Assembly: GCA_018061145.1 (NCBI GenBank)
Contig: JAGOUR010000004.1
Span: 10,625-74,624 of the forward strand
DNA: 64,000 bases
Direction: 5' to 3'
Source of the DNA: Minisyncoccota bacterium
Lineage (GTDB): Bacteria; Patescibacteriota; Minisyncoccia; Phycocordibacterales; UBA9973
Shown here: piece by piece, positions 1-64,000 of the stretch
Numbering within the stretch: position 1 is the stretch's first letter
How the letters are laid out: each line of letters opens with the position of its first letter
The notes under the pieces: generated by a model
The model's input: the letters and a program-made list of their open reading frames with translations, nothing else
Databases searched by the model: none
Told to the model about the DNA's origin: nothing
Translations under genes and position numbers: made by a program

Positions 1-498
1 ATTCCACCCGAAGTACGCATTGCAAATCCTGACAATGTCAGACTCGGTGCATACCTATCACCCGGAACTACAATAATGCATTATGGTTTTGTGAACTTTA
101 ATGCTGGAACGCTCGGGAAATCAATGGTTGAAGGCAGAATCTCTGCTGGAACTACTATTGATGATGGTACAGATATTGGAGCCGGTGCTGGATTCCTCGG
201 TACTCTCTCTGGAGGAAACTCAATAAAACTTTCCGCCGGCAAAGATTGCCTTATTGGAGCTATGGCTGAATGCGGTGTGATCCTTGGAAACAATTGTGTA
301 GTAGCAACAGGAACCTGTTTTTCACAAAATACACCAATTTGGGAAATATATCCTGACGGAAATGCTGCTTGGAAAAAAGTGAAAGATTTAAACGGAAAAG
401 ATAATTTAACTTTCCGCCGAAATGCCGTGAATGGTAGGCTTGAAGTAATTCATAAAGGAAACAAAGCAATCCTGAACGAAGAACTCCACAAGAATTGA
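1..498 (+). CDS. Hexapeptide-repeat acyltransferase, DapD-like (tetrahydrodipicolinate N-succinyl/acetyltransferase family); 5' end truncated by the window edge
   Basis: Frame 1 is open from base 1 (IPPEVRIANPDNVRLGAYLSPGTTIM...) and continues into the listed ORF 76..498. Left-handed beta-helix repeats (GAY..G..I, GT..GK, GAGAGFLGTLSGGN) match the DapD C-terminal domain. Confidence 0.5.
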   Translation: MPPEVRIANPDNVRLGAYLSPGTTIMHYGFVNFNAGTLGKSMVEGRISAGTTIDDGTDIGAGAGFLGTLSGGNSIKLSAGKDCLIGAMAECGVILGNNCVVATGTCFSQNTPIWEIYPDGNAAWKKVKDLNGKDNLTFRRNAVNGRLEVIHKGNKAILNEELHKN

Positions 499-518
499 CC
501 TATTTTTATTTAAAATAA

Positions 519-555
519 ACACCCTATGTATAACAATATATAGGGTTGTTTTTTT
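519..555 (+). terminator. Rho-independent terminator after the DapD-like gene
   Basis: Stem accctat(521-527)/atagggt(540-546) followed by a T-run 547-555. Confidence 0.45.
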
Positions 556-622
556 GCCCAAATGTGGTACTGTAAAAGAAAAATTCTTAAATTCAAAATC
601 ACTCTTTAAACAATTAATTTTT

Positions 623-1396
623 ATGAAAAGAACAGAAACCGAGAAACTCATTGAGCAGTTTGAAAATGATCCCCTGGCCCTCCTTGCCGCCATTGGTGGC
701 TACTATGAATGCCAAAAAAGCCCGGATGGTAAAAGACTTACTCCCCTTGTTGGCTATGCAGCAAAGTACCCTACCGACGATGGAAAGGGCCTCAACTATG
801 TAGGAGAAATTTACGCAAACTTTTCTAAGGCTGAAGAACGCCCACTGATTATGAATCATTTTACTAGTAGATTATGGGAAGAAATACATCTTCACTTGGA
901 TCCCAGAAAAATTAATTCAAACCTTGTGTTTGTTGGTCCACAATTAGGAGGTATCTCCGTTGCTCAATTTTTATCCTTGCATGCCTCTAGTGTAGATGCC
1001 AGATATGCATGTGCTGAAAAAAAGACAATTGCCGTTGCTACAGAAACAGCACGAGAGCAAACAGAATTGTTTTTTGGACGTCATGAGATAAAAAAAGGAG
1101 ACAGAGTAGTTATTTCCGAAGATGTGCTAAATAATTTTTCAACAACCAAGCAAACAGTTGAGCTGATTGAGAAATACGAAGCCGAGGTTATCTGCATTGC
1201 TGGCCTGCTAAACCGGTCCATGACAATAGATACTCACTTTGACTATGGGGATAAATTAATACCTGTCATATCACTTGCGCGCAAGCCATTTAAAGAATAT
1301 CACCAAAATGATTCTTATGTGGCCGAAGACATACTGAAAGGTAATGTGATTTTAAAACCAAAAAATGAATGGAGCAAACTCACAAAAACTATTTAA
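623..1396 (+). CDS. Type I phosphoribosyltransferase-domain protein (PyrE-like paralog); an alternative start at 554 is possible
   Basis: PRPP-binding loop GDRVVISEDVLNNFSTTKQTVELIE resembles the PRTase motif (VLIVDDVITTGGT). MKRTETEK at 623 is the most plausible start. Confidence 0.45.
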   Translation: MKRTETEKLIEQFENDPLALLAAIGGYYECQKSPDGKRLTPLVGYAAKYPTDDGKGLNYVGEIYANFSKAEERPLIMNHFTSRLWEEIHLHLDPRKINSNLVFVGPQLGGISVAQFLSLHASSVDARYACAEKKTIAVATETAREQTELFFGRHEIKKGDRVVISEDVLNNFSTTKQTVELIEKYEAEVICIAGLLNRSMTIDTHFDYGDKLIPVISLARKPFKEYHQNDSYVAEDILKGNVILKPKNEWSKLTKTI

Positions 1397-1421
1397 AAAA
1401 TAGGTATGTGGAACAAAATAA

Positions 1422-1457
1422 AAAGAGGGCGACACTGTTGTGTCCCCCTCTTTTTTC
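1422..1457. terminator. Bidirectional rho-independent terminator between the convergent PRTase and pyrF genes
   Basis: agagggcgacac-tgtt-gtgtccccctct hairpin with an A-run before and a T-run after. Confidence 0.55.
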
Positions 1458-1473
1458 GTTTAGCAAACTTTTT

Positions 1474-2247
1474 TTAATGCCTTGATTGATCATCTCTTTC
1501 TTTTAACTCTTTTAAGGCTTTTTCCACTTCTTCAAGGATCAATTTTACTGCTTTTACACAATCACCAATTTCAGCAGGTGGTTGAAGTATCGGCCTCCCG
1601 ATAACCAAAATATCACACCCACCCATTATTGCTTTGTATGGGGTCATGATACGATCAGGATTCTGATCATTGGGCGCAGCCCAAATCGGACGGATAGCCG
1701 GAGTGATAGTTATCAAATTAGATGTAACAGATGTACCCTTGATGATTGAAGCCTCTGAAGCTGCACTAATCACGGCCTGCAAACCACAATTCGCAATATC
1801 AGCAGCAAATACAGCTACTTTTTCTTTTGTCTCTTCACCATAACTATGGAAGCAGTCTTCCTCAGTCATCGAGGTCAGAACGGTAACTCCGGCAACTATT
1901 GTATCACCAGTAACCTTTCTTACGGCTAACATTGTGGCAACGCTTGCTGAAGCATGAAGATTAAAGATTTTTACACCTTGCTTGCAAATGTCGATAGCAG
2001 CTTTTATCATTGTGTCCTGAGTGTCTTTAATCTTGCAATCATAAAAAACTTCTCCGCCAGCATCCTTAACAACCTTTGTTGCTTGAGGACCTCCCACAGA
2101 GTGGATCAATTGAAAGCCAATTTTAAACATTCCTACATAAGGAGCAAGTATTTTTACATAATGCTCAACTTCTTCAAGTGTGTTAACATCCAATGCTACA
2201 CAGATACGATTCCTTGGAATCGTAAGATCTAAATTTAATTCACTCAT
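1474..2247 (-). CDS. pyrF: Orotidine 5'-phosphate decarboxylase
   Basis: Motifs RICVALD, FKIGFQL, DCKIKD and C-terminal ILVIGRPI are typical of OMP decarboxylase. Confidence 0.7.
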   Translation of the reverse strand: MSELNLDLTIPRNRICVALDVNTLEEVEHYVKILAPYVGMFKIGFQLIHSVGGPQATKVVKDAGGEVFYDCKIKDTQDTMIKAAIDICKQGVKIFNLHASASVATMLAVRKVTGDTIVAGVTVLTSMTEEDCFHSYGEETKEKVAVFAADIANCGLQAVISAASEASIIKGTSVTSNLITITPAIRPIWAAPNDQNPDRIMTPYKAIMGGCDILVIGRPILQPPAEIGDCVKAVKLILEEVEKALKELKERDDQSRH

Positions 2248-2367
2248 ATTCCTATTTATTTAAGGGTTTTTGTATACATTACCAGATATATAGTCTATGT
2301 CAATACAAAAAATTTTGAGTTTAAGAGATGAGCTGATACTATAGAGCAAAACCTTCAAAAAAAATAA

Positions 2368-3057
2368 ATGAAAAAACAAGAAAAACTAGTAAAACTGCTT
2401 TTAGAAAAAGGAATTATTAAATTCAGATCCGAGGGACCGGTAGAAGAGAATCCCAAGATCAAGAGCCCTATGTACACAAATTTTTCACGGATTCCAAAAG
2501 AGCACCAGATATGCTCTTTAATTACTGAAATACTAACAGAAAAAATTGATCAAAAAGTAAATGAGCGCGGTCTCATGTTTGATTTTGTTGTTGGCACTAG
2601 TGTAGCTGGAATACAAGTAGGTAAATTGGTCTCGGGGGAATATGGAAAGTCATTCACAAGAATAAAAAGTGGCCAAACATATTTAGGAAATTCTGGTGAC
2701 AATAATTTCATGCATATACCTCATGACGTGACCGATAAAAAAGCCCTAATCATAGAAGATCTGGTCTATGCGAATGGAAGCATGCTAAAAGAGGCCGACC
2801 TGATCAGGAGACTCGGAGCAGACGTAGTGATGGGTGCATCCATCCTCACATACAATACCCTTGATAACCAAGAAAAAAATGCAACAGAAAAAAAGATTCC
2901 ACTAGTTCACGCTCTATCAATCGATGAAGTTTTGATTATTTGTATTGAAAAAGAAATAATAAAACCAAACGATTTTGAGATTCTAAAAAAATTTTTCATT
3001 GACCCCCGAAGCTGGTACAACAAGAACTTTCCAAAAACAGTAACTGGGTCTAATTAG
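2368..3057 (+). CDS. pyrE: Orotate phosphoribosyltransferase-like protein
   Basis: N-terminal LLEKGIIKFRSEG...SPMYTNFSRI resembles the PyrE hood region. PRPP loop KALIIEDLVYANGSM. Adjacent to pyrF. Confidence 0.5.
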   Translation: MKKQEKLVKLLLEKGIIKFRSEGPVEENPKIKSPMYTNFSRIPKEHQICSLITEILTEKIDQKVNERGLMFDFVVGTSVAGIQVGKLVSGEYGKSFTRIKSGQTYLGNSGDNNFMHIPHDVTDKKALIIEDLVYANGSMLKEADLIRRLGADVVMGASILTYNTLDNQEKNATEKKIPLVHALSIDEVLIICIEKEIIKPNDFEILKKFFIDPRSWYNKNFPKTVTGSN

Positions 3058-3075
3058 CACATTTACCAAAACATA

Positions 3076-3113
3076 AAAAATCCCTTACGATTCATTCGTA
3101 AGGGATTTTTTTA
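3076..3113. terminator. Bidirectional terminator between pyrE (+) and rplB (-)
   Basis: aaaatcccttacga-ttcatt-cgtaagggatttt hairpin with flanking A-run and T-run. Confidence 0.6.
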
Positions 3114-3189
3114 TTTAAGATTACAACTGTATAGAACAAAAAGCACCCCAATGGGTGCTTTTTGTGATAGAGATTTAAAATAGGATAGA

Positions 3190-4035
3190 CTATTTCTTTG
3201 CTTTACCGACACGTCGTCGTGAGACAATGTGCATATTTGAGTATTTCTTTGGTGTACGAGTCTTCTGGCCCTTTCCAGATGGCTTTCCCCACATAGTCTT
3301 GGCACGGCGTAGACCTCGTCCTTGAGCTCCTTCACCTCCTCCGTATGGGTGGTCTACAGGGTTCATGGCACTTCCACGTACTGTTGGGCGGATACCCTTC
3401 CAGCGTGAACGTCCAGCTTTACCAAAATTCTGAAGATGGAATTCTCCATTTGAAACTTCACCGATACATGCCCAACAGTTTTCAGAAACTTTTCGAACTT
3501 CTGTAGATGGCATCTTGATGTTTGTAAAACCATCATCGTTTGCAACTACTTGTCCGAATACTCCTGCTGCACGTACTAGTTTTCCACCGTTACCTGGCTT
3601 TATCTCGATGTTGTATACAAATGTACCAACTGGGATAAACTTTAGAGGAACGCGGTTTGCAACTGTAAGTGGTGCTTTTTCGCCAACGATAAACTTGTCC
3701 CCTACTTTTACAGACTTTGGAACCACAACATAGCGCTTTTCTCCGTCAGCATATACTGCAAGACCGATAAATGCATTTCTGTTTGGATCGTATTCTATAG
3801 AAGTTATCTTTGCTGGGATATCATGCTTGTTGTACATAAAGTCAACTTCACGATATAGACGCTTGTGACCACCCCCCTTGTGGCGAGTAGTGATGCGACC
3901 CTGGTGATTGCGTCCAACTGAACGCTTGAAACCATGAGTCAAAGATTTTTCAGGTGTACTTGTTGTAAGAACATTGCGGTATGAGACAGTAGTCTGATGA
4001 CGCTTTGATGGTGTTGTAGGTTTATATGTTTTCAT
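3190..4035 (-). CDS. rplB: 50S ribosomal protein L2
   Basis: Matches L2 throughout, including the GGGHKR motif. Confidence 0.95.
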   Translation of the reverse strand: MKTYKPTTPSKRHQTTVSYRNVLTTSTPEKSLTHGFKRSVGRNHQGRITTRHKGGGHKRLYREVDFMYNKHDIPAKITSIEYDPNRNAFIGLAVYADGEKRYVVVPKSVKVGDKFIVGEKAPLTVANRVPLKFIPVGTFVYNIEIKPGNGGKLVRAAGVFGQVVANDDGFTNIKMPSTEVRKVSENCWACIGEVSNGEFHLQNFGKAGRSRWKGIRPTVRGSAMNPVDHPYGGGEGAQGRGLRRAKTMWGKPSGKGQKTRTPKKYSNMHIVSRRRVGKAKK

Positions 4036-4040
4036 AAAAA

Positions 4041-4367
4041 TTATACAAATTCAATCTTATCGCCCTTCTTTAAATATACGACCGCCTTTTTACCACCCTG
4101 TTTCTTTCCAGCTTTACCACGGATGAAAACAGCTTTTTCTGTGATTTGTGTTGTTGTCACTCTTACTGGAGTAACTCCGTAAAGCATTTTGATTGCTTTT
4201 TTGATTTCTGTCTTGTTTGCATTTGTAGCAACATTGAATGTATAAGCATTGTTTTGTGCAGCACGTGCAGCCTTTTCAGTAATACGAAGCCCTTTTATAA
4301 GAGGGTGTGTCTTTGTCGCCTTTTCATCTACCTTAGTATCTACTTTTTTTGTTTTTGTTGTAGCCAT
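4041..4367 (-). CDS. rplW: 50S ribosomal protein L23
   Basis: L23 fold sequence. Sits between rplD and rplB in S10-operon order. Confidence 0.85.
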   Translation of the reverse strand: MATTKTKKVDTKVDEKATKTHPLIKGLRITEKAARAAQNNAYTFNVATNANKTEIKKAIKMLYGVTPVRVTTTQITEKAVFIRGKAGKKQGGKKAVVYLKKGDKIEFV

Positions 4368-4371
4368 AAAA

Positions 4372-5040
4372 TTATTTCTTTTCTATTTTACCTCCCAAAA
4401 ACGCAACAGATTCTGTTGGAGAAGCAATAATAAGATATTTATATGAAAGAAGATCGACTGGATTCATGTTGCGAACTTCGTCAATCTCAGCGATTGGGAT
4501 GTTTGCAAAACTCTTCTTTAAGACATCATTTTTTGCAGGAACTGTGATGTAAGCTTTTGGCTTTGTACCTACACAGATTTTTTCAAATCCAGATACAGTA
4601 CTCAAATCTTTCAACACAGCAATTGCGTCCTTTGTTTTGATATTTTTCATTGAAAGATCTTCAACAAACAATATTTCACCATTCTTAAATTTCTTTGAAA
4701 GAACTGTGAATAGAGCTTGAATCTTCATCTTCTTGTTGATTTTTTGCGCGTAGATCTTATCGTTGCGTGGACCATGAGTCACACCTCCGCCTACCCAGAT
4801 AGGTGAGCGAGATGAACCGTGACGTGCACGTCCTGTTCCCTTTTGTTTCCAAGGCTTGCGTCCTCCACCGCGAACTTCTCCGCGTGTTTTGACATGAGCT
4901 ACAGGTGTACGAGCATTTGCTTGCATAGCTGTAACTACTTGGTGAACTAGGTCAGCGTTCCATTTTAGACCAAAAACTTGCTCTGGAAGTTTTAGACTTC
5001 CAACAGACTTACCCTTTTGATTGTATACTTGTGTTTCCAT
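4372..5040 (-). CDS. rplD: 50S ribosomal protein L4
   Basis: L4 family sequence (RGGGRKPWKQKGTGRAR). Confidence 0.9.
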   Translation of the reverse strand: METQVYNQKGKSVGSLKLPEQVFGLKWNADLVHQVVTAMQANARTPVAHVKTRGEVRGGGRKPWKQKGTGRARHGSSRSPIWVGGGVTHGPRNDKIYAQKINKKMKIQALFTVLSKKFKNGEILFVEDLSMKNIKTKDAIAVLKDLSTVSGFEKICVGTKPKAYITVPAKNDVLKKSFANIPIAEIDEVRNMNPVDLLSYKYLIIASPTESVAFLGGKIEKK

Positions 5041-5044
5041 AATA

Positions 5045-5644
5045 TTATCCTATGACTTCCACTAGAGTACCACGTCGTCCAGGGATTGCGCCTTTAATGA
5101 GTAATTGGTTGTTTTCAACATCTACGCCGACCACTTTCAAGTTGCGAACTGTGATACGATCACCACCCATGCGTCCCGCCATGCGCATACCTTTTGGTAC
5201 ACGATTACGTAGACCTCCACCGATAGAACCTGGCTCACGCTCAGAGTGCTTCTGACCGTGTGTACGAGGACCTCCGGCAAAGCCGTGACGCTTCACTACA
5301 CCTTGAAAACCTTTTCCTTTTGATACACCTGATACGATAACTGTATCCCCTTTAGCAAAACTGCTAACAGTGATACGATCACCGACTGCGATTTCTTCGA
5401 TATCGCGAAACTCTCGAAGATGCTTGTAAGCACCCTCCTTAACATGGCCCAGGTGTGCTTTTGTCGCACGCTCCTTTTTCTGATCGAGGAATGCTACTTG
5501 AACAGCAGTATAGCCATCAGATTCTGGAGTCTTCACTTGAGTAACGACAATAGGACCCGCATCGATAACCGTTGCTGGAACCACTGTACCGTCCTCTTCG
5601 AAGAACTGCACCATATTCTGTTTTTTACCTAGAATAAATTTCAT
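5045..5644 (-). CDS. rplC: 50S ribosomal protein L3
   Basis: L3 family (KGKGFQGVVKRHGF). Confidence 0.9.
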   Translation of the reverse strand: MKFILGKKQNMVQFFEEDGTVVPATVIDAGPIVVTQVKTPESDGYTAVQVAFLDQKKERATKAHLGHVKEGAYKHLREFRDIEEIAVGDRITVSSFAKGDTVIVSGVSKGKGFQGVVKRHGFAGGPRTHGQKHSEREPGSIGGGLRNRVPKGMRMAGRMGGDRITVRNLKVVGVDVENNQLLIKGAIPGRRGTLVEVIG

Positions 5645-5661
5645 AAATATATAGTCTCTAA

Positions 5662-6015
5662 TTACATCATTTTCACATCAATATCTACTCCGGACGGAAG
5701 AGACAAGTTTGTCAACGCCTCGATAGTCTTTGGATTTGGGTTCAAGATATCGATAACACGCTTGTGAATTCTTATTTCAAACTGTTCACGAGCATTCTTG
5801 AATACGAATGATGCACGGTTCACAGTGTACTTCTTTATTTCAGTTGGAAGAGGGATTGGACCGACGATCTTTGCATCGTAGCGAAGTGCTGTATCGATAA
5901 TCTGCTTGACACTAGTGTCAAGAATCTTATTTTCATAAGCTCTTACGCGGATACGAAGTCGAACGACACCGTCCTCTTTCACCTTTTTTTCTTTTTTAAC
6001 GGTAGTTGTTGTCAT
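5662..6015 (-). CDS. rpsJ: 30S ribosomal protein S10
   Basis: S10 family (IRIRVRAYENKILD...GPIPLPT). Confidence 0.9.
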   Translation of the reverse strand: MTTTTVKKEKKVKEDGVVRLRIRVRAYENKILDTSVKQIIDTALRYDAKIVGPIPLPTEIKKYTVNRASFVFKNAREQFEIRIHKRVIDILNPNPKTIEALTNLSLPSGVDIDVKMM

Positions 6016-6092
6016 TTGTTTGAAAGCACCGGGTTTTGATTTCTAATAACCAGTATTTCTACTAGTTATTAGAAACTAGACCCAGGAACTTA

Positions 6093-7292
6093 TTAAGCGA
6101 TAACCTTTGTTACGACACCAGCACCGACTGTCTTACCTCCTTCACGGATAGCAAAGTGTGTTTGATCTTCGAGAGCTACAGGAGTAACTAGTTTTACCTT
6201 TAGTTTTACAGTATCACCTGGCATAACCATTTCTACGCCTTCTGGTAGAGTTGATTCACCTGTAACGTCTGTTGTACGGATGTAAAATTGTGGCTTGTAA
6301 CCAGTAAAGAATGGAGTGTGGCGACCACCTTCTTCCTTCTTTAGAACATAAACTTCACATTCAAATTCTGAGTGTGGAGTAACTGAACCGATTTTAGCAA
6401 GAACTTGTCCACGAGTGATATCTTCTTTTTTGATACCACGGATAAGGATACCTGCGTTGTCGCCAGCCATACCTTCTTTTAGGTTTTTGTTGAACATTTC
6501 GATACCAGTAACTGTAGTCTTTACAGTGTCCTTGATTCCGACGATTTCTACGTCTTCACCAACTTTCACGATACCACGCTCGATTTTACCTGTAACCACT
6601 GTTCCACGTCCTTCGATAGAAAAGATATCTTCGATTGGCATTAGGAATGGCTTTGTAACATCGCGTTCTGGTTGTGGGATGTATGTATCTAGAGCATTTG
6701 CAAGATCTAGGATCTTCTTTGCCCATTCATCATTGTTATCTGCTGATTCTAGAGCTTTTAGAGCTGAACCACGGATAACTGGAGTGTTTGCACCATCGTA
6801 ACCGTTCTTTGTAAGCAATTCACGTAGTTCTTCTTCAACAAGTTCCAACATGTCTGCGTCATCCACCATGTCACACTTGTTAAGAAATACGACGAATTGT
6901 GGCACACCAACTTGCTTTGCTAGGAGCACGTGTTCACGTGTCTGTGGCATTGCACCGTCAGTAGCTGCAACAACAAGAATAGCACCGTCCATTTGAGCGG
7001 CACCAGTAATCATGTTTTTGATGTAGTCAGCGTGACCTGGAGCATCAATGTGAGCGTAGTGACGATTTGGAGTCTCGTACTCGTTGTGAGAAAGCGCGAT
7101 AGTGATTCCACGAGCTTTTTCTTCAGGAGCTGAGTCAATATCACCCACTCCCTTTAGTTTTGCACTATATCCACCACCTTGGCGAGCCAATGTGTTAAGG
7201 ATTGCTGCTGTTAAAGTCGTCTTGCCGTGGTCAACGTGGCCAATAGTACCAACGTTTACGTGCGGCTTTGAACGATTAAATTCTTCTGCCAT
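6093..7292 (-). CDS. tuf: Elongation factor Tu
   Basis: G-domain motifs [18 protein letters not shown], plus EF-Tu domains 2 and 3. Confidence 0.97.
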
Positions 7293-7472
7293 ATATGTTT
7301 TATTGGTTTATAATAATAACGGAACCATTCAAGGTCTATTACTACTACAAACATAAATTATTAATAATTATCTTCTCCCTCACCTAGCTAAGGCTCGGGT
7401 CCCTTTTTTAGGAGGGCACGCAGAAAATGCGATGAACCAATAGTAGCAAATTTCAGGAAAATGTCAAATAAA

Positions 7473-7503
7473 AACCCCGCCGATTATCGGCGGGGTTTTT
7501 ATT
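7473..7503. terminator. Bidirectional rho-independent terminator ending the minus-strand secreted-protein operon
   Basis: ccccgccgat/atcggcgggg hairpin flanked by aaaaa and ttttt. Confidence 0.7.
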
Positions 7504-7506
7504 GAT

Positions 7507-8802
7507 CTACCAAGATATTCTAACTGCACCATTAGCACCTCTTCCTGTTCCATAATCTCTGTTAGTGATACCACCCTCTCCTACTTCTATGGCATAAGTT
7601 ATGCTAGAAGTATCATCTACCCAATCAAATTCAGCTACAACATAACCCCCAGCCCCTCCACCAGCACTTCTTGGGCGTTTCCAATCTGTTGCACTATAAG
7701 GGATTGGAGCTTCACACAATGCAAGTGTTCCTGCTAAGTGACCTCTTCCACCCCCTCCAGAACCAAAATTTACACCTTGTTTACCAGTAGAACCATTTAG
7801 AGTACTACCTCCCTCTCCCCCATAACCACCGTAATTACCATCAGGAGATTTTGCAGACACACCCCCGCGACCACCAATACACTGAGTAACATATACAGGA
7901 GGTATCGTGGGTAGTGGGTCAGGATTAAATGCTGATTTAATCAATAAAGGCATAGGAGGCCAAATTGCGGCAGAAATATAAAATCCTGAATTTTGTCCAT
8001 TACCCCCCTTAACAGCTACCGCATCTGTAATATTATTTGTATAAGCATTTCCACCCTCTCCTCCAACGAGCCATGTCCCCATTTTACCTGACTCTGCGAC
8101 CATACTCTTGCCTGTCGCGACTCCATTTTTATACTCTGTAACATAACTATTATCGGCTGGATTAGTATGATTGCCATCATTACCTGGGTTTGGATCATTA
8201 CTTGGTACACTATTTCCACCACCGCCCCACAATTCTATCTTATATCTTTCAACCCCAACAGGAAGATCCGCCTGAGGGTTAAACACATGTCCACCTGGAG
8301 TGCTTCTTATCCACTCTCCATGAGGGGCAGGACAAGGGAACAACATCCCCACATCATTTACGCACAATTTTCTTCTTCCCTGCTTTCCTTTTATGTCTAT
8401 ATTATTCAAATACAATAACTTAGTAGTCAAATCTCCACCACTCATATTGTACTCAGCACCGATAGAATCTGAAGCCCCTCCAGATCCACCGCAAGCAGTA
8501 GCACAAGCAACACCCACAGTAGTATTTCCAAAAGCTGTAAGGTATTTGGAGAACATCACACCTCTAACATCAAGAGTAGCGACAGGACTAGATGATGAAC
8601 CCAAACCGATATTACCCAATATTGATTGATAGACATCAGACCCCTCAAACAACACAGATATAGGTGTGTTCGTAGAAGAAACGTTGCTAGAGTTAGGAGT
8701 AACAGCAGGCTTCGCTGTATATGTTGCAGATACTTGATTAATTGCCAACGTCAAAACAAGTGCGGGTATAATTATCTTAAAGAATTTTAAATATTGTTTC
8801 AT
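7507..8802 (-). CDS. Secreted glycine-rich protein with a cleavable signal peptide; no recognisable homolog
   Basis: N-terminal hydrophobic segment with an ...VSA|TYTAKP cleavage site. Many GGxGG / GNxG stretches. Same operon strand as the next four genes. Confidence 0.5.
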   Translation of the reverse strand: MKQYLKFFKIIIPALVLTLAINQVSATYTAKPAVTPNSSNVSSTNTPISVLFEGSDVYQSILGNIGLGSSSSPVATLDVRGVMFSKYLTAFGNTTVGVACATACGGSGGASDSIGAEYNMSGGDLTTKLLYLNNIDIKGKQGRRKLCVNDVGMLFPCPAPHGEWIRSTPGGHVFNPQADLPVGVERYKIELWGGGGNSVPSNDPNPGNDGNHTNPADNSYVTEYKNGVATGKSMVAESGKMGTWLVGGEGGNAYTNNITDAVAVKGGNGQNSGFYISAAIWPPMPLLIKSAFNPDPLPTIPPVYVTQCIGGRGGVSAKSPDGNYGGYGGEGGSTLNGSTGKQGVNFGSGGGGRGHLAGTLALCEAPIPYSATDWKRPRSAGGGAGGYVVAEFDWVDDTSSITYAIEVGEGGITNRDYGTGRGANGAVRISW

Positions 8803-8819
8803 TTGTTTAATATTAATTA

Positions 8820-9203
8820 TTAATTACACTTTATAACTTGTTTTGTTGCAGTCATAATACAAAGCTCATTTGATGTATAAGAAGGACTAAAAGCATCCGG
8901 AGTAAAGTACAGATGGTTAGACATCATATCCCCTGTCACCACTGCAATGTTTGAAACAACCATACTATCAGCAGACAAACTTCCATTTACATACAGCTTA
9001 CCAGAACCTGTACCAGATGTACCCACGGCCACAGACCCCATTCTAGCTTGAGCGCTAGCACCAGTATTTATCATCGCTGGAGTGTTGCATGATGGTGCGA
9101 CACAAGATGGCTTTGCTATATATGCAGCAGATACCCAATTTATCGCTACAGTAAAAATTAATGCAATAATTATTATTTTTGTTGTCTGTAAAATTTTTTT
9201 CAT
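8820..9203 (-). CDS. Small secreted protein whose N-terminal module is paralogous to that of the 7507..8802 gene
   Basis: KIIIIALIFTVAINWVSAAYIAKP aligns with KIIIPALVLTLAINQVSATYTAKP. An identical ttaattaataattaa sits upstream of both ATGs. Confidence 0.45.
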   Translation of the reverse strand: MKKILQTTKIIIIALIFTVAINWVSAAYIAKPSCVAPSCNTPAMINTGASAQARMGSVAVGTSGTGSGKLYVNGSLSADSMVVSNIAVVTGDMMSNHLYFTPDAFSPSYTSNELCIMTATKQVIKCN

Positions 9204-9213
9204 ATTTTAATTA

Positions 9214-9966
9214 TTAATTAACTTTTAAATAAGCAGTGACAGATGATGAACCATTACCACAAGTCAATTCATATACAGTACCACTACCGATGAGCGTGAC
9301 ATTACGAGTTCCATTTGGTGCCAATATCAGATTAACCAGAGTAGGATCACTCTGCGGATCGATTCTCTCTAGAGAACAAGAAGTGGTATTCACAGAAGTC
9401 CAAGATAGTAATTTTGCAGTTGAACTATTCCCCGATTTTGTAAAAGAAGTGATGGCAGGGGCGAGTGCTGGAGTTGTGGTAGGGGTATTTGAACAGATTA
9501 CAACTTTGTTAGATGAATTTACGCAGAGACTTTTTATTGTATTTGAATTTTTAACTGTAGCAATATCTATGACAGAAAAATTTGATTGCTTTGTGGCATC
9601 AAGTGGATCAGTATCATTTACAGTTAGACTATTCCCAACCTGAAGACTAGCATTTACCCTTGTTATATCATTTGAAGTAGACAGAGATCCTACAGTAGTA
9701 GAACCTTCTACGTGAAGAGTACTATCACTCGCGGGGAAACTGGCACTACCTATAGACAGTGCATGTGGCACCTTGTACCCGACAGCCCCAGTGGCAGGTA
9801 AACCTAATTTTGATTGATTTACAGCAGGGCTCAATACGATTGGAGCACCTACATTTTTATTTGGTGGCAATGCAGATGGTCCAGCAAATGCGATACCAGC
9901 AAATGCGATACCTACCAAAACCATGATTGAGAAAATTTGTTTTGTGTTCATATGATTAGCGTTCAA
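9214..9966 (-). CDS. Secreted Ser/Thr-rich protein (start may be the internal Met at 9951)
   Basis: Signal-peptide-like N-terminus with a GIAFAGIAFAG duplication. Low-complexity S/T/N-rich body. Overlaps the upstream gene stop by 11 nt. Confidence 0.45.
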   Translation of the reverse strand: MNANHMNTKQIFSIMVLVGIAFAGIAFAGPSALPPNKNVGAPIVLSPAVNQSKLGLPATGAVGYKVPHALSIGSASFPASDSTLHVEGSTTVGSLSTSNDITRVNASLQVGNSLTVNDTDPLDATKQSNFSVIDIATVKNSNTIKSLCVNSSNKVVICSNTPTTTPALAPAITSFTKSGNSSTAKLLSWTSVNTTSCSLERIDPQSDPTLVNLILAPNGTRNVTLIGSGTVYELTCGNGSSSVTAYLKVN

Positions 9967-12769
9967 TTACTTTTATCTTTTTTGTTAATGGGTCGAAATT
10001 CACAGGCACATCATCATGATTTGAGAATGATGAATTTGAACATGCTACTCTAAATGTTGTAGAACCAGGGTCCGCAACAGTGACTGCATATCCAGCATCT
10101 GGCGGAATAGCACTGTTATCCATCTGTGCAGGTTGATTAGAAGCCACAGAAACACCCTTTGTATGATTAGAGATAGCACATGAAGTTGCATCTGTAGATG
10201 TCCAATATATTCTTACATTTTCTCCAATTTTTGCACTTACAGGTAGAGCCCATGCAGTTACTGTGGGTGTTGGTAACACTACATTAATACGCACAGTTAC
10301 AGGGACAGTAATCCCATCCAGACCAACACAAGACAGTGTATATGGTTGGTTATTCCCTAGTGTGTTTAAAGTCAAATTAGCAACACCACTAGTAGCACCC
10401 CCAATGATAGTAAATGGTGCAGTATTCCAAGCTGGCCCAGGAGAAGCAGGAGAGCAAGAACTCGCTCCTGTTACATTCCAAACAAGGCGACTAGGTGAAC
10501 CAACTGCTACAGTAGCAGAAATTGTACCGACAGATCCAACTCCGAATCCTACAACTGCTGGGGTAGGAGGCACAACACTTATAGTCAAAGGACTCGTAAC
10601 GCTTGATCCCGTAGAATTAAAACATTCAAGTAGATATGATTCACCAGTTCCAGCTACTGAGATAGGAAGAGCACTACTTGATACTCGATTTGCAGTTGCA
10701 GCTGATCTTGTAACCAATTTTGTATTTGTTGTCGTATTCCAGACATCACAACCAGCACTTGCATTTGTAGATGCCCAATATAATCCTGTATTTCTGTTTG
10801 TTGAGGGTACAGAATTATTTAAAGCAGTAGTTTTCAATCCCGCACCAGGACCAAATGAAGGAGGAGCGGTGACACCAACTGTGACGTCTACAGTCTTAGT
10901 AACTGTATTGATACCATTAGTACAAGACAGCTGATATTTGGAATTTGCCGTTACAGTATCTAAATCATTACCAATAGCAGGAAGACCACTACTTACAGAA
11001 GAGTAAGTCGGACTAATCCTGTCTAATTTACAAGATGAAACATACACCGCAGTCCAATAAAACCCAGAAACACCAGACGAAGCTGTAAATGAAGGAGGTG
11101 TAGCTGTGAATGATGTGATAGATGGCATAGGAATTGCATTCAGACCAGTAACAGGCACAAACACTGATGCAGTAGCAGTCTCTCTTGTGGCATTGTTTGT
11201 ACAAGTGATTATATATTCTGCATCCGCTGGACCAGCAGTCACATATTGGCTCTTTGCTGTATAAGTAGGAGATACATATGGGTTGCTACTGCCGTATTTA
11301 CCATAAACGATAGATGGCGGAGTCTTTATATATCCAAAACCCCATATATTCAAGAAATCATAAGCACCTGTAGTGTACACACCTGAAACCCTCTTCATAC
11401 CATTACAAGACACTCCTCCAGAATATTGGAAGTTCGTCATATTCCAAGTTAATAAAACTTGGTTTGCTGAAGTTTGAGTAGTAGATCCAGAAGGTAGGGC
11501 GACGGCACTCACAGGAGTAGTGTTATTAGATGGGACAGTAGCAGTAGCTGTTATAGTCATAGCTGGCTTTGCTATTGTAATAGTGACACTCTTTGAAGAG
11601 ACTAGATCTGGTCTAGCTCCTACGCAAGTGATGACATAAGTCACATCAGAATTGCCATCATAAGTTACTGCCTTTGTGCCTGACACAGGAGTGACAGAGG
11701 AATTACCAGTCCAGATAGTACCGGTCCACACAGGATCAGAAACGTCAGAACCATTTATCACCTTCTTTGCTGTACAAGAATTTGAGTGCTTTGCAGTCCA
11801 AGATAATGTAATTGGATTCTTTACCGGAAGATTGGATTGGAAATAATAAGGAACCTGAGGTGTACTAGAAGCAAGAGTAATTTCTGGAGCAAATCCTACT
11901 ATAATAGAGGCAGAGGCAGTTTGATTTGTCAGACTATTGCGACAGTTAATACTATATGTAGTTGTGTAAGGCTGATCTTTAAGATCGTAATATCTAGAAT
12001 CAGAAACTGCAGCAGTGTTGGTAACATTCCAAGTATTCCAAGTTGTATTTGGAGAAACTACTCCATCTACGGTCTTTGATCTGTTACAAGTAAGGGCTGT
12101 GCCCCCAGGAGCAGGAGTAGCAGAATATGATATCAAAACGCGTGAAGCCTCAGCATTAGCCAAACTCAATGTTTGTTTATTTGCAGTTAGATTAATAGTG
12201 AGCGCAGGAGACCAACTCGGTGGTCCAACAGACACATCACTCATATCTATCCAACCGATAAGATCACTACCCCATGCATAAGAATTTGCTAGCATCTTTC
12301 TTGATCCACTAACAGCAGAACCAGTATTTAATCCATTCAAGTCTATAAAACCAGAAAATCCAGCAGCAGAAGTAGATCCATTGCCAGACAAAACTTTTGC
12401 AAAACCATAGAATGTATACTTATCACCTAAACCTGCTCCACTATATATCACACGAGGAGCACACACAGAAGCTGAAGTTCCACCCGGGCAGGAAGAGAGG
12501 TTTGGATCAAATCGAACCCAGCCAACATTGTCACTCCATGCATAACCATCTAATTTATTTTGATCATTCAAAATAACTTTATAGGCAGTAGAATTACTAG
12601 GACCACAGGTAGATGTAGACAAACAGTTAAATGTGATCCATCCGATATTACCAGACCAGGCGCTACCATACATATCAGACAGAGCAGAAGCAGTATGAGC
12701 AAAAGAGAATATACCAAATACTGCCACCAGAGTGATACTTATATTTAAAATGTATTTTTTAATATTCAT
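9956..12769 (-). CDS. Large (937 aa) secreted surface protein with N-terminal aromatic-Gly-Trp repeats and Thr/Ser-rich, probably Ig-like, C-terminal domains
   Basis: Signal peptide (MNIKKYILNISITLVAVFGIFSFAHTASA). Repeats AWSGNIGWITFN, AWSDNVGWVRFD, AWGSDLIGWIDMS at roughly 42-aa spacing. Long beta-rich T/S/N regions follow. Confidence 0.55.
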   Translation of the reverse strand: MNIKKYILNISITLVAVFGIFSFAHTASALSDMYGSAWSGNIGWITFNCLSTSTCGPSNSTAYKVILNDQNKLDGYAWSDNVGWVRFDPNLSSCPGGTSASVCAPRVIYSGAGLGDKYTFYGFAKVLSGNGSTSAAGFSGFIDLNGLNTGSAVSGSRKMLANSYAWGSDLIGWIDMSDVSVGPPSWSPALTINLTANKQTLSLANAEASRVLISYSATPAPGGTALTCNRSKTVDGVVSPNTTWNTWNVTNTAAVSDSRYYDLKDQPYTTTYSINCRNSLTNQTASASIIVGFAPEITLASSTPQVPYYFQSNLPVKNPITLSWTAKHSNSCTAKKVINGSDVSDPVWTGTIWTGNSSVTPVSGTKAVTYDGNSDVTYVITCVGARPDLVSSKSVTITIAKPAMTITATATVPSNNTTPVSAVALPSGSTTQTSANQVLLTWNMTNFQYSGGVSCNGMKRVSGVYTTGAYDFLNIWGFGYIKTPPSIVYGKYGSSNPYVSPTYTAKSQYVTAGPADAEYIITCTNNATRETATASVFVPVTGLNAIPMPSITSFTATPPSFTASSGVSGFYWTAVYVSSCKLDRISPTYSSVSSGLPAIGNDLDTVTANSKYQLSCTNGINTVTKTVDVTVGVTAPPSFGPGAGLKTTALNNSVPSTNRNTGLYWASTNASAGCDVWNTTTNTKLVTRSAATANRVSSSALPISVAGTGESYLLECFNSTGSSVTSPLTISVVPPTPAVVGFGVGSVGTISATVAVGSPSRLVWNVTGASSCSPASPGPAWNTAPFTIIGGATSGVANLTLNTLGNNQPYTLSCVGLDGITVPVTVRINVVLPTPTVTAWALPVSAKIGENVRIYWTSTDATSCAISNHTKGVSVASNQPAQMDNSAIPPDAGYAVTVADPGSTTFRVACSNSSFSNHDDVPVNFDPLTKKIKVIER

Positions 12770-12771
12770 AA

Positions 12772-13089
12772 TTATTGATATAGACTTTTGATAATTTCGG
12801 CTTCACGAGCTTTTGCTTCTTTTGGTGGGAGTGTATGACCTGGAGCTTTTAGCGCTTCATCCATCGCATTTATACGATCTTCTTCGGTGAGATTTATTTT
12901 TACCGCATCTTCGGCTGCAGTATTTATCATCTCTTGTATTTTTTCTTCTTCTGTCGGAGGTATTAGAGAAGCTTTGTATTTTTTATAAAAAAAGACACCG
13001 AGTAGCACTAGAACAATTAATAATATTAATATAATAATATTTTTTTTCTGAGAGAAAAAATTTTGTGAAACTTTTTTTATGTCAATCAT
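12772..13089 (-). CDS. Small membrane-anchored protein, first gene of the secreted-protein operon
   Basis: One TM helix (IIILILLIVLVLLGVFFY). Its stop is 2 nt from the start of the 937-aa gene, suggesting translational coupling. Confidence 0.4.
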   Translation of the reverse strand: MIDIKKVSQNFFSQKKNIIILILLIVLVLLGVFFYKKYKASLIPPTEEEKIQEMINTAAEDAVKINLTEEDRINAMDEALKAPGHTLPPKEAKAREAEIIKSLYQ

Positions 13090-13135
13090 TGTATTTTTAT
13101 TATATCACGCATGCAAAGTATCACAACACAAAATC

Positions 13136-13164
13136 TTGCTTTTCTGTGGAAAAGTTGGTATTAT
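13136..13164 (+). promoter_or_regulatory. Sigma-70-type promoter for the nusA transcript
   Basis: TTGCTT (13136-13141), a 17-nt spacer, then TATTAT (13159-13164). Confidence 0.45.
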
Positions 13165-13176
13165 ATTTATACAAAT

Positions 13177-13200
13177 GTCCGTCTCGAACCGGACTTTTTT
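13177..13200 (+). promoter_or_regulatory. Leader hairpin plus T6 immediately downstream of the predicted TSS (attenuator-like)
   Basis: gtccg-tctcgaac-cggac followed by tttttt. Confidence 0.3.
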
Positions 13201-13389
13201 AGTAAAATAATGAGCCGTAGGCGAATATATTTTATTTATGCAAAACAAGGAGCATCGCGACTATGTTTTGCGCTAGTAAAATAAGGAGCTACGTGTGAAC
13301 ATATTTTATTTATTCAAAATAGGGAGCGAAGCGACCATATTTTGTATTTTAGCAAAATTAAATAGAAGGCATAAATATTTTTTCATGCC
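13201..13389 (+). repeat. Tandem repeat of a ~75-bp unit, about 2.5 copies, in the nusA 5' leader
   Basis: Unit 1 is 13201-13275 and unit 2 is 13276-13350 (agtaaaataaKgagc...atattttatttatKcaaaa.a.ggagc..gcgac.at.ttttg), with a partial third unit. Each half-unit carries a GGAG element. Confidence 0.6.
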
Positions 13390-13402
13390 GGACAATAAAT
13401 AA

Positions 13403-14590
13403 ATGATTGATATAAAAACAATGAAATCAGCCCTCGAACAACTCGAGACTGAGAGAAAAATACCAAAGGACAAGATACTCGATGCTATCGAGCAGGCTCT
13501 TGCTGCTGCCTACAAGAAAGAATATGGCAAAAAAGGCCAGATAATCCGTAACAAATTTGACCTAGAAAATGGGGAAATGAGTTTTTACCAAGTAAAAATC
13601 GCAGTAGACGAGACTATAGTATATATTCCAAAGAATATTGAGGGTGAAGAGGAGGAAGAATTAGCTGACGATGACGAACGCACACGATTCAACGAGGAGC
13701 ATCACATCATGATAGACGATGCCCGCAAGATAAAAAGTGATGTTCAGCTAGAAGAAGAATTGATTTTTCCACTAGAAACACATGAAGATTATGGACGTAT
13801 TGCTGCTCAGACAGCAAAACAAGTGATAATCCAGAAGATCCGTGAAGCAGAGAGAGCATCTATTATAGATGAATACGGAGCAAAAGAGGGTGAAATCATC
13901 AATGGTTTCATACAAAAGGTAGAGAGAGGTGTAGTTTACATCGAATTCAACCGTGCAACAGGCATAATGCTACCTGAAGAACAGATCCCAGGGGAGTTTT
14001 ACAAGCGTGGAGACAGAATCCGTGCGTACCTATATGCAGTCGAGGAGACTCCAAGAGGTATAAATCTAAAGCTTTCTCGTACACATCCTCAATTTATCGA
14101 AGGATTGTTCGCAGTTGAAGCCCCAGAAATAGCAGGTGGCACAGTAGAGATAAAGTCTATAGCCCGTGAAGCTGGTAGTCGCTCAAAGATCGCAGTTTAC
14201 TCAAATGACGACCATATCGACCCAGTAGGATCATGCGTAGGCCAAAAAGGTATCCGTGTAACTACAGTTATGAGTGAATTGGCAGGTGAAAAGATAGATA
14301 TCATCCCATGGTCAGCTGATCCAAAGGAATATGTGGTCAGTGCTCTTTCTCCAGCAAAAGTCCTAAATATTACAGTAAATGAAGGCGATCACAAGGCTAC
14401 AGTAGACGTAGCAGCAGATCAGTTATCTCTAGCTATCGGTAAAGGTGGTCAAAATGTACGCCTTGCAGCAAAGCTCACAGGATGGAGAATCGATATCAAT
14501 GGTACAGAGGCTACACCAGAGGCAAGTACAGATGATATAATAGACGAAGAATCTATCGATGACGGTATCGTCGACGATGGAACAAATTAA
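13403..14590 (+). CDS. nusA: Transcription termination/antitermination factor NusA
   Basis: NusA N-terminal domain, S1 and two KH domains (GxxG: IGKGGQNVRLAAKLTGWRIDI). Acidic C-terminal tail. Confidence 0.9.
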   Translation: MIDIKTMKSALEQLETERKIPKDKILDAIEQALAAAYKKEYGKKGQIIRNKFDLENGEMSFYQVKIAVDETIVYIPKNIEGEEEEELADDDERTRFNEEHHIMIDDARKIKSDVQLEEELIFPLETHEDYGRIAAQTAKQVIIQKIREAERASIIDEYGAKEGEIINGFIQKVERGVVYIEFNRATGIMLPEEQIPGEFYKRGDRIRAYLYAVEETPRGINLKLSRTHPQFIEGLFAVEAPEIAGGTVEIKSIAREAGSRSKIAVYSNDDHIDPVGSCVGQKGIRVTTVMSELAGEKIDIIPWSADPKEYVVSALSPAKVLNITVNEGDHKATVDVAADQLSLAIGKGGQNVRLAAKLTGWRIDINGTEATPEASTDDIIDEESIDDGIVDDGTN

Positions 14591-14680
14591 TTAGCACGCT
14601 AGTAACTAGGTTCTAGGGACTAGCAAAGTTATAAATCATTAATACTAGCAACTAGAACCTAGTTACTAGAAACTAATCCT

Positions 14681-15265
14681 ATGGCAAATATCAACCAAAA
14701 ACCTAGTAAATTCATGTATAACCTATTGCACGTGCTACCAGCATTTGCAAACGAAGAAAAGGGTGTAATCAATGCAATTATCGAAGTATCAGCAGGATCT
14801 ATCAATAAATACGAGATGATCACAGAAAGTGGCCAATTAAAGCTTGATCGCGTAGGATACTCGTCTCTAGCATACCCATTTACATACGGAGCTATCCCTA
14901 TGACTTGGGATTATGATGGTGATCCACTAGACGTAGAGATTGTGAACATCACAGAGCCTCTAGTGCCAGGATCACTAGTAGAAGCAAGAGTAATCGGTGT
15001 CATGAAATTCGTAGATGGTGGTGAGGTAGACGACAAGATCATTGCAGTACTAGCTGACGATCGTCGCTCAGACCACATCAAGACAGTAGAAGATCTAGGT
15101 GAATACTTTAAAACAGAGACTAAATATTTCTGGGAAAACATAAAATACCTAAAGAAACCAGGCACAGGAGTAGTAGAGACATTTTATGGACCAGAGGAAG
15201 CAATCAAGGTCCTAAAAGAATGTGAAGAGAAATACGCAAAAGAATACGCTCCAAAACTGGACTAA
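14681..15265 (+). CDS. ppa: Inorganic pyrophosphatase (family I)
   Basis: DGDPLDV and ADDRRSDHIK-type motifs of family I PPase. Confidence 0.85.
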   Translation: MANINQKPSKFMYNLLHVLPAFANEEKGVINAIIEVSAGSINKYEMITESGQLKLDRVGYSSLAYPFTYGAIPMTWDYDGDPLDVEIVNITEPLVPGSLVEARVIGVMKFVDGGEVDDKIIAVLADDRRSDHIKTVEDLGEYFKTETKYFWENIKYLKKPGTGVVETFYGPEEAIKVLKECEEKYAKEYAPKLD

Positions 15266-15273
15266 TACATATA

Positions 15274-15306
15274 AAACACCCCTATTTACAGGGGTGTTTT
15301 ATTGTT
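15274..15306 (+). terminator. Rho-independent terminator after ppa
   Basis: aacacccc-tatttac-aggggtgtt then ttattgttttt. Confidence 0.65.
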
Positions 15307-15354
15307 TTTGACAAAATACAAATTAATGCTATTCTAAAGAAAAAACCCAAAACC

Positions 15355-16212
15355 ATGAGACAATTAAAAATTTCAAAGCAATTCACAAATAGGGATGCCA
15401 GATCTCTTGATGTATTTTTCAACGAAATGAGCAAGACACCACGCCTTAGCTGTGAGGAGGAGATATCTCTAACACAAAGGATAAGAGATGGAGATCACGT
15501 AGCCCTAGAAAAACTAGTGACCTCAAATCTGAGGTTTGTAGTATCGGTAGCAAAACAATACCAAAACCAAGGATTATCATTGGGAGACTTGATAAATGAA
15601 GGTAGTATCGGACTAACCAAGGCGGCCCAAAAATTTGACGAGACCCGTGGATTTAAATTTATATCTTATGCAGTATGGTGGATCAGGCAATCAATAATCG
15701 CGGCTATAGTGAATAGCGCCAAAATGATTCGTCAACCATTAAACAAAGTTGTTCTGGGTAATAAAATAAATGCAAAAACGGGACAGCTTGGGCAAGAATT
15801 AGGGAGAGAACCTAGCGACGAAGAGATTATGGAATATTTAGACATAGATAAAGAAAGTTTTAACCATTATTTAGAAAGCGCAAAACATCTATCTCTAGAT
15901 TCCCCTATCAGCGAAGAAGGCGATATCACTATTTTAGACACCATCGATAATCAAGAAGAGAGCCCTGACTCAATCTTAATGAAAGAATCTCTTAGTATTG
16001 AATTAAAAAGAGTTATAAATAAATCATTAAACGAAAAAGAGAAAGAGGTTTTAATCTATTATTATGGATTGGACGGCAATGCCCCACTAAGATTAGAAGA
16101 CATAGCCAAAAGAATGAAAATCACCAGGGAGGGTGTACGCCAGATAAAAGAAAGGTCTCTTAGAAAATTGGGTAAACATACTTACCGAAAAAAATTAATC
16201 TCATATTTATGA
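15355..16212 (+). CDS. rpoD: RNA polymerase sigma-70 family factor (compact primary-like sigma with regions 2-4)
   Basis: Region 2 (LRFVVSVAKQY, YAVWWIRQSI), region 3, and region 4 HTH (LRLEDIAKRMKITREGVRQIKERSLRKL). Confidence 0.8.
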   Translation: MRQLKISKQFTNRDARSLDVFFNEMSKTPRLSCEEEISLTQRIRDGDHVALEKLVTSNLRFVVSVAKQYQNQGLSLGDLINEGSIGLTKAAQKFDETRGFKFISYAVWWIRQSIIAAIVNSAKMIRQPLNKVVLGNKINAKTGQLGQELGREPSDEEIMEYLDIDKESFNHYLESAKHLSLDSPISEEGDITILDTIDNQEESPDSILMKESLSIELKRVINKSLNEKEKEVLIYYYGLDGNAPLRLEDIAKRMKITREGVRQIKERSLRKLGKHTYRKKLISYL

Positions 16213-16217
16213 GAATA

Positions 16218-16255
16218 AAGCCTCTGCAATTAATAACTGCAGAGGCTTTTTTGAC
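16218..16255 (+). terminator. Rho-independent terminator after the sigma factor gene
   Basis: agcctctgca-attaataac-tgcagaggct followed by tttttt. Confidence 0.7.
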
Positions 16256-16289
16256 AAAAAGGTGTTATTTATATAGACTGTGAACACAT

Positions 16290-17351
16290 ATGATCAAAAC
16301 AACAGTAACAAAATTAGAAAAAAGTGAAGTAGAAATCACTGGAATTATAGAGAGTGCAGTATTTATGTCCTATGAGGACAAGGCCCTAGCACACCTAGGA
16401 GAGAGAATAGAATTACCAGGTTTTCGCCCAGGTAAAGCTCCTGCTGAGATAATAAAGCAAAATATCAACGATATGATGCTATTAGAGGAGATGGCAGAGC
16501 GTGCAATCACTGCATCATATGCAGAGATAATCGAACAGGAAAAGATCGATGCTATCGGTCGCCCAGAGATCAGTATTACAAAGATTGCTCGTGGTTCTGA
16601 CCTTGAATTCAAGATCAAAACAGCAGTTCTACCAGAGATAAAGCTCCCAGACTACAAGAAAATAGCAAAAGAAGAGAATGCAAAGGAAGATTATAAGAAG
16701 GAGGTCGTGATAGAAGAGGCAGATATCGAAAAGACGCTACTCGATCTACGTAAAATGCGTGCTCACCAAGATCTTCATAAGAATGATGAACCAGGTACAC
16801 CCCACACAGAACACCCAGAGCCAGAAGAAAAAGATCTACCTGTGATCGATGACGAATTTGCAAAATCAATCGGTAAATTTGAAAATGTAGCAGAATTAAA
16901 GGCAAAAATTGCAGAAAACCTAAAGACAGAAAAGGAAACTGACCAAAAAGACAAGCGCCGTCTAGCTATAATCGAGAAACTATTGGAACAGACAGAGGGT
17001 GAACTACCTGAAATTCTAGTAAATGCAGAATCAGACAAGCTGATGTACCGCCTAGAAGCAGATGTGACTCAGATGGGATTCAAATTCGATGAATATTTGA
17101 CTCAAGTAGGAAAAACAGAGGCTGATTTGAGAAATGAATGGAAGCCCGAGGCTGAAAAGCGTGCAAAACTAGCTATGGTCATACACCGCTTGATGGAATT
17201 GGAAAATCTAAGACCAAGCGATGAAGAAGTTCAAAAAGAAGTAGACGTATTGGTAAATATGTATAAAGATGCGGATCCAATCCGTGCTCGTGCATATGTA
17301 GAACAGATGATCGGTAATGAAAAAGTATTTTCTTTCCTAGAAAATCAATAA
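16290..17351 (+). CDS. tig: Trigger factor, short form apparently lacking the PPIase domain
   Basis: Ribosome-binding signature GFRPGKAP. The N-domain links directly to a C-terminal arm domain. At 353 aa it is about 80 aa shorter than canonical TF. clpP is downstream, as in the tig-clpP arrangement. Confidence 0.7.
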   Translation: MIKTTVTKLEKSEVEITGIIESAVFMSYEDKALAHLGERIELPGFRPGKAPAEIIKQNINDMMLLEEMAERAITASYAEIIEQEKIDAIGRPEISITKIARGSDLEFKIKTAVLPEIKLPDYKKIAKEENAKEDYKKEVVIEEADIEKTLLDLRKMRAHQDLHKNDEPGTPHTEHPEPEEKDLPVIDDEFAKSIGKFENVAELKAKIAENLKTEKETDQKDKRRLAIIEKLLEQTEGELPEILVNAESDKLMYRLEADVTQMGFKFDEYLTQVGKTEADLRNEWKPEAEKRAKLAMVIHRLMELENLRPSDEEVQKEVDVLVNMYKDADPIRARAYVEQMIGNEKVFSFLENQ

Positions 17352-17379
17352 AGATTTGTTTCTAGTGACTAGAAAGAAA

Positions 17380-17412
17380 AAAGACCGGAGCGTAAACGCT
17401 TCGGTCTTTTTC
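17380..17412. terminator. Bidirectional terminator between tig (+) and the lipoprotein gene (-)
   Basis: gaccggagcg-taaa-cgcttcggtc with flanking A-run and T-run. Confidence 0.65.
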
Positions 17413-17430
17413 ATTTGTTTGCCTAATTTT

Positions 17431-18102
17431 TTACTTAGTTAGGTCTAATTTGTGAATGACAGCATTTGCTGTATCCACTTTAAATTCGATAGTATCCTTG
17501 TACTTTAAATTTCCAAGATCCAAATCAAATTTAAATTTTTCTGGTAAAGAATTGTAATCGAATTGGTCAAAATAAGAGTAAGGTAGCTCGGAGTATCTAT
17601 CAAAACCACTCTTACCCAGAGTCTTACCATAAAAATGGGTCACCAAGAATGTAGATTCAATGTATTTTGGATATCCGTCAACTTTTGCCAACTTGCCATC
17701 CTCGTACATAACCACTATGGCATTACCATTACCACCAATACCTGCTGGACCTTGATTGTAATCCCAACCACAGTTTACGTCCAACTTTTTAAGAATAGCT
17801 TCATCATTGCAACGGATCTCGTGCTTATCGTTGCCATCTTTGTCACGGACGTCCACATAAGGACCATAACTAAGATAGTAGCAAAATACCCATCCGGTGA
17901 ATCTAGCGCCTCCAACAATGATTGTTTCGAACATCTGCAGTTTCACTGGAGGCTGAGGAGATACTACAACTACCGCCTGTTTTGGGGGAGGTGTTGTCTT
18001 GTAACCACAAGTTAGACACTCCTTTTGACAAGAACTCGATGCAAAGATAAATGCAAAGATCATCGCTATCGAAATAGCGGAAAAGAAAAAGTTATTTTTC
18101 AT
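17431..18102 (-). CDS. Secreted protein or lipoprotein, hypothetical
   Basis: Signal peptide ending FASSSCQKEC (lipobox-like SSC). No recognisable domain. Confidence 0.4.
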   Translation of the reverse strand: MKNNFFFSAISIAMIFAFIFASSSCQKECLTCGYKTTPPPKQAVVVVSPQPPVKLQMFETIIVGGARFTGWVFCYYLSYGPYVDVRDKDGNDKHEIRCNDEAILKKLDVNCGWDYNQGPAGIGGNGNAIVVMYEDGKLAKVDGYPKYIESTFLVTHFYGKTLGKSGFDRYSELPYSYFDQFDYNSLPEKFKFDLDLGNLKYKDTIEFKVDTANAVIHKLDLTK

Positions 18103-18157
18103 TTTGTTTTTATTTAATTTTGCTCATATTATATCATATTTGAACCCTATTTGTCAA

Positions 18158-18228
18158 CCCCGTTAGAAGCAGGTCGCCCCAAGGTGACCGTAGCACTCGC
18201 ATGCTAGCGAGGGCGGCTTCTAACGGGG
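18158..18228. repeat. 71-bp element with perfect 13-bp terminal inverted repeats ccccgttagaagc / gcttctaacgggg (a member of the CCCGTTAGA family)
   Basis: Both arms read directly from the sequence. GC-rich interior. Confidence 0.6.
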
Positions 18229-18239
18229 TCAATGGGGTA

Positions 18240-18335
18240 AATCCCCCCTCCCATTAGCCAAGGGGAGGATTGAGGAGGGGTGAATAATTTTAGCACCCCC
18301 TCTCAGTCTCCCCCTTAGCAAAGGGGGAGAGGAAA
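18240..18335. repeat. GC-rich double-hairpin element (copy 1), REP/MITE-like
   Basis: Hairpins cctccc-attagccaag-gggagg and ctccccc-ttagcaaa-gggggag. About 85% identical to the copy at 61670..61762. Confidence 0.6.
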
Positions 18336-18439
18336 TCAAACCTACGGGTACTCCTCAAGAGGATAATTATCTGTTATACTAACCCTACAATTACCAATAA
18401 TTCCCTAGTCACTAGCAACTAGTCACTAGAACCTAATCC

Positions 18440-19024
18440 ATGTTAATCCCAACAGTTATAGAGAAGACAATGAATGGTGAACGAGCATATGATATATACT
18501 CTCGCCTTTTGAATGAACGCATTATTTTCCTAGCGGGTCCAATCGATGACCACATGGCCAATCTGGTCATAGCCCAGCTACTATATCTAGAGCATACTGA
18601 TAATAAGAAGGATATCTCACTATATATCAATTCCCCTGGTGGTTCTGTGACTGCGGGACTGGCTATCATCGATACTATGAATTTTATAAAGAGTGACGTA
18701 TCTACTATCTGCGTAGGTATCGCCGCATCTATGGGAGCACTAATCCTATCTGCAGGTGAAAAAGGTAAAAGATTTACTCTACCGAACTCTGAGGTTATGA
18801 TCCACCAAGTGATGGGAGGAGCCGAGGGTCAAGCCAGTGATATCGCGATAAATGCAAAGCATATACTACGAAGCAAGGATACATTGAACAAAATCCTAGC
18901 AAAAAATACAGGCAAGAAGTTTGAAGAAGTAGAAAAAGATGCAGATCGCGACTACTGGATGAATGCAGATGAAGCCAAGAAATACGGCATCATCGACCAG
19001 ATAATCACAAAAGTAAAAAAGTAA
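18440..19024 (+). CDS. clpP: ATP-dependent Clp protease proteolytic subunit
   Basis: Catalytic triad context [12 protein letters not shown] and DRD. Typical ClpP length. Confidence 0.95.
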
Positions 19025-19032
19025 AACAAAAA

Positions 19033-19068
19033 AAATCTGCCCAAGGCTCGAGCCTTGGGCAGATTTTT
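19033..19068. terminator. Bidirectional terminator between clpP and the P-type ATPase gene
   Basis: aaatctgcccaaggctc / gagccttgggcagattt perfect 17-bp stem with flanking A-run and T-run. Confidence 0.75.
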
Positions 19069-21634
19069 ATTTTATATGTTTATTTATAAAGAAATATTTT
19101 GTAAATTCTATCACCCATACATTTACAGCGAGCCATCCAAATAAAATCCATAAATAATTAAAAGGTGTCGGAACCAAACCAAATACATTTTGACCGATTT
19201 TCGTGTACACTGTCGCAAAGATTAGTACAAGACCAATCAAAACACTCAAATTCAAACGCCAGTTGCTAAATATATTATAATTCCAGATATATCTATCTAA
19301 ATCTATAAATGAATATGAGATTATCAGTATATATGATGCAAAACACAAGAAAAATACAGACTGAGCTACGCTTATATCAATAATATTCTTTGTTAACAAA
19401 TAGTACAAAACAAAAAGTAGCAAGGAGGATACAGTGCCTATACCTAGTGCCATGAATTTAATTTTAAAATCAAATATTTTTTTATTTTTAGTCCTTAATA
19501 TATTGTTCCGATCATATGCAAAAGCGATAGCTGGTAATGTACCTGTGAGGACATTTACCCATATGATCTGTAGTGCGGTCAGAGGTAGAGCTAGTCCTGC
19601 GATAAGTGAACCAGTTATCACAAAGACTTCATCCAGAGAATTAGACATCAAATACACAAAGACCTTTTGTATATTTTTCCTTATACCGTGTCCCAGTGCA
19701 ATAGTATCTACTATAGTTCTGAAATCATCCCTCAATAAAATCATGTCTGCTGCACTTTTTGCAACCTCACTACCAGAAGATAGAGATATCCCTATATCCA
19801 TTGCTTTTAATGATGGAGAGTCATTCACCCCATCCCCAGTCATAGCCACGATCTCACCGAGCTTTTGATATAACTTTCCTATTCTCAATTTATCCTCGGG
19901 GGTAACTCGGGCAAATATTTTAATCTTTGGTAGGATCTCTAGTAAATCTTCGTCACTTATATTTTCCAATTGAGAACCGGTCAAGACCTCGTCATCACTC
20001 GCATTTATCCCGACCTTTTCCCCTATGAATTTAGCTGTCCCAGGAAGGTCACCAGTGATCATCTTGACTGCCACACCTCTCTTTACTATCTCATCGATAT
20101 CATTTTTTATACCCTCTCTGAGCAAATCTGAAAAGACAAAGAGTCCGAGTAAGTTCAAATCACTCAGACTGGAACTATCACCTCCACTCTTTTGAGCTAT
20201 AGCTATCAATCTTTTTCCTTCATTACTCAAAGAGTCTATATTTTTTAATAATTCTGTTTTATGAACACTATCAAGATTGGAATTATTTATTAAAATATCT
20301 GGTGCACCCAGAAATACAAACAGACTATCCGATGAGGATATTGAATATTTATTTGTAGAATTAAAGGGTGATATTATCTTGGCACTATTTATTTTAAAAT
20401 CAGGATCGATATTCTGCCCATCGATAATCCTAGACAAGATCACTTCAAAAGCATTGCCGGAATATTCTATTTGTTTTTCATCATTCTTCCGGAGAACAAC
20501 AGAGAAATTTTTCCTAGCTTTTATTAAAATATTTTTATGATTATCAGATAAATTGCCTACATCAAATACCGGCATGTCAGCAAAATTAAAACCCTTATCT
20601 AAAAGTAAAATATTTTCAAGATTCAACTTCCCTTCAGTTAAAGTCCCTGTTTTATCGGTCAAAATCAAAGTCGTAGATCCTAGAGTCTCTGCGGCAGATA
20701 ATTTTCGAATCAATCCTCCCTTTTTTGAAATATTCAAAATTCCAACTGAGAGTATCACCGTGAGGGCGATAGGCAAAGCCTCCGGCACTGCACCTACAGC
20801 TACGGCAGAAGCCAGGACTAGCATTTCAAATATATTCTCTCCTCGATGTATACCCAAGATAAATACAAAAGATACTATCAAAATCGCAACGATCAATATA
20901 TACCAAGAAACATTTTTAACCGCAGATTGAACAGGGGTCAATACTTTTTTTGTATTTGCCAATGTGTGTGCTATTTTACCGATTTCAGTATTTTCACCTA
21001 TGTGAGTAACAACTCCCATGCCATTCCCATTTGTCACCAAGGTCCCACAAAAACAATAATTGCGTCTTTCTGTGATTAGTGAATCTGTGACTACCCCCTC
21101 AATTTTTTCCACGGGGAGAGATTCCCCCGTGAGGATCATCTCGTCAGTTTTTAAGTTTGTAACTTCGATCAATCTTATATCTGCAGGGACTCGAGCACCA
21201 TACTGCAAAACAACGATATCCCCCACGACCAAATCTTCTGCTTCTATCTCTATAATCTCTCCGTCTCTTTTAACTAGGGCTTTATTTTTAATGAATTTTT
21301 TTAAATTCTCGATAGTGTTCTCTGCTCGATACTCTTGATAAGTACTAAGGAGAACATTTATTAAAATAGCGGCCCAGATCACTATAGTCTCCATATTTTC
21401 CCCTAAATAGACAGTGACGAAGGAAGCAAATATAAGTATAAATATCAATGGATTCAGGAATTGAGTAAAAAATGTACGGATCAAGCCATTTTTACTATTT
21501 TCTTCAAATATATTCTTACCATATTCTTTTTGTCTGAGTTCTACATCTTTTTCAGAAAGACCAGAAATATCTGTTTTTAAATTTTCTAGGACAAGTTTTG
21601 AGTCCAAGTTATAAGAGGAATGTAAATTTTGCAT
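19067..21634 (-). CDS. P-type cation-transporting ATPase (P2-type, Ca2+/Mg2+ family)
   Basis: DKTGTLT phosphorylation motif. TGDGVNDSPSLK hinge. Ten predicted TM helices. The likely start is MQNLHSSY at 21634 rather than the ORF-track start at 21682. Confidence 0.85.
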   Translation of the reverse strand: MQNLHSSYNLDSKLVLENLKTDISGLSEKDVELRQKEYGKNIFEENSKNGLIRTFFTQFLNPLIFILIFASFVTVYLGENMETIVIWAAILINVLLSTYQEYRAENTIENLKKFIKNKALVKRDGEIIEIEAEDLVVGDIVVLQYGARVPADIRLIEVTNLKTDEMILTGESLPVEKIEGVVTDSLITERRNYCFCGTLVTNGNGMGVVTHIGENTEIGKIAHTLANTKKVLTPVQSAVKNVSWYILIVAILIVSFVFILGIHRGENIFEMLVLASAVAVGAVPEALPIALTVILSVGILNISKKGGLIRKLSAAETLGSTTLILTDKTGTLTEGKLNLENILLLDKGFNFADMPVFDVGNLSDNHKNILIKARKNFSVVLRKNDEKQIEYSGNAFEVILSRIIDGQNIDPDFKINSAKIISPFNSTNKYSISSSDSLFVFLGAPDILINNSNLDSVHKTELLKNIDSLSNEGKRLIAIAQKSGGDSSSLSDLNLLGLFVFSDLLREGIKNDIDEIVKRGVAVKMITGDLPGTAKFIGEKVGINASDDEVLTGSQLENISDEDLLEILPKIKIFARVTPEDKLRIGKLYQKLGEIVAMTGDGVNDSPSLKAMDIGISLSSGSEVAKSAADMILLRDDFRTIVDTIALGHGIRKNIQKVFVYLMSNSLDEVFVITGSLIAGLALPLTALQIIWVNVLTGTLPAIAFAYDRNNILRTKNKKIFDFKIKFMALGIGTVSSLLLFVLYYLLTKNIIDISVAQSVFFLCFASYILIISYSFIDLDRYIWNYNIFSNWRLNLSVLIGLVLIFATVYTKIGQNVFGLVPTPFNYLWILFGWLAVNVWVIEFTKYFFINKHIK

Positions 21635-21671
21635 TAGTTTATTATAGCAAAAAACATAGTATAATAGACCT

Positions 21672-22424
21672 ATGGAAATCATAATATTAACTATTTTAGT
21701 AATCGTACTATTTATCTATTGCCTAAAGATCAAGACTGACAGTGTCGCTATCGAAAAATCTTTCACTTCTATCGTGAATCACACATTTCGTACACCACTC
21801 ACTCGTATAAAGTGGATGAGTGACAATCTAAAACCCGAGACTACTCTAGCAGAACAGATGGAAATTGCGAAAAACATATCCTATTCTACAAATCATCTCC
21901 TAGAGATAGTAGACACCCTAGCTGGGATAAAAGATTTGAACAATGGATCCGTATATGCAATGAAGACTATATCTCTACGCGAGATTATCGAAGATGGCAT
22001 AGCAAAATTCAACAATCCGATAAATGAAAAGAAATTAAAGCTCCAAATCCCAGCATTTAACTCTATTCCCCTATTTACAGCAGATACAAAAAAGATTTCA
22101 TTTGCTATTCACGCAGTGCTGGAGAACGCTATCTGGTATTCAAAACCTGAAGGCACTATCTCTATCGAGGCTGGAGTATCGGGTAGCAGTATCGATCTAT
22201 CTATCCGAGACGAGGGTATGGGGATGAACTGGAAAGATCGTCGCAATGTCGGGGATAGATTCTACCGTAGCACCGAAGCAGTCAAGATGAACACAGACGG
22301 AATGGGACTATCCCTATATATGGCCAAAAAGATTATGGAGATGCACGGAGGTAGTATATCTTTCAAATCACACGGTCGTGACCGGGGGTCTGTATTCTAT
22401 TTATCGATACCAATATCAAAATAA
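21672..22424 (+). CDS. Membrane-anchored sensor histidine kinase (compact), no cognate response regulator nearby
   Basis: H-box HTFRTPLT. G1 box DEGMGM and G2 box GMGLSL. One N-terminal TM helix. Confidence 0.7.
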   Translation: MEIIILTILVIVLFIYCLKIKTDSVAIEKSFTSIVNHTFRTPLTRIKWMSDNLKPETTLAEQMEIAKNISYSTNHLLEIVDTLAGIKDLNNGSVYAMKTISLREIIEDGIAKFNNPINEKKLKLQIPAFNSIPLFTADTKKISFAIHAVLENAIWYSKPEGTISIEAGVSGSSIDLSIRDEGMGMNWKDRRNVGDRFYRSTEAVKMNTDGMGLSLYMAKKIMEMHGGSISFKSHGRDRGSVFYLSIPISK

Positions 22425-22454
22425 ACACACCTCTCTGTCCGTCGAGTACTAGGA

Positions 22455-22482
22455 CATCTCTCCTTTGCAAGGAGAGATTTTG
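22455..22482 (+). terminator. Terminator hairpin after the histidine kinase gene, of the polypyrimidine/polypurine type
   Basis: atctctcc-tttgcaa-ggagagat followed by tttt. Confidence 0.5.
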
Positions 22483-22731
22483 GTAGATAACCCAAAAAAT
22501 ATTTTGGGTTAAACTTTGTTGGACAAATCGACTTTTTTGGCGTATTATATAGTTATCGAATTTTAATAGTTAGAAGAGTGTCTAATTTAAAGTACGGTTT
22601 ATCTGGTAATTCCCAAAATGATATTTATTTCTATGAACAAAATTTTCCTTTCAATCCCCCGTTTGTACAAAAATACCTATATTCTAAAGCGCCTATAAAG
22701 CGTAGTATTTTAAAGTGACACAGTCACATTT

Positions 22732-24258
22732 ATGAGTTTAACAGCAATAATGATATCGATTGCCGCCGCACTAGCTGGGGTAGGTATTGGATATTATTTG
22801 CGTCTGATCATCTCTCTTGGACAAAAAGGTTCTATGGACCTTGAGATCAAGCAGATGATGATGGCCGCAAAAGAAGAAGCACAGAAAGTCGTCGACGAGG
22901 CCAAGAAAAAGACCGAGGAGAGAGTAGCTGAGCTTCACGCAGAAGAAAAGAAAAAAGAGGCTGAATGGAAAGAGACAGAGCGTCGCCTAGTAAAAAAGGA
23001 TGAGATGCTAGATAGTCGCCAAGCCGAGATTGATAAAGAGGTAGAGAAGATCAAAGTGAAAGTAGAAGAGGTAAAGAAGATAAAGGAGCGTGTCGATGGC
23101 ATGCAAGAGGAAAAGCAAAAAGAATTGGAAAAGGTGGCTCACCTATCATCCGATGATGCTCGTGAACTCCTCATGAAGAACATTGAAGTAAAGTACGAAG
23201 AAGATTTGCTAGTCCGCATGCAAAAGATGGAGACTACAAATGCCGAAAAGCTTGATCGCCGTGCAAAAGATATCCTATCTACATCTATCAACCGCCTTGC
23301 AGCTTCAACTGCTAGTGAGATGATGATGACATCCGTAAATATCCCAAATGATGAGATCAAGGGAAAGATTATCGGAAAAGAAGGTAGAAATATCCGCGCA
23401 TTCGAGCGAGCAGCCGGTGTAGAGCTAGTGATAGACGAGACTCCAGGTGCAATAGTCATCTCTTCATTTGATCCAGTTCGCAGACAAGTAGCCCGTCTAG
23501 CATTGGAAAACCTTATCCTTGATGGCCGAATCCAACCAGCAAAGATCGAGGAAGTAGTAGCCAAAGCTCAAGAGGATATAAACAAGATCATCAAAGACAA
23601 GGGAGATCAGGCAGTATACGAATGTGGAATATTCAATCTTGACCCACGTATCGTAGCGATAGCAGGAAGACTTTACTTCCGTACTAGTTATGGACAAAAT
23701 GTTCTCCAGCACTCTATCGAGATGGCACACATCGCAGGTATGCTAGCCGAAGAGCTAGGTGCAGATATACAGATAGCAAAGGCAGGTGCACTAGTACACG
23801 ATATCGGTAAGGCCCTAGACCACGAAGTCCAAGGTACACATATCGACATCGGTATCAGAATCCTCCAGAAGTTCGGAGCTGACCCACGTATCATCACAGC
23901 GATGAAGTCCCACCACGATGATTGCCCTCATGAATCTATCGAGGCGGTAATCGTGCAGACAGCTGACCATATCTCCGGAGGACGCCCAGGTGCGAGACGT
24001 GATAGTGTAGAGAACTACATAAAGCGCCTACAGGATCTCGAGGCACTGACCAAGACATTCGACGGTGTAGAGAAATCATATGCTCTAGCAGCAGGCCGTG
24101 AAATCCGAATATTTGTCACTCCAGAAAAAGTCACAGATGTACAGGCAAAAGATATGGCTCGTGAGATAGCAAAGAAAATCGAACAAGAGCTCACCTACCC
24201 AGGAGAGATCAAGGTAACGATGATCCGAGAAAACCGAGTCGTAGAATTCGCAAGATAA
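22732..24258 (+). CDS. rny: Ribonuclease Y
   Basis: N-terminal TM anchor, coiled coil, KH domain (IIGKEGRNIRAFE), and HD domain (HDIGK...H..D). Confidence 0.85.
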   Translation: MSLTAIMISIAAALAGVGIGYYLRLIISLGQKGSMDLEIKQMMMAAKEEAQKVVDEAKKKTEERVAELHAEEKKKEAEWKETERRLVKKDEMLDSRQAEIDKEVEKIKVKVEEVKKIKERVDGMQEEKQKELEKVAHLSSDDARELLMKNIEVKYEEDLLVRMQKMETTNAEKLDRRAKDILSTSINRLAASTASEMMMTSVNIPNDEIKGKIIGKEGRNIRAFERAAGVELVIDETPGAIVISSFDPVRRQVARLALENLILDGRIQPAKIEEVVAKAQEDINKIIKDKGDQAVYECGIFNLDPRIVAIAGRLYFRTSYGQNVLQHSIEMAHIAGMLAEELGADIQIAKAGALVHDIGKALDHEVQGTHIDIGIRILQKFGADPRIITAMKSHHDDCPHESIEAVIVQTADHISGGRPGARRDSVENYIKRLQDLEALTKTFDGVEKSYALAAGREIRIFVTPEKVTDVQAKDMAREIAKKIEQELTYPGEIKVTMIRENRVVEFAR

Positions 24259-24272
24259 TAGAATAGTAAATA

Positions 24273-24306
24273 TAAAATCCCACAGGTCAGACCTGTGGGA
24301 TTTTAT
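24273..24306. terminator. Bidirectional terminator between rny and the HIT gene
   Basis: atcccacaggt-cag-acctgtgggat with flanking A-run and T-run. Confidence 0.7.
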
Positions 24307-24312
24307 ATTTAG

Positions 24313-24714
24313 TTAATTCTCCTCTCTTCTCAAGATTAGTAAATGCAAATGAAAGTGATTGGATATAGTGGCACCACTCGGCAAATTTTCATAGAGGACA
24401 TCATAATTAGATCGAATATAGTCTCTTTTGATTTGATCGAATTCTGCAAGCTCTTCTGGTGATAGTAGCGCCCAGTCAAATGCAACTTCCCTCTTTGTCG
24501 ATATCATGTGACTAGTGGACGCGATAGCGTCATAGGGGAATTCATTAGTAACGATTACCCAATGAGTGAATTCTTTGATCAATCCCTCGTGCCAATCTGT
24601 AAAATGAGTTGGCTTTTGCCCTAATCTCTTTCTCTCTTCAGATATCTGCATATATCTATTCATACTCTCCTCTGTTCGAAGGAATGTTCTAGTGACTTTT
24701 TTTGTTGGATCCAT
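24313..24714 (-). CDS. HIT-family (histidine triad) hydrolase-like protein; the true start is MDPTKK at 24714, not 25011
   Basis: C-terminal NHFHLHLLIL matches the HxHxHxx triad. The ORF-track extension to 25011 runs into the RNase P RNA gene and looks non-coding. Confidence 0.5.
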   Translation of the reverse strand: MDPTKKVTRTFLRTEESMNRYMQISEERKRLGQKPTHFTDWHEGLIKEFTHWVIVTNEFPYDAIASTSHMISTKREVAFDWALLSPEELAEFDQIKRDYIRSNYDVLYENLPSGATISNHFHLHLLILRREEN

Positions 24715-24799
24715 ATGAAAAAAATTATAGCATAAAATATTTTTTCTCCCCAAGGACGGACCTTGGATCCAACAAAGGACCGTCCTTTTTCCGAAAAAC

Positions 24800-25285
24800 A
24801 CCCAGACGTGAAAATACACCAGCTTTGGTCTGGTGTATCTCCATGTATTTCGCATTCGTAAGCCGAATTCTGTTTCTAAGTGAATATTTATCTGGGCCAT
24901 ATGTCGCCATATAGCTCGAGCGATTCTTTCCAACCTAGGTCGGAACACGATCTTGCACTCGCGTAAGGATTTAGCCGTTTCACTAAAACTTTCAGTTTTA
25001 GTGTACCGCATAGCTCAAAGAGCGACGTGGTACATATTTACCTTATAGTTTTATTCGCCCCACTTCGCTTTCGCTACGCGGGGCGCTTTTCGGCTTTCGC
25101 CTAAAAGCGTCTCTGCTCGCACCTCTATCGTTACCGACGGCAGGCGTTACCTGCTACGTTTAATGAATTTGCATTCACTGAGTGTTCGGACTTTCCTCCC
25201 CTTCTATTCTTGCGAATAGTCGGAGCATTCACTCGCTGCGGAACAAGACTAACAATACCATAATCTGGGAATTAAGCAAGAAAAA
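24800..25285 (-). ncRNA. rnpB: RNase P RNA (bacterial type A-like)
   Basis: Minus-strand reading shows P4 5' strand GGAGGAAAGUCCGAAC (rc of 25181-25200), AGCAGGUAACGCCUGC (P10/11 GGUAACGCC), the ACAGAAUUCGGCUUAC 3' conserved region (rc of 24858-24873), and P2 agugaau/auucacu pairing. Ends are approximate. Confidence 0.7.
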
Positions 25286-25323
25286 AGGCTTCAACACATT
25301 TCTGTGCGAAGCCCTCTTTTTTT
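25286..25323. terminator. Bidirectional hairpin plus T-run between the basic-protein gene and rnpB
   Basis: ggcttc-aa-caca-tttc-tgtg-c-gaagcc interrupted stem, A-run before and T-run after. Confidence 0.4.
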
Positions 25324-25377
25324 GTAATCAATCATACCAAGAATTATTCGGTACAATATTTTAAACCAAAAAACCTG

Positions 25378-25635
25378 TTACTTCAATCCCTCTGGTAAAT
25401 CTGGCTTCCTCCTGTATTTTTTTGCGCGCTTGCGAGAGGCATCAGCTTTCTTTTTCTGAATTTTTTTCACCTCGTCTGGAACAACTACTACAGACTTTAG
25501 TAGATCATCAATAGATTTTGCTTTTGATTTTTTTGTAAAACCTTTAATTGGCAATATTCTATCCTGAGGTTTTTTTGTTGTGTTGCCGATCTTTTTTTTA
25601 GCAACTCTCTTAATTCTTCTAACAGTCTTCCCCAT
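25378..25635 (-). CDS. Small, highly basic Lys/Arg-rich protein, function unknown (nucleic-acid binding is plausible)
   Basis: 85 aa with more than 30% K/R (KRVAKKKIGNTTKKP...RKRAKKYRRKPD). Ends 55 nt upstream of the bidirectional terminator. Confidence 0.35.
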   Translation of the reverse strand: MGKTVRRIKRVAKKKIGNTTKKPQDRILPIKGFTKKSKAKSIDDLLKSVVVVPDEVKKIQKKKADASRKRAKKYRRKPDLPEGLK

Positions 25636-26050
25636 TTTAATTAAATTAATTTACATGTGAATAAAAACTTTTTAATCTTTATTTTTTTGAGAAAAATAAA
25701 TTTTAGCCTTATCACATCGGTCAATTAAAAATGAAAGGGGTATAAAAAGGCCGTAATAGAATAATCTTGGAGCCAGGTACCCCGAGATGCTGTGCACTGG
25801 GCGAATAGTCTTTCTTTTCATGGTTTTATTTGTTTTTAAAGATTTACAGATTTTTAAGTGTTTCAGGCATTTTAGAATATATACGACCAGAATAGTTATA
25901 TATTTTCCTAAACAAGGACCTGATTTTTACTAAAAAAATTCTCGTTCGATAATTTAATTCTACTCTCATAGTCGTTAAAATTATTTGTTTAAATAAAATA
26001 TACCACTTATAAATCAAAAGTCAATATTTCCCTTTTAAAATCCATTGGTG

Positions 26051-26056
26051 TATAAT
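26051..26056 (+). promoter_or_regulatory. Candidate -10 box (TATAAT, preceded by TG) for hupB
   Basis: ggtgTATAATg lies about 95 nt upstream of the hupB ATG. No convincing -35. Confidence 0.3.
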
Positions 26057-26149
26057 GTTTTTACTCCTGTTTACCAGGGATCGTTTGCAAACGGTCGAAA
26101 TATTATTCAACTAGTCCCCCTATTTGCAAAAATAGGCGCTACAAAAAAT

Positions 26150-26422
26150 ATGAATAAACAAGCATTAGTAGAAATGGTTCACGAAAAGCTAGGTGGTACA
26201 AAGGTACAAGCAGAAGAAGTAGTGAACGGTATATTTGATGCAATCGTTGCAACTTTGAAAAAAGGCGGCGAAGTATCAATAGCAGGTCTTGGAATCTTCT
26301 CAGTTAAGGCTCGTGCAGCTCGTATGGCTCGCAATCCAAAGACTGGAGAACAGGTTAAGGTTGCTGCAACTACAGTTCCAAAATTCAGAGCAGCAAAGGC
26401 TCTTAAGGACGCAGTTAAGTAA
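26150..26422 (+). CDS. hupB: DNA-binding protein HU
   Basis: HU/IHF fold signature (GFGTF-like GLGIFSVKARAARMARNPKTGE, RAAKALKDAV). The start at MNKQALVEMV is preferred over the upstream ORF-track start at 26045. Confidence 0.85.
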   Translation: MNKQALVEMVHEKLGGTKVQAEEVVNGIFDAIVATLKKGGEVSIAGLGIFSVKARAARMARNPKTGEQVKVAATTVPKFRAAKALKDAVK

Positions 26423-26449
26423 TTTAAGCTTTTAAATACAAAAAATGAA

Positions 26450-26484
26450 AAAACACCTTATTCTATCTAAGGTGTTTTTTCTTT
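26450..26484 (+). terminator. Rho-independent terminator after hupB
   Basis: aaacacctta-ttctatc-taaggtgttt followed by tttttcttt. Confidence 0.7.
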
Positions 26485-26643
26485 GGTAGAATCGGCTATT
26501 TTATGGTCACAAATAATTTTTCGCCGCCGCTCCAAATTTTCGCGACCCCACCTCGTGGTTTTGCATGCTTGCAAAACATCACTCCGGCTCACGAAAACGA
26601 GAAAGAGCACTTAAATAGTGCTCTTTCTAAACTCACGTTTTTG

Positions 26644-26714
26644 TGCGGGATAGGAGAATCGAACTCCTGTCTCATCCTTGGCAAGGACGTGTTCTACCAC
26701 TAAACCAATCCCGC
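26644..26714 (-). tRNA. tRNA-Gly (anticodon GCC), CCA not encoded
   Basis: Hand-folded cloverleaf: acceptor gcgggat/atcccgc, anticodon arm cgtcc-ttGCCaa-ggatg, T-arm aggag-ttcgatt-ctcct. Confidence 0.85.
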
Positions 26715-26796
26715 ATTTGCCTATTATATTTTAAAATATATGGCTTTGTTGACACGATAAACCACTAAACCAATCCCGCATACGAAACCGAAACTG

Positions 26797-26867
26797 TCGG
26801 GGTGCAGGGAATTGAACCCTGTTCTCACGGTCCCAAACCGCGTATACTACCGGTGTACTACACCCCG
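26797..26867 (-). tRNA. tRNA-Pro (anticodon UGG), CCA not encoded
   Basis: Acceptor cggggtg/caccccg, anticodon arm cgcgg-ttTGGga-ccgtg (G37), T-arm caggg-ttcaatt-ccctg. Confidence 0.8.
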
Positions 26868-26914
26868 AAACGTCTTTCTATAGTAGCATATTTTAAACAA
26901 AAAACAATGCCCTC

Positions 26915-27322
26915 CTAAAGTATTATATTCTCCATCCTTTTTACTCTCGCTTTTCTACTCTCCAGATCCAGATAAACCACCAATATATCAAATTGCCATT
27001 CCCTATTCCCTATCCTGTTATGTATTAGATATGTCTGTATAACTCGAGCCAGTCTCTGGCGCTTCCACATGTGGACATTCTCTTCTGGTCTGAACCACCC
27101 ACTTTTAGTTTCATGTGTAACATAATCCAGATCTGATACAGATTTTGCCTTTACTTCTATAAAATATAGAGAATTCCCCTTTTCAGCTATTATATCTACC
27201 TCCCCCCATTTCTTTGTATAGTTGCGCTCCAATATAATAAAGCCATGTTTCCCGAGAAACATACAGGCTACATCTTCGCCCAATTCCCCTATTTTTTGAG
27301 TATTTGAAGTAAATTTCTTCAT
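26915..27322 (-). CDS. yraN: YraN/UPF0102 family endonuclease (PD-(D/E)xK fold)
   Basis: GELGEDVACMFLGKHGFIILERNYTKKWGEVDIIAEKGNSLYFIEVKAK matches the UPF0102 signature (GE.GE..A...L...G..IL.RN.R...GEIDII..FVEVK). Confidence 0.7.
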   Translation of the reverse strand: MKKFTSNTQKIGELGEDVACMFLGKHGFIILERNYTKKWGEVDIIAEKGNSLYFIEVKAKSVSDLDYVTHETKSGWFRPEENVHMWKRQRLARVIQTYLIHNRIGNREWQFDILVVYLDLESRKARVKRMENIIL

Positions 27323-27440
27323 CCCGTTAGAGATAGGAAGTCCTTAGACTTCCGTATCTTACTTATTAATAGTAAACAATACAAATTTATCTATATACTA
27401 TATATTATAATTAAAATAAAAACGAAACATCTCTAACGGG
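27323..27440. repeat. 118-bp MITE-like leader cassette with CCCGTTAGAGAT / ATCTCTAACGGG terminal inverted repeats, abutting the yraN start codon
   Basis: Termini at 27323-27334 and 27429-27440. Internal hairpin ggaagtc-cttag-gacttcc. Near-identical 40-nt block shared with the element at 35790..35905. Confidence 0.65.
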
Positions 27441-27815
27441 ATTCATATTGTTACATGTGTAACTAATAAAGTGTGCCACGTGAAACGTTTTTCTATTTAT
27501 TAGACATCCAAACCATTATATAATATGTCTTTCACTTAAATAGCTTGATAAATAATGGTATTATAGATATTGTCTTATCTCTTTCGTGTATGACTTTATC
27601 CAATAAAAGCCTGTCTTATAAACAATACACACATAGTTATCCACATAAATGCTTATTTTGTAGGGGATTAACCTGGGGATAAAGGGACAAATCAAGGACG
27701 TCCATTAAAATAGATCTAGTAAATTTTGTGGTCAGGCATAATTTTCTGCTGAAAATTTGCACGACCCTGGCTCACGTCGTCACGTTCCACCTCGCACAAA
27801 ATGTCCGACATTTTG

Positions 27816-27887
27816 TGCGCCTGGCAGGAATCGAACCCACATCATCGATTCCGAAGATCGATGTCCTATCCATTGAACGACAGGCGC
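27816..27887 (-). tRNA. tRNA-Arg (anticodon UCG), CCA not encoded
   Basis: Acceptor gcgcctg/caggcgc, anticodon arm tcgat-ctTCGga-atcga, T-arm gtggg-ttcgatt-cctgc (two G-U pairs). Confidence 0.75.
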
Positions 27888-28024
27888 ATAGCAATACATA
27901 TATTATACATAAATGTTGCACAATTACAAATAATCCTTTATTTTAAAGGATTATTCCCAGATAATTGCATTTTAAATAAAAAAATACTATAATCTATCTA
28001 TTGTTTAATTGACAATATACATAT

Positions 28025-28095
28025 GCGGGATTAGTTTAGTGGTAGAACTACAGTTTTCCAAACTGTTGGCAGGCGTTCGATTCGCCTATCCCGCA
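28025..28095 (+). tRNA. tRNA-Gly (anticodon UCC), CCA not encoded
   Basis: Acceptor gcgggat/atcccgc, anticodon arm acagt-ttTCCaa-actgt, T-arm aggcg-ttcgatt-cgcct. Confidence 0.85.
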
Positions 28096-28116
28096 CAGTA
28101 TTTATTAACCGTATTT

Positions 28117-28232
28117 GCGGGATAAAGAGCAAACTTCTTTGCTCTTGTAGGCAATCGAAAGACTTTTTGTTGTTTTTCCTCTGGAAAACCAAAAAGTACC
28201 TGACTACGTGGTAGTGATTCGCCTATCCCGCA
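28117..28232 (+). pseudogene. tRNA-Gly-like remnant: a gcgggat 5' acceptor and a ggtag-tgattcgcctatcccgca 3' end separated by a ~90-nt insert with a 9-bp hairpin and no anticodon arm
   Basis: Includes the 28-bp direct repeat (28216-28243) of the tRNA-Gly(UCC) 3' end plus 12 downstream nt. Interior hairpin aagagcaaa-cttc-tttgctctt. Confidence 0.4.
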
Positions 28233-28269
28233 CAGTATTTATTCGTAACAAACGAATATCGAGTTTCAT

Positions 28270-29808
28270 ATGAAACTACAACCTATAAACAACTCAAATA
28301 TACCTGAATATGTTACACATGTAACATCTACCCTCGAAAACGCTGGTTTCGAGGCATTTCTCGTGGGAGGCTGTGTCCGAGACCTGATGATCGGTAGGGA
28401 AGTAAAGGATTGGGATATCACAACCAACGCCACTCCAGAGGAAATCATCCCACTGTTTGAAAAGACAATATACGAGAACAAGTTTGGTACAGTGGGTGTA
28501 TGTATTCCAAAGGTTACACATGAAACTGTTTCAGGTGAAACTAACTCTACCTCACCCAAACCCTCTCCCGCGCCAGAAGAGGGGGCAATTCAGTACCACA
28601 TAATGGAGGTCACACCGTACAGAACTGAAGCAAAATATAGCGATAACAGGCACCCAGATGAAGTGAAATTCAGCCGGGATATATCCGAGGATCTTCAGAG
28701 ACGAGACTTCACAATCAATGCCATGGCATACAATATAGATAAAGGACAGGTGATTGACCTTTATAAAGGACAACAAGACCTAACGGACAGTGTTATACGG
28801 GCCGTGGGTGCCCCGTCCTTGAGATTCCAGGAGGATGGTCTAAGAATGCTCCGTGCAGTACGATTCGCCTCACAGCTCTCCTTTATGATTGATTCCGATA
28901 CTATGACCGGGGCTGTGGATAACTCACATCTTTTAAAAAATATTTCTGGAGAGAGGATTCGTGATGAATTCATGAAAATCATCGAGAGTCCTCGTAGTGT
29001 CGAGGGTGTAGGCATGCTACAAAAACTCGGACTACTAAAATACATCGTTCCTGAACTCGAAGAGGGTATAGGGTGCGATCAGGGTGGGGCACATATCTAT
29101 GATGTATTCACTCACTGCCTAGGTGCACTAGGTCATGCTACTGACAAGGGATACTCTACCGATATCCGCCTGGCTGCACTGTTCCACGATATAGGAAAAC
29201 CTAGGACTAAGAGAAAGGGGATAAAGAAACCTACATTCTATGGCCACGAGGTAGTGGGTGCGAGGATGACAAAGGTGATCATGGAAAGACTCAAATTCCC
29301 AAAGGATACAATAGAATTTGTATCAAATATGGTTCGTCGTCACATGTTCTTCTCCGATACAGAGCAGATCACTCTCTCTGCAGTGCGCAGAGTGATACAG
29401 AATGTCGGGCCAGAACATATCTGGGAACTGATGGAGATACGTGAATGCGACAGGGTAGGGATGAAAAAAGCTGAGGCTCCATATAGACTGAGGAAATATC
29501 ATGCGATGATCGAAGAATGTCTACGCGATCCGATATCTGTCGGTCAGCTCGTAGTAGACGGCAACATTATGAAGAACGAATTAGGCGTAGCACCTGGACG
29601 TCGGATGGGATGGATTCTCCACTCATTACTAGAGGAAGTCCTCGAAGACCCCACAAAAAACACTCGAGAATATCTAGACATCCGCGTGCGAGAGTTGAAT
29701 GATATGACTGATGAGATATTAAAAGAGCTTGCCGATAAAGCAAAAGAACAAAAAAATTTACTTGAGGAAGAAGAGATCGCTGAATTACACAAAAAACACA
29801 AGGTGTAG
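28270..29808 (+). CDS. cca: CCA-adding tRNA nucleotidyltransferase with C-terminal HD domain
   Basis: Pol-beta NTase motif GGCVRDLMIG...DWDITT, RNA-binding region, and HD motif (LFHDIGK). Carries a ~35-aa S/T/P-rich insertion near aa 90-125. Confidence 0.8.
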   Translation: MKLQPINNSNIPEYVTHVTSTLENAGFEAFLVGGCVRDLMIGREVKDWDITTNATPEEIIPLFEKTIYENKFGTVGVCIPKVTHETVSGETNSTSPKPSPAPEEGAIQYHIMEVTPYRTEAKYSDNRHPDEVKFSRDISEDLQRRDFTINAMAYNIDKGQVIDLYKGQQDLTDSVIRAVGAPSLRFQEDGLRMLRAVRFASQLSFMIDSDTMTGAVDNSHLLKNISGERIRDEFMKIIESPRSVEGVGMLQKLGLLKYIVPELEEGIGCDQGGAHIYDVFTHCLGALGHATDKGYSTDIRLAALFHDIGKPRTKRKGIKKPTFYGHEVVGARMTKVIMERLKFPKDTIEFVSNMVRRHMFFSDTEQITLSAVRRVIQNVGPEHIWELMEIRECDRVGMKKAEAPYRLRKYHAMIEECLRDPISVGQLVVDGNIMKNELGVAPGRRMGWILHSLLEEVLEDPTKNTREYLDIRVRELNDMTDEILKELADKAKEQKNLLEEEEIAELHKKHKV

Positions 29809-29939
29809 TAAATTTTTTTGAATCAAAGATGACTAAAACATTTTAGTAAAAATGTTCGTCCGACCATACTAATGTATGGTTTAGGAACTCGAGAATGAAG
29901 AAATAGGGGAATTAAGAAAAAAACATAATGTATAAATAA

Positions 29940-29972
29940 AAACACTAGGTCCTACCTAGTGCTTTTATTTTA
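29940..29972. terminator. Bidirectional terminator between cca and the yceI-like gene
   Basis: cactagg-tccta-cctagtg followed by cttttatttt and preceded by aaaaa. Confidence 0.6.
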
Positions 29973-29976
29973 TAGA

Positions 29977-30564
29977 TTATTTAACTGGGACTACGATATT
30001 TAATTCTACAGTCTCGTTTGCGAATTTTTGATCAATACCGAAATCTTTCATATTTAGATTGAACATTATATTGTAAGCTCCATTTACTGGCTCGCCTGCA
30101 TTTACTGTGACATTCTTTGTCGTACCATGCACAGAGAGTGTTCCAGATAGCTTGCCGTCTACTAGACTCATAGCCGTGAATTTTGCAGTAGGATACTTTT
30201 CTGTATCAAAGAAATCCTTTGATTTTAAATGTGTTGTAAGTTTTTCTGTATCGGTAGTCATAGAATTCAAGTCTACAGAGATATCACCCTTGATACCTGA
30301 TCCATCAGTAGAAAGATTTGAAGTTATCCCACTAAATGAACCGTTGTGAACTTTTCCTGGACCAAAACCTTTGAATGTTATCTTGATATTTGCATTATCT
30401 ATTTGTTTTAAAGATGCTACGTTTTCCTTATTATTTTCAACTTCACCAACTACAGCATCAGATACTACTGCATTTTGGACTTCGGCATTTGGCTTTGTCT
30501 GTATTGCATACCAAATACCCGCACCTACTAAAATCAAAACTATTATTGAACCAGCTATTTTCAT
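29977..30564 (-). CDS. YceI-family (polyisoprenoid-binding-like) periplasmic/secreted protein
   Basis: N-terminal TM/signal segment. YceI-like beta-barrel motifs (ITFKGFG.GKV.G.F.G, KSKDFFDTEKYPTAKF). Confidence 0.6.
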   Translation of the reverse strand: MKIAGSIIVLILVGAGIWYAIQTKPNAEVQNAVVSDAVVGEVENNKENVASLKQIDNANIKITFKGFGPGKVHNGSFSGITSNLSTDGSGIKGDISVDLNSMTTDTEKLTTHLKSKDFFDTEKYPTAKFTAMSLVDGKLSGTLSVHGTTKNVTVNAGEPVNGAYNIMFNLNMKDFGIDQKFANETVELNIVVPVK

Positions 30565-30618
30565 ATTTTTAAAAAATTTATTAATAATGTTTTAGTATTA
30601 TACACGATGAAGTAAGAA

Positions 30619-30650
30619 TAAAAAAAGGAGGCCAGCATAACTGGACCTCC
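30619..30650 (-). terminator. Minus-strand rho-independent terminator downstream of xth and a small ORF
   Basis: On the minus strand, ggaggtccag-ttatg-ctggcctcc is followed by ttttttt. Confidence 0.55.
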
Positions 30651-30691
30651 CATCGTAAAACTCCCAAACTAAGCGAACTATGCTCGCAATT

Positions 30692-30850
30692 TCTTATTTA
30701 CTCCCGCTGAATGATTGATTATGGGGTGAATTAAGTTTTGGGTAAAATACTTTACCTGTAAATTTAACATATCCGATAAGCAAAGCTAATATAATTAGCG
30801 AATAAGCTACAGGATTTACTGCTTTGATTTCTTTTGTTGTCTTTTTCATA
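30692..30850 (-). CDS. Possible 52-aa small membrane protein (absent from the ORF track)
   Basis: Hand-translated as MKKTTKEIKAVNPVAYSLIILALLIGYVKFTGKVFYPKLNSPHNQSFSGSK, with one TM helix, between xth and the terminator. Confidence 0.25.
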
Positions 30851-30905
30851 AAACAATGATTTTTAGGTTCTTTTATATTATATCACGAAACAAATAAAAA
30901 TCAAG

Positions 30906-31700
30906 CTATTTGAGTTCCAATACAAGAGGGCAGTGGTCAGAGCCCATATAGTCTGTGAGCATATATGAATCCTTTACCTTTTTAATCAGAGGAGATGATA
31001 CAAAGAAGTAGTCGATGCGCCAGCCGACATTGCGGGCTCGGGCACCGGTCTTTTGATCCCAGTATGTATACATATCGAGAGTTTCAGGGTGAAGATGACG
31101 GAATGTATCAATATAGTCATCCTTTATGACTTTATCTATCCATGCACGCTCGATAGGAAGGAATCCCGTATTCTCCTCATTTGCCTTTGGCCTGGCTAGG
31201 TCTATCGCTGTGTGTGCAGTATTCACATCACCAGTAAATATGATCTCGTAGCTGAGCTTTCTCTTTTTATTTATAAATTTTAGAAATGCATCGTAGAATT
31301 TGAGCTTGTATTCCAGACGATCTGGACCCGAGCCACCATTTGGATAGTAGCCATTTATTAAGATCACCTTATTTTTCAATCCTGTAAATCCTTTTTCGAA
31401 ATAAAGTACGAGCAGGCGACCCTCTTGGTCGAGTTCTGGCACACCCATACCTTCTTCTACTTTGTCGGGCAATACCCTCGTATATATAGCTACACCACTA
31501 TATCCCTTTCGAGTTTTGGAGTGTGAGAAATATGAATTATAGCCAAAATAATTCTGGACTTCATTTGGAAGTTGTTCTTTTTCAGCCTTTGTCTCCTGGA
31601 GGCAGACAATATCTGGCTTGTATTTGTTGAAAAGGGGATCAAAATTGCCTTGCTTTATAGTCGCCCGCAATCCATTTGTATTCCAACTGATGATTCGCAT
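30906..31700 (-). CDS. xth: Exodeoxyribonuclease III / AP endonuclease
   Basis: ExoIII family throughout (MRIISWNTNGLRA, DIVCLQETK, C-terminal SDHCP). Confidence 0.9.
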   Translation of the reverse strand: MRIISWNTNGLRATIKQGNFDPLFNKYKPDIVCLQETKAEKEQLPNEVQNYFGYNSYFSHSKTRKGYSGVAIYTRVLPDKVEEGMGVPELDQEGRLLVLYFEKGFTGLKNKVILINGYYPNGGSGPDRLEYKLKFYDAFLKFINKKRKLSYEIIFTGDVNTAHTAIDLARPKANEENTGFLPIERAWIDKVIKDDYIDTFRHLHPETLDMYTYWDQKTGARARNVGWRIDYFFVSSPLIKKVKDSYMLTDYMGSDHCPLVLELK

Positions 31701-31818
31701 AAAATAATTTTTATAATTTTAAATGTTTAATTTTTAAATAATTTCTTAATTCCTAAATTTCTAAACATTAATGCATTGTAACATTATTTAAAAATTTGAA
31801 ATTACAAAATTAAAAATT

Positions 31819-32760
31819 CTATTTCCCCTTACTGTGAAACTTCTTGTGCACATCACGTAACTGTGAGTCTGTCACATGGGTATAGATCTGTGTAGTGGCA
31901 ATATTCGCATGACCGAGCATCATCTGCACAGAGCGGATATCTGCGCCATTGGATAGTAAATCAGTAGCAAAGCTGTGGCGGATCACGTGAGGGGTGACCT
32001 TTTTAGATATACCTGCTTTGATGGCATAGTATTTCACGATACGCTCAATAGATCGGGGAGTGAGGCGTCCAGAATCAGAGCGGTTGCGAGAATTCTGCAC
32101 AAATAGCGGCTCGTCTAGATCCTTTCTATTTTTTAAATATACTTTGATTGCCTCCTTGGCTGTAGGGGATAGGAATACCACTCGTACCTTTTCACCCTTT
32201 CCGCGGATAGAGAATTCATCTTTAGATAGATCAAGATCTCGATTCAATGAACATAGTTCAGAGAGACGAAGTCCGGTAGAAAAGAATAGTTCCAGTATCG
32301 CCTTGTCGCGAAGACCCTTTGGTGTAGTCATTTCAGGTGCATTCATCAGGCGAGAGAGCTCCTCGACTGATATCAGATCCAAATGTCGCTCTTTTATCTT
32401 GGCTAGTTCGATCTTGTCGGGGGATAGGGATGTGACACTGCGTTTCATCATGTATTTTAGGAATGCACGCAATGCGATGAGGTGATAATTCTGTGTATTT
32501 TTCTTTAGTGTCGCCGAGGACTGTCCGCGGACTTTCATGCCAGGGAGTCTATTTATATGCAACCTGAATTCACGAATCATATCGTCGGTGATATCAATGG
32601 GATCTTTTGCTTTTGAAATTTCTAAAAAGCGAGAGATATAGTGATCATAATTGCGCACAGTCAGCAGACTATTGCCCTTTTCTATCTCTACGTGCTCGAG
32701 GAATTCTCTTTTTAATTTTTCTAGTTGTGTCATATTAATGTCGTACAATAATTTTACCAT
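31819..32760 (-). CDS. xerD: Tyrosine site-specific recombinase XerC/XerD family
   Basis: Catalytic R..HRGY pattern (RHSFATDLL, LGHANIATTQIYTHV). N-terminal SAM-like core-binding domain. Confidence 0.85.
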   Translation of the reverse strand: MVKLLYDINMTQLEKLKREFLEHVEIEKGNSLLTVRNYDHYISRFLEISKAKDPIDITDDMIREFRLHINRLPGMKVRGQSSATLKKNTQNYHLIALRAFLKYMMKRSVTSLSPDKIELAKIKERHLDLISVEELSRLMNAPEMTTPKGLRDKAILELFFSTGLRLSELCSLNRDLDLSKDEFSIRGKGEKVRVVFLSPTAKEAIKVYLKNRKDLDEPLFVQNSRNRSDSGRLTPRSIERIVKYYAIKAGISKKVTPHVIRHSFATDLLSNGADIRSVQMMLGHANIATTQIYTHVTDSQLRDVHKKFHSKGK

Positions 32761-32775
32761 ATATTTATAAATATT

Positions 32776-33348
32776 ATGTATAATGATGATATGAGAGAAA
32801 TAGAAGTTAAGGCAAAAATAAAAGATAAGGATAAATTATTAAAAAAGTTAGCAGACCTTGGTTTTGTTTTTGATTCAGAAAAACATCAACACGACAGAGT
32901 ATACTTTCCAAATGGAGTAGAATTTACCGGTTCAAATATTATAGGGCAAAATATCCTCCGTATTCGTACAGAAGAAAAAGACGGCAAGAAAAAATCAATG
33001 TTTGCATTAAAATATTCTGCGAGTGCTGCACTCGACAAGATAGAGAAGGAATTCGAGATAGGGGACACAGATCAGATGCATGAAGTAATCAAAATGCTAG
33101 GCCACTATCTATTTATCGAGATAAAGAAGCACAGAAGGACAGGCAAGTATGGAGATTACGAGATATGTATAGACGAGGTAGAGGACCTAGGATCATTCAT
33201 AGAAGTAGAAAAGATCGTAGAGGAGGATGTAGCTGCAGATCAGATACTGCTAGAATTAGATGAATTCTTAAACACTCTCGACATAGACCAGTCCGACAAG
33301 ACAATCCACGGCTACGATATCCTAATGGGAAATCTAAAGAAAAAATAA
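32776..33348 (+). CDS. CYTH-domain protein (class IV adenylate cyclase / triphosphate tunnel metalloenzyme family)
   Basis: N-terminal EIEVKAKI acidic motif and beta-barrel periodicity typical of CyaB/CYTH proteins. Confidence 0.5.
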   Translation: MYNDDMREIEVKAKIKDKDKLLKKLADLGFVFDSEKHQHDRVYFPNGVEFTGSNIIGQNILRIRTEEKDGKKKSMFALKYSASAALDKIEKEFEIGDTDQMHEVIKMLGHYLFIEIKKHRRTGKYGDYEICIDEVEDLGSFIEVEKIVEEDVAADQILLELDEFLNTLDIDQSDKTIHGYDILMGNLKKK

Positions 33349-33350
33349 GA

Positions 33351-33381
33351 AAAGCGCGACATAACTGTCGCGCTTTTTTTG
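33351..33381. terminator. Bidirectional terminator between the CYTH gene and the 417-aa gene
   Basis: gcgcgaca-taact-gtcgcgc followed by ttttttt and preceded by an A-run. Confidence 0.7.
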
Positions 33382-33394
33382 TTTTAGATTAACC

Positions 33395-34648
33395 TTACAC
33401 AATGATAGACCCTAATTGAATACAATCCTTTGCTCCATGCACAGCCTTGTCTCTACGCGCAGTTACTATTATGTCCGCTAGTTGTCTTTGGACATATTGA
33501 ACAGTAACGCGCATATTCCAATTGTGAGCTGTCTGTAAATCTTCAGACCCGTGCTCATAAAAAGAAAAAGATTGATCACTATTAGATACTTCCTCTTGGA
33601 GAATCCAATTCATCTTGGATCCGCAAGCCTCCCCTAGAGTAGACTCAAATTCAGGAGTACCTGAAAAGAGTGTTCCCTTCATACCACTTGAAATCGCTTC
33701 TTTTAGTACATATCTTTTAAAGTTTGTTTTCTCGTTAATACTTTTTGCATCTAATCCTTGCTTACCTACGATATAAGTCTCGGGGATATAAGAACGCAAT
33801 AGATTTAAAGATTCACTACTCATAAAAGATTTCAAGATGGATTCAATATGATCATCATGAGTATCATTACGAAGAATAGCGAGCAGCCCCTTAGAACCAA
33901 GAAATGGCTTAGGTGGGATAACAAACGAAACATTGCCATCCTTGTAAGACTGAATCAATTTTGAATACAGAGAAGGTTTTCTGTATAAGAAAGGTAGGTC
34001 GAGAAACAAGCCACTCTGCATATCAGCATCAGTCGCCTCCGTCTCAGAGAACAACTTGCATTCAATGCCGTGCTTAGAAAATTCCTTTTGTGCAATTTCA
34101 AATTCAGGAATATAAAAACGTTCCTGATCTGCATAAAAGAAATTCAGAGAAGAATGTTTTTGGCGAATTATCTCTTTAGAAAGAGACTTTACTACACCAG
34201 GCAAACTCGTCGAGAGGGGGTGAGTAGCTTCTTTGAGCATTTTACCTAGGGTAGAGTACCCAATGCCATGCTTGTTGTGCCCATCTATCTCGGCAATTTT
34301 AAATTGACCCTCTTGATCAAGCATCAAATCCAATTTTACCAGCTGAGGGATACGACTAGGGTGCATACCCTGGAGTTCGTGATACATCTTTGGTACACCC
34401 GTACCAAAGATGTTGCGGAGAGTAGCCCATGAATTTTGATAACCAAAATTAGGCATTGCAGAAACTACTGCAATTTGAGAAATGCCTCGCAGACAGTCAA
34501 ATATTGCAAACCCTAAATCTTCAAGCTCTTTTTTCTGAGCAGAAGTTATAGAGTAGACACTAGGTGACAGGAGAAAAGCGTGGCTTTGTTCGCGTGAACC
34601 ATTCCAAATCCCAGATTCAGAGATGGCATTCATTAGTGATTTTTTCAT
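33395..34648 (-). CDS. Hypothetical 417-aa cytoplasmic protein (possibly ATP-grasp-like, weak)
   Basis: Long unbroken ORF with compositional coding signal. No confident motif. Confidence 0.35.
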   Translation of the reverse strand: MKKSLMNAISESGIWNGSREQSHAFLLSPSVYSITSAQKKELEDLGFAIFDCLRGISQIAVVSAMPNFGYQNSWATLRNIFGTGVPKMYHELQGMHPSRIPQLVKLDLMLDQEGQFKIAEIDGHNKHGIGYSTLGKMLKEATHPLSTSLPGVVKSLSKEIIRQKHSSLNFFYADQERFYIPEFEIAQKEFSKHGIECKLFSETEATDADMQSGLFLDLPFLYRKPSLYSKLIQSYKDGNVSFVIPPKPFLGSKGLLAILRNDTHDDHIESILKSFMSSESLNLLRSYIPETYIVGKQGLDAKSINEKTNFKRYVLKEAISSGMKGTLFSGTPEFESTLGEACGSKMNWILQEEVSNSDQSFSFYEHGSEDLQTAHNWNMRVTVQYVQRQLADIIVTARRDKAVHGAKDCIQLGSIIV

Positions 34649-34812
34649 ATATGTGTATTTTATTTAGTTTTAATGTGCAAATTTATTTAAAGAGCCCCGA
34701 ATTAATTCGGGGCTCTTTCATATATTCCTTGCGCAAATAGAACTACATAAAACAACTCCGAATTTTTATTTCGTAGTGCCAAAAGAAGTTTGTAGTATTT
34801 GTTCTTATTGTT

Positions 34813-35241
34813 TTACTCATATATTTTTATAATTTCTTTTAAATCCAAGATATTATCTATCTTATGCTTTGGTAATTCTATGTCAGATACAGGACCCTCT
34901 TTGCCAAACAATCCTTGTGCGGTCCACACAGTACGGAAACCCAACATATTACCAATCATTATCTCTGCTCTCACACGGTCACCAACCACCAGTACATCAC
35001 TATCTCCATCTGCCAATTTCAAAAATAATTCGGGTGTTTTTTGCTCAACAAAATGAACTTCTCTAAAAAAATCTTTAATACCTAGTTCTTGAATCATACC
35101 CAGTCTGACTGGTTCCAATTTGCTGACTAAAAATAGGACATGTCTAGATGACAGATCTGCGAGTAAATCTAAAACTCCGTCATACAGTGCGCCAGTTTCA
35201 GGATTATATATTGTTCTATTGTAATCAAAAATAATTTTCAT
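34813..35241 (-). CDS. HAD-superfamily hydrolase-like protein (small)
   Basis: N-terminal IIFDYNRTIY (a motif-I variant) and C-terminal VLVVGDRVRAEIMIGNMLG (HAD motifs III/IV). Confidence 0.45.
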   Translation of the reverse strand: MKIIFDYNRTIYNPETGALYDGVLDLLADLSSRHVLFLVSKLEPVRLGMIQELGIKDFFREVHFVEQKTPELFLKLADGDSDVLVVGDRVRAEIMIGNMLGFRTVWTAQGLFGKEGPVSDIELPKHKIDNILDLKEIIKIYE

Positions 35242-35482
35242 AAAAAAATCCAGCCTTTGATAGCTGGGTTGAAATAATTGTTCGTTTTAAATCTTAAAAA
35301 AGTATTATGCGACAAAATCAACCAGCTTTTCGTGGTTCCAGAAGTGATTATATGATTTTACTGCAAAACTTATCATATATTTAATATACCACAAGCAGTA
35401 AAATACACAAATATTTGATACCTGCCAATATTAAACGAGGTTACACATAGGGCTTGCAAAATATTTCAATCTGTGATACTAT

Positions 35483-35749
35483 ATGCATATGTTAACAACG
35501 AAGAAAAAGGCAAATGTAATCAAGAAAAATCAGCTTCACGACAAGGACACTGGCTCTCCAGAAGTTCAGATCGCTGTTATTACTGAGAAAATTGATGAAC
35601 TTGCATCACATTTAAAGAAGCACAAGAAGGACAATCACTCTCGTCGTGGACTTATACAGATGGTTGCTGACCGTCGCAAGCACCTCAAGTACCTTGAGAA
35701 GACAGACAAGACTCGTCACGAGACAGTAGCTAAAAAATTAAAAGCATAA
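35483..35749 (+). CDS. rpsO: 30S ribosomal protein S15
   Basis: S15 signature (TGSPEVQIAVITEKI..L..HLK.HKKD.HSRRGL..MV..RR.LL.YL). Confidence 0.85.
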   Translation: MHMLTTKKKANVIKKNQLHDKDTGSPEVQIAVITEKIDELASHLKKHKKDNHSRRGLIQMVADRRKHLKYLEKTDKTRHETVAKKLKA

Positions 35750-35752
35750 TTA

Positions 35753-35785
35753 AAACATCTCGACTAACCTCGAGATGTTTTAATT
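35753..35785 (+). terminator. Rho-independent terminator after rpsO
   Basis: catctcga-ctaacc-tcgagatg followed by ttttaattt. Confidence 0.65.
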
Positions 35786-35789
35786 TGGT

Positions 35790-35905
35790 CCCGTTAGAGA
35801 TGCGTTGTTGTAAATTTACGGGATAGTGTAAAATAAGAAGAGGAACATATTATTAACAATAATTAACAAGATACGGAAGTCTTTGGACTTCCTATCTCTA
35901 ACGGG
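35790..35905. repeat. 116-bp MITE-like leader cassette with CCCGTTAGAGAT / ATCTCTAACGGG termini, directly abutting the NYN-gene ATG
   Basis: Termini at 35790-35801 and 35893-35905. Hairpin ggaagtc-tttg-gacttcc. The last 40 nt are almost identical to the yraN leader. Confidence 0.65.
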
Positions 35906-36409
35906 ATGATTATAAAACATAAAGAACAAAGAGTTGGAGTGTTTATCGACACAGCCAATCTATATCACAGCGCAAAAAACCTCTATAAGAGAAAGGTAAA
36001 CTTTGGTGCTGTACTAAAAGACGCAGTAGCAGGACGTAAACTAGTCCGTGCAACAGCATATGTGATAACTAGTGAGGGAGGCGACGAAAAGAGTTTCTTT
36101 GAAGCTCTCACGAAGCTAGGCATAGAGACAAAGACAAAAGACCTCCAAGTATTTTCAGGTGGAGCAAAGAAGGGCGACTGGGATGTAGGTATAGCAGTAG
36201 ATGCTATGAAGATGGCACCCCGCCTCGATGCAGTAGTACTAGTAGCAGGAGATGGGGACTTTATCCCTCTCGTAGAGTACCTCCGAAATACATATGGCAC
36301 ACAAGTAGAAGTGGTTTCATTTGGGAAATCTGCTTCTATGAAACTAAAAGAAGCTGCCGATGACTTCCTAGACTTATCAGTGAGCCCACAAAAATACCTA
36401 ATGAGATAA
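35906..36409 (+). CDS. NYN-domain (LabA-like, PIN-fold) protein
   Basis: VFIDTANLYH...GDWDVGIAVDAM...VLVAGDGDFIPLVEYLR..G..VEVVSF matches the NYN/LabA pattern. Confidence 0.65.
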   Translation: MIIKHKEQRVGVFIDTANLYHSAKNLYKRKVNFGAVLKDAVAGRKLVRATAYVITSEGGDEKSFFEALTKLGIETKTKDLQVFSGGAKKGDWDVGIAVDAMKMAPRLDAVVLVAGDGDFIPLVEYLRNTYGTQVEVVSFGKSASMKLKEAADDFLDLSVSPQKYLMR

Positions 36410-36414
36410 ATTGT

Positions 36415-37281
36415 ATGGAAAAACTTTGGCCAATCACATTAACGAGGAAAATATCTGATATACACTGCGGTGGTTTCACCATGGCAGAGGAGGAGAGTCT
36501 CAGCTTCAAAGCAGGTGAATTATTTGAGGCACCGAATGAGCTTTTTGAACTAGTGACATTTCACAAGAAAAATCTTTCAACAAATTTAAATAAATACAAA
36601 GAGGTAATAATAAAAAATAACGATTACACCGAGGTCAGACCTGGGGTTTTTGCTCATGCAGGTGCAGTTATAGATGAGCAAGTAGTTTTTAATACTAAAA
36701 ATGGATTGGTCATAATAGAAAAAGGTGCACACATAAATCCATTTAATTATATATCTGGGCCAGTACGTATAGACGAGAGTGCGACAATTAATCCACATTC
36801 AAATATCTCAAATTCTTATATAGGTAAATACTGCAAAGTTGGAGGTGAAGTATCAAATTCTATAATAGAGTCATATAGCAACAAAGGTCATCATGGATAC
36901 CTAGGTGATAGCTACGTAGGATCATGGGTAAATATAGGAGGAGGTGCATCTACTTCAAACTTGAAAAATACATACGGCAAGATAAAGCTAGGTGGAGTAG
37001 AGACAGGCGAACAATTCCTCGGATCAATTATCGCCGACCATGCAAAAATAGCCATCAATGTATCTATATATACAGGGAAGATAATAGGTACTGGTGCACA
37101 TATATACGGCACTGTAGAGACTGATGTACCAAAATTTGTAAACTATTTCAACAAAGACAAGATGACCGAGATACCCATTGAAATCACTGAAAAGATCGCA
37201 GAGAGGATGATGTCTCGTAGGAAGGTACAATTTACAGAGGAAGACAAAAAAATGCTAAAATACGCATATACAATAATTTAG
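36415..37281 (+). CDS. Left-handed beta-helix (hexapeptide-repeat) protein, probably an acyl/nucleotidyl-transferase; an internal start MAEEES is possible
   Basis: Many [LIV]-G-x-x-x-x-I hexapeptide turns (GKYCKVGGEVSNSII, GSWVNIGGGAS, GSIIADHAKIAINVSI). Confidence 0.5.
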   Translation: MEKLWPITLTRKISDIHCGGFTMAEEESLSFKAGELFEAPNELFELVTFHKKNLSTNLNKYKEVIIKNNDYTEVRPGVFAHAGAVIDEQVVFNTKNGLVIIEKGAHINPFNYISGPVRIDESATINPHSNISNSYIGKYCKVGGEVSNSIIESYSNKGHHGYLGDSYVGSWVNIGGGASTSNLKNTYGKIKLGGVETGEQFLGSIIADHAKIAINVSIYTGKIIGTGAHIYGTVETDVPKFVNYFNKDKMTEIPIEITEKIAERMMSRRKVQFTEEDKKMLKYAYTII

Positions 37282-37292
37282 TTAAATCAATT

Positions 37293-38237
37293 ATGTCAAA
37301 AATTTTAATCATTGGTGCGTGCGGTCAGATAGGGGTGGAGCTTACTTTGGCTCTACGGAAAATTCATGGTAACGAAAATGTAATAGCGAGCGATATCCGT
37401 GGTGAGCATGCGATGCTCGCAGGTACTGGACCATACTACACACTAGATGCTACTGATGCAGAGGGGACTCGAGCGATAGTAGAAAAAGAAGGGGTCACAG
37501 ATATATACTTACTCGCTGCGCTACTATCTGCAACAGGGGAAAAAAATCCAAAGCTATGCTGGGATTTAAATATGAACAGTCTCCGACAGATTCTAGATCT
37601 AGGAGTAGAAAAGAAATTAAAAATCTTTTGGCCTAGTTCTATAGCAGTATTCGGACCGACTACACCTCGAGACAATACAAAACTTCACACTATTATCGAG
37701 CCTACTACTATGTACGGAGTGACAAAGTATGCAGGTGAGATGCTCTGCCAATACTATGCAAATAGATTTGGACTAGATGTCCGCTCTGTGCGATACCCAG
37801 GTCTCATCAGCTGGAAGAGTGAACCAGGTGGTGGAACTACAGACTATGCAGTAGAGATATTTTATGAAGCTATCAAGAATAAAAAGTATTCTTGTTTCCT
37901 CTCTGAAAATACTTATCTACCTATGATGTATATGGATGATGCAATACGTGCGACGATCGAGCTGATGCAGGCGCCACTTGAAAATATAAAGACTCGTATG
38001 TCATACAACCTATCTGCAATCAGCTTTTCTCCTACAGAGATAGCAGGTGAATTAAAAAAGCATATGCCAGAATTTGAGATATCTTATGCTCCGGATCACC
38101 GCCAAGCTATCGCCGACTCATGGCCTGCATCTATAGATGATTCTGATGCACGTGCAGACTGGGGATGGAAGCATGAATTTGATCTAGAAAAAATGACAGA
38201 AGTAATGCTTGAGAATTTAAAAATAAAACTTGGATAA
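37293..38237 (+). CDS. tdh: NAD-dependent L-threonine 3-dehydrogenase (extended-SDR / epimerase-like type)
   Basis: Rossmann motif ILIIGACGQIG. YxxxK catalytic pair (YGVTKYAGE). Gene context with kbl. Confidence 0.7.
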   Translation: MSKILIIGACGQIGVELTLALRKIHGNENVIASDIRGEHAMLAGTGPYYTLDATDAEGTRAIVEKEGVTDIYLLAALLSATGEKNPKLCWDLNMNSLRQILDLGVEKKLKIFWPSSIAVFGPTTPRDNTKLHTIIEPTTMYGVTKYAGEMLCQYYANRFGLDVRSVRYPGLISWKSEPGGGTTDYAVEIFYEAIKNKKYSCFLSENTYLPMMYMDDAIRATIELMQAPLENIKTRMSYNLSAISFSPTEIAGELKKHMPEFEISYAPDHRQAIADSWPASIDDSDARADWGWKHEFDLEKMTEVMLENLKIKLG

Positions 38238-38784
38238 TTTTAAAATGGAAATATCAACAAATATTGAGGTTGAAATAAAATCACTATCACCAGAAATTGC
38301 AGAAAGATTATTTGAACTTACAGAAAAGAATAGAAATCATATAGGGAAAACATTGCCGTGGATTGATGGCGTAAAAACTGTAAATGATACTCTTGATTTT
38401 ATTAATAATTTCAAGAAACAAGAATCTGAAAATGAAGGTATTGTATTTGGAATTTGGTATCAAAATAATCTTGTCGGAGTGATTGATTTCCACAAGATAA
38501 ACAATAAAGAAAAAAATGCACAAATTGGATATTGGATAGATGAAGACTATCAAGGCAAAGGTATCGTGACAAAGGCATGCGAGATGTTAGTCAAACACGG
38601 CTTTAATGTTTTGAACTTGAATAGATTAGAAATACATTGCTTAACGGATAACTCAAAAAGTGCAAACATTGCAAAGAGACTGGGATTTGTAAAAGAGGGG
38701 ATATTACGAGAATCAACTATTCGACATGGTAGATTTCAAGATATGGAACTGTATAGTTTATTAAAAAATGAAGTAAAATTTTAA
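38230..38784 (+). CDS. GNAT N-acetyltransferase (RimJ/RimL-like)
   Basis: GNAT motif A QGKGIVTKACEMLVKHGF. Overlaps the tdh stop by 8 nt. Confidence 0.7.
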   Translation: MDNFKMEISTNIEVEIKSLSPEIAERLFELTEKNRNHIGKTLPWIDGVKTVNDTLDFINNFKKQESENEGIVFGIWYQNNLVGVIDFHKINNKEKNAQIGYWIDEDYQGKGIVTKACEMLVKHGFNVLNLNRLEIHCLTDNSKSANIAKRLGFVKEGILRESTIRHGRFQDMELYSLLKNEVKF

Positions 38785-38795
38785 ACACAATTAAG

Positions 38796-40004
38796 ATGAA
38801 TAAACTTTTAGAAAAAATAAATACTGAGCTTGAAAACTTGAAGCAATTAGGCAAATTCAAGAGCGAGAGAGAGATCGAGGGTAGGCAAGGCGCCCATGTA
38901 GAAATTGCTGGCAAGGACTATATAATGTTTGCTTCAAATAACTATATCGGATTGGCAAATCATCCAGAAATTTTAAAAGCATCAAGTGTTTACCAGGAAA
39001 AATATGGCTATGGTCTTTCTTCTGTGCGATTCTTATCTGGCACACAGACAATACACAGAGATTTAGAAAAGAAATTGGCAGAATTCCTAGGTACAGAAGA
39101 TGCGATACTGTATTCTACAAATTTTATGTCAAACCTTGGATTTTTTGCCACAATAACAAATGAACCACTAGGTGAAACTACATGGAGGGACGCCATATAC
39201 AGTGACTCACTAAATCATGCATCAATCATAGATGCATTCAAGCTCTGTAAAAAAGAAAATGTAGACAAGAGAATTTATCCGCACAAAGACCTAAAAGTAT
39301 TAGAAAATATGCTAGTAGAAGATATGGATAAGGGGTATCGATTCAAAATCATTGTGACAGATGGGATATTTTCCATGGAGGGAGACTGTGCAGATCTAGT
39401 AGGGATAAAAAAATTGGCTGACAAATATGATGCATTGATATACGTAGATGATGCACATGCAGTAGGAGTGATGGGAGAAGATGGTAGTGGTACCCCATCA
39501 TACACAGACACCAAAGGTTGTATCGATATTATCTCGGGAACATTTGGAAAGGCTCTCGGTGGAGCAGTTGGTGGATACATAGCTAGTAAAAAAGAAATAG
39601 TAGAATTGCTACGCCAAAAATCTCGAACATATCTATTTTCAAATTCTGTTCCTCCTGCAGTAGTAGGTGCATCGATCAGAGCACTTGAGATATTAAAAGA
39701 AAATAAAAATTTAATATCTCAAGCAAAAGAGAATGCAGATTATTTTAGAACAAAATTAAAAGAAGCTGGTATGCCAATATTAGAAGGCAATCACCCTATA
39801 GTCCCGCTAATGACACATGATGCGAATAAAAATACGAACCTAAGTAAAGCATTATTTGAAAGAGGTGTATACGCTACCGGATTATCATTCCCAGTAGTAC
39901 CAGAGGGAGAAGCACGCATACGCTTCCAGATATCTGCATTGCATACAAAAGAAGACTTGGATAAAACAATAGGCATAATAAAAGAAGAATATAAAAAGTT
40001 ATAA
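38796..40004 (+). CDS. kbl: 2-amino-3-ketobutyrate CoA ligase (glycine C-acetyltransferase)
   Basis: Class-II aminotransferase / alpha-oxoamine synthase family. PLP lysine context SGTFGKALGGAVGGY and DDAHAVG. Confidence 0.8.
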   Translation: MNKLLEKINTELENLKQLGKFKSEREIEGRQGAHVEIAGKDYIMFASNNYIGLANHPEILKASSVYQEKYGYGLSSVRFLSGTQTIHRDLEKKLAEFLGTEDAILYSTNFMSNLGFFATITNEPLGETTWRDAIYSDSLNHASIIDAFKLCKKENVDKRIYPHKDLKVLENMLVEDMDKGYRFKIIVTDGIFSMEGDCADLVGIKKLADKYDALIYVDDAHAVGVMGEDGSGTPSYTDTKGCIDIISGTFGKALGGAVGGYIASKKEIVELLRQKSRTYLFSNSVPPAVVGASIRALEILKENKNLISQAKENADYFRTKLKEAGMPILEGNHPIVPLMTHDANKNTNLSKALFERGVYATGLSFPVVPEGEARIRFQISALHTKEDLDKTIGIIKEEYKKL

Positions 40005-40007
40005 TAA

Positions 40008-40040
40008 AATAAAAGCCACAATTGTGGCTTTTATTTTTTA
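40008..40040. terminator. Bidirectional terminator between kbl and glmS
   Basis: aaagccacaa/ttgtggcttt flanked by an A-run and a T-run. Confidence 0.7.
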
Positions 40041-41873
40041 TTCTACTGTTACAGACTTGGCTAAATTTCTCGGCTTGTCTACATCCGCTCCACGCAGTAC
40101 TGCAGTATGATATGCCAATAGCTGTAGTGGTATCACAGATAGTATCGGCATCCACTCATCGGGCACATTTGGAATCTCGATAATGTGATCAAAGATATTT
40201 TTCAATTCTTCGTTGCCACTGCGGACTATACCGATAGTCAGTGCTCCACGAGCTTTGACCTCTTGGACATTTGATATTACTTTTTCAATCAATGCATTAT
40301 TTGTAGCGACTACAATAACAGGGAAATCTTTTTCTACTAGTGCTATCGGACCGTGCTTCATCTCGGCTGCTGGATAACCCTCGGCATGGATATAAGAAAT
40401 CTCTTTTAATTTCAATGCTCCCTCGAGTGCGACGGGGAATAGTACTCCGCGCCCCAGGAACAATGCATTGTCTTTTTCTTTTAGTATCTCAGCTATCTTT
40501 TTAACCTTTCCTTCTTCTTTCAACACTTGTTCTACCTTGTCTCCGATAGTAGACAATTCTTTTACCAATCTTACATATTCATCTGCATCTAGAGTCTGGC
40601 GATCTTTTGCTAGTAATAGAGAGAGCAGTGATAGTATCACAGCCTGACCAGTAAAAGCTTTTGTCGATGCTACTCCGATCTCGGGGCCGACGTGGATATA
40701 TGAACCTGCGTCAGTGATACGTGCGATAGATGATCCGACTACATTTGATATTCCGTATGTCATAGCACCAGATTCACGAGCGATCTGCAGCGCAGCTAGT
40801 GTATCTGCAGTCTCTCCGGATTGTGATATAGCTACTACGATGTCGTCTTTGTAAATTATCGGATTGCGATAACGGAATTCTGATGCATACTCTACTTCTA
40901 CTGGGATCCGAGCTAAAGTCTCGATCAGATATTCACCGACGAGTCCCGCTATCCAAGATGTACCACAAGCTGTGATGATTATCCTCTTTGCATTTTTGAA
41001 TTTATCAGCCATCTCTTCTATTCCGCGTAGGTGCACAGTGTTATCGGGCAGTATGTGACCACGGAGTGCATCGTGTATAGTACGAGCCTGTTCAAAAATC
41101 TCTTTTTGCATATAGTGATCGTATCCACCTTTTTCTAGCATCTCAGCTTCGATAGTCAATTCCTCTATGAATGGAGTATGTACCACACCATCGATAGACT
41201 TTACATAGAATTCACCACTGCGCATTACTTTTGCCATATGGCCATCCTCTAGATAGATCACACTCTTTGTATATTCTACGATAGGGGATGCATCCGAAGC
41301 GATAAAGAATTCTTTTTCTCCTATACCGATGACGAGTGGGCTACCTTTGCGTGCGACAATCAATGTATCGGGATCCTCTTCGTCTAGTACGACGATAGCA
41401 TAAGCCCCCACTACCTGAGATAGTGCTTCGCGAACGGCCTCTTCGGTGCTGAGATTGTCCTTTATTTTTACTTTTTCTATCAGATGAGCTAAGACTTCTG
41501 TATCAGTATCGCTCTTGAAAGTATCTCCATCCTTGAGCAGAGCCGTCTTTAAAGTCAGGTAATTCTCTATAATACCGTTATGTATCAAGGCTATAGATCC
41601 AGATTCTGATAGGTGGGGGTGGGCATTGCGATCTTCTGGTGCACCATGGGTGGCCCAGCGAGTATGACCAATACCTATATTCCCAGCGGGATTATGGTCT
41701 TTTGCATACTTAAAAAGCTCGGCAACCTTGCCTTTTTTCTTGAAAACATTCATCTTTCCATCTAGAAGTGCGACTCCAGCTGAGTCATACCCTCTATATT
41801 CGAGCCTCTCTAAACCCTTTATAATAATGGGAAAGGCTTCTCTTTTTCCTATGTATCCGATTATTCCACACAT
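40038..41873 (-). CDS. glmS: Glutamine--fructose-6-phosphate aminotransferase
   Basis: N-terminal MCGIIGYIG with catalytic Cys2 (start at 41873, not 41900). Two SIS domains. C-terminal ...SVTVE. Confidence 0.9.
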   Translation of the reverse strand: MCGIIGYIGKREAFPIIIKGLERLEYRGYDSAGVALLDGKMNVFKKKGKVAELFKYAKDHNPAGNIGIGHTRWATHGAPEDRNAHPHLSESGSIALIHNGIIENYLTLKTALLKDGDTFKSDTDTEVLAHLIEKVKIKDNLSTEEAVREALSQVVGAYAIVVLDEEDPDTLIVARKGSPLVIGIGEKEFFIASDASPIVEYTKSVIYLEDGHMAKVMRSGEFYVKSIDGVVHTPFIEELTIEAEMLEKGGYDHYMQKEIFEQARTIHDALRGHILPDNTVHLRGIEEMADKFKNAKRIIITACGTSWIAGLVGEYLIETLARIPVEVEYASEFRYRNPIIYKDDIVVAISQSGETADTLAALQIARESGAMTYGISNVVGSSIARITDAGSYIHVGPEIGVASTKAFTGQAVILSLLSLLLAKDRQTLDADEYVRLVKELSTIGDKVEQVLKEEGKVKKIAEILKEKDNALFLGRGVLFPVALEGALKLKEISYIHAEGYPAAEMKHGPIALVEKDFPVIVVATNNALIEKVISNVQEVKARGALTIGIVRSGNEELKNIFDHIIEIPNVPDEWMPILSVIPLQLLAYHTAVLRGADVDKPRNLAKSVTVE

Positions 41874-42171
41874 ATAATATAATAAGCGGGCCAAATCCAT
41901 CTGCTTTGTTGTCGATTCCGTTTATTCCCGCAATGTAGATAACTACATCTTGGTCATAATACTCATCGACGCCTCGCACCTGCATTCGTCCGGCTGATTA
42001 TATGATTATACATTTAAACTATTTATTTCAAAAATCCTTTCTTCGCATATCTTTTTCAGGGTACGCAAATTTTTTGCTAAAAATTTACTCAGGCTTCGCG
42101 CCAGTCGCGCTGTAGAAGCCCCTAAAAAAGATACGCGTGCGACAGATTTTACAAAATGATAAAATATAAAG

Positions 42172-43203
42172 ATGTTAAAAAACGATATTAAAAAATACGA
42201 TTCAAAGAATGTGCTAGCTTCAGTCGAGCTTTTTTATGCCCAATGCAAAAAATCATGGGATACGACTATTTATAAAAATGATAAAAATGAGATATCAAAT
42301 ATATTAGTCATAGGTATGGGTGGATCTGCACTGGGTGCACAGATAATACAGTCACTAAATATATTGAAGGTGCCGATGCATATATCAAATGAGTACACGA
42401 TACCAGAATGGGTAAATAAAAATACCTTGGTCTTGGCGATGAGCTACTCTGGTGGCACAGAGGAGACAGTCAAGGCACTCGACTCTGCATTAGCAAAAAA
42501 GGCAAACATAGTAGGAATAACTACTGGAGGTAAACTAGCAGAAATCTTGAAAAAGAAAAAGCTTCCACTGTGCCTGATCGACAAGACAGACAATCCCTGC
42601 GGTCAGCCACGATTTGCAGTGGGGTCTATGATGATGATCATGCTGCGAATTTTTATCCATCACAAATTGTGCAGATTAAATACAAAAGACATATCAAGCG
42701 CACTATCAGAATTAGAGAGTGAAAAAGTGCTAAATGATAAATCTCTAGAGAAAAAATACAATCAAATAAGTAAATTAAAAGATAAGATACTCGTACTAGT
42801 ATATGCAGAGCATCTATCCAATGTCGGACTATTCGCTAGGAATCAGATTCACGAGACATCAAAGACTTTTGCAGTCACACACAATATACCAGAGCTGAAT
42901 CACCATCTGATGGAGGGGCTATCGTACCCGGCATCAAATAAAAATATTCTGCATTTTATATTTACAGAATCCACACTATACAGTGACAAAATACAAAAGA
43001 GAATAGGTGTGACAAAAGAAGTACTAAAAAAACAAAAGATAAAATCAAGTGTAGTAGAGGCGAGAGGGGGCAGTCATCTATCTGAAGTATTGATCCAGAT
43101 ACTAGACTCTATGTATTTTGCTTATCTCCTAGGTATAGCAAATAAAAAAGACCCGAGTGACATCCGCTGGGTAGACTATTTTAAAGCACAATTAAGTAAA
43201 TAA
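42172..43203 (+). CDS. SIS-domain bifunctional phosphoglucose/phosphomannose isomerase-like protein
   Basis: SIS motif VIGMGGSALGAQI and second SIS half. Archaeal-type PGI/PMI family architecture. Confidence 0.6.
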   Translation: MLKNDIKKYDSKNVLASVELFYAQCKKSWDTTIYKNDKNEISNILVIGMGGSALGAQIIQSLNILKVPMHISNEYTIPEWVNKNTLVLAMSYSGGTEETVKALDSALAKKANIVGITTGGKLAEILKKKKLPLCLIDKTDNPCGQPRFAVGSMMMIMLRIFIHHKLCRLNTKDISSALSELESEKVLNDKSLEKKYNQISKLKDKILVLVYAEHLSNVGLFARNQIHETSKTFAVTHNIPELNHHLMEGLSYPASNKNILHFIFTESTLYSDKIQKRIGVTKEVLKKQKIKSSVVEARGGSHLSEVLIQILDSMYFAYLLGIANKKDPSDIRWVDYFKAQLSK

Positions 43204-43296
43204 TTTCGTAAAAAGCCCTTGATAATCAAGGGCTTTTTACATTGACAAATTCATATAAAAATGATATAATACCAAAAAAATTAAAACCACATAAAA

Positions 43297-44547
43297 ATGA
43301 AAAAGCCGAAAATTATTGCATTCATTAGCCTAGCAATCTTAATTGCTTCTATTATTTACCTTTCAAGCTGGAGCGGATACCGCTCGTTTGAATGTGACAC
43401 AATTGAAATCTACCCCCGCTTCTACAAAGGGGCTAATGGGGAGATAAACTATCATGGAGCCCACTCACCAACAGGTTTTGAAGCTCAAAGTATCGTGTAT
43501 GACACTGTGAGGTTTACCCACAGGGTGATATACCCAGTGGCACCACACTTTAAAATGGTGGAACCAGAGTACTCTCCAGAAGCCAAAGTGGCCGAGGAAA
43601 TTAAAAAGGTTATTCTAGACAGTCTGAGTAGGATCGAATATGATCTTTCGTTGGATTATGATGGGCAAGCTCTTGCTGTAAGGCAACATGCGAACCCTGA
43701 AACTATCAAACCAGGAAAAGCTAAAGTTTACGTGTATACACACAACACAGCGTCACCTGAAGGAATAAAGTATGGATTGAGAGAGAGCTTGATGCCGGGA
43801 CATTTTGAAGATGAAAATTACATGCTCTCGCAACACAGAGGTATCAGGACAAACGCAATTCTAGCAAGAGAGCTTGATTCTAAAAATGATAGTCCTTTTG
43901 ATTTGTATTTTACAGGATCAACCTCAGAAGAGTTGCAATTGAAAGACGAAGCTGAAGTTGAAAAGGCAATCTTAGACCCTTCTATCCTAGACACAATGCG
44001 ATACGTAGATGCGGACATATCTATTATTACCCAAAAGGTAAAGATAACTACTGCAACTGCACCCATCGCACTGCCAATATGGATTGGACTTATCTCTCTC
44101 TTGCTTTGGAGTATTTATCGCTGGATAGCAGATGCATCTCGCAGGAGATACTATGGTAACTATATCCACACAAGGCCAAAAAGAAAATTTGATTTATGGT
44201 GGTTGGTGTTGATACTAGCAGCATTGGTGATATATTTTGCATTTTTATTATTATTCCCAGTTTGGGTGATACTGATAATGATGTTGGCATATTTAATATA
44301 TGCAATATATACCATCTACCATTATGCAAACTTTAGTATGTTCTGGGTTGGATTTATCACTACGGTGCTTCAGATTATAGATGCAATCGTCAGATTTATC
44401 AGATGGATCAGAGACGGGATTGCATCAATCTGGAATTGGTGGAGAGAGATGTGTGGATGCTGTCGTTTTTTCATTATTTTGTCATTTATCCTTCTATTAC
44501 TCTGGGTAACCGGGGTGATGCACGTCACTTTTGTATGGCCATTTTAG
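43297..44547 (+). CDS. Polytopic membrane protein, hypothetical (N-terminal anchor, ~230-aa extracytoplasmic domain, 4-5 C-terminal TM helices, CGCC motif)
   Basis: Hydrophobic segments at aa 7-23 and several after aa 250. No recognisable domain. Confidence 0.4.
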   Translation: MKKPKIIAFISLAILIASIIYLSSWSGYRSFECDTIEIYPRFYKGANGEINYHGAHSPTGFEAQSIVYDTVRFTHRVIYPVAPHFKMVEPEYSPEAKVAEEIKKVILDSLSRIEYDLSLDYDGQALAVRQHANPETIKPGKAKVYVYTHNTASPEGIKYGLRESLMPGHFEDENYMLSQHRGIRTNAILARELDSKNDSPFDLYFTGSTSEELQLKDEAEVEKAILDPSILDTMRYVDADISIITQKVKITTATAPIALPIWIGLISLLLWSIYRWIADASRRRYYGNYIHTRPKRKFDLWWLVLILAALVIYFAFLLLFPVWVILIMMLAYLIYAIYTIYHYANFSMFWVGFITTVLQIIDAIVRFIRWIRDGIASIWNWWREMCGCCRFFIILSFILLLLWVTGVMHVTFVWPF

Positions 44548-44649
44548 CCTTATGATAAACGTTTCTGTTATTTTCATTATCTTTAACCCTGACTATCTAT
44601 TTAGTATGGGAAAAGAGATGAGTGTTGCATATAATATATGCAAAATATT

Positions 44650-44688
44650 TAAACTCCATTTGCTCAAAAGGCAAGTGGAGTTTTTCGT
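44650..44688 (+). terminator. Rho-independent terminator after the membrane protein gene, upstream of the pnp leader
   Basis: aaactccatttgc-tcaaaag-gcaagtggagttt followed by tttcg. Confidence 0.55.
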
Positions 44689-44828
44689 TGTATACCTTTA
44701 AAAAAAGGCTGTTTTCTGGTAAGATGACAGTATTAACAGGTTAATGAGTTTGCCTCCGGACAATTAGAGTTGAAGGGCAAAATGGCCATTTCAAAGCTAG
44801 AGTCTGCAGGCAAGCTCGATAAAAAAGT

Positions 44829-46970
44829 ATGCAAAGTAAAGAATACAGTGTGGAGATAGGCGGCAAGCAAGTTGTCGCGGTTTTCAGTGACCTAGCAAAC
44901 CAGGCCAATGGTTCTGTGATGCTAAAGTGCGAGGGGACAGTAGTCATGGCTACCGCCGTGATTAGTCGTGATGGAAAGTCGAATCCGGGATTCTTTAACC
45001 TAACAGTAGAATATTTAGAAAAGTTCTACGCCGCAGGCAAAATCCTCGGATCACAATTTACTCGTCGTGAAGGTCGTCCTAGTGAGCAGGCGATACTAGC
45101 TGCTCGTGTGATCGACCGTACAATCCGTCCATTGTTTGAACATCACATCAAAAATGCAGTCCAGGTAATAGTCACAGTCATAGCAGTAGGGAAAGCAGAC
45201 CCAAAGACTCTGGGTATCAATGCTGCATCTATCGCACTCTGCACATCTGACATACCATGGCACGGACCAATCGGTGCAGTGCATATGTCTATGACAAAGG
45301 ACGCACCGACAATAGCTATCAACAATTATATCCCCCAGGCAGACGAGCCAGTATATACACTAGACCTGATGGTTTGCGGAAAGGACCGCAATATCGCCAT
45401 GATCGAGGCGATGGCATTTGAACTATCTGAAGATGTGATCGGTGAAGGTTTTGATCGTGCAGTAACTGAGATAGAAAAGTGGGAGAATTTCCAAAAGATG
45501 CTCGTAGCAGAATTCGGAAAAACAAAACTACTATTTCCAAAACCAGAAACACCAGCAGAACTCTCAGACCTATTCGCAACTACAATCAAGCCAATATTGG
45601 CGGAAGGTGCCTTTGGACCAAATAGTAAAAAAGTTCTAGATGATGCATGGCACATCTGGAAGGGAATAGTCGACGAAAAATATGCAGATATGCCCGAGAC
45701 AAAGTTCGTAGCAGAAGACTATATCGAAGAATATATAAATAAAATAATTCACGATGCCGCACTCCTAGAATCAAAACGCCCAGACCTAAGAGCGCTCGAT
45801 GAAGTTCGCAGTCTATACGCAAAAGCTGGTGGAATATCAGAGGTACTTCACGGATCTGGAATATTCTACCGTGGAGAGACTCATGTCATGTCAGTGCTGA
45901 CACTCGCAGGACCAGAGAGTATGTTCACAATAGATGGCATAGAATTTTCTGCAAAGAAAAGATTTATGCATCACTACAATTTCCCTCCATACTCAGCCGG
46001 AGAGACTGGCCGTGTAGGTGGTATCAATCGCCGAGAGATGGGTCATGGATTCCTAGCAGAAAAAGCACTCATCCCGGTTCTACCCGTAAAAGAAATTTTC
46101 CCTTACACTATTCGCGTAGTTTCTGAATCTACAGCTTCAAACGGTTCTACTTCACAGGCCAGTATCTGCGCTTCGACAATAGCTATGATGGATGGGGGAG
46201 TGCCGATCAAGACACCTGTAGCAGGAATTTCTATCGGTGTGATGATCGATGAAAATGATAATACAAAGTACGCACTCATCTCTGATATCCAAGGACCAGA
46301 GGATCACTACGGAGACATGGACTTTAAAGTCGGAGGAACTGTGAATGGTATCACTGCTATCCAGCTCGATATCAAAGTAGGAGGTATCCCAGTATTCATC
46401 TTGAAGGATGCGCTAGTACGTGCAAAAACTGCTCGCCTACAAATACTAGAAGCAATCACAAAAGAGATACCTACACACCGCGCAGACATCTCTGAAAATG
46501 CTCCAAAGATTTTGACTGTGAAAATAAACAAGGATCAGATCGGTATGGTCATCGGCCCAGGAGGAAAGAATGTAAATATGATTCGTGAGAAAACTGGTGC
46601 AGAGATTACGATAGAAGAAGACGGTACAGTATTTGTCACAGGTAAAAATGGTGCAGCAGAAAAAGCACAAAAGATCATCGCGGACATGACACATGAATAC
46701 AAGGTAGGCGAAGAGGCGACAGGTACCGTGGTCAAGCTCATGGAATTCGGAGCATTCGTATCTATCGCAGCTGGCACAGAGGGACTAGTACACATCTCAG
46801 AGATCGCACCATTCCGTGTAGAGAAAGTTTCTGATATGCTTAAAGAAGGAGACACAGTTCCAGTGAAGATAATCAAAGTAGACGAAAAAGGAAGACTCAA
46901 TCTTTCTATAAAAGAAGCAAACAAAGATTTCTTCAAACCAAAAGTAGCAACTCCTACAGAAGTAAAATAG
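44829..46970 (+). CDS. pnp: Polyribonucleotide nucleotidyltransferase (PNPase)
   Basis: Two RNase PH domains, KH (IGPGGKNVNMIREKTGAEI), and S1 (GTVVKLMEFGAFVSI...GLVHISEI). Confidence 0.9.
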   Translation: MQSKEYSVEIGGKQVVAVFSDLANQANGSVMLKCEGTVVMATAVISRDGKSNPGFFNLTVEYLEKFYAAGKILGSQFTRREGRPSEQAILAARVIDRTIRPLFEHHIKNAVQVIVTVIAVGKADPKTLGINAASIALCTSDIPWHGPIGAVHMSMTKDAPTIAINNYIPQADEPVYTLDLMVCGKDRNIAMIEAMAFELSEDVIGEGFDRAVTEIEKWENFQKMLVAEFGKTKLLFPKPETPAELSDLFATTIKPILAEGAFGPNSKKVLDDAWHIWKGIVDEKYADMPETKFVAEDYIEEYINKIIHDAALLESKRPDLRALDEVRSLYAKAGGISEVLHGSGIFYRGETHVMSVLTLAGPESMFTIDGIEFSAKKRFMHHYNFPPYSAGETGRVGGINRREMGHGFLAEKALIPVLPVKEIFPYTIRVVSESTASNGSTSQASICASTIAMMDGGVPIKTPVAGISIGVMIDENDNTKYALISDIQGPEDHYGDMDFKVGGTVNGITAIQLDIKVGGIPVFILKDALVRAKTARLQILEAITKEIPTHRADISENAPKILTVKINKDQIGMVIGPGGKNVNMIREKTGAEITIEEDGTVFVTGKNGAAEKAQKIIADMTHEYKVGEEATGTVVKLMEFGAFVSIAAGTEGLVHISEIAPFRVEKVSDMLKEGDTVPVKIIKVDEKGRLNLSIKEANKDFFKPKVATPTEVK

Positions 46971-46994
46971 ATCTGAGGTAAAAATTTAAACTAT

Positions 46995-47876
46995 ATGGAC
47001 GAAAAAAATAACCCGACAAAAATACAAAACATCCACACATATTCATCCGATATGGCAGATGCAGTACGCGAACAAGAAGCGACGGTTATTAAAATCGCCC
47101 TAGCAGAAAAAGAAAGAAAGGACAGAGAAAAATATGTAGAAGAAAATAAAAGTAATTTTTCTTCAAATATTTTTTATGTTATAGGGGGAGTTGCACTAGT
47201 AGTATCGTCCATCTGGGCCACATCTTACTTTATACAAAAAGGCAAAGAGGCATCCTCGATCGCAGTTAAAAAAACTACAGTAGATACTCTGATAAAGACA
47301 GACGAGCAGGCGATGCTAGACGTGACAAACATCACAAACAAGCAAGACCTGATAAACGCAATAAAAACAGAAAAATTAAAAGAAATTAAAATTGGAAACA
47401 CAAAATCGATAGTTCTATACACAAGCACAGAAGCTGGGGTAAAAATGCTAACCACTACGGACCTACTGGAAAGACTATCTATAAACATTCCAGGAACTCT
47501 AGCTCGATCACTACATGAGAGTTTCATGCTGGGGGTTTATCAGATAGGAGGAGAGAGAAACTTATTTTTAGTTTTCTCGACAAATGACTACAACTCTTCC
47601 TTTGCAGGGATGTTATCCTGGGAACCTACCATCCTCTCTTCTATGTTTAATCTATTTAGTGTGAATGTTTCATCTAGCCTAGAAGGTGTATTTGAAACAC
47701 CGTGGGGAGATAAAATCATTTTAAACAAAGATTCGAGAGTATTATCTCTGACTGACGGGACAGAATTACTCTCCTACATGTTTATAGACAAAAATAAATT
47801 GATTTTAACTGACAAAGAGGAGACCATAAAAGAAATGATCCAGAGACTAGTTACACAGAACATAAAACCCATATAA
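46995..47876 (+). CDS. Membrane-anchored hypothetical protein
   Basis: Single TM (FYVIGGVALVVSSIWATSYFI) followed by a ~210-aa domain. No known motif. Confidence 0.35.
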   Translation: MDEKNNPTKIQNIHTYSSDMADAVREQEATVIKIALAEKERKDREKYVEENKSNFSSNIFYVIGGVALVVSSIWATSYFIQKGKEASSIAVKKTTVDTLIKTDEQAMLDVTNITNKQDLINAIKTEKLKEIKIGNTKSIVLYTSTEAGVKMLTTTDLLERLSINIPGTLARSLHESFMLGVYQIGGERNLFLVFSTNDYNSSFAGMLSWEPTILSSMFNLFSVNVSSSLEGVFETPWGDKIILNKDSRVLSLTDGTELLSYMFIDKNKLILTDKEETIKEMIQRLVTQNIKPI

Positions 47877-47910
47877 TTGCTGTTTTAATTATAAATGATA
47901 AAATTTAACT

Positions 47911-48252
47911 ATGGAAAACTACAAAATAAAACTCGAAGAAGAAAAGCAAATACTAGAGGAAGAGCTATCTGGACTAGGCAAGAAGAATACAGAGACAGGG
48001 GAGTGGCAAGCAGTCAGTGACGACGCCGGGGCAACAGAAGCAGACGAGAGTGACATGGACGACAGAGGTGAGGACTACGAAGAAAAATCTTCACTCATCA
48101 GAGTCCTATCAAAGAGACTCACTGGGATACTAGTAGCACTCGACAAGATAGAAGGTGGCTCATACGGCAAGTGTGAAAAATGTGGATTAGATATCGAAGT
48201 CGAGAGACTCGAGGCGAATCCATCAGCGCCGACTTGTAAAAATTGTATGTAA
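47911..48252 (+). CDS. DksA/TraR-family C4 zinc-finger protein
   Basis: Coiled-coil N-terminus. C-terminal CxxC-(17)-CxxC (GKCEKCGLDIEVERLEANPSAPTCKNC). Confidence 0.6.
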   Translation: MENYKIKLEEEKQILEEELSGLGKKNTETGEWQAVSDDAGATEADESDMDDRGEDYEEKSSLIRVLSKRLTGILVALDKIEGGSYGKCEKCGLDIEVERLEANPSAPTCKNCM

Positions 48253-48254
48253 TA

Positions 48255-48283
48255 AAAAAATCCGCAATTGCGGATTTTTTTTA
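48255..48283 (+). terminator. Rho-independent terminator after the dksA-like gene
   Basis: aaaaatccgcaa/ttgcggattttt followed by ttttatttat. Confidence 0.7.
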
Positions 48284-48461
48284 TTTATAAATCATTCAAA
48301 AGAAAAAATTAAATATTTCCTGAGTAGGGGGTCTTGCGAGCGGCCGGCGAGCAATTTCAGAAAATTCTTAGCAAAGAATTTTCGTACCCGGAGCAGGAAG
48401 ATATTTTATTTTTTCTTTGAAATATTTTGAGTTTTTATATTGATAGAGTTATAATTATTTT

Positions 48462-50033
48462 ATGTCATTCTCGCGAATATATTCGGCGCAGACACATCTA
48501 CTAAAAGGCAAAGTAGTAACTATCGAAGTGGACATCACAAAGGGGACACTCCATGCATTTACTCTTGTCGGACTACCAGACAAAGCGGTCGATGAATCCA
48601 AAGACCGAATGAGCTCAGCGCTCAAAAATTCTGGATTCAATTCTCCTAAAAATCAAAATCAAAAAATAGTAATCTCGCTGTCCCCGGCAGATTTAAAAAA
48701 GGAGGGACCGTATTTTGATCTGGGTATCGCACTGGCATATCTACTATCCGCAGGGGAGATTGATTTTGATCCAGAGGGAAAAATATTTCTAGGCGAGCTA
48801 TCACTCAATGGTGAACTACAAAATATAAAAGGTGCACTACCCCTGGCAGAGGAGGCCAAGAAGCGGGGCTTCAAAGAAATATTTTTACCAATCGGCAATG
48901 CGACAGAGGCAGCACTAGTGTCAGGGATAAAAATATTTGGAGCCCGAAATCTCCGCGAAGTCATCGATCATCTATCTACCCCGCGCCGTGACAAAAAGGG
49001 AAATTTACTAGAGAAAGAATTGAATAAAATCACACAGACCCCCGAGACAAAAATAATTTTTGAAAATAAAAAACATGCGATAGATTTTTCTGACATCCGG
49101 GGGCAAGAGGGTGCAAAGCGTGGATTAGAAATCGCAGCAGCCGGTGGACACAACATAGCGATGAGTGGATCACCCGGCACAGGCAAGACGATGCTCGCAC
49201 GAGTCTTCTCGCATATCCTACCAGAATTATCCAAAGAAGATATTTTAGAAATTACAGGTATTCATTCTGTCGTCGGATTACTCGATGGAGCACTCGTGAC
49301 TGAATCTCCATTCCGCGCACCACATCATACTGCGAGTTATGTATCGATGATCGGTGGTGGCACAAATCCAAAACCAGGCGAGGTCACCCTCGCACACAAG
49401 GGAGTACTCTTCCTCGATGAATTTCCAGAGTTCGAGAAAAAAGTTCTCGAGTCGCTACGCCAGCCACTCGAAGACAATATAGTATCCATCTCTCGCGCGC
49501 GAGGGTCTGCAATTTTTCCATCAAATTTTATTCTAGTAGCTGCGATGAATCCCTGCCCATGTGGCAATCGTGGTGACAAGAAAAAAATGTGCATCTGCAA
49601 ACCGATGGATCTGGATCGCTACAATAGGAAACTCTCCGGACCGATTCTAGATCGTATTGATATCTGGGTAAATGTATCATCAGTAGACTATGACAAGCTA
49701 GCCAGTGGAGGAGTCGAAGGAGACAGAACAGAGACTATCAAAGAGCGCGTAGCCCGAGCCAGAAATATCCAGGAGAAGAGATTTAAGAGTGCCACTAGGA
49801 ATATAAAAACAAATAGCGAGATGAATGTAAAAGAATTGAATGCATTTGCGCCACTATCGCCCGAGGTGCGCGAGATACTACACAGCAGTGCCGAGCGTCT
49901 CCAACTATCTGCCCGTGCATACCACAGAGTGATAAAGCTCGCCCGTACTATCGCAGACCTCGAGAGCTCTGAGCACATCACAACCCCACATATCCTAGAA
50001 GCCCTGCAGTATAGACCGCGGACACAGAATTAA
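48462..50033 (+). CDS. comM: ComM/YifB-family Mg-chelatase-like AAA+ ATPase
   Basis: Lon-like N-domain. Walker A GSPGTGKTM and Walker B VLFLDEFPEF. C-terminal Mg-chelatase subunit ChlI domain. Confidence 0.85.
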   Translation: MSFSRIYSAQTHLLKGKVVTIEVDITKGTLHAFTLVGLPDKAVDESKDRMSSALKNSGFNSPKNQNQKIVISLSPADLKKEGPYFDLGIALAYLLSAGEIDFDPEGKIFLGELSLNGELQNIKGALPLAEEAKKRGFKEIFLPIGNATEAALVSGIKIFGARNLREVIDHLSTPRRDKKGNLLEKELNKITQTPETKIIFENKKHAIDFSDIRGQEGAKRGLEIAAAGGHNIAMSGSPGTGKTMLARVFSHILPELSKEDILEITGIHSVVGLLDGALVTESPFRAPHHTASYVSMIGGGTNPKPGEVTLAHKGVLFLDEFPEFEKKVLESLRQPLEDNIVSISRARGSAIFPSNFILVAAMNPCPCGNRGDKKKMCICKPMDLDRYNRKLSGPILDRIDIWVNVSSVDYDKLASGGVEGDRTETIKERVARARNIQEKRFKSATRNIKTNSEMNVKELNAFAPLSPEVREILHSSAERLQLSARAYHRVIKLARTIADLESSEHITTPHILEALQYRPRTQN

Positions 50034-50049
50034 TACACCTCATCCGCCC

Positions 50050-50140
50050 TACGGGCACCTTCTCCTGGAGAGGAGAAGGGGGATTAATACGAATTAGAAT
50101 TTCCTCCTCTCCTTTCCAGGAGAGGGTCAGGGTGAGGTTG
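50050..50140. repeat. GC-rich double-hairpin element (copy 3, diverged) immediately upstream of the DUF559 gene
   Basis: ccttctcc-tggag-aggagaagg and cctctcc-tttcc-aggagagg. Confidence 0.55.
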
Positions 50141-50149
50141 ATTTATTTT

Positions 50150-50539
50150 ATGAAAAGAATCATCAACAATTTTAAGAGAAAAGAAATTAGAAAAAATCTC
50201 AGAAGAACCCAAACACCACAAGAGATAATCCTTTGGGCTCGACTCCGTAATAATCAAACAAATTTTAAATGGAAAAGGCAAGTAAGCATTGGATCATACA
50301 TTGCTGATTTTTATTGTCACAAAAAACTCCTAGTAATTGAGATTGATGGGTCACAACACCTAGAAAACAAAGAATATGACATAGAGAGGAGCAAATTTTT
50401 TCTTGATTTAGGGATTAGAACAATAAGATTTTGGAATAATGAAATTAATACAAATATAGATGGGGTGATACTAAAAATTGAGAGCGAATTAAAGAATACA
50501 CCTCACCCCAGCCCTCTCCTGAAAGGAGAGGGTGAATAA
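50150..50539 (+). CDS. DUF559 endonuclease-domain protein (Vsr-like / PD-(D/E)xK fold)
   Basis: RRTQTPQEIILWARLRN...IGSYIADFYCH...LVIEIDGSQH...DIERSKFLLDLGIRTIRFWNNE matches the DUF559 signature. The C-terminal 14 aa are encoded by a repeat hairpin. Confidence 0.65.
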   Translation: MKRIINNFKRKEIRKNLRRTQTPQEIILWARLRNNQTNFKWKRQVSIGSYIADFYCHKKLLVIEIDGSQHLENKEYDIERSKFFLDLGIRTIRFWNNEINTNIDGVILKIESELKNTPHPSPLLKGEGE

Positions 50540-50540
50540 T
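50505..50540. repeat. Half-copy of the GC-rich hairpin element, overlapping the 3' end of the DUF559 gene
   Basis: ccctctcc-tgaaa-ggagaggg followed by tgaataat, the same tail as in copies 1 and 2. Confidence 0.5.
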
Positions 50541-50543
50541 ACC

Positions 50544-51317
50544 TTAAATCTCTTTTTCTAATCTTTTAGCTTCGGACCAGGCAAGCTCGTAGATCTTTTT
50601 CATAGCATCGGCGATCTCGGCGGATTCTATTATAATACCTAGCTTTTCGCGCCAAGAGGCGATCATGACCTTGTTATCATAGATATTTATCTCTGGGTGG
50701 AAACCAAAACTATCAGGAACTATTACAGATTCACGCTTCTCTTCTTTATCAAGACTAGCTCGCTCGCGAGCTTCAGGTGAATCTGGGAAAATGGCACGGA
50801 TAGGAATTCCTTTTTTTGCACGCCTCTTGTAATACTCAGGGAAATAATGGGGAAGTGTCGGCTGGATATCCTCGACACTGGCATAGGCAAGAATTGTCTC
50901 ACTAGAGCTGAGAGTATCTTCATACACCTTCTGCAGTCCATCCTTTCCCTCATAAAATTTTATCTTTGGCCTATTCTCTTTATTGTGAATAGATACCAGC
51001 TCAGGAATGATCTCTTTGGCCTGCTTAAGTGCGCTCGTATATTCAGAGATCTTCTCCTCTAATATCTGCTCTATATTTTCAGGGGATTCCGCTGTGTATT
51101 CCTGCTTTGGTTCTTTGCCCGAGGTACGCACGAGCTTTTTTAATTCTAGAGATGCTAATACATGGTATGCAGTAGGGCGGTTGATACCAGCTTTGCGGGC
51201 AATCTGCGTAACGGTACCTTTTCCCAATTCCAGTAGAGCCAAATAGACTTCAATTTCTTTCTCCGAAAAGCCAATAGAAAGTAGGCTTTTTTTGATATCA
51301 AATGATGTGTTTTCCAT
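50544..51317 (-). CDS. TrmB-family transcriptional regulator
   Basis: N-terminal winged HTH EIEVYLALLELGKGTVTQIARKAGINRPTAYHVL. TrmB-like C-terminal domain. Confidence 0.7.
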   Translation of the reverse strand: MENTSFDIKKSLLSIGFSEKEIEVYLALLELGKGTVTQIARKAGINRPTAYHVLASLELKKLVRTSGKEPKQEYTAESPENIEQILEEKISEYTSALKQAKEIIPELVSIHNKENRPKIKFYEGKDGLQKVYEDTLSSSETILAYASVEDIQPTLPHYFPEYYKRRAKKGIPIRAIFPDSPEARERASLDKEEKRESVIVPDSFGFHPEINIYDNKVMIASWREKLGIIIESAEIADAMKKIYELAWSEAKRLEKEI

Positions 51318-51548
51318 CCCATTAAAAAATTAAAATAATAATGTTTATTTACAGTTTCCCGTAAGTCGATTTTCTAACGGGACAAGTATATTCATTGTAT
51401 TCCAAGCAATATATTTTGTCAATCTATATCAACAAAATTATTTAAATCTATAAAACACCCTGTTTTACAAGATTAAAATTAAAGAAATTAGTTCTGTATG
51501 CTTGACAAATATTGCATGCCTGATATTATATATATAAAATTTTAAAAC

Positions 51549-51971
51549 ATGGAACAAATAGAAAAAGGGCTCGATGACTTTCGAGTAGAAGCAGTTCGGG
51601 GTTTTTTAGGATATCAATCACTAAAGTACGATTTGTCTAAAATAACACCAATTCAAATAAAGTATTCTAGATTATGCTTTAAAAAAGAAGGATGTTTTAT
51701 CGGTGACCTCAGATTAGAAGAAGCTACTTATATTAGCGATGCGATACTTCCTAATACCGAGGTCAAAAATGTACTATTAGAGGTAGACAGAGCTGGTAAT
51801 CGGTGGCGAGTAGTCATGAAAATTAATTTTTTTGGCTTGAGCTTGTGTGTGTCCCACACGGAAGAAAAACAATTCTATCTAGTTGGAATTCCTGATAATT
51901 TTGCCCCCAGATTCAAGGTGATTTGCAGGGAAGATGACCCTAATTTTCACAGAAATGACAATCTAATTTAA
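51549..51971 (+). CDS. Hypothetical 140-aa protein
   Basis: ORF with an adequate start context. No motif recognised. Confidence 0.3.
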   Translation: MEQIEKGLDDFRVEAVRGFLGYQSLKYDLSKITPIQIKYSRLCFKKEGCFIGDLRLEEATYISDAILPNTEVKNVLLEVDRAGNRWRVVMKINFFGLSLCVSHTEEKQFYLVGIPDNFAPRFKVICREDDPNFHRNDNLI

Positions 51972-52049
51972 TTTTTCATATAGAGCAGTGGGCTAACTAC
52001 TGTTCTATATTATAAAGTTAATTTAAGTTATTATTAAATAAGTAAATAT

Positions 52050-53735
52050 ATGACAAAGCAAAATTGTAAAACATGTAGTAGCGAGTTTGAGATAAGGAAT
52101 GAGGATCTTGTTTTTTACGAGCAGATGAAAAGCCCTGCACCATTACATTGCCCTGACTGTCGGATGATGAGACGACTAGCATTTAGAAACGAGCGTACCT
52201 TGTACCGCAGAGATTGTGATCTGTGTAAAACTAGTGGAGTATCTCTATACCCAGAAGGAACAGCTTTCCCCGTGTATTGTCATAAATGCTGGTGGAGTGA
52301 TGCATGGGATCCACGCGACTTTGCAATGGACTACAACCCAAGCAGACCATTTCTTGAACAATTCAAAAAGTTACAAGCCAAAGTCCCTCGTATAGCGCTA
52401 CTAGTAATCGACTCTGTCCGATCAGACTACACAAACAATGCAGGGGAGAATAAAGATTGCTATTTAATATTTGCAGCAGAGAACAATGAGGACTGCATGT
52501 ATGGCCGTCTGGTTCAACGTTCTAAATTCTGCAATGACTGTGTCTCTACATATGACTCCGAGCTATGCTATGAATGTATCGACTGCAGGCAATGTTTCAA
52601 GTGTATGTACAGTGAACAATGTCAGTCTAGCAGTGACCTACTATTCTGCTACAACATGCGTGATTCACAAAATTGCATCCTCTGTACCAATGGTCGCCAT
52701 ATGTCGAACTCTATTTTAAATATAAAATACGATAAAGAAACTTTTGAACAAAAGAAAAGGGAAATTCTAGCGAGTCATGAGAGCATAGAGCAAGCCAAGA
52801 AACAATTTGAAGAATTAAAATCTCAATCTATTGTAAAATACGCAAGACAGACAAAATGCCACAACGTCACTGGGGACTATATGTTTAACTGCTATGACGG
52901 AATCAGGCTTTTCGACACTTCGGATTCAAAAAATTGTTCTTATATGGCTGATGCTATGGATGTAAAAGATTCTATGGATTGCAACAACTTTTATATTAAA
53001 TGTGAATTTGAATACGATATGATGGGAGTTTTAGGTGGGTCAAAAAATAAGCATGGTGTCTATGTGATGTGGTGTAACAATGCAGAATATTGTGACAGTT
53101 GCTACAATTCAAATGATCTTTTTGGGTGTATTAGACTAAACAAAGAAAGCTATTCTATCTTAAATAAAAAATATGAAAAAGAAGAATATCTAAAACTAAA
53201 AGAGCAGATAATCGAGAGTATGAAATCTGATGGAACATACGGGCAATTCTTTCCTCCAGAACTTTCTCCTTTTGGATACAATGAGACATTGGCAAAAGAA
53301 TACACTCCGATGAATAGGGAGGAGGCTCTGGCGAGAGGTTATCATTGGCAAGAAAAAAATACTGGCACATTTGGCAAGGAGACAATGAGCGAAGAGAATA
53401 TTCCGAGCTTCATAGAAAAGACTCCGGACACCATAACATCAGAGATCCTCGCCTGCAATGAATGTGGCAAGAATTATAAAATCACACAAGCAGAATTGGA
53501 TTTTTATAAACGACTAAACATCCCGATCCCGCATAAAGATTTTGAATGTCGCCACCAAGACAGGATGGGGAAAAGAAATCCGAGAAAATTATATGATGGT
53601 CAATGTATGTGTCAGACAGAAAATCATATCAATCACGAGGGCTCAAAGTGTAGCGAGATATTCAAGACGACATACAGCCCCGACAGAGGCGAGACAGTAT
53701 ATTGTGAATCATGTTACCAACAAGAAGTAGCATAA
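52050..53735 (+). CDS. Cysteine-rich 561-aa protein with duplicated terminal zinc-ribbon modules and an internal Cys-repeat array
   Basis: N-terminal CKTC...FY...P..CPDCR...RN.R.LY..DC parallels C-terminal CNEC...FY...P..ECRHQDR...RN.R.LY..QC. More than 60 Cys in total. Confidence 0.45.
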   Translation: MTKQNCKTCSSEFEIRNEDLVFYEQMKSPAPLHCPDCRMMRRLAFRNERTLYRRDCDLCKTSGVSLYPEGTAFPVYCHKCWWSDAWDPRDFAMDYNPSRPFLEQFKKLQAKVPRIALLVIDSVRSDYTNNAGENKDCYLIFAAENNEDCMYGRLVQRSKFCNDCVSTYDSELCYECIDCRQCFKCMYSEQCQSSSDLLFCYNMRDSQNCILCTNGRHMSNSILNIKYDKETFEQKKREILASHESIEQAKKQFEELKSQSIVKYARQTKCHNVTGDYMFNCYDGIRLFDTSDSKNCSYMADAMDVKDSMDCNNFYIKCEFEYDMMGVLGGSKNKHGVYVMWCNNAEYCDSCYNSNDLFGCIRLNKESYSILNKKYEKEEYLKLKEQIIESMKSDGTYGQFFPPELSPFGYNETLAKEYTPMNREEALARGYHWQEKNTGTFGKETMSEENIPSFIEKTPDTITSEILACNECGKNYKITQAELDFYKRLNIPIPHKDFECRHQDRMGKRNPRKLYDGQCMCQTENHINHEGSKCSEIFKTTYSPDRGETVYCESCYQQEVA

Positions 53736-53738
53736 ATT

Positions 53739-53768
53739 AAAATCACCCCAATATGGGGTGATTTTAAT
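53739..53768. terminator. Bidirectional terminator between the Cys-rich gene and the PG-binding protein gene
   Basis: aatcacccca-at-tggggtgatt with flanking A-run and T-run. Confidence 0.65.
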
Positions 53769-53771
53769 TTA

Positions 53772-54185
53772 TTATTTATTGTATTGTGCTCGGATCTGCG
53801 CACCAGCGATACCATCCACGGGCAAACCCTTTGAGGCTTGGAATTCACGGAGAGCTTTATCTGTCAGTGGGCCAAAGTTGTTTGTCGCTTTGTGACTAGC
53901 CAATTCTTTTGCAGCAGAACCGACGGATTTCTTTATTAAAAATTTCTGGAGAGTCGAGACATCCGCACCCTTCATACCTAGCTTCAAATTACGAACAGTG
54001 GCCTTTTTTGATTTAGCTTTTGCTTTTGGCTTTGCTGAATGGGGCGCAGTACCTACTGTGAATTTGGTTGGAGTAGGGATAAATCTTTCTGCTGAAACAA
54101 GAAGAGGTGAAACTCCTGCTAAAAATGAAGCGAATATAAAAATTGTAAATATTTTTTTAATCATTTGGTTGGAAGTCACGTGCAT
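53772..54185 (-). CDS. Peptidoglycan-binding-domain (PG_binding_1) secreted protein; start at 54164 is possible
   Basis: Signal peptide. C-terminal LKLGMKGADVSTLQKFL...LTDKALREFQASKGLPVDGIAG matches the PGBD fold. Confidence 0.6.
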   Translation of the reverse strand: MHVTSNQMIKKIFTIFIFASFLAGVSPLLVSAERFIPTPTKFTVGTAPHSAKPKAKAKSKKATVRNLKLGMKGADVSTLQKFLIKKSVGSAAKELASHKATNNFGPLTDKALREFQASKGLPVDGIAGAQIRAQYNK

Positions 54186-55257
54186 TTACTTTTAATCCTA
54201 GGTATGGATTGCTCTGTGGGCCATGGAAACCGATATGAGTATGTGGGCCTGTAGATTTACCAGTATTACCGACATATCCTATAATCTCACCCCTCTTTAC
54301 CTTATCCCCAGGTTGTACGAGAACTTTGCTCATATGACCAAATATAGCTTGTCTACCATCTGTAAAGTCGATAACCACATAAAGACCATACCCACCATTG
54401 TATCCAGTAGGGCGGGCAATCAAGACAGATCCATCATATATAGCATATATAGGTGTACCCTTTGGTGCGGCAAAGTCATAAGCATTGTCTCCGTGTAGAC
54501 CTTGAGATATGCGCCCCGTACCTCTAGGGAATGGCCAGATATAGCTACTTGAGATTGAGCCGTCTGGCTGCCCATCAGAAGCAGGCTCTTCTTTTGGCTC
54601 TTCGACTATATTTTTAACCTCTTTTACGGGGACAGCTTCTACTACGACGGGTGCTGGGGCAGGAGTTGGAGCTTGTGCTACTAGCTTTTTAGGCTGTTCG
54701 ATTAACTTTTCTGAAGAAGTAGTCTTTTTCTCTGGTGTTTTTGAAGTCACCTTGATTTCTGGAGCTTTTTCAGCCTTTTCAGTAACCTTTGGTACATTCA
54801 CAGGGATGATAGATAGGACTTGACCCACTTTTAGGACTTCGCCCTTCTTTAAGCTGGCAGCATAAACTACTGAATCCTTGGAAACCTTTAATTTTCGAGC
54901 GATGCCATCTATTGTATCTCCCTTTTTAACTACATAATTACTAATTTTCTCTGTTGTAGCGTATTTTTGAACATCATTGTTGCCGAGGAAGCCCTCTGTG
55001 GCCTCTATAGCCTGCTCACCGACAGTCCCTTGACTTAAATCTGTAACTGTATTCTTTAGTTCTGGGGTTAGATTTGATTCAAGAAGAGGGACTGTTTGCG
55101 AGTTGTGGGGCATATCACCGGTAGACTCGGGAACAACAGACGCATAGGTATCTGACCCTACAATAGCACTAAAGACATCCCCAAAAAAGCTAGCAGAGGC
55201 AGTACTAGGAGCCAGTGATACCGACAGAACAAGGGCCAAAGAAAAACAAGCTTTCAT
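54157..55257 (-). CDS. Secreted LysM-domain M23 (LytM-type) peptidoglycan endopeptidase
   Basis: Signal peptide from MKACFSLALVLSVSLAPSTASA (start 55257). LysM YVVKKGDTIDGIARKL. M23 motifs HGDNAYDF...GNTGKSTGPHTHIGF. Confidence 0.8.
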   Translation of the reverse strand: MKACFSLALVLSVSLAPSTASASFFGDVFSAIVGSDTYASVVPESTGDMPHNSQTVPLLESNLTPELKNTVTDLSQGTVGEQAIEATEGFLGNNDVQKYATTEKISNYVVKKGDTIDGIARKLKVSKDSVVYAASLKKGEVLKVGQVLSIIPVNVPKVTEKAEKAPEIKVTSKTPEKKTTSSEKLIEQPKKLVAQAPTPAPAPVVVEAVPVKEVKNIVEEPKEEPASDGQPDGSISSSYIWPFPRGTGRISQGLHGDNAYDFAAPKGTPIYAIYDGSVLIARPTGYNGGYGLYVVIDFTDGRQAIFGHMSKVLVQPGDKVKRGEIIGYVGNTGKSTGPHTHIGFHGPQSNPYLGLKVNARDFQPND

Positions 55258-55472
55258 AGTAAAAGCTTTATTTTGCAAGGCTATTTGGGGAAAATTGGCT
55301 TTCTGCTCTAGGAGCTCGTGGCGCAGATTTTCCTTTTTAGAGAAAAATGATTGCATAAGAAATGTGGGCGTACGGACAGGCGGTCATCTGAGGGAAATTA
55401 TCCACTATTCTGTATTGCAGGGGTATATTCCCCCTGTCTATATATGGTACCGCAGGGGGTATATGTAGTCAA

Positions 55473-55504
55473 CCATAGTTATGCACATATGTGCATAACT
55501 ATGG
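55473..55504. promoter_or_regulatory. 32-bp perfect palindrome CCATAGTTATGCACATATGTGCATAACTATGG (candidate operator)
   Basis: Exact reverse-complement symmetry. Lies in the divergent intergenic region between the M23 peptidase gene and the 989-aa gene. Confidence 0.5.
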
Positions 55505-55604
55505 GAAAACATAGGCACCGAGAATGGGGGTATTTTCTTTGACAACACACAACTTAATATTGTAAAATATAGGTACTTTTAATATTAAAACTTACAAACA
55601 TATT

Positions 55605-58574
55605 ATGTCAGCACCACACGGACACGGAGCACCTGGGCATTCAATACCAAAGGCGCCCCCAATGGAACCAACAACAGATAGCAAAACTATTGAGAGGAGA
55701 GCTCTCATACACAAACTTGACGACGCAGATGCAGGAGCTAGAGGACGAATACTATCAGGAACTTTAAGTCCCGAAGCAGATGCAACTGCAAGAAAAACAA
55801 TTCTAGAAAACAGAGAAAAGAGAGCAGACATACTAGATGAAGAAAAAAAGGCAAATGAATTTGTAAAAAATCTGATAGAGAAAAAAAAGTCACTAAAAAC
55901 AAAGATTGATAATTTACATAAAAATATCAATGAATATAAATATCGTGATGGTTTTAAGGATGCCCTCCAACATGAACTGGATCTAGCTCATAATGATTTA
56001 CGAGAAGTTCAAGAAAACATAGAAAATAATGCTAAAAATGTACAGGACCATAAATTAAAAGAGAATTTAGATAATACAAGAAAAGAATACCTTGCGGAAT
56101 ACGAAAAACATGCAAAAAATTTAAAAAATAAAGTAGCAATAAAAAATGTAAAGACTAGACTAAGTAACATATATCAATCTACCGCAAATATTTTTCGGAA
56201 AGAGGATAACAAAAAAAATCTAAAGGGATACAAGTCAGTAGAGACATATGGAGACAAAAATCTTAGAGAGAAGAGGGCTCTATACGATGATGCGAGAGTT
56301 TTACTTGCACAAAATATGTATGAGAGAAAAGAAGAAGAATTAAATGCCTCTGGAATAGAAGCTAGTGAACAGATAAAAAAACTAAAATACTACAAAGCTA
56401 CCGAGATAATACAAAAAGTATACGTAGAAGAAAAAGCAAAAACAAGAGAAGCCATCAGCTCACTGGAGAGAACCAAGCTAGACAGACTCGGTCTTTGGTA
56501 CAGCAAACAACCCAGATGGAAAAAGGTAGCACTAGGAACTGCTCTTTTTGTTGGTGGTGGTTCAGCTTTTGCTGCTAGTATGATTGCAAAATATGGAATA
56601 GGTTGGTGTATTGCTGGTAAATTTGCAACAAGTTATGGTGTTGGGTATATCACAAATACAGCAACAGGGAAGGTGATTGATAGAATTCACAAAAAAGGTG
56701 ATAAAGATTTCAGAAATTCAATAGATAATGACAAGCTTGATTTATCGAGCAATTTTACAAGAGGTGATACTGATATGACACTCCTGGAATACGAGAGACA
56801 ACTCTCAATCATAGAAAGAAGGGAAAATGAAAAATTGCAAAAAAGGATGAGCGCAAAAATGTGGGCTGGGCTTGGTCTAGGAATAGGAGCAGGAGCATTG
56901 ACATACAACTTAATGGCAGACTGCACCTCTCCAACAACGAGAGAGATACCAATGACAAAAGGAGATCACTTTAAAGCACCGGCACCAGTTCAATTAGAAA
57001 AAACTCTCGATGAATTTGTCGTAAAAGCAGACAGGATAGAGACAGTACCTAAACCCCCAGCACCTATTAGTACAGGAGGGGATCCAGTAATGTTAAAATA
57101 CCCAGATCTAAATATCGACCAGACAGAGTTTAAAAATATGGAAGGGGGGCTAGCTACTACATCAGATTTCACTCCACATACTACAGCAGATGAATTCAAC
57201 CCAGGTAATTCAAATGCAGACCAAACACCTGCAGTAGAAAAACCAAAATACAATTTTGGAGATTATAATCCAGACGAAAGAAACCTCGACCAAGAGAACC
57301 CTGAATCTGGAGAGAGATTAGACCTACCAGAGACTCCAGGGGATGCAACAGAACCAAAAATAGGAGGTGGCACATCTGCAGAAAATACAAATACTGAATC
57401 CGGGCTCAATAATACTGCAGGCAAAGGGTTAAAAATGGACTACCATGAGACTCAGAAAATTCAAGAAAATCAATTTCAAAAAATAAAAAGTCAGATAGGT
57501 AATGAAGAGTATGAAAAGCTGATAAAAACACTAGACAATAATATGGCATTGTATAAGACAGATATCAACGAATTAAGGACAATCGCCGTAGGAGAAAATA
57601 GAGATGAATCTTTCTCGAGAGAGCTAGCCCTGAATAATGCTAGGGAACAACTCAGAGAGCAGGCGGGATTAAAAGATGCAGTGTTTAACGACAGAGGCCC
57701 ATCACGAGTAATAACATCGCAACTACCAAATGGAGAATTCCGAACGATAGTAGTCCAAGCTGCACACCATGTAAACAATATAGAAGTTGACGACCTCTTT
57801 AATACAGAAAATATCCCAGTAACAGCAGAAGAGAACGTAAAAGCAATAATAAATCAATCAAATCAAAATGCAGAAAGATTTATGGCACTCTCTGGCACAG
57901 ATGAGGGTACGATGAAATCAATACTAACCCCAAAAGATAGTAATCATATAAGAATAGTTTCAGAAAGAACATCACCAGATTTAGCTAAAGCTAGAGAAAT
58001 GATCGTCAACGACAGGATGGCTCTGAACAAAGTTATGGGAGATGATTCAGTCTCTATGGTGGGAAACTCAATGGACAGAATCTTTAAAGATTCAAATGGA
58101 GATTATCATGTATACAGAATATACGAAATAAAAGACACAACAAATATCTCAGGGCAAGAAGGAGCAGTATCAGGGTCAGGTGGAGAGAGTTCGGAGATCA
58201 ACTACCAGAATGAAGAATATAAAGTTTCAAATATCGAATCAGGACCAACTGGCATAGAAAGTGAGACTAACCTTGCCATTGAAAATATAATAAAGGAAGG
58301 GAAATACAAGGATATAGTTAAAAACGTAGAAATGCTTGGTTATACATTTGAGGGGTCTCGCAGTGCAGATGTTACTGTTCTAAAATTCCTAGAATCTTAC
58401 AAGTCTGGTGAATACACATTAGCAATAGACTCAGCAGATGCTCCTACACATGATCTTGCGTCTCAAGCAATTAGCCAGAGACAAGGCTTCGTAAACACAG
58501 CAGAAAAAATGAATCTATGGAAAAAAACTGACAGTGGATATCATATGATTTCTATTCGTTTAATCAAAAAATAA
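55605..58574 (+). CDS. Large (989 aa) coiled-coil membrane protein, hypothetical
   Basis: ~300-aa K/E-rich coiled-coil N-region. Two Gly-rich TM hairpins (WKKVALGTALFVGGGSAFAASMIAKYGIGWCIAG; MWAGLGLGIGAGALTYNLMA). ~540-aa C-terminal region with no known domain. Confidence 0.45.
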   Translation: MSAPHGHGAPGHSIPKAPPMEPTTDSKTIERRALIHKLDDADAGARGRILSGTLSPEADATARKTILENREKRADILDEEKKANEFVKNLIEKKKSLKTKIDNLHKNINEYKYRDGFKDALQHELDLAHNDLREVQENIENNAKNVQDHKLKENLDNTRKEYLAEYEKHAKNLKNKVAIKNVKTRLSNIYQSTANIFRKEDNKKNLKGYKSVETYGDKNLREKRALYDDARVLLAQNMYERKEEELNASGIEASEQIKKLKYYKATEIIQKVYVEEKAKTREAISSLERTKLDRLGLWYSKQPRWKKVALGTALFVGGGSAFAASMIAKYGIGWCIAGKFATSYGVGYITNTATGKVIDRIHKKGDKDFRNSIDNDKLDLSSNFTRGDTDMTLLEYERQLSIIERRENEKLQKRMSAKMWAGLGLGIGAGALTYNLMADCTSPTTREIPMTKGDHFKAPAPVQLEKTLDEFVVKADRIETVPKPPAPISTGGDPVMLKYPDLNIDQTEFKNMEGGLATTSDFTPHTTADEFNPGNSNADQTPAVEKPKYNFGDYNPDERNLDQENPESGERLDLPETPGDATEPKIGGGTSAENTNTESGLNNTAGKGLKMDYHETQKIQENQFQKIKSQIGNEEYEKLIKTLDNNMALYKTDINELRTIAVGENRDESFSRELALNNAREQLREQAGLKDAVFNDRGPSRVITSQLPNGEFRTIVVQAAHHVNNIEVDDLFNTENIPVTAEENVKAIINQSNQNAERFMALSGTDEGTMKSILTPKDSNHIRIVSERTSPDLAKAREMIVNDRMALNKVMGDDSVSMVGNSMDRIFKDSNGDYHVYRIYEIKDTTNISGQEGAVSGSGGESSEINYQNEEYKVSNIESGPTGIESETNLAIENIIKEGKYKDIVKNVEMLGYTFEGSRSADVTVLKFLESYKSGEYTLAIDSADAPTHDLASQAISQRQGFVNTAEKMNLWKKTDSGYHMISIRLIKK

Positions 58575-58594
58575 TTATTAATTAATAAAAATAT

Positions 58595-58903
58595 ATGGAT
58601 ACAAAAATAAAAAACGATATTGTCCAGATTCTGGGCATAGATTCACTACCAAAAGAAGAACAGGAGGAGGTATATATGCAGTTCGGTGCGATTATATATA
58701 TGGAGGTCATGACTCGTGCCGCTGACATACTAGAAGAAGAAGACAGAATAACTCTAAATAAATTAATCCAAGAGAATCCTGATCCAGAAGTAATGTTCAC
58801 ATTTCTAGCAGAAAAAATCCCAAACCTAGATGAGATAGTGCGGGAAGAAGCAGAAAAGGTACACAAAGAAGCCGGAGATCTGATGAGTAAAGTAGGTCAA
58901 TAA
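58595..58903 (+). CDS. Small acidic hypothetical protein (102 aa)
   Basis: ORF immediately after the 989-aa gene. No motif. Confidence 0.35.
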   Translation: MDTKIKNDIVQILGIDSLPKEEQEEVYMQFGAIIYMEVMTRAADILEEEDRITLNKLIQENPDPEVMFTFLAEKIPNLDEIVREEAEKVHKEAGDLMSKVGQ

Positions 58904-58909
58904 TACAAA

Positions 58910-58938
58910 AGAAAAACGCCTTTGGCGTTTTTCTTTTG
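58910..58938 (+). terminator. Rho-independent terminator after the 102-aa gene
   Basis: aaaaacgcc-tttg-gcgttttt followed by cttttgtt. Confidence 0.6.
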
Positions 58939-58956
58939 TTCTGTATAATAGAACGC

Positions 58957-60891
58957 ATGGAGGATTATCTAAATACACTAAATGAAAAGCAGAAAGAAGC
59001 GGTCCTTCAGACAGAGGGGCCGCTTCTGATTGTAGCAGGGGCCGGAGCAGGAAAGACCAAGACTCTAACACATCGAATCGTACATATAGTACATGGTGGA
59101 GTGAAGCCAGAGAATATACTAGCAGTTACTTTTACCAATAAAGCCGCAAAAGAGATGAGAGAAAGAGTGATAGGACTACTTTCACAGAGGGAAAACGGTG
59201 CCCCCGCTGGTGGACATAGTGGTTATCCATTCGTTTCTACATTTCACGCGCTCGGAGTAAGAATTATAAAGGAGAATGCGCACTTACTAGGCCTGACAAA
59301 GCACTTTGTCATAGCAGATGACGATGATTGCATGAAGATTATCAAGGAATCTCTCAAGACCCGCGACATAGACCCAAAGCAGTATGAGCCGAGAAAGATC
59401 AAGAGTATCATTTCTCGAGCAAAGGGGGATTTTATAAACATAGATAAATTCTCAAATGAAGTAAAATCAGGATTTGAAAGTGTGGTCGCTACTATCTGGC
59501 GTGACTATGAAAGAACTCTTAAATCAGAAAAGGCTCTAGACTTTGATGACCTATTGATCGAGACTGTGATGATTTTGAAAAAGTATCCAGAAGTAAAACT
59601 ACACTATCAAAATCAATGGCAGTATATCCATGTGGATGAATATCAGGATACCAATGAAGTGCAGTATGAGATGGTAAAGCTACTCGTAGGACCCAGGGAG
59701 AATATCTGCGTAGTGGGTGATACAGATCAGAATATTTATAGCTGGCGCGGAGCAAATATAAAGAACATGCTTCATTTTGAAAAAGATTATCCGAAAACTG
59801 TGATTGTGATGCTCGAGCAGAATTACCGATCCACAAAGAATATAATCGAGGCAGCAAACAATGTGATAAACAAAAATGTATTCCGAGTGCCAAAGACACT
59901 CTTCACAGAAAAGGAGACAGGGGAGGATATCACTATATACGAAGCCTTCGACGAGATATATGAGGGGCAGTATGTAGCAAATCAGATCCATGAATTGCTC
60001 CGTGAAAATAAACCCGAAGATATAGCTATACTCTATCGTGCGAATTTCCAATCCCGCGTATTAGAGGAAGCGATGCTTTCAAAAAATATCCCGTACCAAG
60101 TACTCGGTACAAAATTCTTCGACAGAAAGGAGATCAAAGATGTCCTATCTTATCTACGTGCAGCATTGAATCGTGATAGCCTGTCAGATATCAAGAGGGT
60201 GATCAATACTCCAGCTCGTGGTATCGGCAAGGTCACACTAGTCAAATTATTTTCTGGCGGATTAAATGATTTACCCGCCGGCATGCAGATGAAGATCAGC
60301 AATTTCTACACTCTCCTAGATGAGATTCATGAATACGCGATGGTGAACAAGCCTAGTGAAATAATAAAATTCATCATTGAGCGTAGTGGACTAGAAGAAG
60401 AACTTAAAAAGGGCATTAGCGATGACCTAGAGAGACTAGAAAACATGAAGGAACTAGTGACACTCGCCATCCGATACGATGGTTTCGATATCGAGGAGGG
60501 TATAGATAAAATACTCGAAGATGCAGCACTATCTAGTGATCAAGACAGCCTGATAAACAAGCCAAAGCCCGGCGGTGTACGCCTGATGACTGTGCATGCA
60601 TCCAAAGGTCTTGAATTCAAATACGTATTTATCACAGGCCTTGAAAAAGATTTATTCCCGCACTCACGCCCCGGTGGAGGTAAGAAGGAGGATAGCGAAG
60701 AGGAGCGCAGGCTATTCTATGTAGCACTGACTCGTGCCGAGAAAAAGCTATATCTATGCTATGCATCACTACGAACAATATTCGGAATGAAGCAGGTGAA
60801 CACCCCTAGTGAATTCCTAGAAGACATACCATCACACCTAGTAGAGTATGATAGGGGTGGCGGAAATGGAGAAAGGATTGTGTATATTTAA
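58957..60891 (+). CDS. pcrA: ATP-dependent DNA helicase PcrA/UvrD (superfamily 1)
   Basis: Walker A AGAGAGKTKTLTHR. Motifs II (DEYQDTN), III, IV and VI (VALTRAEKKLYL). Start at MEDYLNTL. Confidence 0.9.
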   Translation: MEDYLNTLNEKQKEAVLQTEGPLLIVAGAGAGKTKTLTHRIVHIVHGGVKPENILAVTFTNKAAKEMRERVIGLLSQRENGAPAGGHSGYPFVSTFHALGVRIIKENAHLLGLTKHFVIADDDDCMKIIKESLKTRDIDPKQYEPRKIKSIISRAKGDFINIDKFSNEVKSGFESVVATIWRDYERTLKSEKALDFDDLLIETVMILKKYPEVKLHYQNQWQYIHVDEYQDTNEVQYEMVKLLVGPRENICVVGDTDQNIYSWRGANIKNMLHFEKDYPKTVIVMLEQNYRSTKNIIEAANNVINKNVFRVPKTLFTEKETGEDITIYEAFDEIYEGQYVANQIHELLRENKPEDIAILYRANFQSRVLEEAMLSKNIPYQVLGTKFFDRKEIKDVLSYLRAALNRDSLSDIKRVINTPARGIGKVTLVKLFSGGLNDLPAGMQMKISNFYTLLDEIHEYAMVNKPSEIIKFIIERSGLEEELKKGISDDLERLENMKELVTLAIRYDGFDIEEGIDKILEDAALSSDQDSLINKPKPGGVRLMTVHASKGLEFKYVFITGLEKDLFPHSRPGGGKKEDSEEERRLFYVALTRAEKKLYLCYASLRTIFGMKQVNTPSEFLEDIPSHLVEYDRGGGNGERIVYI

Positions 60892-61061
60892 CTGCTTCGT
60901 AGATTAATTCTCGGACTCAGCACGAATATTTTTCTGTTGAAAAATTTCTCTGCTCGTCGCTCAAGAAAATAATATTCGTCAACTCATTTATTTTCTAAGC
61001 TCCTGCGCAAGACTTCGCTCGAGAACAAATCTACTTCGCAAAAATATGGTAGTATAAAAAC

Positions 61062-61937
61062 ATGATTCATAAAGCTAAAAAATCACTAGGGCAAAACTTT
61101 CTCAAGAGCAAACCAGCATTGAATATGATGATTAGTGCCGGCGAGGTAGGGAATGCAGATACTATAGTAGAGATCGGTCCGGGTAAAGGCGCTCTCACAG
61201 AGAAACTCCTTGAAAATGCGGGACATGTCATTGCGATTGAAAAAGATCGTGATCTTATAGACTTTCTGAAAGAAAAGTTCGCGACAGAAATAGAAAACGG
61301 GAAATTTGAATTAGTGCAAGGGGATTGTCTGGAGTGGAATCCAAAAGTACTAAAAGGTTCAAACTACAAGCTAATAGCAAATATCCCATATAATATAACC
61401 GGTGCAATACTAAAAAAATTCCTCTCTGAAGAAAATCAGCCAGAGCGCATGGTGCTATTAGTCCAAAAGGAAGTAGCCGAGAGGATAGTGGCCCGAGACG
61501 GCAAGGAGAGCATACTGTCTATCAGTGTAAAAGCATACGGCACACCAAAATACATGATGAAAGTAGAAAAAAGATTCTTTTCTCCGGCACCAAAGGTAGA
61601 TTCTGCTATTATCGCTATAACAGCTATATCAAAAAAGAATTTTGAATCCGAGTCCCCCCTCCCATTACCAAGGGGAGGGCTGGGGAGAGGTGAATTAATT
61701 AAGAACCCCCTCACAGTCTCCCCCTTAGTAAGGGGGAGAGGGACTCAGAATGCAGAATCCCGATTTTTTGAAATACTAAAAGCTGGATTTGCCCACAAGA
61801 GAAAGGTGCTGAAGAAAAACCTTGAAGACTCACTATCAAAAGAAAAAATAGTCGAATTGTTTAAAACCCACAATATAGATGAAAAAGTTAGAGCTGAGGA
61901 TATAAAGCTCCAAAACTGGCTAGATTTCATAAAATAA
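61062..61937 (+). CDS. rsmA: 16S rRNA (adenine1518/1519-N6)-dimethyltransferase KsgA/RsmA, carrying an in-frame ~31-codon insertion derived from a GC-rich repeat element
   Basis: SAM-binding LGQNFL...EIGPGKGALT, NIPYNIT, C-terminal FAHKRKVLKKNL. Residues SPLPLPRGGLGRGELIKNPLTVSPLVRGRGTQ are encoded by repeat copy 2. Confidence 0.85.
   Translation: MIHKAKKSLGQNFLKSKPALNMMISAGEVGNADTIVEIGPGKGALTEKLLENAGHVIAIEKDRDLIDFLKEKFATEIENGKFELVQGDCLEWNPKVLKGSNYKLIANIPYNITGAILKKFLSEENQPERMVLLVQKEVAERIVARDGKESILSISVKAYGTPKYMMKVEKRFFSPAPKVDSAIIAITAISKKNFESESPLPLPRGGLGRGELIKNPLTVSPLVRGRGTQNAESRFFEILKAGFAHKRKVLKKNLEDSLSKEKIVELFKTHNIDEKVRAEDIKLQNWLDFIK
61670..61762. repeat. GC-rich double-hairpin element (copy 2), located inside the ksgA coding sequence
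   Basis: About 85% identical to 18240..18335. Hairpins cctccc-attaccaag-gggagg and ctccccc-ttagtaa-gggggag. Confidence 0.65.
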
Positions 61938-61972
61938 AAACCTTACAGGTCGGACCTGTAAGGTTTTTATTT
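61937..61972. terminator. Bidirectional terminator after ksgA
   Basis: aaaccttacaggtc-g-gacctgtaaggttt with flanking A-run and T-run. It shares an acaggtcNgacctgt core with the terminator at 24273. Confidence 0.7.
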
Positions 61973-61979
61973 TATTTAA

Positions 61980-62360
61980 TTAGAAAGATGTTCCTATATA
62001 GTTAATTGTTCCTTTTGAGATAGGTAGCTCGGTGCATTTCGGAGCTACCCCAATCAAACAAACACCAGCAGAAGAATACTTGCCCAACAAAAAACTACTT
62101 GGTTTTACTGAATTTCTAGCATAAGTCTTTACCGAGCTAGAATATAAGTACGTACCACTACTACTACCGGGACCCTTTATTGTAACCTGAGAACTACCAT
62201 CAGTATTGCAAGTACAAGAAACCATCGATAAAATACGCCCTCCAAAATAATTACCTCCAACAGAAGCCTCTGTCTCTGTATATGGGAATAGTGGTGAGAT
62301 AATCAAACAAATCAAGATCAATAAAATGAGTTTTTTTAAATCTACTAGAATATTTTGCAT
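61980..62360 (-). CDS. Small secreted hypothetical protein
   Basis: Signal peptide LILLILICLIISPLF. Ser/Gly/Thr-rich. Confidence 0.35.
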   Translation of the reverse strand: MQNILVDLKKLILLILICLIISPLFPYTETEASVGGNYFGGRILSMVSCTCNTDGSSQVTIKGPGSSSGTYLYSSSVKTYARNSVKPSSFLLGKYSSAGVCLIGVAPKCTELPISKGTINYIGTSF

Positions 62361-62382
62361 ACATATATGATATAATATTTTT

Positions 62383-63330
62383 GTGAATAAAGAAAATAAA
62401 AAATCTTATCTCCCTAGTCACGAATTCGTGGCTAGAGTCATCATCCTCGTCCTACTACTAGGGGCTGCAGTGGGGGGCAATGCTCTGTATAAATACTTTA
62501 AAAACAAAAAAGATAATAAATCCACATCTATCCCCACAGACACTATCAGACTCGAGAGTGGTCTGACTGTTTCTGATGTGATGTCAAAGGATTCAAATAA
62601 AAATGGTATAGCAGACTGGGAGGAATCTCTATGGGGGCTAGACCCAAAAGAGGACGGTTTTTCAAATAAAACAATAATAGACAATAAAAAGAAAGCCCTA
62701 AATGCACAAAACGGCACAATGGACACAAATACAGAAGAAAAAGAGGACGAAACAAAAAAATTAGCTATAGAATTCTTCTCTTCTTTTATGTCTCTCAAGG
62801 AATCTGGAGCTTTAAATACAAATGCTGTCGAAAATCTAACTTCAGTCATAGGGCAAGAAGTGGGGAAAACTGATGCACCCGATACATATATTGGTAACAG
62901 CATAAAAACAACCAAATCAAACAAGGAAAATCTTGCAAAATATCAAAAAGACCTTGAAAATATAATAACAAAACATGAAAATAGATTGCCGGGCACAGAG
63001 CTCGCGATAATGGCCGAAGCAATGGAAAATGAAGACAGTGCTCTCATCGGAGACCTAGCACAGATATCGAACGAATACAGAAGTCTAGCAAAAGACATGA
63101 CCACGGTAACAGCGCCGATGAATGTAGCACAAAATCATCTTTTGCTTATAAACACATACGACAAGATCGGAATGTCTATCCTCAAGATGTCCGATGCTCT
63201 GACTAATCCTATAGCAGCAGCTACAGGAACCGCGATGTATACAAGATACACAAATGAGATAAACCAAATAGTAGAAGAAATGAAGACAACATTTATAGAT
63301 AATGGTATACTTGAAAAAGATGCGAACTAG
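62383..63330 (+). CDS. Membrane-anchored hypothetical protein
   Basis: N-terminal TM (VIILVLLLGAAVGGNALY). No motif. Confidence 0.35.
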   Translation: MNKENKKSYLPSHEFVARVIILVLLLGAAVGGNALYKYFKNKKDNKSTSIPTDTIRLESGLTVSDVMSKDSNKNGIADWEESLWGLDPKEDGFSNKTIIDNKKKALNAQNGTMDTNTEEKEDETKKLAIEFFSSFMSLKESGALNTNAVENLTSVIGQEVGKTDAPDTYIGNSIKTTKSNKENLAKYQKDLENIITKHENRLPGTELAIMAEAMENEDSALIGDLAQISNEYRSLAKDMTTVTAPMNVAQNHLLLINTYDKIGMSILKMSDALTNPIAAATGTAMYTRYTNEINQIVEEMKTTFIDNGILEKDAN

Positions 63331-64000
63331 ATTTTACACACAATTTATATCGTTGTTTATTATCTTGCAATTAGTATTTGCTCCTATTGTTATAGTGGCA
63401 GCAGAGACTGCGGGAGCGGATGCATTTGGAGGATTCGGATCACTCATAGGATGCAAGGGTAGCACTGCTCGAGGTATGGGTGGAGCTCTCAGTTCTATCT
63501 CTGGATTATTTACAAAAAACTCAGACGAAACAAAATCAAAAAACATAACAGACGGATTCCTAAAATCTCAAACAACAAGTGGATCTATTGGTGCTTCTGC
63601 TGTGCCAATAGAAAACAAAGATATATCTCAGACGGCAGATAGTACAAAAAAATCACTGACCCTCGAAGAAAAAGAAAACACAAGAGAAGAATGCCTAAAT
63701 GGTCTAGCATACAGAGTAGCAAAATTCGCACTGGCAAAGCTCACCGAGCAGACAGTGAACTGGATAAACACTGGATTTAATGGTGATCCATTCTTTGTAC
63801 GTGATCCACAATCATATTTCAAAAGTATCGTAGATAGTGAAGTAAATTCAATACTAGGACCGATCAGTAAATACCAAGACAAAGAAACATACCCATATGG
63901 CAGAGATTTTGCAAGGGCTTTTCTACAGAATAGAACAAATAGCTACAGTAATTATTCTCAATCAAACCTGAATAGATATATGATGAAAAACACCACCCCG
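63320..64000 (+). CDS. Secreted hypothetical protein, 3' end truncated by the window edge (absent from the ORF track)
   Basis: Hand translation from the ATG at 63320 (MRTRFYTQFISLFIILQLVFAPIVIVAAETAGA...) is open to the window end. It overlaps the previous stop by 11 nt. Confidence 0.35.
   Translation, partial: MRTRFYTQFISLFIILQLVFAPIVIVAAETAGADAFGGFGSLIGCKGSTARGMGGALSSISGLFTKNSDETKSKNITDGFLKSQTTSGSIGASAVPIENKDISQTADSTKKSLTLEEKENTREECLNGLAYRVAKFALAKLTEQTVNWINTGFNGDPFFVRDPQSYFKSIVDSEVNSILGPISKYQDKETYPYGRDFARAFLQNRTNSYSNYSQSNLNRYMMKNTTP

Follow-up and report, generated by a model that had tools for sequence, protein, structure and literature searches.

Between rpsO and a gene for a NYN-domain protein (PF01936), the window (the whole 64,000-nt stretch of DNA analyzed here, from a Paceibacteria genome within the Patescibacteria/CPR) carries a 117-nt cassette that begins 3 nt beyond the stem of the rpsO terminator and directly adjoins the NYN ATG (Table 1). 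The NYN protein is 100% identical to one in a "Candidatus Pacebacteria" MAG, and L001 (JBAYVZ010000005.1) shows the same arrangement as the window. A related cassette of the same subfamily, with intact flanks, precedes a YraN/UPF0102 gene (PF02021) in the opposite orientation; we call it copy 1 and the cassette at NYN copy 2. A first-pass annotation had reported a cassette between the rpsO terminator and the NYN start as one of two copies, and both are real.

Table 1. Cassette copies, their host genes and neighboring features in the window
Feature	Position	Strand	Remarks
rpsO intrinsic terminator hairpin	35748..35785	+	same in empty alleles L201, L002
MITE copy 2, 117 nt, from a T to a G	35789..35905	+	absent in near-identical L201, L002; present in L001, L202-L204
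Copy 2 5' terminal inverted repeat TCCCGTTAGAGAT	35789..35801	+	
Copy 2 subterminal hairpin GGAAGTC-TTTG-GACTTCC	35875..35892	+	gene-proximal end only; stem covaries across family members
Copy 2 3' terminal inverted repeat ATCTCTAACGGGA	35894..35906	+	final A is the A of the NYN start codon
ATGAT, retained downstream copy of the 5-bp target, holds NYN start codon	35906..35910	+	empty alleles read ...aaatatATGATTATAAAA
NYN-domain gene (PF01936), host of copy 2	35906..36409	+	
pnp	44829..46970		
Empty target ATGGA, start of the gene after pnp	46995..46999	+	orthologous start filled in L007, L070
YraN/UPF0102 gene (PF02021), host of copy 1	26915..27322	-	
Downstream target-site duplication copy ATGAA with YraN start codon	27318..27322	-	single ATGAA in empty sites L206-L209
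MITE copy 1, 119 nt, subfamily of copy 2, flanks intact	27323..27441	-	
Copy 1 subterminal hairpin	27336..27353	-	
Upstream target-site duplication copy ATGAA	27442..27446	-	starts uORF MNPVRDVSFLF*
Short family member, 71 nt, arms CCCCGTTAGAAGC / GCTTCTAACGGGG, flanking repeat (N)TTGA	18158..18228	-	fold z -5.6
Short diverged member, 66 nt, arms TCCCGTTAGAAAA / TTTTTTAATGGGA	51317..51382	-	directly before ATG of 257-aa gene 50544-51317

Four occurrences of the 12-mer CCCGTTAGAGAT make up two inverted pairs in the window (27323/27429 and 35790/35894); shuffles give an expected 0.14 matches, and none of 100 attained four. The arms of copy 2 form perfect 13-nt terminal inverted repeats, and both copies carry the hairpin GGAAGTC-N4-GACTTCC. 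When the two are aligned, the 14-nt 5' end is identical, a 42-nt 3' block (hairpin plus arm) differs only in the hairpin loop, and the center of about 60 nt has diverged. Both copies are predicted to fold as closed panhandles with minimum free energies of -38.9 and -41.1 kcal/mol (z-scores -5.4 and -6.3), in which the pairing of the arms takes in the A and U of the start codon.

Two further members in the window are short or degenerate, giving a total of four copies in 64 kb. The one at 18158-18228 does not sit at a start codon and abuts the -35 box TTGACA of the next gene's promoter. Beside it lies the first copy of a GC-rich 83-nt repeat (CCCCCTCCCATTAGCCAAGGGGAGG...; 18244-18326 and 61654-61736, 80% identical), which may be another family of small mobile elements, nested in that intergenic region. 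Several short variants share the 5' flank ACTTG directly before TCCCG (51383-51387 in the window; also L089, L187 and L195) instead of an ATGNN repeat, which may be a sign of a longer element variant or of a different target. Elsewhere in the window, an exact 28-nt direct repeat (28079-28106 and 28216-28243), whose first copy overlaps the 3' end of a tRNA gene (28025-28095), looks like the remnant of an attachment-site duplication, and a tandem pair of 71-nt units with internal palindromes, 77% identical, occupies 13200-13344.

Both full copies can be set against empty sites. At YraN, four relatives (L206-L209) have a single ATGAA, in ...tgtaacaatATGAAgaaattt (also ...aacaatATGAAgaaa), whereas the window site is filled, ...tgtaacaatATGAA(TCCCG...CGGG)ATGAAgaaattt, and reads ATGAA, about 115-119 nt of element, then ATGAAgaaa; with one ATGAA in the relatives and one on either side of the element in the window, the element has inserted and duplicated 5 bp of its target, start codon included. 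At NYN, the site is empty in L201 and L002 (...aatttggTATAATa(t/a)aaatatATGATTATAAAA) and filled in the window, L001 and L202-L204 (...aatttgg, element, ATGATTATAAAA), the NYN proteins of filled and empty strains being 98-99% identical and the flanks identical. The supposition that the cassette is mobile is thus borne out, by polymorphism among near-identical strains at NYN and by a filled and empty pair with a 5-bp duplication at copy 1. Judged by these allele comparisons, the window cassette is a copy of a MITE-like transposon and not a conserved leader: it is short and non-coding, ends in terminal repeats, leaves a duplication when filled and empty sites are compared, is dispersed in several copies and is polymorphic for insertion.

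The same comparison shows copy 2 to be in a derived state. Relative to the empty alleles, 19 bp are missing beside its 5' arm, a deletion that took the native TATAAT -10 box together with the upstream ATGAT. What remains is the downstream copy of the duplication, and with it the start codon of NYN. The first-pass annotation had supposed that insertion of the cassette captured or created this start. It did not, because the ATG is already present in the empty alleles L201 and L002 (ATGATTATAAAA); it is the gene's own, kept as the downstream duplication copy. As the annotation had noted, the NYN ORF has no upstream in-frame start, and homologs of the protein begin with the same MIIKHKEQ.

The distance between rpsO and pnp, which had been read as local rearrangement linked to the cassette, proved unrelated to it: the cassette-free strains L002 and L201 share the window's rpsO-NYN-hexapeptide-epimerase order. 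Across 80 NYN loci retrieved from species-representative genomes, rpsO lies directly upstream of NYN (≤400 nt) in 78 and pnp ≤4 kb downstream in 60, often at 140-300 nt, so the order rpsO-NYN-pnp is ancestral. In most of the 80 loci a -10-like box stands between the rpsO terminator and the ATG, at 6-9 nt from the latter, a leaderless-type arrangement, and only about nine have a related element before NYN, from three different subfamilies. In sum, the mobility proposed at the outset stood, and the creation of a start and the rearrangement fell away; beyond that proposal we find a duplicated start codon, a 19-bp promoter deletion at copy 2, and the element before many unrelated genes.

As a separate observation, rpsO, NYN and pnp seem to form a conserved cluster in the clade (35483-36409 and 44829-46970 in the window; L001-L080), with NYN 80-100% identical across 80 species; clustering and conservation together suggest that the NYN protein may have a role in RNA processing. 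Some database relatives of YraN and NYN carry N-terminal extensions (146 and 174 aa; L210 and L211, protein P0123; P0004). The YraN calls in L210 and L211 begin at an upstream GVG-type codon in the leader region, and gene starts are easily mis-called here.

The interest of the element lies in the properties of its family more than in the partly decayed copy 2. We scanned metagenomes with the two 10-nt arm cores only, without requiring an ATG, and at least 120 stretches matched; the family occurs widely in ultra-small Patescibacteria, on contigs with a GC content of about 0.3-0.7. Its members are about 70-126 nt long (66 nt for the diverged member of the window), non-coding, and bounded by TCCCGTTAGA...TCTAACGGGA, with TCCCGTTAGA and three variable, matched bases making up 13-bp arms. 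Arm positions 1-10 are fixed by the search itself; positions 11-13 vary among elements and subfamilies and are 95-99% Watson-Crick matched within an element (126 elements among the matches listed). Many copies lack the upstream ATG. In one subfamily the 3' arm includes GGAGG, at a distance of 9 nt from the ATG, and most subfamilies have no RBS.

Position is the most constant property. Among the matches listed, about 93% of elements abut a real gene start, TG follows the element on exactly one side in 129 of 139 (all loci), and in 115 of 123 the frame of the 3' ATG runs for 60 codons or more, compared with 2 and 8 for the other frames. Exact 5/5 direct ATGNN repeats flank 77 of 123 elements, and of 88 with a 5' ATG the next two bases match the 3' copy in 77 (shuffle mean 34, maximum 44), again among the matches listed. 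The genes downstream are housekeeping genes of diverse kinds (among them rpoB, several aminoacyl-tRNA synthetases, ribosomal proteins, ftsH, polA, SSB, murC, CTP synthase, S15 and PNPase), with functions that span translation, replication, the cell envelope and metabolism, and the S10 operon has insertions at cistrons within it. In L086 (8830-9215), two family members in tandem are followed by three copies of a ~30-nt internal repeat, away from any start codon, which looks like a nested or rearranged cluster of elements.

No autonomous element or transposase between matching repeats was found in about 1.4 Mb (1.43 Mb) of retrieved loci, which we searched for lone arms and for arm pairs 300-4000 bp apart with matching flanks, nor did the retrieved loci yield a parent insertion sequence with the same ends. 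Three candidate arm pairs were discarded: the first had degenerate arms and flanks that matched by chance as AAAAA, and each of the others proved to be two separate MITEs with host genes between them, rpmE-prfA in L089 and rplB-rplW of the rplD-rplW-rplB operon in L158. The two-arm pattern had no match in viral contigs, and there is thus no sign of carriage by phages.

How the element comes to sit at start codons is partly a matter of target sequence. The 5-bp duplication has the consensus ATGRR, with a purine at positions 4 and 5 in 94% and 97% of intact cases and T and C nearly absent there, among the matches listed; at the same two positions AA, GA and AG together account for 24 of 44 gene starts in the window. 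Rare insertions off start codons are flanked by ATAAA, and together with the ATGRR bias this points to a DNA-level preference for AT(G/A)RR. An A at base 4, which makes the AUGA stop, has no link to the phase of the upstream ORF (uORF) and is therefore better read as target preference. The window contains ATGRR at 33 gene starts, at 48 intergenic positions and at 469 positions in coding sequence, from which the purging of intragenic insertions only predicts about 41% of insertions at starts, compared with the 93% observed among the matches listed; the difference calls either for selection against intergenic insertions too or for targeting that recognizes more than the pentamer. A preference for ATGRR combined with loss of intragenic insertions falls short of the 93% restriction to starts, and the model lacks something.

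A -10-like hexamer lies 5-9 nt upstream of the 5' ATG in 48 of 89 elements, against 4-23 of 89 at shifted controls, and other elements have an SD sequence there (among the matches listed). Targeting of the transcription start site (+1 to +5 of leaderless promoters) was considered as a general rule and set aside: it accounts for the half with a -10 box but not for elements inserted after an SD sequence or at cistrons within operons.

Once the element has inserted, the gene's original initiation signals (a leaderless-type -10 box or an SD) remain with the upstream ATG copy, and the true coding sequence begins at the downstream copy, touching the 3' arm. From the upstream ATG runs a uORF that opens with M-x-P-V-R, encoded by the 5' arm, and varies from there on. 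We rejected a conserved leader peptide, the arm-encoded P-V-R being all that the uORFs have in common. Among the matches listed, the interior is stop-free in the frame of the upstream ATG in 44 of 89 elements versus 14 and 11 in the other frames, and after clustering in 42 of 83 versus 12 and 10, with 11.2 ± 2.8 for shuffled interiors; elements without an upstream ATG show no frame bias. Of the open uORFs, 22 stop at a UAA within the 3' arm that lies 7 nt ahead of the real AUG, 17 stop in an AUGA overlap and 5 fuse in-frame, and the in-frame phase is depleted (14:39:36), both among the matches listed. An upstream-ATG frame that stays open in half of the elements is most simply read as a sign that the family may work by translational coupling.

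We propose that the transcript would fold into a panhandle whose paired arms hide the A and U of the real AUG. A ribosome that starts at the upstream AUG would translate into the element, melt the stem and stop at the UAA in the 3' arm, 7 nt before the AUG, or at the overlapping UGA of AUGA; termination beside the real AUG would leave that start unmasked or allow re-initiation. Such coupling would make an insertion nearly harmless even before an essential gene. Looking for an RNA-specific signature, we counted arm mismatches and found 3 G-U against 9 A-C; with no G-U excess, the complementarity of the arms could be a DNA-level and not an RNA-level property. An SD-like motif (GGAG, GAGG or AGGA at -18 to -5) precedes only 1 of 44 long ORFs in the window, and in 15 of the 44 a -10-like hexamer stands at 5-9 nt from the ATG, as is typical of leaderless mRNAs (for example the rpsO start at 35489, TACTAT-N6-ATG). 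In an organism with almost no SD sequences, none is required at the downstream AUG, and transient opening of the stem, or transcription from weak promoter-like strings inside the element, may suffice; this is the least certain step of the scheme.

The coupling model is not directly applicable to the two full copies in the window. The uORF of copy 1, 11 codons long, terminates some 80 nt short of the real AUG, and in copy 2 both the upstream ATG and the native promoter are missing; NYN would probably be expressed from a weak promoter inside the element or by read-through from rpsO. Taken as a whole, we regard it as highly probable that the element is a MITE with an ATGRR duplication at gene starts whose ends may form a panhandle and couple translation.

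A more ambitious form of this reading, which we would stop short of calling probable, is a start-codon-homing and translationally transparent transposon family, in which a transposase that selects ATGRR starts is combined with ends that form a portable coupling device. The transposase would pick ATGRR gene starts beyond what sequence preference and purifying selection achieve, the 5' arm would provide codons 2-6 of the uORF, the 3' arm would bring the UAA and AUGA stops, and ribosomes recruited by the initiation signal of the host gene itself would pass on to the real start codon. Such an element could spread, in bacterial genomes that are the most streamlined known, to the start codons of genes that are essential, even at cistrons inside ribosomal-protein operons, and its host genes could come under common structural control through a 13-15-bp panhandle.

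The strongest competitor, which we consider unlikely but well worth weighing, is a purely selfish MITE that inserts at ATGRR and whose surviving copies spare expression by chance, with the host gene served by an internal promoter or by ordinary internal initiation. The ATGRR bias is real, the organism is nearly SD-free, and copy 2 has lost the native promoter and the upstream ATG yet stands before the highly conserved NYN. The subfamily with the subterminal hairpin is AT-rich, its uORFs are mostly short or closed, and TAAAAT-like strings recur inside; weak TTGnnn-N16-18-TAAAAT-like strings can be read by eye within elements. A scan of the sense strand of copy 2 for a consensus promoter found none, however, and a selfish element leaves unexplained the open upstream-ATG frame through diverged interiors in half of the family, the depletion of the in-frame phase and the fixed orientation.

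Far less probable is a conserved cis-regulatory 5'-UTR RNA, a riboswitch or protein-binding leader of a regulon comprising NYN and YraN, in which the stem masks the start. Such an RNA would account for the placement of both full window copies before genes of nuclease families, for the strong fold that closes over the AUG and for the covarying subterminal hairpin. It is contradicted by near-identical strains that are polymorphic for the element, by 5-bp flanking repeats that track each gene's own second codon and by host genes that are functionally unrelated and form no coherent set. The interior is moreover unconserved (89 elements fall into 83 clusters, among the matches listed), and Rfam returned only tRNAs and sub-threshold noise for the whole window at the gathering threshold and for both copies at E ≤ 10.

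We are similarly doubtful of translational bypassing, in which the AUGNN copies would be take-off and landing sites joined by the panhandle and the ribosome would slide to the downstream AUG. Identical AUGNN copies do flank a very stable stem that juxtaposes them, much as matched codons surround a folded gap in T4 gene 60 and the mitochondrial byp elements, but the open uORF and the placement of its stops in the 3' arm favor a ribosome that reads through the element, the upstream ATG is lost in many copies, and a nascent-peptide signal is impossible at initiation. Least probable of all is an inverton, a promoter-bearing segment flipped between inverted repeats by a site-specific recombinase to turn the gene on or off: inverted repeats do surround an AT-rich segment directly upstream of genes, with weak -35/-10-like strings that can be read directly from the sequence, but the element is flanked by direct repeats and has empty sites, only about 90 bp lie between the arms, no recombinase gene stands beside the window copies, and among the matches listed the two ends differ, with the gene usually on the side where C and T stand immediately inside the arm (the 3' arm, about 70% of 126 oriented elements; CCT there in 54 elements versus 4 at the 5' arm).

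The MITE with coupling ends that we favor has partial parallels in known systems. In translational coupling by termination-reinitiation, as at junctions of the trp operon or between the coat and replicase genes of RNA phages, where the start is buried in a long-range stem, the stop likewise lies 0-7 nt from the next AUG and an upstream ribosome must open a stem that holds the start; the putative device of the window family differs in being borne on transposon ends and remade at each insertion. Programmed translational bypassing is known from T4 gene 60 and the byp elements of Magnusiomyces mitochondria. There, too, matched codons flank a folded insertion in the translated path, which in our family are made by duplication, and our data differ in favoring translation of the insert. 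PATE elements derived from IS200/IS605 have neither terminal inverted repeats nor a target duplication and insert 3' of a fixed tetra- or pentanucleotide; the window family is not of this kind, with a duplication that follows each gene's variable bases 4-5 and perfect terminal repeats. Nor does it belong to the Correia elements, which have 26-bp repeats, a TA duplication and an IHF site, compared with 13-bp repeats of unrelated sequence and a 5-bp ATGRR duplication here.

Bacterial MITEs in general, such as the Correia element of Neisseria, pneumococcal RUP, enterobacterial ERIC/IRU and MITEAba12 (PMC3184786; PMC6382973), resemble the window family: they too are short and non-coding, occur in multiple copies that end in terminal inverted repeats, duplicate their target site and are polymorphic for presence. 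Unlike in Correia, RUP, ERIC or MITEAba12, the 5-bp ATGRR duplication of the window family includes the host start codon, about 93% of elements among the matches listed sit exactly at gene starts with orientation largely fixed, the arms are complementary over 13 bp despite their variation, and an open uORF runs to a stop in the 3' arm. The REP2 repeats of Neisseria, which have no terminal inverted repeats, and the Borrelia IR place a promoter, an RBS and an ATG directly upstream of genes (PMC3184786); they share with the window family a repeated leader that abuts the initiation codon of many different genes, as the first-pass annotation had pictured, but they carry their own ATG, whereas the window family duplicates that of the host gene. 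Rickettsia palindromic elements (RPE) are palindromic repeats fused in-frame into protein genes (PMC3184786), also a case of a palindromic mobile element tolerated in the translated path of essential genes; unlike RPE, which lie in coding sequence and become part of the protein, the window family is depleted in the in-frame phase and is read as a separate uORF. A further example of stop-start coupling is the overlap of orf121 and tnpA in IS91 (PMC13181058). Our literature search on start-codon MITEs, on MITEs of Patescibacteria/CPR and on the arm sequences found no description of the element, and the family is apparently undescribed: of a known kind, as a MITE, and unusual in its behavior at start codons.

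Patescibacteria have tiny, gene-dense genomes that are thought to leave scant room for mobile DNA. The family described here represents one way for a transposon to persist in such genomes, by landing on a start codon, regenerating it and apparently keeping translation going. These elements make strain-level indels right at essential genes and offer a marker for recent transposition in metagenomes; they also shift predicted gene starts, because some database gene calls run from the upstream ATG. If the coupling is true, the element would be a natural portable module that passes ribosomes from AUG to AUG across a 100-nt hairpin, and one that can be tested in synthetic constructs. It would do so in organisms with leaderless mRNAs and few Shine-Dalgarno sequences, and would bear on how translation is initiated in these uncultivated bacteria.

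Follow-up and report, generated by a model that had tools for sequence, protein, structure and literature searches.

A DUF559 nuclease gene framed by intrastrand triplex motifs and its possible partnership with BoxC/PIT/TM repeats

A DUF559 (YcjD-like) nuclease gene stands free between the genes for a ComM-like ATPase and a TrmB-like regulator in the window, i.e., the whole stretch of 64,000 nucleotides that was analysed. Its ORF, which starts at position 50150, is bracketed by three hairpins and ends inside the third, as a preliminary description of this DNA had stated; codons 117-128 run through this hairpin before the stop codon (TAA, 50537-50539). The hairpins of that description are real, but it missed a third segment adjoining the hairpins, a 30-nt inverted repeat around the ORF and a further copy of the element at 28550-28583. 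The features are collected in Table 1, where the three motifs at the gene are called R1, L1 and R2.

Table 1. Positions in the window of the DUF559 gene, the motifs and the segment missing from close relatives
Feature	Position	Strand	Remarks
Inverted motif pair, gene-less	18247-18331	.	L 18247-18281 (+), R 18297-18331 (-)
Single variant motif	22430-22478	-	19-nt hairpin in the second loop
Single motif	28550-28583	-	in frame within CCA-adding-enzyme-like ORF 28270-29808; encodes TSPKPSPAPEEG
Segment missing from close relatives, 3.7 kb	50034-53737	.	blastn/tblastn against relatives
Motif R1	50036-50081	- (G-rich triplex-capable strand)	scan of the window; homologous copies in relatives
Motif L1	50105-50138	+	hairpin, loop GTCA, third strand GGGTGAGGT at 50130-50138
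DUF559 (YcjD-like, EDxHD/Vsr-type) nuclease gene	50150-50539	+	ATG start, 129 aa, domain at residues 10-114
Motif R2	50500-50532	-	inside the 3′ end of the DUF559 ORF
TrmB-like gene	50544-51317	-	within the 3.7-kb segment
140-aa ORF	51549-51971		within the 3.7-kb segment
561-aa Cys-rich ORF	52050-53735		within the 3.7-kb segment
Inverted motif pair, 96 nt	61646-61741	.	in frame within ksgA/rsmA (ORF 61062-61937)

On the plus strand, R1 comprises a C-box (CACCTCATCC, 50036-50045), a second loop with a small hairpin (GCCCTACGGGCA, 50046-50057) and the main hairpin CCTTCTCCT-GGAG-AGGAGAAGG (50058-50079); its predicted fold as single-stranded DNA has an energy of -13 kcal/mol (z = -4.2), and a homologous copy lies upstream of eleven close relatives. 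L1 contains the hairpin CCTCTCCT-TTCC-AGGAGAGG (50106-50125), lies 11 nt (TGATTTATTTT) ahead of the DUF559 ATG and supplies the left arm of the inverted repeat of 30 nt (50114-50143 / 50495-50524, 80% complementary). R2 reads, again on the plus strand, as a C-box (ACCTCACCC, 50500-50508), the loop CAG and the hairpin CCCTCTCCT-GAA-AGGAGAGGG (50512-50532). The two loops are 4 and 4 nt long in L1 and 3 and 3 nt in R2; in R1 and in the copy at 22430 the second loop is long and structured, beyond the published limit of 1-6 nt, and such copies with a hairpin in the second loop fall outside published searches. The pattern CTCTCC-N2-8-GGAGAG gave three matches against 0.00 in shuffled sequences, and a scan of the window for the full motif gave nine elements against 0.07.

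In these elements the third segment mirrors the purine arm of the hairpin at a distance of 3-4 nt or of one small hairpin, and the repeat unit is therefore larger than the hairpin itself. Its parts follow one another as a pyrimidine arm, a loop, a purine arm, a further loop of about 3 nt and a mirror-image arm of G, T and A, and the G-rich strand, when single, could fold into a hairpin joined by a third strand. A mirrored third segment is the mark of intrastrand triplex motifs (BoxC/PIT/TM), and by their architecture the hairpins of the window are members of this known class rather than a new family; the hairpin family of the preliminary description thus exists, but its identity with a class already in the literature (PMC4666352) had gone unrecognized. 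Across 1.16 Mb of surveyed sequence, 288 G+C-rich hairpins begin with the pyrimidine arm, as against 21 with the purine arm. A mirror copy of the purine arm, and not a direct one, accompanies 178 of these 288, 131 of 184 spacers before the mirror arm measure 3 nt, and family-wide the third-strand triplets place G of the arm opposite G at 98% of positions and A of the arm opposite either A (46%) or T (50%). This pattern agrees with the E. coli consensus TM_ECO and with the class II purine motif (PMC4666352). A direct-repeat model of the box beside the hairpin was rejected, with 179 mirror and 76 direct sides at a match of at least 85% (null about 12%). ViennaRNA predicts only the Watson-Crick hairpins of the motifs and leaves the third segment unpaired. 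Membership of a known RNA family was likewise dismissed, as an Rfam scan of the window gives four tRNAs only.

BoxC/PIT/TM motifs (Bachellier, 1990s; Hoyne and Maher, 2000; Holder et al., 2015, PMC4666352) have been reported from E. coli and from over 260 genomes, with neither a function nor a mobilising enzyme assigned to them (PMC4666352). The class II purine motif folds in vitro, the CD and NMR evidence being limited to E. coli TM_ECO oligonucleotides (PMC4666352). TM_ECO, which can be written CCCTCNCCC-N3-6-GGGNGAGGG-N3-GGGNGAGGG, and the window motif CCCTCTCCT-GAA-AGGAGAGGG-CTG-GGGTGAGGT share the same architecture and nearly the same sequence, and both kinds have a 3-nt second loop (TTA, CCG, CTG and others), occur singly or as inverted pairs and lie at variable loci. 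On the other hand, the E. coli copies, as published, are always intergenic and come with no associated gene, function or mobility activity, whereas in the window motifs stand on both sides of a DUF559 gene, reach into the end of its coding sequence and are found in frame within ksgA and the gene for the CCA-adding enzyme.

The 129-aa product of the gene matches the Pfam family PF04480 (DUF559) with E = 2.1e-32 and 111.6 bits (cut-off 20.6) over profile positions 3-108 of 109, i.e., the whole domain. It has 1731 homologues, the closest at 60-81% identity, and E. coli YcjD is 43% identical to it (E = 5e-27). The residues E25, D53, E64, D66, H70 and D77 are invariant among 31 homologues, and the catalytic core, which the preliminary description had proposed to examine as a PD-(D/E)xK triad, is thus intact, but of the Vsr/EDxHD type (E, D, E-x-D, H, D), which lacks the canonical lysine; the Vsr equivalents (E25, D51, H64 position, H69, D97) were assigned by motif order and the description in PMC3239194. 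The identities at the three codon positions of the gene (0.79/0.88/0.53) point to purifying selection on the protein. The DUF559 structure PDB 3hrl was matched by hmmsearch (E = 1.4e-27), and the AF2 model (pLDDT 85.5, tail disordered) fits it in Foldseek with a TM of 0.81 and an rmsd of 2.6 Å; Foldseek also matches it to the homing endonuclease I-Bth0305I (3r3p; probability 1.0, TM 0.76), which, as judged from the predicted model, is the nearest characterised fold.

Published classifications place DUF559 and Vsr in the same superfamily clade, with a histidine as general base and no lysine, but several results argue against membership in Vsr proper (PF03852): apart from DUF559, the only Pfam match is MTES_1575, below threshold, hhalign finds no significant relation between the DUF559 family profile and E. 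coli Vsr (probability 0.5%), and the fold similarity is weak (Foldseek TM of only 0.43-0.56, E > 0.6). No Dcm-type cytosine methyltransferase gene adjoins the DUF559 gene, whose neighbours encode the ComM-like ATPase and the TrmB-like regulator; the neighbours in relatives differ. Matches to profiles of the cholera toxin and heat-labile enterotoxin B chain (E about 1e-3) are short and concern an unrelated fold, and were judged spurious.

The protein ends in ...TPHPSPLLKGEGE*, and the tail PHPSPLLKGEGE derives from the third hairpin, residues 117-128 being translated R2. The tail PHPSPLLKGEG is kept in nearly all close DUF559 homologues. Third codon positions are 0.91 identical in this tail and 0.53 in the body of the gene, and synonymous codons are 90% identical in the tail compared with 55% in the body. 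The hairpin does encode the C-terminus, as the preliminary description noted, but the tail is evidently constrained at the level of DNA, not of protein, and would be a mere translation of the downstream motif and a by-product of it.

The association between gene and motif extends far beyond the window. A motif lies within 200 nt on at least one side of 77 of 79 related DUF559 genes from many phyla (3.5% of random pseudo-genes in the control) and on both sides of 53 of the 79 (0.19% of random pseudo-genes); within 160 nt of DUF559 there are 3.5 motifs per kb, and elsewhere in those loci 0.072 per kb. The preliminary description had made its proposal depend on flanking repeats that recur around other copies and on a catalytic core that is not degenerate, and both were found. 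When five DUF559 units in unrelated contexts are compared, homology begins at the left motif and ends just after the right one; the unit of the gene and its two motifs is about 430 bp long, with unrelated sequence on either side. The layout of the unit is a motif ending 10-45 nt before the DUF559 start, about 10-25 nt that usually contain a TATAAT box, the ORF, and a second motif that covers the last 12-14 codons and overlaps the stop. This linkage seems to be unreported: none of the openly accessible literature consulted on DUF559, ycjD, COG2852, BoxC/intrastrand triplexes and REPIN/RAYT connects the gene family with the repeats.

The window also records a change at the site of the gene. In relatives, a terminator hairpin and the PG_binding/M23 peptidase genes follow directly after the ComM stop, and blastn homology to the window skips from about 50042 to about 53734; three relatives whose ComM is 97%, 96% and 88% identical have no DUF559 by tblastn. 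The C-box of R1 overlaps the left junction of the missing segment, and an imperfect direct repeat of about 17 nt lies at both junctions (50029-50045 / 53737-53753). The hairpin after ComM in the DUF559-less relatives has the arms TCACCTC(A) / GAGGTGA, the left of which is present at both ends of the segment in the window. No transposase of the DDE, serine or tyrosine type is present, although the inverted repeats are. The contigs found by looking up the exact TrmB-like neighbour protein are all 99.9-100% identical to the window. DUF559 homologues with 73-81% identity lie after ComM, after YchF, in a type IV pilus operon and after a probable yebC-type gene, and the DUF559 unit, to go by these sequence contexts, relocates between genomes. 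The motifs likewise differ among genomes: 40.6 kb from four relatives contain none, compared with nine in the window.

Elsewhere in the window the motifs occur without a DUF559 gene. The intergenic pair at 18247-18331, upstream of clpP, has its third strands pointing inward, an arrangement identical to that of the type A plus type B TM pairs of E. coli (PMC4666352), and its predicted single-stranded fold reaches -24.7 kcal/mol (z = -3.7). The elements that the preliminary description assigned to the hairpin family at 18240 and 61670 correspond to inverted pairs, and the one at 22455 is a variant whose second loop contains an additional small hairpin, reading CCTCTCT / GTCCGTCGAGTACTAGGAC / ATCTCTCCTT-TGC-AAGGAGAGAT; the same kind of variant also flanks a DUF559 gene in another locus. 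The pair in ksgA (-27.6 kcal/mol, z = -4.6) adds 32 residues (…SPLPLPRGGLGRGELIKNPLTVSPLVRGRG…) to KsgA and splits its Pfam RrnaAD match in two, and exactly these 96 nt are missing in the closest relative (93% aa identity). The ORFs of ksgA and of the CCA-adding enzyme read straight through their motifs, which are recent in-frame insertions. The gene-less pairs have the arms GGGGAGG / GGGGGAGA, a subtype other than that of the motifs flanking DUF559 (GGAGAGGG), as is the case for the dispersed motifs of the window in general. Should every motif family require a nuclease of its own, the gene-less pairs would have their partner outside the window. In four other loci, solo motifs kilobases away share their arms with the motifs of the local DUF559 gene.

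The E. coli gene ycjD belongs to the motif-linked DUF559 genes: the end of YcjD falls in a degenerate motif, and TM_ECO #9 lies about 170 nt downstream of the gene. ycjD is present in 62% of the 5,426 complete E. coli genomes and can be replaced by eefRABCD; the genomes carry from 1 to 32 motif copies each, and sampled rows with the gene tend to have more extra TM#9-like copies (median 3 vs. 1), a partial trend that is confounded by phylogeny. A hairpin with the arms CACCTCAT… / …ATGAGGTG, located exactly at the ycjD boundary, is common to strains with and without the gene. The two boundaries that can be compared with a DUF559-less relative (the ComM terminator in Patescibacteria and the sapF terminator in E. 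coli, for example of ST131) agree in that the unit abuts a pre-existing hairpin, and the arms of both hairpins, CACCTCA/TGAGGTG, resemble the third-strand box of the motif; more speculatively, this box may guide the choice of target.

The pairing of motif and DUF559 recurs in many phyla including that of E. coli, which suggests that the enzyme still missing for the repeats may be a nuclease of this family. The model we favour is a nuclease-repeat partnership of the RAYT/REPIN kind between DUF559 and the triplex motifs, to which we give a probability of about 0.45, i.e., slightly short of even. According to this model, the DUF559 protein would be a small Mg2+-dependent nuclease of the Vsr/EDxHD type that makes a nick or a cut beside the motif after recognising its structure, its sequence or both. 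The break would then be repaired by recombination with other motif copies, and this repair would spread motifs and gene-less pairs to new sites, including in-frame sites, and leave local deletions and rearrangements behind. As a simple nuclease would bring no strand-transfer activity, the spread of the motifs would depend on host repair, and a DUF559 gene located between its own substrates would be co-converted and thereby kept.

The likeness to REPIN-RAYT (Bertels and Rainey, 2011, PMC3116915) lies in a nuclease gene flanked by structured repeats that are also dispersed as inverted doublets (here, 18247-18331 and 61646-61741), in gene copies that are few and diverged, and in dispersed repeats that match the flanks of the gene in several loci. 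However, the RAYT enzyme is an HUH/Y1 (IS200/IS605-like) transposase, whereas DUF559 is a nuclease of the PD-(D/E)xK superfamily with a restriction-endonuclease-like fold, and its action on the repeats is putative; the repeats themselves are of the triplex type, mirror plus palindrome, have no GTAG tag and are overlapped by the gene. Several observations do not favour the partnership. The orientation of the motifs around DUF559 is variable (the dominant arrangement is seen in only 15 of the 26 cases with motifs on both sides), no triplex was detected in vivo in E. coli (PMC4666352), and E. coli O157:H7 has no ycjD at the usual locus but retains about 15 motifs, which therefore persist without that gene. 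The preliminary description had proposed a selfish homing-like unit or a nuclease acting on the hairpins; the relocation and the absence from close relatives fit this proposal, but DUF559 copies within one locus or genome are only 43-80% identical, as expected of diverged old paralogues and not of fresh transposon copies, and no convincing target-site duplication was found at the ksgA insertion.

It is unlikely that DUF559 instead encodes a free-standing homing endonuclease targeting a sequence like the third-strand box (…CACCTCA / TGAGGTG…) or the centre of a motif pair, with the motifs being an independent MITE-like family; if such motifs preferred the same sites, they would co-localise with the gene without being mobilised by the nuclease. 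DUF559 does share its catalytic fold and the E/D/H/D residues with the EDxHD homing endonucleases, both being candidates for selfish genes (I-Bth0305I, 3r3p, PMC3239194), and the gene-less pairs resemble the flanks of the gene joined together. Also compatible with homing are the duplicated left arm of the ComM hairpin around the inserted segment, the E. coli hairpin at the ycjD boundary, common to strains of both kinds, and an 81%-identical homologue directly after ComM in a more distant genome too. Unlike I-Bth0305I, however, the 129-aa protein has no separate DNA-binding domain such as NUMOD repeats or an HTH, and its gene lies between repeats rather than in an intron or intein of a split host gene. 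Moreover, the flanking motifs travel with the gene, being of the GGAGAGGG type in five unrelated contexts, while the other motifs of the genome that the window belongs to are of different types, and the inserted segment carries three further genes rather than DUF559 alone. Rather less probable is a host repair or maintenance nuclease that, like Vsr, would clear hairpins or triplexes that stall replication, the motifs being selfish or neutral and the linkage a matter of co-selection or autoregulation. The relationship to the repair nuclease Vsr (PMC1189080, PMC3424549), the purifying selection, the diverged copies, mostly one per motif type as in domesticated genes, and the block of DNA polymerase by the motifs in vitro (PMC4666352) are in keeping with such a role, but a housekeeping gene would hardly be found in varied contexts at 73-81% identity, be missing where ComM is 96-97% identical or be absent from 38% of E. 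coli genomes. In addition, the sampled relatives without the gene are also without motifs, and the motifs thus appear together with the gene and not as a prior burden.

The stereotyped positions of the motifs relative to the gene, the TATAAT box between motif and ATG in many relatives, and a downstream motif that is transcribed and translated would suit cis-acting elements of the DUF559 gene (an insulator, an mRNA stabiliser, a translational brake or a means of silencing a toxic nuclease), with the dispersed copies as unrelated by-products. We regard this as improbable: motifs tolerated in frame in the essential ksgA and CCA-adding-enzyme genes are not strong terminators or translation blocks, there is no terminator-like site in 49900-50700, no T-tract behind the motifs and no promoter-like site at them, PIT elements have neither promoter nor terminator activity in E. 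coli, RNA does not form purine-motif triplexes (PMC4666352), and the gene-less pairs and motif arrays elsewhere would go unexplained. There is just as little chance of a passive association, in which the motifs are hot spots of recombination or insertion that collect a small mobile gene, or collect around it, with no functional link. Motif loci in E. coli are unusually rearranged and tied to genomic instability, with no mobility gene associated (Holder et al., 2015, PMC4666352), and the synteny break of the window falls exactly at the DUF559 unit; nevertheless, across phyla the link holds for nearly every gene (77/79) and is specific to a single gene family, the unit boundaries are conserved, with the stop codon fixed relative to the motif, and the flanking motifs follow the gene, rather than the genome, in their variation.

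The in-frame copies have a parallel in the Rickettsia palindromic elements, short palindromic repeats that lie in frame in coding genes and are translated as innocuous peptide inserts, like the motifs of the window. These elements are longer, restricted to Rickettsia and not of the triplex type, and we know of no nuclease associated with them.

DUF559 is a large bacterial domain family without a known function, and its physical link to the motifs across phyla merges two puzzles, BoxC/PIT/TM and DUF559, into a single testable hypothesis; E. coli K-12, which carries ycjD and 23 TM_ECO copies, is an organism in which it can be tested. It is tempting to speculate, somewhat more tentatively than for the nuclease-repeat partnership as such, that YcjD-like DUF559 proteins are the missing enzymes that create, move or maintain BoxC/PIT/TM repeats, as a second system, independent of RAYT/REPIN, that would combine a nuclease of the Vsr/EDxHD type with triplex-forming DNA and reach from Patescibacteria to E. 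coli. If the partnership is real, it would be a second class of nuclease-repeat symbiosis beside RAYT/REPIN, its nuclease may turn out to recognise DNA of a non-B structure, and a recurrent oddity of annotation would be explained, namely that unrelated proteins carry peptides such as PSPLLKGEG as tails or in-frame insertions. Action of DUF559 on the motifs would also explain the genomic instability at motif loci.

A DUF559 gene preceded by two hairpins and ending within a third had been proposed in the preliminary description, and all of these elements were found where it had placed them (see the table). The final 12 codons of the gene span hairpin 3 and give the C-terminus ...TPHPSPLLKGEGE. 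The pattern CTCTCC-N2-8-GGAGAG occurs three times, compared with 0.00 times in shuffled sequences, and thus is not due to chance; the G+C content of the window is 39%. In every hairpin, a short spacer is followed by a third segment that is a mirror (not a direct) copy of the purine arm (e.g., AGGAGAGGG-ctg-GGGTGAGGT in motif R2, on the minus strand). Across the window and 80 loci (1.16 Mb in total), 288 G+C-rich hairpins were pyrimidine-first and 21 were purine-first; the mirror segment was present in 178 of the 288, and the spacer before it was 3 nt in 131 of 184 cases. The third-strand partner of an arm G is G in 98% of positions, and that of an arm A is A or T with approximately equal frequency, a split that is partly built in because the detector scored A-to-T as a match. 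The order of arm, loop, arm, and mirror is what textbooks show for an intramolecular purine-motif triplex.

Features of the DUF559 unit, its motifs and related sites (window coordinates unless a locus is named)
Feature	Position or context	Remarks
Hairpin 1	50058-50079	perfect stem, 9 bp
Hairpin 2	50106-50125	perfect stem, 8 bp
Hairpin 3	50512-50532	perfect stem, 9 bp
DUF559 ORF	50150-50539	product 129 aa; Pfam DUF559 match, E=2e-32
Inverted repeat bracketing the ORF	50114-50143 / 50495-50524	30 nt, 80% complementary
Triplex motifs R1, L1, R2 at DUF559 gene	50036-50081 (-), 50105-50138 (+), 50500-50532 (-)	three copies; relaxed scan
Inverted motif pair	18247-18331	relaxed scan
Motif variant	22430-22478	hairpin within second loop; relaxed scan
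Single motif	28550-28583	relaxed scan
Inverted motif pair in ksgA	61659-61740	relaxed scan
3.7-kb segment	50034-53737	DUF559 unit, TrmB-like regulator gene, 140-aa ORF, 561-aa Cys-rich ORF
CACCTCA/TGAGGTG boundary hairpin	50034-50045	
Same, locus L089 (ComM relative)	4575-4600	
Same, locus L081 (E. coli K-12)	~11800-11755 (-)	
Same, locus L144	8953-8999	
DUF559 homologue P0003	3' of ComM	
DUF559 homologue L082	between YchF and LeuRS	
DUF559 homologue L085	inside type IV pilus operon	opposite strand
DUF559 homologues L100, L112	3' of gene with YebC-type-regulator-like C-terminal residues	assigned from sequence end only

A relaxed scan detected nine triplex motifs in the window, compared with 0.07 in shuffles. 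The hairpin family, to which elements elsewhere in the window had also been assigned, is therefore real, and it belongs to the known repeat class BoxC, also termed PIT elements or triplex motifs (TM). The E. coli TM consensus is CCCTCNCCC-N3-6-GGGNGAGGG-N3-GGGNGAGGG, and K-12 has 23 copies, five as inverted pairs; these elements fold into triplexes in vitro (by CD and NMR), showed neither promoter nor terminator activity and are associated with genomic instability, and the absence of a transposase or other mobility gene near the copies was stated explicitly (Holder et al., 2015; PMC4666352). Arm sequences vary by lineage (e.g., GGAGAGGG, GGGGAGG, and AAAGGGGGG) and the architecture is retained. 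At several loci, dispersed motifs have the same arms as those flanking the local DUF559 gene; in the window, the two are of different subtypes. A long imperfect hairpin (CCCCGTTAGAAGC…GCTTCTAACGGGG, ~75 nt) at 18150-18235 lies directly upstream of the motif pair at 18247-18331, and Rfam gave no match to it at the gathering threshold. On a Prolixibacteraceae contig (L048, 14066-14954), five motifs GGAGGGG-ctg-GGGGAGG are spaced by ~175 or 349 bp, an array of tandem longer units with one motif per unit.

The DUF559 gene and its motifs are one unit. In a DNA alignment of five units from unrelated contexts (the window and loci L001, L002, L082, and L085), homology extends from the left motif to just past the right motif, and the flanks outside are unrelated. 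The usual layout in close relatives is R1-L1-(TATAAT)-ATG...gene...R2-(L2), and the window carries R1, L1, and R2. Nearly every close homologue keeps the tail PHPSPLLKGEG(E/K). At third codon positions, identity is 0.91 where the gene overlaps the motif and 0.53 in the gene body, and the same codon encodes the same residue in 90% versus 55% of cases. Thus, the constraint on the tail acts on the DNA and, since the tail is also disordered in the AlphaFold model, it results incidentally from the reading frame continuing into the motif. Linkage was surveyed at 80 loci from species-representative genomes, each with a related DUF559 gene (39-76% identity); these include Patescibacteria, Proteobacteria, Bacteroidota, Chloroflexota, Nitrospirota, and Desulfobacterota. 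A strict detector scored 3.5 motifs per kb up to 160 nt from DUF559 and 0.072 per kb in the rest of these loci; with a relaxed detector, 77 of 79 genes had a motif no more than 200 nt away on one side or both (random pseudo-genes, 3.5%), and 53 of 79 had one on each side (0.19%). The repeat flanks are thus reproduced around other DUF559 copies.

Codon-position identities of 0.79/0.88/0.53 indicate purifying selection on the protein. Six residues (E25, D53, E64, D66, H70, and D77) show no variation in 31 homologues and, judging from motif order, are probably the counterparts of the Vsr/EDxHD catalytic residues known from I-Bth0305I (PMC3239194). The nearest solved structure by sequence is 3hrl, an uncharacterised N. 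gonorrhoeae protein (E=1.4e-27), which the predicted model (pLDDT 85.5) matches with a TM of 0.81; the second-best fold is that of a homing endonuclease, the I-Bth0305I catalytic domain (probability 1.0, TM 0.76). Comparing profiles with E. coli Vsr gave nothing significant and the fold match to Vsr was weak (TM 0.43-0.56); therefore, the protein is a DUF559/EDxHD-type nuclease and not an orthologue of Vsr. A separate DNA-binding domain is absent. Foldseek PDB matches of the model also include mitoribosomal large-subunit proteins of Toxoplasma and Tetrahymena (9i05, 9g6k, and 6z1p chains; TM 0.45-0.59), consistent with the Vsr/DUF559-like domains reported in organellar RNA-binding proteins.

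Motifs also occur within coding sequences. A 96-nt inverted motif pair (61646-61741) lies in frame within the ksgA/rsmA ORF (61062-61937), which encodes the 16S rRNA dimethyladenosine transferase, and adds 32 residues; ksgA of a 93%-identical relative (L093) is without it. Similar inserts at the same position in more distant KsgA proteins (P0132, P0133, P0144, and P0200) suggest either a loop that tolerates insertions or a hot spot for them. The single motif at 28550-28583 is in frame within a CCA-adding-enzyme/poly(A)-polymerase-like ORF (28270-29808), where it encodes TSPKPSPAPEEG. Many Patescibacteria KsgA proteins (P0126, P0130, P0133, P0145, P0151, and P0168, among others) carry an N-terminal insertion repeating the protein start (KAKKSLGLKKLPSRSFSPDTSF ahead of KAKKSLGQNF), which the window KsgA does not have.

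DUF559 homologues at 73-81% identity occupy different genomic contexts, and copies in one locus are diverged paralogues (43-80% identity). DUF559 was not found in the close relatives L088, L089, and L091 (ComM 97%, 96%, and 88% identical), in which a terminator hairpin (AAAATCACCTC-N3-GAGGTGATTTT) and then PG_binding/M23 peptidase genes come after the stop codon of ComM. In the window, the 3.7-kb segment is inserted ahead of that hairpin, here at 53744-53760. Its Cys-rich ORF contains many CxxC pairs, and a Pfam search with the 140-aa ORF gave no match. An imperfect direct repeat of ~17 nt, into which the left arm of the hairpin behind ComM falls, is present at both junctions, and the left junction lies inside the C-box of R1. 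Four relatives in which no DUF559 was seen (40.6 kb) contain 0 motifs versus nine in the window.

The DUF559-motif pattern also holds in E. coli K-12. Its YcjD shares 43% identity with the window protein and ends in ...RRSPSP; the ycjD stop codon falls within the loop of a degenerate motif, and TM_ECO #9 (1,351,239-1,351,204; Holder Table 1, PMC4666352) lies ~170 nt downstream of ycjD. Between the ycjD stop and TM_ECO #9 stands a decayed second copy of the 3' end of ycjD (…GAGACGGTGCTGGAGAATATT…; L081 11300-11420), which points to a past rearrangement at this motif-overlapping gene end. TM_ECO-like sequences were present in 5,426 of 5,426 complete genomes (1-32 per genome, median 19), a distinct class of E. 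coli genomes having only 2-6, and 365 matches in the E. coli collection were plasmid-borne. An intact ycjD locus is present in 62% of E. coli genomes; in O157:H7, O145, and O25:H4/ST131, eefRABCD takes its place (PMC12817139), and the motif was not found in the fabI-sapF region of ST131. Extra TM#9-like matches in a sample had a median of 3 in ycjD+ versus 1 in ycjD- chromosomes, a comparison confounded by phylogeny.

It is tempting to consider, with a probability of about 0.45, that nuclease and repeats form a partnership analogous to RAYT/REPIN. The DUF559 nuclease would recognise the structured motif, folded in vivo, and cut adjacent to it; recombinational repair of the cut would spread motifs and gene-less pairs and cause local rearrangements, and the gene would be kept because it is located between its own substrates. 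The motif architecture, the linkage, the limits of the unit, the constraint on the DNA, an intact active site, relocation, and presence/absence polymorphism were observed directly, and binding and cleavage of the motifs, their folding in vivo, and the route of repair are inferred from them. Counting against this partnership, no clear target-site duplication was found, motif orientation is variable (the dominant arrangement accounts for 15 of 26 two-sided cases), the dispersed motifs of the window differ in subtype from the gene flanks, and O157:H7 retains ~15 motifs with ycjD absent from its usual locus.

Alternatively, DUF559 may be a free-standing homing endonuclease that targets a box-like sequence. 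A hairpin with CACCTCA… and …TGAGGTG arms stands exactly at the DUF559 boundary both in Patescibacteria relatives (the ComM terminator) and in E. coli (the sapF terminator, common to ycjD+ and eef+ strains, with the annotated YcjD GTG start within its 3' arm), and the 11-mer ACACCTCATCC of the window site recurs unchanged in the sapF terminator of an ST131 strain. These features argue for homing and could mark a target site, be left over from an excision or be coincidental; however, the flanking motifs move together with the gene, which makes homing unlikely. That DUF559 is a repair nuclease of the host acting on triplex or hairpin obstacles is quite improbable given the patchy distribution of the gene and its joint appearance with the motifs. 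A cis-regulatory role of the motifs is hardly compatible with their tolerance within essential ORFs and the absence of a terminator or promoter signal, and we likewise give little credence to passive co-localisation at recombination hot spots, which is hard to square with a family-specific linkage of 97% and fixed unit boundaries.

No publication linking DUF559 to BoxC/TM was found in the freely accessible literature. The repeats and the gene family were already known; what appears to be new is the near-universal linkage, the overlap of ORF and motif, and the insertion of motifs in frame, and all three are amenable to direct experiment.

Follow-up and report, generated by a model that had tools for sequence, protein, structure and literature searches.

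The 561-amino-acid, cysteine-rich protein encoded in the window (the whole 64-kb stretch of DNA analysed here) belongs to a large and unnamed lineage-specific family of Patescibacteria, and there is good support for its being a soluble, cytoplasmic, pseudo-symmetric scaffold, in which a zinc-finger module at each end would cap a predicted beta-solenoid. Our preferred reading, to which we give a probability of roughly one in three, sees the protein, constant at its ends and variable in the middle, as an adaptor or client of VirD4/TrwB-like ATPases; the functional link to that ATPase family is drawn from gene adjacency and from a shared type of finger.

The gene is a complete, ATG-started open reading frame (ORF), as the preliminary description of this DNA had it, and its product is the most cysteine-rich in the window (6.8% Cys against a median of 0.59% for the window's ORFs, an 11-fold excess, and 2.7% for the next-highest ORF). 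Its 38 cysteines fall into groups of 8 (residues 1-95), 22 (residues 96-465) and 8 (residues 466-561), fewer in all than the more than 40 previously counted between the termini. A hydropathy scan found no hydrophobic segment (19-aa maximum 0.73), and the protein is for this reason placed in the cytoplasm. An identical protein is already on record as 'hypothetical protein, Candidatus Pacebacteria bacterium'. The gene and its parts are as follows:

52050..53735, + strand: complete ORF, 561 aa plus stop codon (ATG start, from the ORF listing)
52050..52334, + strand: putative N-terminal two-finger zinc module, aa 1-95 (ligand conservation, PF13451/PF23477 matches in relatives)
52335..52424, + strand: linker 1, aa 96-125 (AF2 helix, conserved columns)
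52425..52733, + strand: predicted beta-solenoid half 1, aa 126-228 (Cys periodicity, AF2 strands, Foldseek, HHalign)
52734..52835, + strand: predicted helical hairpin between the solenoid halves, aa 229-262 (AF2 helices, paralog divergence)
52836..53177, + strand: predicted beta-solenoid half 2, aa 263-376 (HHalign against half 1, AF2 strands)
53178..53444, + strand: predicted helix, aa 377-394, then conserved linker 2, aa 396-465 (AF2, conserved columns)
53445..53732, + strand: putative C-terminal two-finger zinc module, aa 466-561 (HHalign against the N-terminal module, ligand table)

Searches of Pfam, NCBIfam and PDB sequences (the last run twice, with the single sequence and with a family profile) gave no match to the whole protein or to its centre, in support of the earlier statement that no characterised family has this layout. 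When Pfam, NCBIfam, PADLOC and PHROGs were searched with the window protein and 56 relatives, the centre was covered by no characterised family, the sole matches being to finger families and to one PHROG of unknown function; neither Pfam nor NCBIfam holds a model for the family's centre. Nor did literature searches on PF13451, on Cys-rich families of the Candidate Phyla Radiation or on zinc-ribbon/beta-helix paralogs of Patescibacteria turn up a description of the family.

The two termini are homologous to each other (residues 6-81 against 469-556, 27% identity, pairwise BLASTP E 2e-11), and family profiles of the two modules align over 79 columns with an HHalign probability of 99.8% (E 2.8e-29). 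They are true internal duplicates, but the term 'near-duplicate' used for them in the preliminary description overstates an identity of 27-29%. The motif written for them there matches neither end (0 regex matches), its N-terminal spacing being one off and the C-terminal copy having Tyr in place of Phe and lacking the second CxxC; a relaxed form matches residues 6-56 and 469-519. Each terminus can be read, with good support from the sequences, as two fingers in succession, the first a PF13451 treble clef and the second of the PF23477/TIGR04272 CxxC-x17-CxxC type, giving four putative sites in all. Finger 1 (C6, C9, C34, C37; PF13451 treble-clef type) has ligands conserved in 93-100% of the family and finger 2 (C56, C59, C77, C80; PF23477/TIGR04272 type) in 79-98%, the spacing C56-x2-C59-x17-C77-x2-C80 agreeing exactly with the CxxC-x17-CxxC pattern. 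In the N-terminal module the finger knuckles are followed by a conserved Arg-rich helix (CR..RR...RNER.LY.R) and then by a Trp cluster (CWWSD.WDP). Finger 3 is degenerate in the window's clade (C469, C472 and C500 with H502 or D497): the second CxxC of the C-terminal copy reads D497-F-E-C500-R-H502, and position 497 is Cys in 68% of the family. Finger 4 would use C519, C534, C552 and C555, and a 12-residue insert in the C-terminal module holds C521, H526 and H529.

The window protein itself lies below threshold for PF13451, PF23477 and TIGR04272, with no PF13451 match at E<=10 (gathering score 24 bits) and a weak PF23477 match (14.4 bits at residues 533-559, against a cut-off of 27). PF13451 is matched by 21 of the 56 family members (best E 1e-7), among them P0041, which scores 32.1 bits against the cut-off of 24 at its residues 2-41 (residues 4-41 of the window protein); PF23477 is matched by 20 (best E 9e-10), aligning to residues 48-81 of the relatives, and TIGR04272 by 12 (best E 4e-8). 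Since PF13451 is matched by relatives but not by the window protein, membership holds at the family level only. The fingers can be superposed on stand-alone 'zinc-ribbon domain' proteins of phages, with an rmsd of 0.5-0.8 A over ~40 residues. The TIGR04272 domain binds zinc, as measured by ICP-MS, in small proteins of Methanosarcina mazei (PMC12704099), and from the ligand conservation of 79-100% we infer that the window protein would bind one zinc per finger; the earlier suggestion that the termini are zinc-binding modules is thus upheld by the finger-family matches in relatives and by the conserved ligands. PF13451 (zf_Tbcl) and PF23477 (zf_Tbcl_2)/TIGR04272 are families of single small domains of unknown function, whereas here these finger types occur in tandem at both ends, two pairs capping an unmodelled centre of ~370 aa. 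LIM domains (CRP1/CRP2) also have two consecutive fingers, and finger 4 aligns to the second LIM finger (W..C..C....YC..CY), but that match is not significant (E 0.07-0.4) and the LIM spacer is 2 residues long, against ~18 residues including the Arg-rich helix here.

Between the modules, profile comparison and structural models give good support for a narrow beta-solenoid of 12-residue coils, built from two halves that are homologous to each other and align with an HHalign probability of 99.8% (E 2e-30). Half 1 would have ~8-9 coils, with the coil consensus [S/N]-[K/E]-[D/N]-C-x-[Y/D]-C-x-x-C-x-x, and half 2 ends in the family signature FGC.GL.K..YCILNKQYSKEEY. The central cysteines had been described as irregular; in fact all 13 of those in half 1 share one residue phase modulo 3 (chance ~2e-6), and across the family the frequency of Cys shows a sharp 3-residue periodicity nested in one of 12 residues. 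The full-length AF2 model has a pLDDT of 86.4 and a pTM of 0.85, with only 63-77 in the N-terminal part of each solenoid half; a model of the central domain only reaches 86-93 over the repeats, and strands recur every 12 residues in both. Essentially all top Foldseek matches are beta-helix proteins (best E 7e-4 and just one at E<1e-3, with TM-scores of ~0.1 and probabilities <=0.3). The hairpin between the halves (AF2 helices 229-239 and 243-257) has the highest column entropy in the family (2.25). Both linkers are conserved: linker 1 contains an AF2 helix (residues 101-111, pLDDT 97) with conserved D96, F101, F102, Q104, L108 and P113, while linker 2 carries the motif G.FFP...SPFGYNE..A....P...G..W (conserved columns G398, F400, F401, P402, Y410, N411, E412, P420 and W433), pLDDT being 90-98 across the part of the model from aa 377 to 465.

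In 343 homologs the central Cys positions are occupied by Cys in only 14-95% of cases, with Ser, Val, Leu or Thr as replacements; the stretch C173-C185, which reads CxxCxxCxxCxxC without Pro, has Cys in 43-73% of the family at each position. The number of central cysteines ranges from 9 to 37 per protein and is even in 48% of the homologs, and a co-variation analysis of the homologs revealed no obligate pairs or quartets (maximum phi 0.36, i/i+6 mean -0.15). A disulfide or Cys4-site reading of the centre was rejected on co-variation and parity. Since the inward, every-third positions hold Cys, Ser or small hydrophobics, the central cysteines appear to behave as core-packing residues of the solenoid and not as ligand sets, a view well supported on the model. 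The preliminary description had seen in the central CxxC/CxC array a possible buffer of metals or redox, or else several zinc fingers in a row; this reading is not upheld, as the cysteines are exchangeable, do not co-vary and sit at every-third solenoid positions. The lesson for annotation is that Cys richness and CxxC spacing alone do not indicate metal clusters.

The beta-solenoids that provide the only structural matches (AlgE4, P22 tailspike and polygalacturonases among right-handed parallel beta-helices; the pentapeptide-repeat protein AlbG; LpxA and gamma-carbonic anhydrase among left-handed beta-helices) share stacked coils and regular strands with the window protein. Their coils, however, have at least 18-22 residues and their cores are hydrophobic, whereas the protein studied here is predicted to have 12-residue coils around a core of Cys and Ser, with the helical hairpin separating its two homologous halves. 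A hexapeptide (18 residues per coil) or pentapeptide (20 per coil) repeat was rejected, given the coil length of 12 and the lack of any Hexapep or Pentapeptide Pfam match; against left-handed beta-helix/pentapeptide proteins, Foldseek gave E >=0.3 in one search and 1.7e-3 with a TM-score of ~0.1 in the other. Closer in periodicity is the Tenebrio molitor antifreeze protein (TmAFP, PDB 1EZG), with a 12-residue coil and an inward position at every third residue; its repeat, TCTxSxxCxxAx, has Cys, Ser or Ala at these inward positions. Apart from fingers, TmAFP was the only protein that the family profile matched among PDB sequences (residues 148-216), but the E of 2.7 is not significant, and 1EZG was absent among the 50 Foldseek matches listed. 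TmAFP is moreover secreted and has obligate i/i+6 disulfides, unlike the window family, which seems cytoplasmic and in which i/i+6 cysteines are anti-correlated (-0.15) and parity is random (48%). Homology was discarded on these grounds, and the likeness is at most an analogy of periodicity. Should the model prove true, a cytoplasmic beta-solenoid with 12-residue coils, a cysteine/serine core and zinc-finger caps would be a new type of scaffold.

Patescibacteria account for much of bacterial diversity; their genomes measure ~1 Mb, and about half of their genes lack a known function. The family, named only from this group so far, has 3,326 word-indexed homologs and at least 1,400 clusters (1,414) at 50% identity and E<1e-30. 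One member, from Kerfeldbacteria, bears the UniRef name 'CaiB/BaiF family protein', probably a misannotation carried over, as the CoA-transferase family matches nowhere. Family copies are arranged in tandem, with as many as 13 paralogs to an array, and in some genomes a single array takes up at least 21 kb (~2% of a ~1 Mb genome). Paralogs within arrays are 31-50% identical, which is graded ancient, and their divergence is uneven: within single arrays the zinc modules are the most alike (Zn1 42-56%, Zn2 45-56%), the solenoid halves less so (33-41%), and the hairpin is the most variable part (17-34%). Orthologs are 61% identical, against 64% for the TrmB regulators encoded beside them; being conserved as much as TrmB, they are, to judge from the sequences, under marked purifying selection. 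TrmB is a recurrent neighbour of the family, standing at -1 or -2 of the family gene in 44 of ~80 orthologous loci and within 1.5 kb of a family copy in 46/47 and 10/10 of the TrmB-containing loci. It also adjoins the family at distant loci (L086, L091, L088, L154, L126 and L166), where the TrmBs are full-length homologs at 24-38% identity.

Many arrays of the family directly adjoin genes for ATPases with TrwB_AAD_bind and TraG-D_C domains, a likeness to the type IV coupling proteins (T4CPs) VirD4, TrwB, TraG and PcfC. Such an ATPase is present in 23 of 87 diverse family loci, at a median of 68 bp from the nearest family copy, on the same strand in 29/31 cases and as immediate neighbour in 21/29; the adjacency is also found at locus L173. 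Gene orders recur, such as ATPase F F F F ATPase F F (F being a family copy), and one arrangement, [462-aa TM protein]-[ATPase with finger]-F-F-F-F, comes from a genome of the same class as the window. In the ATPases PF10412, PF12696 and PF01935 occur together; the proteins are soluble and have a low-complexity tail, and their long form also contains PF23477 (36-56 bits; cut-off 27), that is, a CxxC-x17-CxxC finger of the same type as in the family. The C-terminal module of the 561-aa protein aligns to this ATPase finger by BLAST, with E down to 3e-7. Clustered at 60% identity, the ATPases fall mainly into two groups, and their loci cannot count as fully independent. The systems differ from known T4CPs in that these ATPases are soluble and zinc-fingered, with the low-complexity tail and with a separate membrane-anchored protein ahead of them, and the window family is unlike any known T4CP substrate or adaptor, be it relaxosome proteins or DotL-IcmSW. 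The 64-kb window has no such ATPase, nor is there one near the family gene in 84 of 85 loci from its clade, and the TrmB-linked single-copy orthologs may have a function distinct from that of the ATPase-linked copies.

On our preferred reading, the conserved zinc-finger ends would be constant 'handles' docking on a common partner, while the divergent solenoid surfaces and the helical hairpin would give each paralog its own specificity. The partner would most likely be the soluble VirD4/TrwB/HerA-like ATPase that lies beside family arrays in many Patescibacteria, carries the same finger and is preceded by the membrane-anchored 462-aa protein, and members of the family would then serve an 'orphan' translocase of coupling-protein type as adaptors or clients (cargo). 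A 2025 survey counted 5,713 VirD4-like genes in 2,918 Patescibacteria genomes, nearly all of them far from virB4 and possibly exapted (PMC12102498). A bolder claim, which we think rather unlikely in its entirety, is that the family supplies the missing partners of thousands of these ATPases and forms, with the membrane-anchored protein and the finger-bearing hexameric ATPase, an unrecognised translocation or remodelling machine specific to ultra-small episymbionts; the paralogs would be interchangeable substrate-recognition adaptors or exported cargo, and the solenoid, with its 12-residue coils and reduced-Cys core, a new bacterial type of fold. The link to TrmB and to VirD4-like ATPases is in any case a testable lead on the role of the latter, and raises the questions of mutual binding between the family and the ATPases, of export of the solenoids and of what is recognised by the variable middle.

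The same fingers could instead belong to a stand-alone nucleic-acid binder or regulator, whose finger modules, spaced by the rigid solenoid, clamp DNA or RNA, with paralogs that differ in their targets and an adjacency to the ATPase that reflects a shared DNA substrate. This is unlikely, although several observations point towards it: conserved arginines follow the second knuckle of both modules (R38, R41, R42, R46 and R54 at the N-terminus; R501, R505 and R517 at the C-terminus) in Arg-rich helices, the fingers have treble-clef/zinc-ribbon folds, and the family of the neighbouring ATPase (TrwB/FtsK/HerA) consists of DNA translocases. Genes for RNA or DNA enzymes are also often nearby (CCA-adding enzyme, tRNA U5-methyltransferase, TrmD, PolA), but such genes dominate tiny genomes anyway and no single one recurs across the lineages examined. 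Calculated from sequence, each zinc module has a net charge of 0 and the whole protein is acidic, which is unusual for such a binder, and LIM-like double fingers (the LIM match itself being not significant) typically bind proteins.

If the paralogs are clients of the ATPases, they might be effectors, sent by the coupling-type ATPase through a patescibacterial type IV secretion system (T4SS) into host cells. Coupling-protein genes are typically encoded beside what they recruit, and T4SS are widespread in Patescibacteria, where they occur without relaxases (PMC12102498). Arrays of up to 13 divergent paralogs do look like effector repertoires. We nevertheless regard this sub-case as improbable: the ATPases are soluble, no virB4, relaxase or other gene of a T4SS turned up among those recurrent neighbours that were examined, and the distance of most VirD4-like genes from virB4 reported in the survey points the same way. 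The predicted tight, zinc-stabilised fold, with a conserved and structured C-terminus in place of a disordered secretion signal, also speaks against export, as does the marked purifying selection on orthologs, unlike what is seen in most effectors.

Diversified tandem arrays next to an ATPase with a HerA-like domain would likewise suit a conflict or defence module, in which the paralogs serve as sensors or decoys against phages or competitors. Region 244-368 of the window protein matches the phage family phrog_15341 (E 7e-8), as do 25 of the 56 family members, and there is a weak PADLOC match to NsnC of the Menshen system (PDLC03898, E 8e-4, residues 181-267). This match is marginal and local, and the domain composition differs, NsnC consisting of an inactive-PIN N-domain and a BECR RNase C-domain without such repeats (PMC12065111); Menshen was rejected as an identity. 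NsnC is encoded with NsnA and NsnB, and no Menshen partner (ParB/DUF262, ABC-ATPase) lies near the 561-aa ORF in the window. No relatives were found by tblastn in 50,697 phage records or in a scan of IMG/VR viral contigs, so that a phage origin was discarded as well. An arms race is at odds with ancient paralogs (31-50% identity) and with syntenic, conserved orthologs; nor do nuclease, toxin or other effector domains recur among the neighbours, and we consider a defence role improbable.

Least probable of all is that the cysteines lining the predicted solenoid interior store soft metals, as in metallothionein or Csp, or buffer thiol redox: the high Cys content suggests it, and weak positional conservation still leaves some room for storage because metallothionein-type proteins tolerate varying Cys numbers, but bulky Val, Leu, Ile and Met are tolerated in the core no less readily than Ser and would obstruct a metal channel, the presence of Cys at one position is almost independent of that at others, and the centre of some homologs has as few as 9 cysteines. 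In addition, the adjacent TrmB has no Cys and is therefore not a thiol sensor, and arrays of ancient, ~40%-identical paralogs contrast with the near-identical amplifications of metal-stress genes. A metallothionein/Csp identity was rejected on the exchange and independence of the Cys positions, with no metallothionein match among the window protein and 56 members. The identity that the preliminary description had named as an alternative explanation of the Cys pattern, a 4Fe-4S ferredoxin repeat or radical-SAM (SPASM) protein, was likewise discarded: the window protein has no Fer4, Radical_SAM or SPASM match at E<=10, no such family occurs among the matches of the 56 members, and the Cys positions are poorly conserved.

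Around the gene, the TrmB regulator and cell-wall hydrolases previously named as flanks are indeed present:

50544..51317, - strand: TrmB-family regulator, 257 aa, without Cys, divergent (PF01978, E 9e-17)
51394..51529, no strand assigned: divergent promoter-like region (consensus match)
51549..51971, + strand: small upstream ORF, 140 aa, of no family (ORF listing)
53732..53772, no strand assigned: bidirectional terminator-like hairpin with a 19-bp stem (terminator scan)
53772-54185, - strand: PG_binding_1 protein, convergent with the 561-aa ORF
54157-55356, - strand: LysM + M23 peptidase, flanking gene

The promoter-like region contains a + strand site (TTGACA-16-TATTAT with a TG extension, 51502-51529) facing the small ORF and the 561-aa ORF, and a - strand site (TTGACA-17-TACAAT, 51422-51394) facing trmB. 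Both match 11 of 12 consensus positions, and as the total of such sites in the region is not above shuffle expectation, only their positions are suggestive. In the window's lineage, the single copy would probably be expressed from the promoter divergent to TrmB, together with the small upstream ORF, with which it is probably co-transcribed. The 140-aa ORF has no Pfam, PHROG or PADLOC match, and its slot is occupied by different, unrelated genes in related genomes, across which no conserved operon partner was found for the window's clade; the M23 peptidase and CCA-adding enzyme reflect clade-level synteny only. A palindrome at 51441-51477 was considered as TrmB operator and rejected, not being conserved in 51 comparable intergenic regions, where only promoter-like words recur. 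An inverted repeat (51965-52023) lies between the 140-aa and 561-aa ORFs, and the terminator-like hairpin overlaps the stop codon of the latter and is common to the convergent PG-binding gene.

The reading frame examined here, which encodes the cysteine-rich protein referred to as the target, is the one that the preliminary description had delimited, to the nucleotide. The neighbours it had named, a TrmB regulator and cell-wall hydrolases, are also found there: a divergently oriented TrmB gene (PF01978) upstream of the target, a gene for a PG_binding_1 protein and one for a LysM + M23 peptidase.

Features of the window referred to in the text
26643-28096, cluster of four tRNA genes: Gly-GCC, Pro-TGG and Arg-TCG (minus strand), Gly-TCC (plus strand)
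50132-50539, plus strand, DUF559 / REase_MTES_1575-like gene (Vsr-type endonuclease fold), between ComM and TrmB
51549-51971, plus strand, 140-aa ORF between trmB and the target, no detectable family
51965-52023, inverted repeat with 25-nt arms, 80% complementary, between the stop codon of the 140-aa ORF and the target start
52050-53735, plus strand, target ORF, ATG start, 561 aa (ORF listing)
53732-53772, both strands, perfect-looking bidirectional terminator-like hairpin, 19-bp stem and 3-nt loop, overlapping the target stop and common to the convergent PG-binding gene
55605-58574, plus strand, 989-aa ORF, Lys-, Glu- and Asn-rich, no Pfam family

With 38 cysteines (6.8%), the target ranks first for cysteine content among the window's 46 non-overlapping ORFs of 150 aa or more, the median being 0.59% and the next highest value 2.7%. 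Residues 1-95 have eight of these cysteines, residues 96-465 have 22 and residues 466-561 again eight; the figure of more than 40 previously put forward for the centre was thus too high. A Candidatus Pacebacteria MAG has an identical protein on record, annotated as hypothetical. Word-indexed homologs of the target number 3,326, and its matches form 3,524, 2,622 and 1,414 clusters at 50% identity for E<1e-3, 1e-10 and 1e-30, respectively; nearly all of the matches listed span the full length (about 550-600 aa), even at identities as low as 35%. Named sources are Patescibacteria (Paceibacteria, Nomura-, Staskawicz-, Magasanik- and Kerfeldbacteria) or carry unclassified 'bacterium' labels, with a single exception in an Azospirillum bin. 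This exception is a 3.4 kb contig (CAZUOS010000216.1) holding a 58%-identical family member and a TrmB, labelled as a MAG of 'uncultured Azospirillum sp.'; the label probably results from a binning or labelling error and does not show that the family occurs beyond Patescibacteria. Among the family sources, many TPA MAGs carry the label 'Candidatus Saccharibacteria', which likewise looks like a generic name. Median identity between orthologs is 61% for the target family, 64% for TrmB, 79% for ComM and 34% for the M23 peptidase. The target has no hydrophobic segment and would be cytoplasmic.

The two ends of the protein had been described as near-duplicate zinc ribbons. Their similarity is real but only moderate, with 27% identity between residues 6-81 and 469-556 (BLASTP) and 29% between family profiles of the two modules (probability 99.8%, E 2.8e-29). 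Taken literally, the motif proposed for them matches neither end; a relaxed version fits residues 6-56 and 469-519. In the C-terminal copy of the target one ligand is gone (D497-F-E-C500-R-H502), position 497 being a cysteine in 68% of relatives. When 56 diverse relatives were scanned singly, the first finger was covered by PF13451 (zf_Tbcl) in 21 and the second by PF23477 (zf_Tbcl_2) in 20, with one relative exceeding the Pfam cut-off, and 12 matched TIGR04272, 'CxxC-x17-CxxC', whose spacing is identical to that of C56/C59/C77/C80 in the target. Zinc binding by the TIGR04272 domain has been demonstrated by ICP-MS for two small proteins of Methanosarcina mazei (PMC12704099). The fingers superpose on stand-alone phage 'zinc-ribbon domain' proteins with an rmsd of 0.5-0.8 A, and the terminal ligand positions are 79-100% conserved family-wide; we infer four structural zinc sites. 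Residues 519-534 of the window protein (nt 53604-53651) include a 12-residue insert, MCQTENHINHEG, which interrupts the first knuckle of the fourth and last finger. Its C521, H526 and H529 are conserved wherever the insert occurs (35/56 relatives), and a fifth metal site could arise there.

The whole target has no significant match in Pfam, NCBIfam or PDB sequences, nor does the family profile in PDB. No Fer4, radical-SAM or metallothionein model matches any family member scanned; the radical-SAM or 4Fe-4S match that would have contradicted the preliminary description is therefore absent. Family-wide, cysteine frequency in the centre peaks sharply at every third residue, without loss of register from residue 137 to 212, and this period is nested in one of 12 residues; all 13 target cysteines of this stretch share one phase (chance about 2e-6). 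Central cysteine positions are 14-95% cysteine, with replacement by Ser, Val, Leu, Thr, Met and Ile in relatives. Across 343 homologs (effective number 163), their occupancies are almost independent (maximum phi 0.36; mean phi -0.15 for the i/i+6 spacing) and each protein has 9-37 of them, with even parity in 48%, which argues against obligate disulfides or Cys4 sites.

An AlphaFold2 model of the full protein, built on a 56-sequence alignment, has strands every 12 residues (pLDDT 86.4, pTM 0.85), and in a model of the centre only, the repeats rise to pLDDT 86-93, with about 8-9 coils per half. Almost all Foldseek matches in PDB belong to the beta-helix or beta-solenoid proteins, among them LpxA, GlmU and gamma-carbonic anhydrase for the full model, and AlgE4, tailspikes, polygalacturonases and AlbG for the centre (best E 7e-4); as TM-scores are about 0.1, they support the fold class and single out no specific relative. 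The two halves of the centre (residues 118-228 and 262-376) are mutually homologous (probability 99.8%, E 2e-30) and both terminate in ...C.NLRNK.Y.I.N.QYSKEEY, the coil consensus being [S/N]-[K/E]-[D/N]-C-x-[Y/D]-C-x-x-C-x-x. The centre is predicted to be a beta-solenoid, not an array of fingers. On the basis of the models, the fold search, the periodicity and the internal duplication of the centre, the architecture is, in order, a zinc module, a linker, a first solenoid half, a helical hairpin, a second solenoid half, a helix with a conserved linker, and a second zinc module. In 25/56 members the second of these solenoid halves matches phrog_15341 (best E 3e-10), whose phage proteins have no known function; however, neither tblastn against phage genomes nor a scan of viral contigs found relatives of the family. 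As is predicted for the target, the beetle antifreeze protein TmAFP has a 12-residue coil with every third residue inward; it is the sole non-finger match of the family profile in PDB (E 2.7) and is not among the 50 Foldseek matches listed, and the resemblance would be one of analogy only. At family level, the end domains fall into finger families that have been described but whose function is uncharacterised, and the centre falls into a known class of fold; in the libraries and literature searched, we found neither the architecture, nor the cysteine-cored 12-residue solenoid, nor the genomic organisation with TrmB and orphan coupling-type ATPases, and beyond domain-level analogy no characterised system resembles the target.

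The window has a single family copy. A second copy, 34-44% identical, lies alongside in about 10 of 80 GTDB loci of the window's clade, and arrays are the rule in more distant lineages: metagenome loci of at least 10 kb have two or more copies in 28/42 cases and three or more in 16/42. One such locus (L086) has a TrmB followed by at least nine copies, two others have 11 (L115) and 9-10 (L126), and a 21.7 kb locus (L154) is made up solely of 13 same-strand copies, both end copies truncated, with one TrmB embedded. Paralogs inside one array are 31-59% identical, so that the duplications must be old and maintained. In some arrays a member is broken into two ORFs, one for its N-terminal and one for its C-terminal part (L086, 5368-5544 and 5544-6962; L126, pieces of 310 and 263 aa); such members may be frameshifted pseudogenes or sequencing errors in otherwise intact arrays.

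TrmB occupies position -1 or -2 in 44 of about 80 orthologous loci, and where it is present a family copy lies less than 1.5 kb away in 46/47 GTDB and 10/10 metagenome loci. The divergent arrangement of the window recurs in a distant locus (L091), and the TrmBs of these loci are full-length homologs (24-38% identity) whose divergence parallels that of the family. The trmB/target intergenic region has two promoter-like sites facing outward, each with 11/12 consensus positions; no conserved operator was found in the intergenic regions compared.

Clustering the non-family neighbours of diverse loci yielded one dominant family, with 33 members in 23/87 loci, of P-loop ATPases with TrwB_AAD_bind, TraG-D_C and DUF87/HerA domains. 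In their long form, of 613-733 aa, PF23477 is present as well, at 36-56 bits (cut-off 27); this is the type of finger found at the target termini, and the C-terminal module of the target aligns to this ATPase finger with E down to 3e-7. The median distance from ATPase to nearest family copy is 68 bp, the two being on the same strand in 29/31 cases and immediate neighbours in 21/29, and gene orders recur (e.g. long ATPase, four family copies, short ATPase, two family copies). The ATPases have no transmembrane segment. In many cases the gene in front of them encodes a protein of about 462 aa that has a membrane anchor at its N terminus and matches no Pfam family.

Genes for the ~462-aa membrane-anchored protein immediately upstream of a finger-bearing ATPase
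L173, 8595-9983, ATPase of 658 aa
L117, 2373-3758
L148, 1617-3014
L155, 56-1477

At two loci, L048 (935 aa) and L171 (733 aa), longer ATPases have an N-terminal region that aligns with the soluble part of this protein, which suggests that the two are fused there. [quoted passage not shown] In a survey from 2025, 2,918 Patescibacteria genomes had 5,713 VirD4-type genes, only 148 of them near virB4, and its authors suggest exaptation (PMC12102498). One end of a 737,971-bp Staskawiczbacteria contig carries, in this order, the 462-aa protein, the ATPase and four family copies, and a locus (L059) from a Staskawiczbacteria contig of equal length has an ortholog 59% identical to the window protein; should the two contigs be one, both types of context, the window's and the ATPase-linked, coexist in one genome of the window's class. 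At five related loci (L099, L100, L116, L145 and L157) dnaK lies between the family copies and the finger-bearing ATPase, its product being a 627-642 aa Hsp70 in L100 and the cluster representative L116, and a short opposite-strand gene just upstream of dnaK may be grpE. This embedding may reflect lineage synteny or a chaperone connection.

Within arrays, identity is 42-56% for the termini, 33-41% for the solenoid halves and 17-34% for the hairpin. Since the termini are best conserved and the hairpin and solenoid halves most divergent, we favour, tentatively (probability about 0.35), a role as adaptor or client of the coupling-type ATPase, with expression under TrmB control: the constant terminal modules would serve as docking ends and the variable hairpin and solenoid as a recognition body, and TrmB would control expression of the family protein. 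The ATPase association is observed at other loci and not for the window's own copy, no ATPase being found within the window's 64 kb nor at 84/85 loci of its clade. That the finger-bearing proteins bind nucleic acids autonomously seems unlikely, if the best of the alternatives. Export of the proteins as effectors is a distinctly poorer candidate, and slightly less probable again is a defence module. Least credible is the metal or redox buffer of the preliminary description, its CxxC/CxC array, whether read as a buffer or as a string of fingers, being instead a predicted beta-solenoid.

Apart from the four tRNAs, no Rfam family reaches its gathering score in the window. In a close relative (L001) an unrelated 158-aa gene takes the slot of the DUF559 gene, so that this slot may be a small insertion point, variable or mobile. 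In related genomes, unrelated small genes take the place of the 140-aa ORF, in several cases one for an acylphosphatase-like protein. Finally, L001 has a 969-aa gene in the same slot after the M23 peptidase, and the 989-aa ORF may therefore be a conserved neighbour of unknown function.
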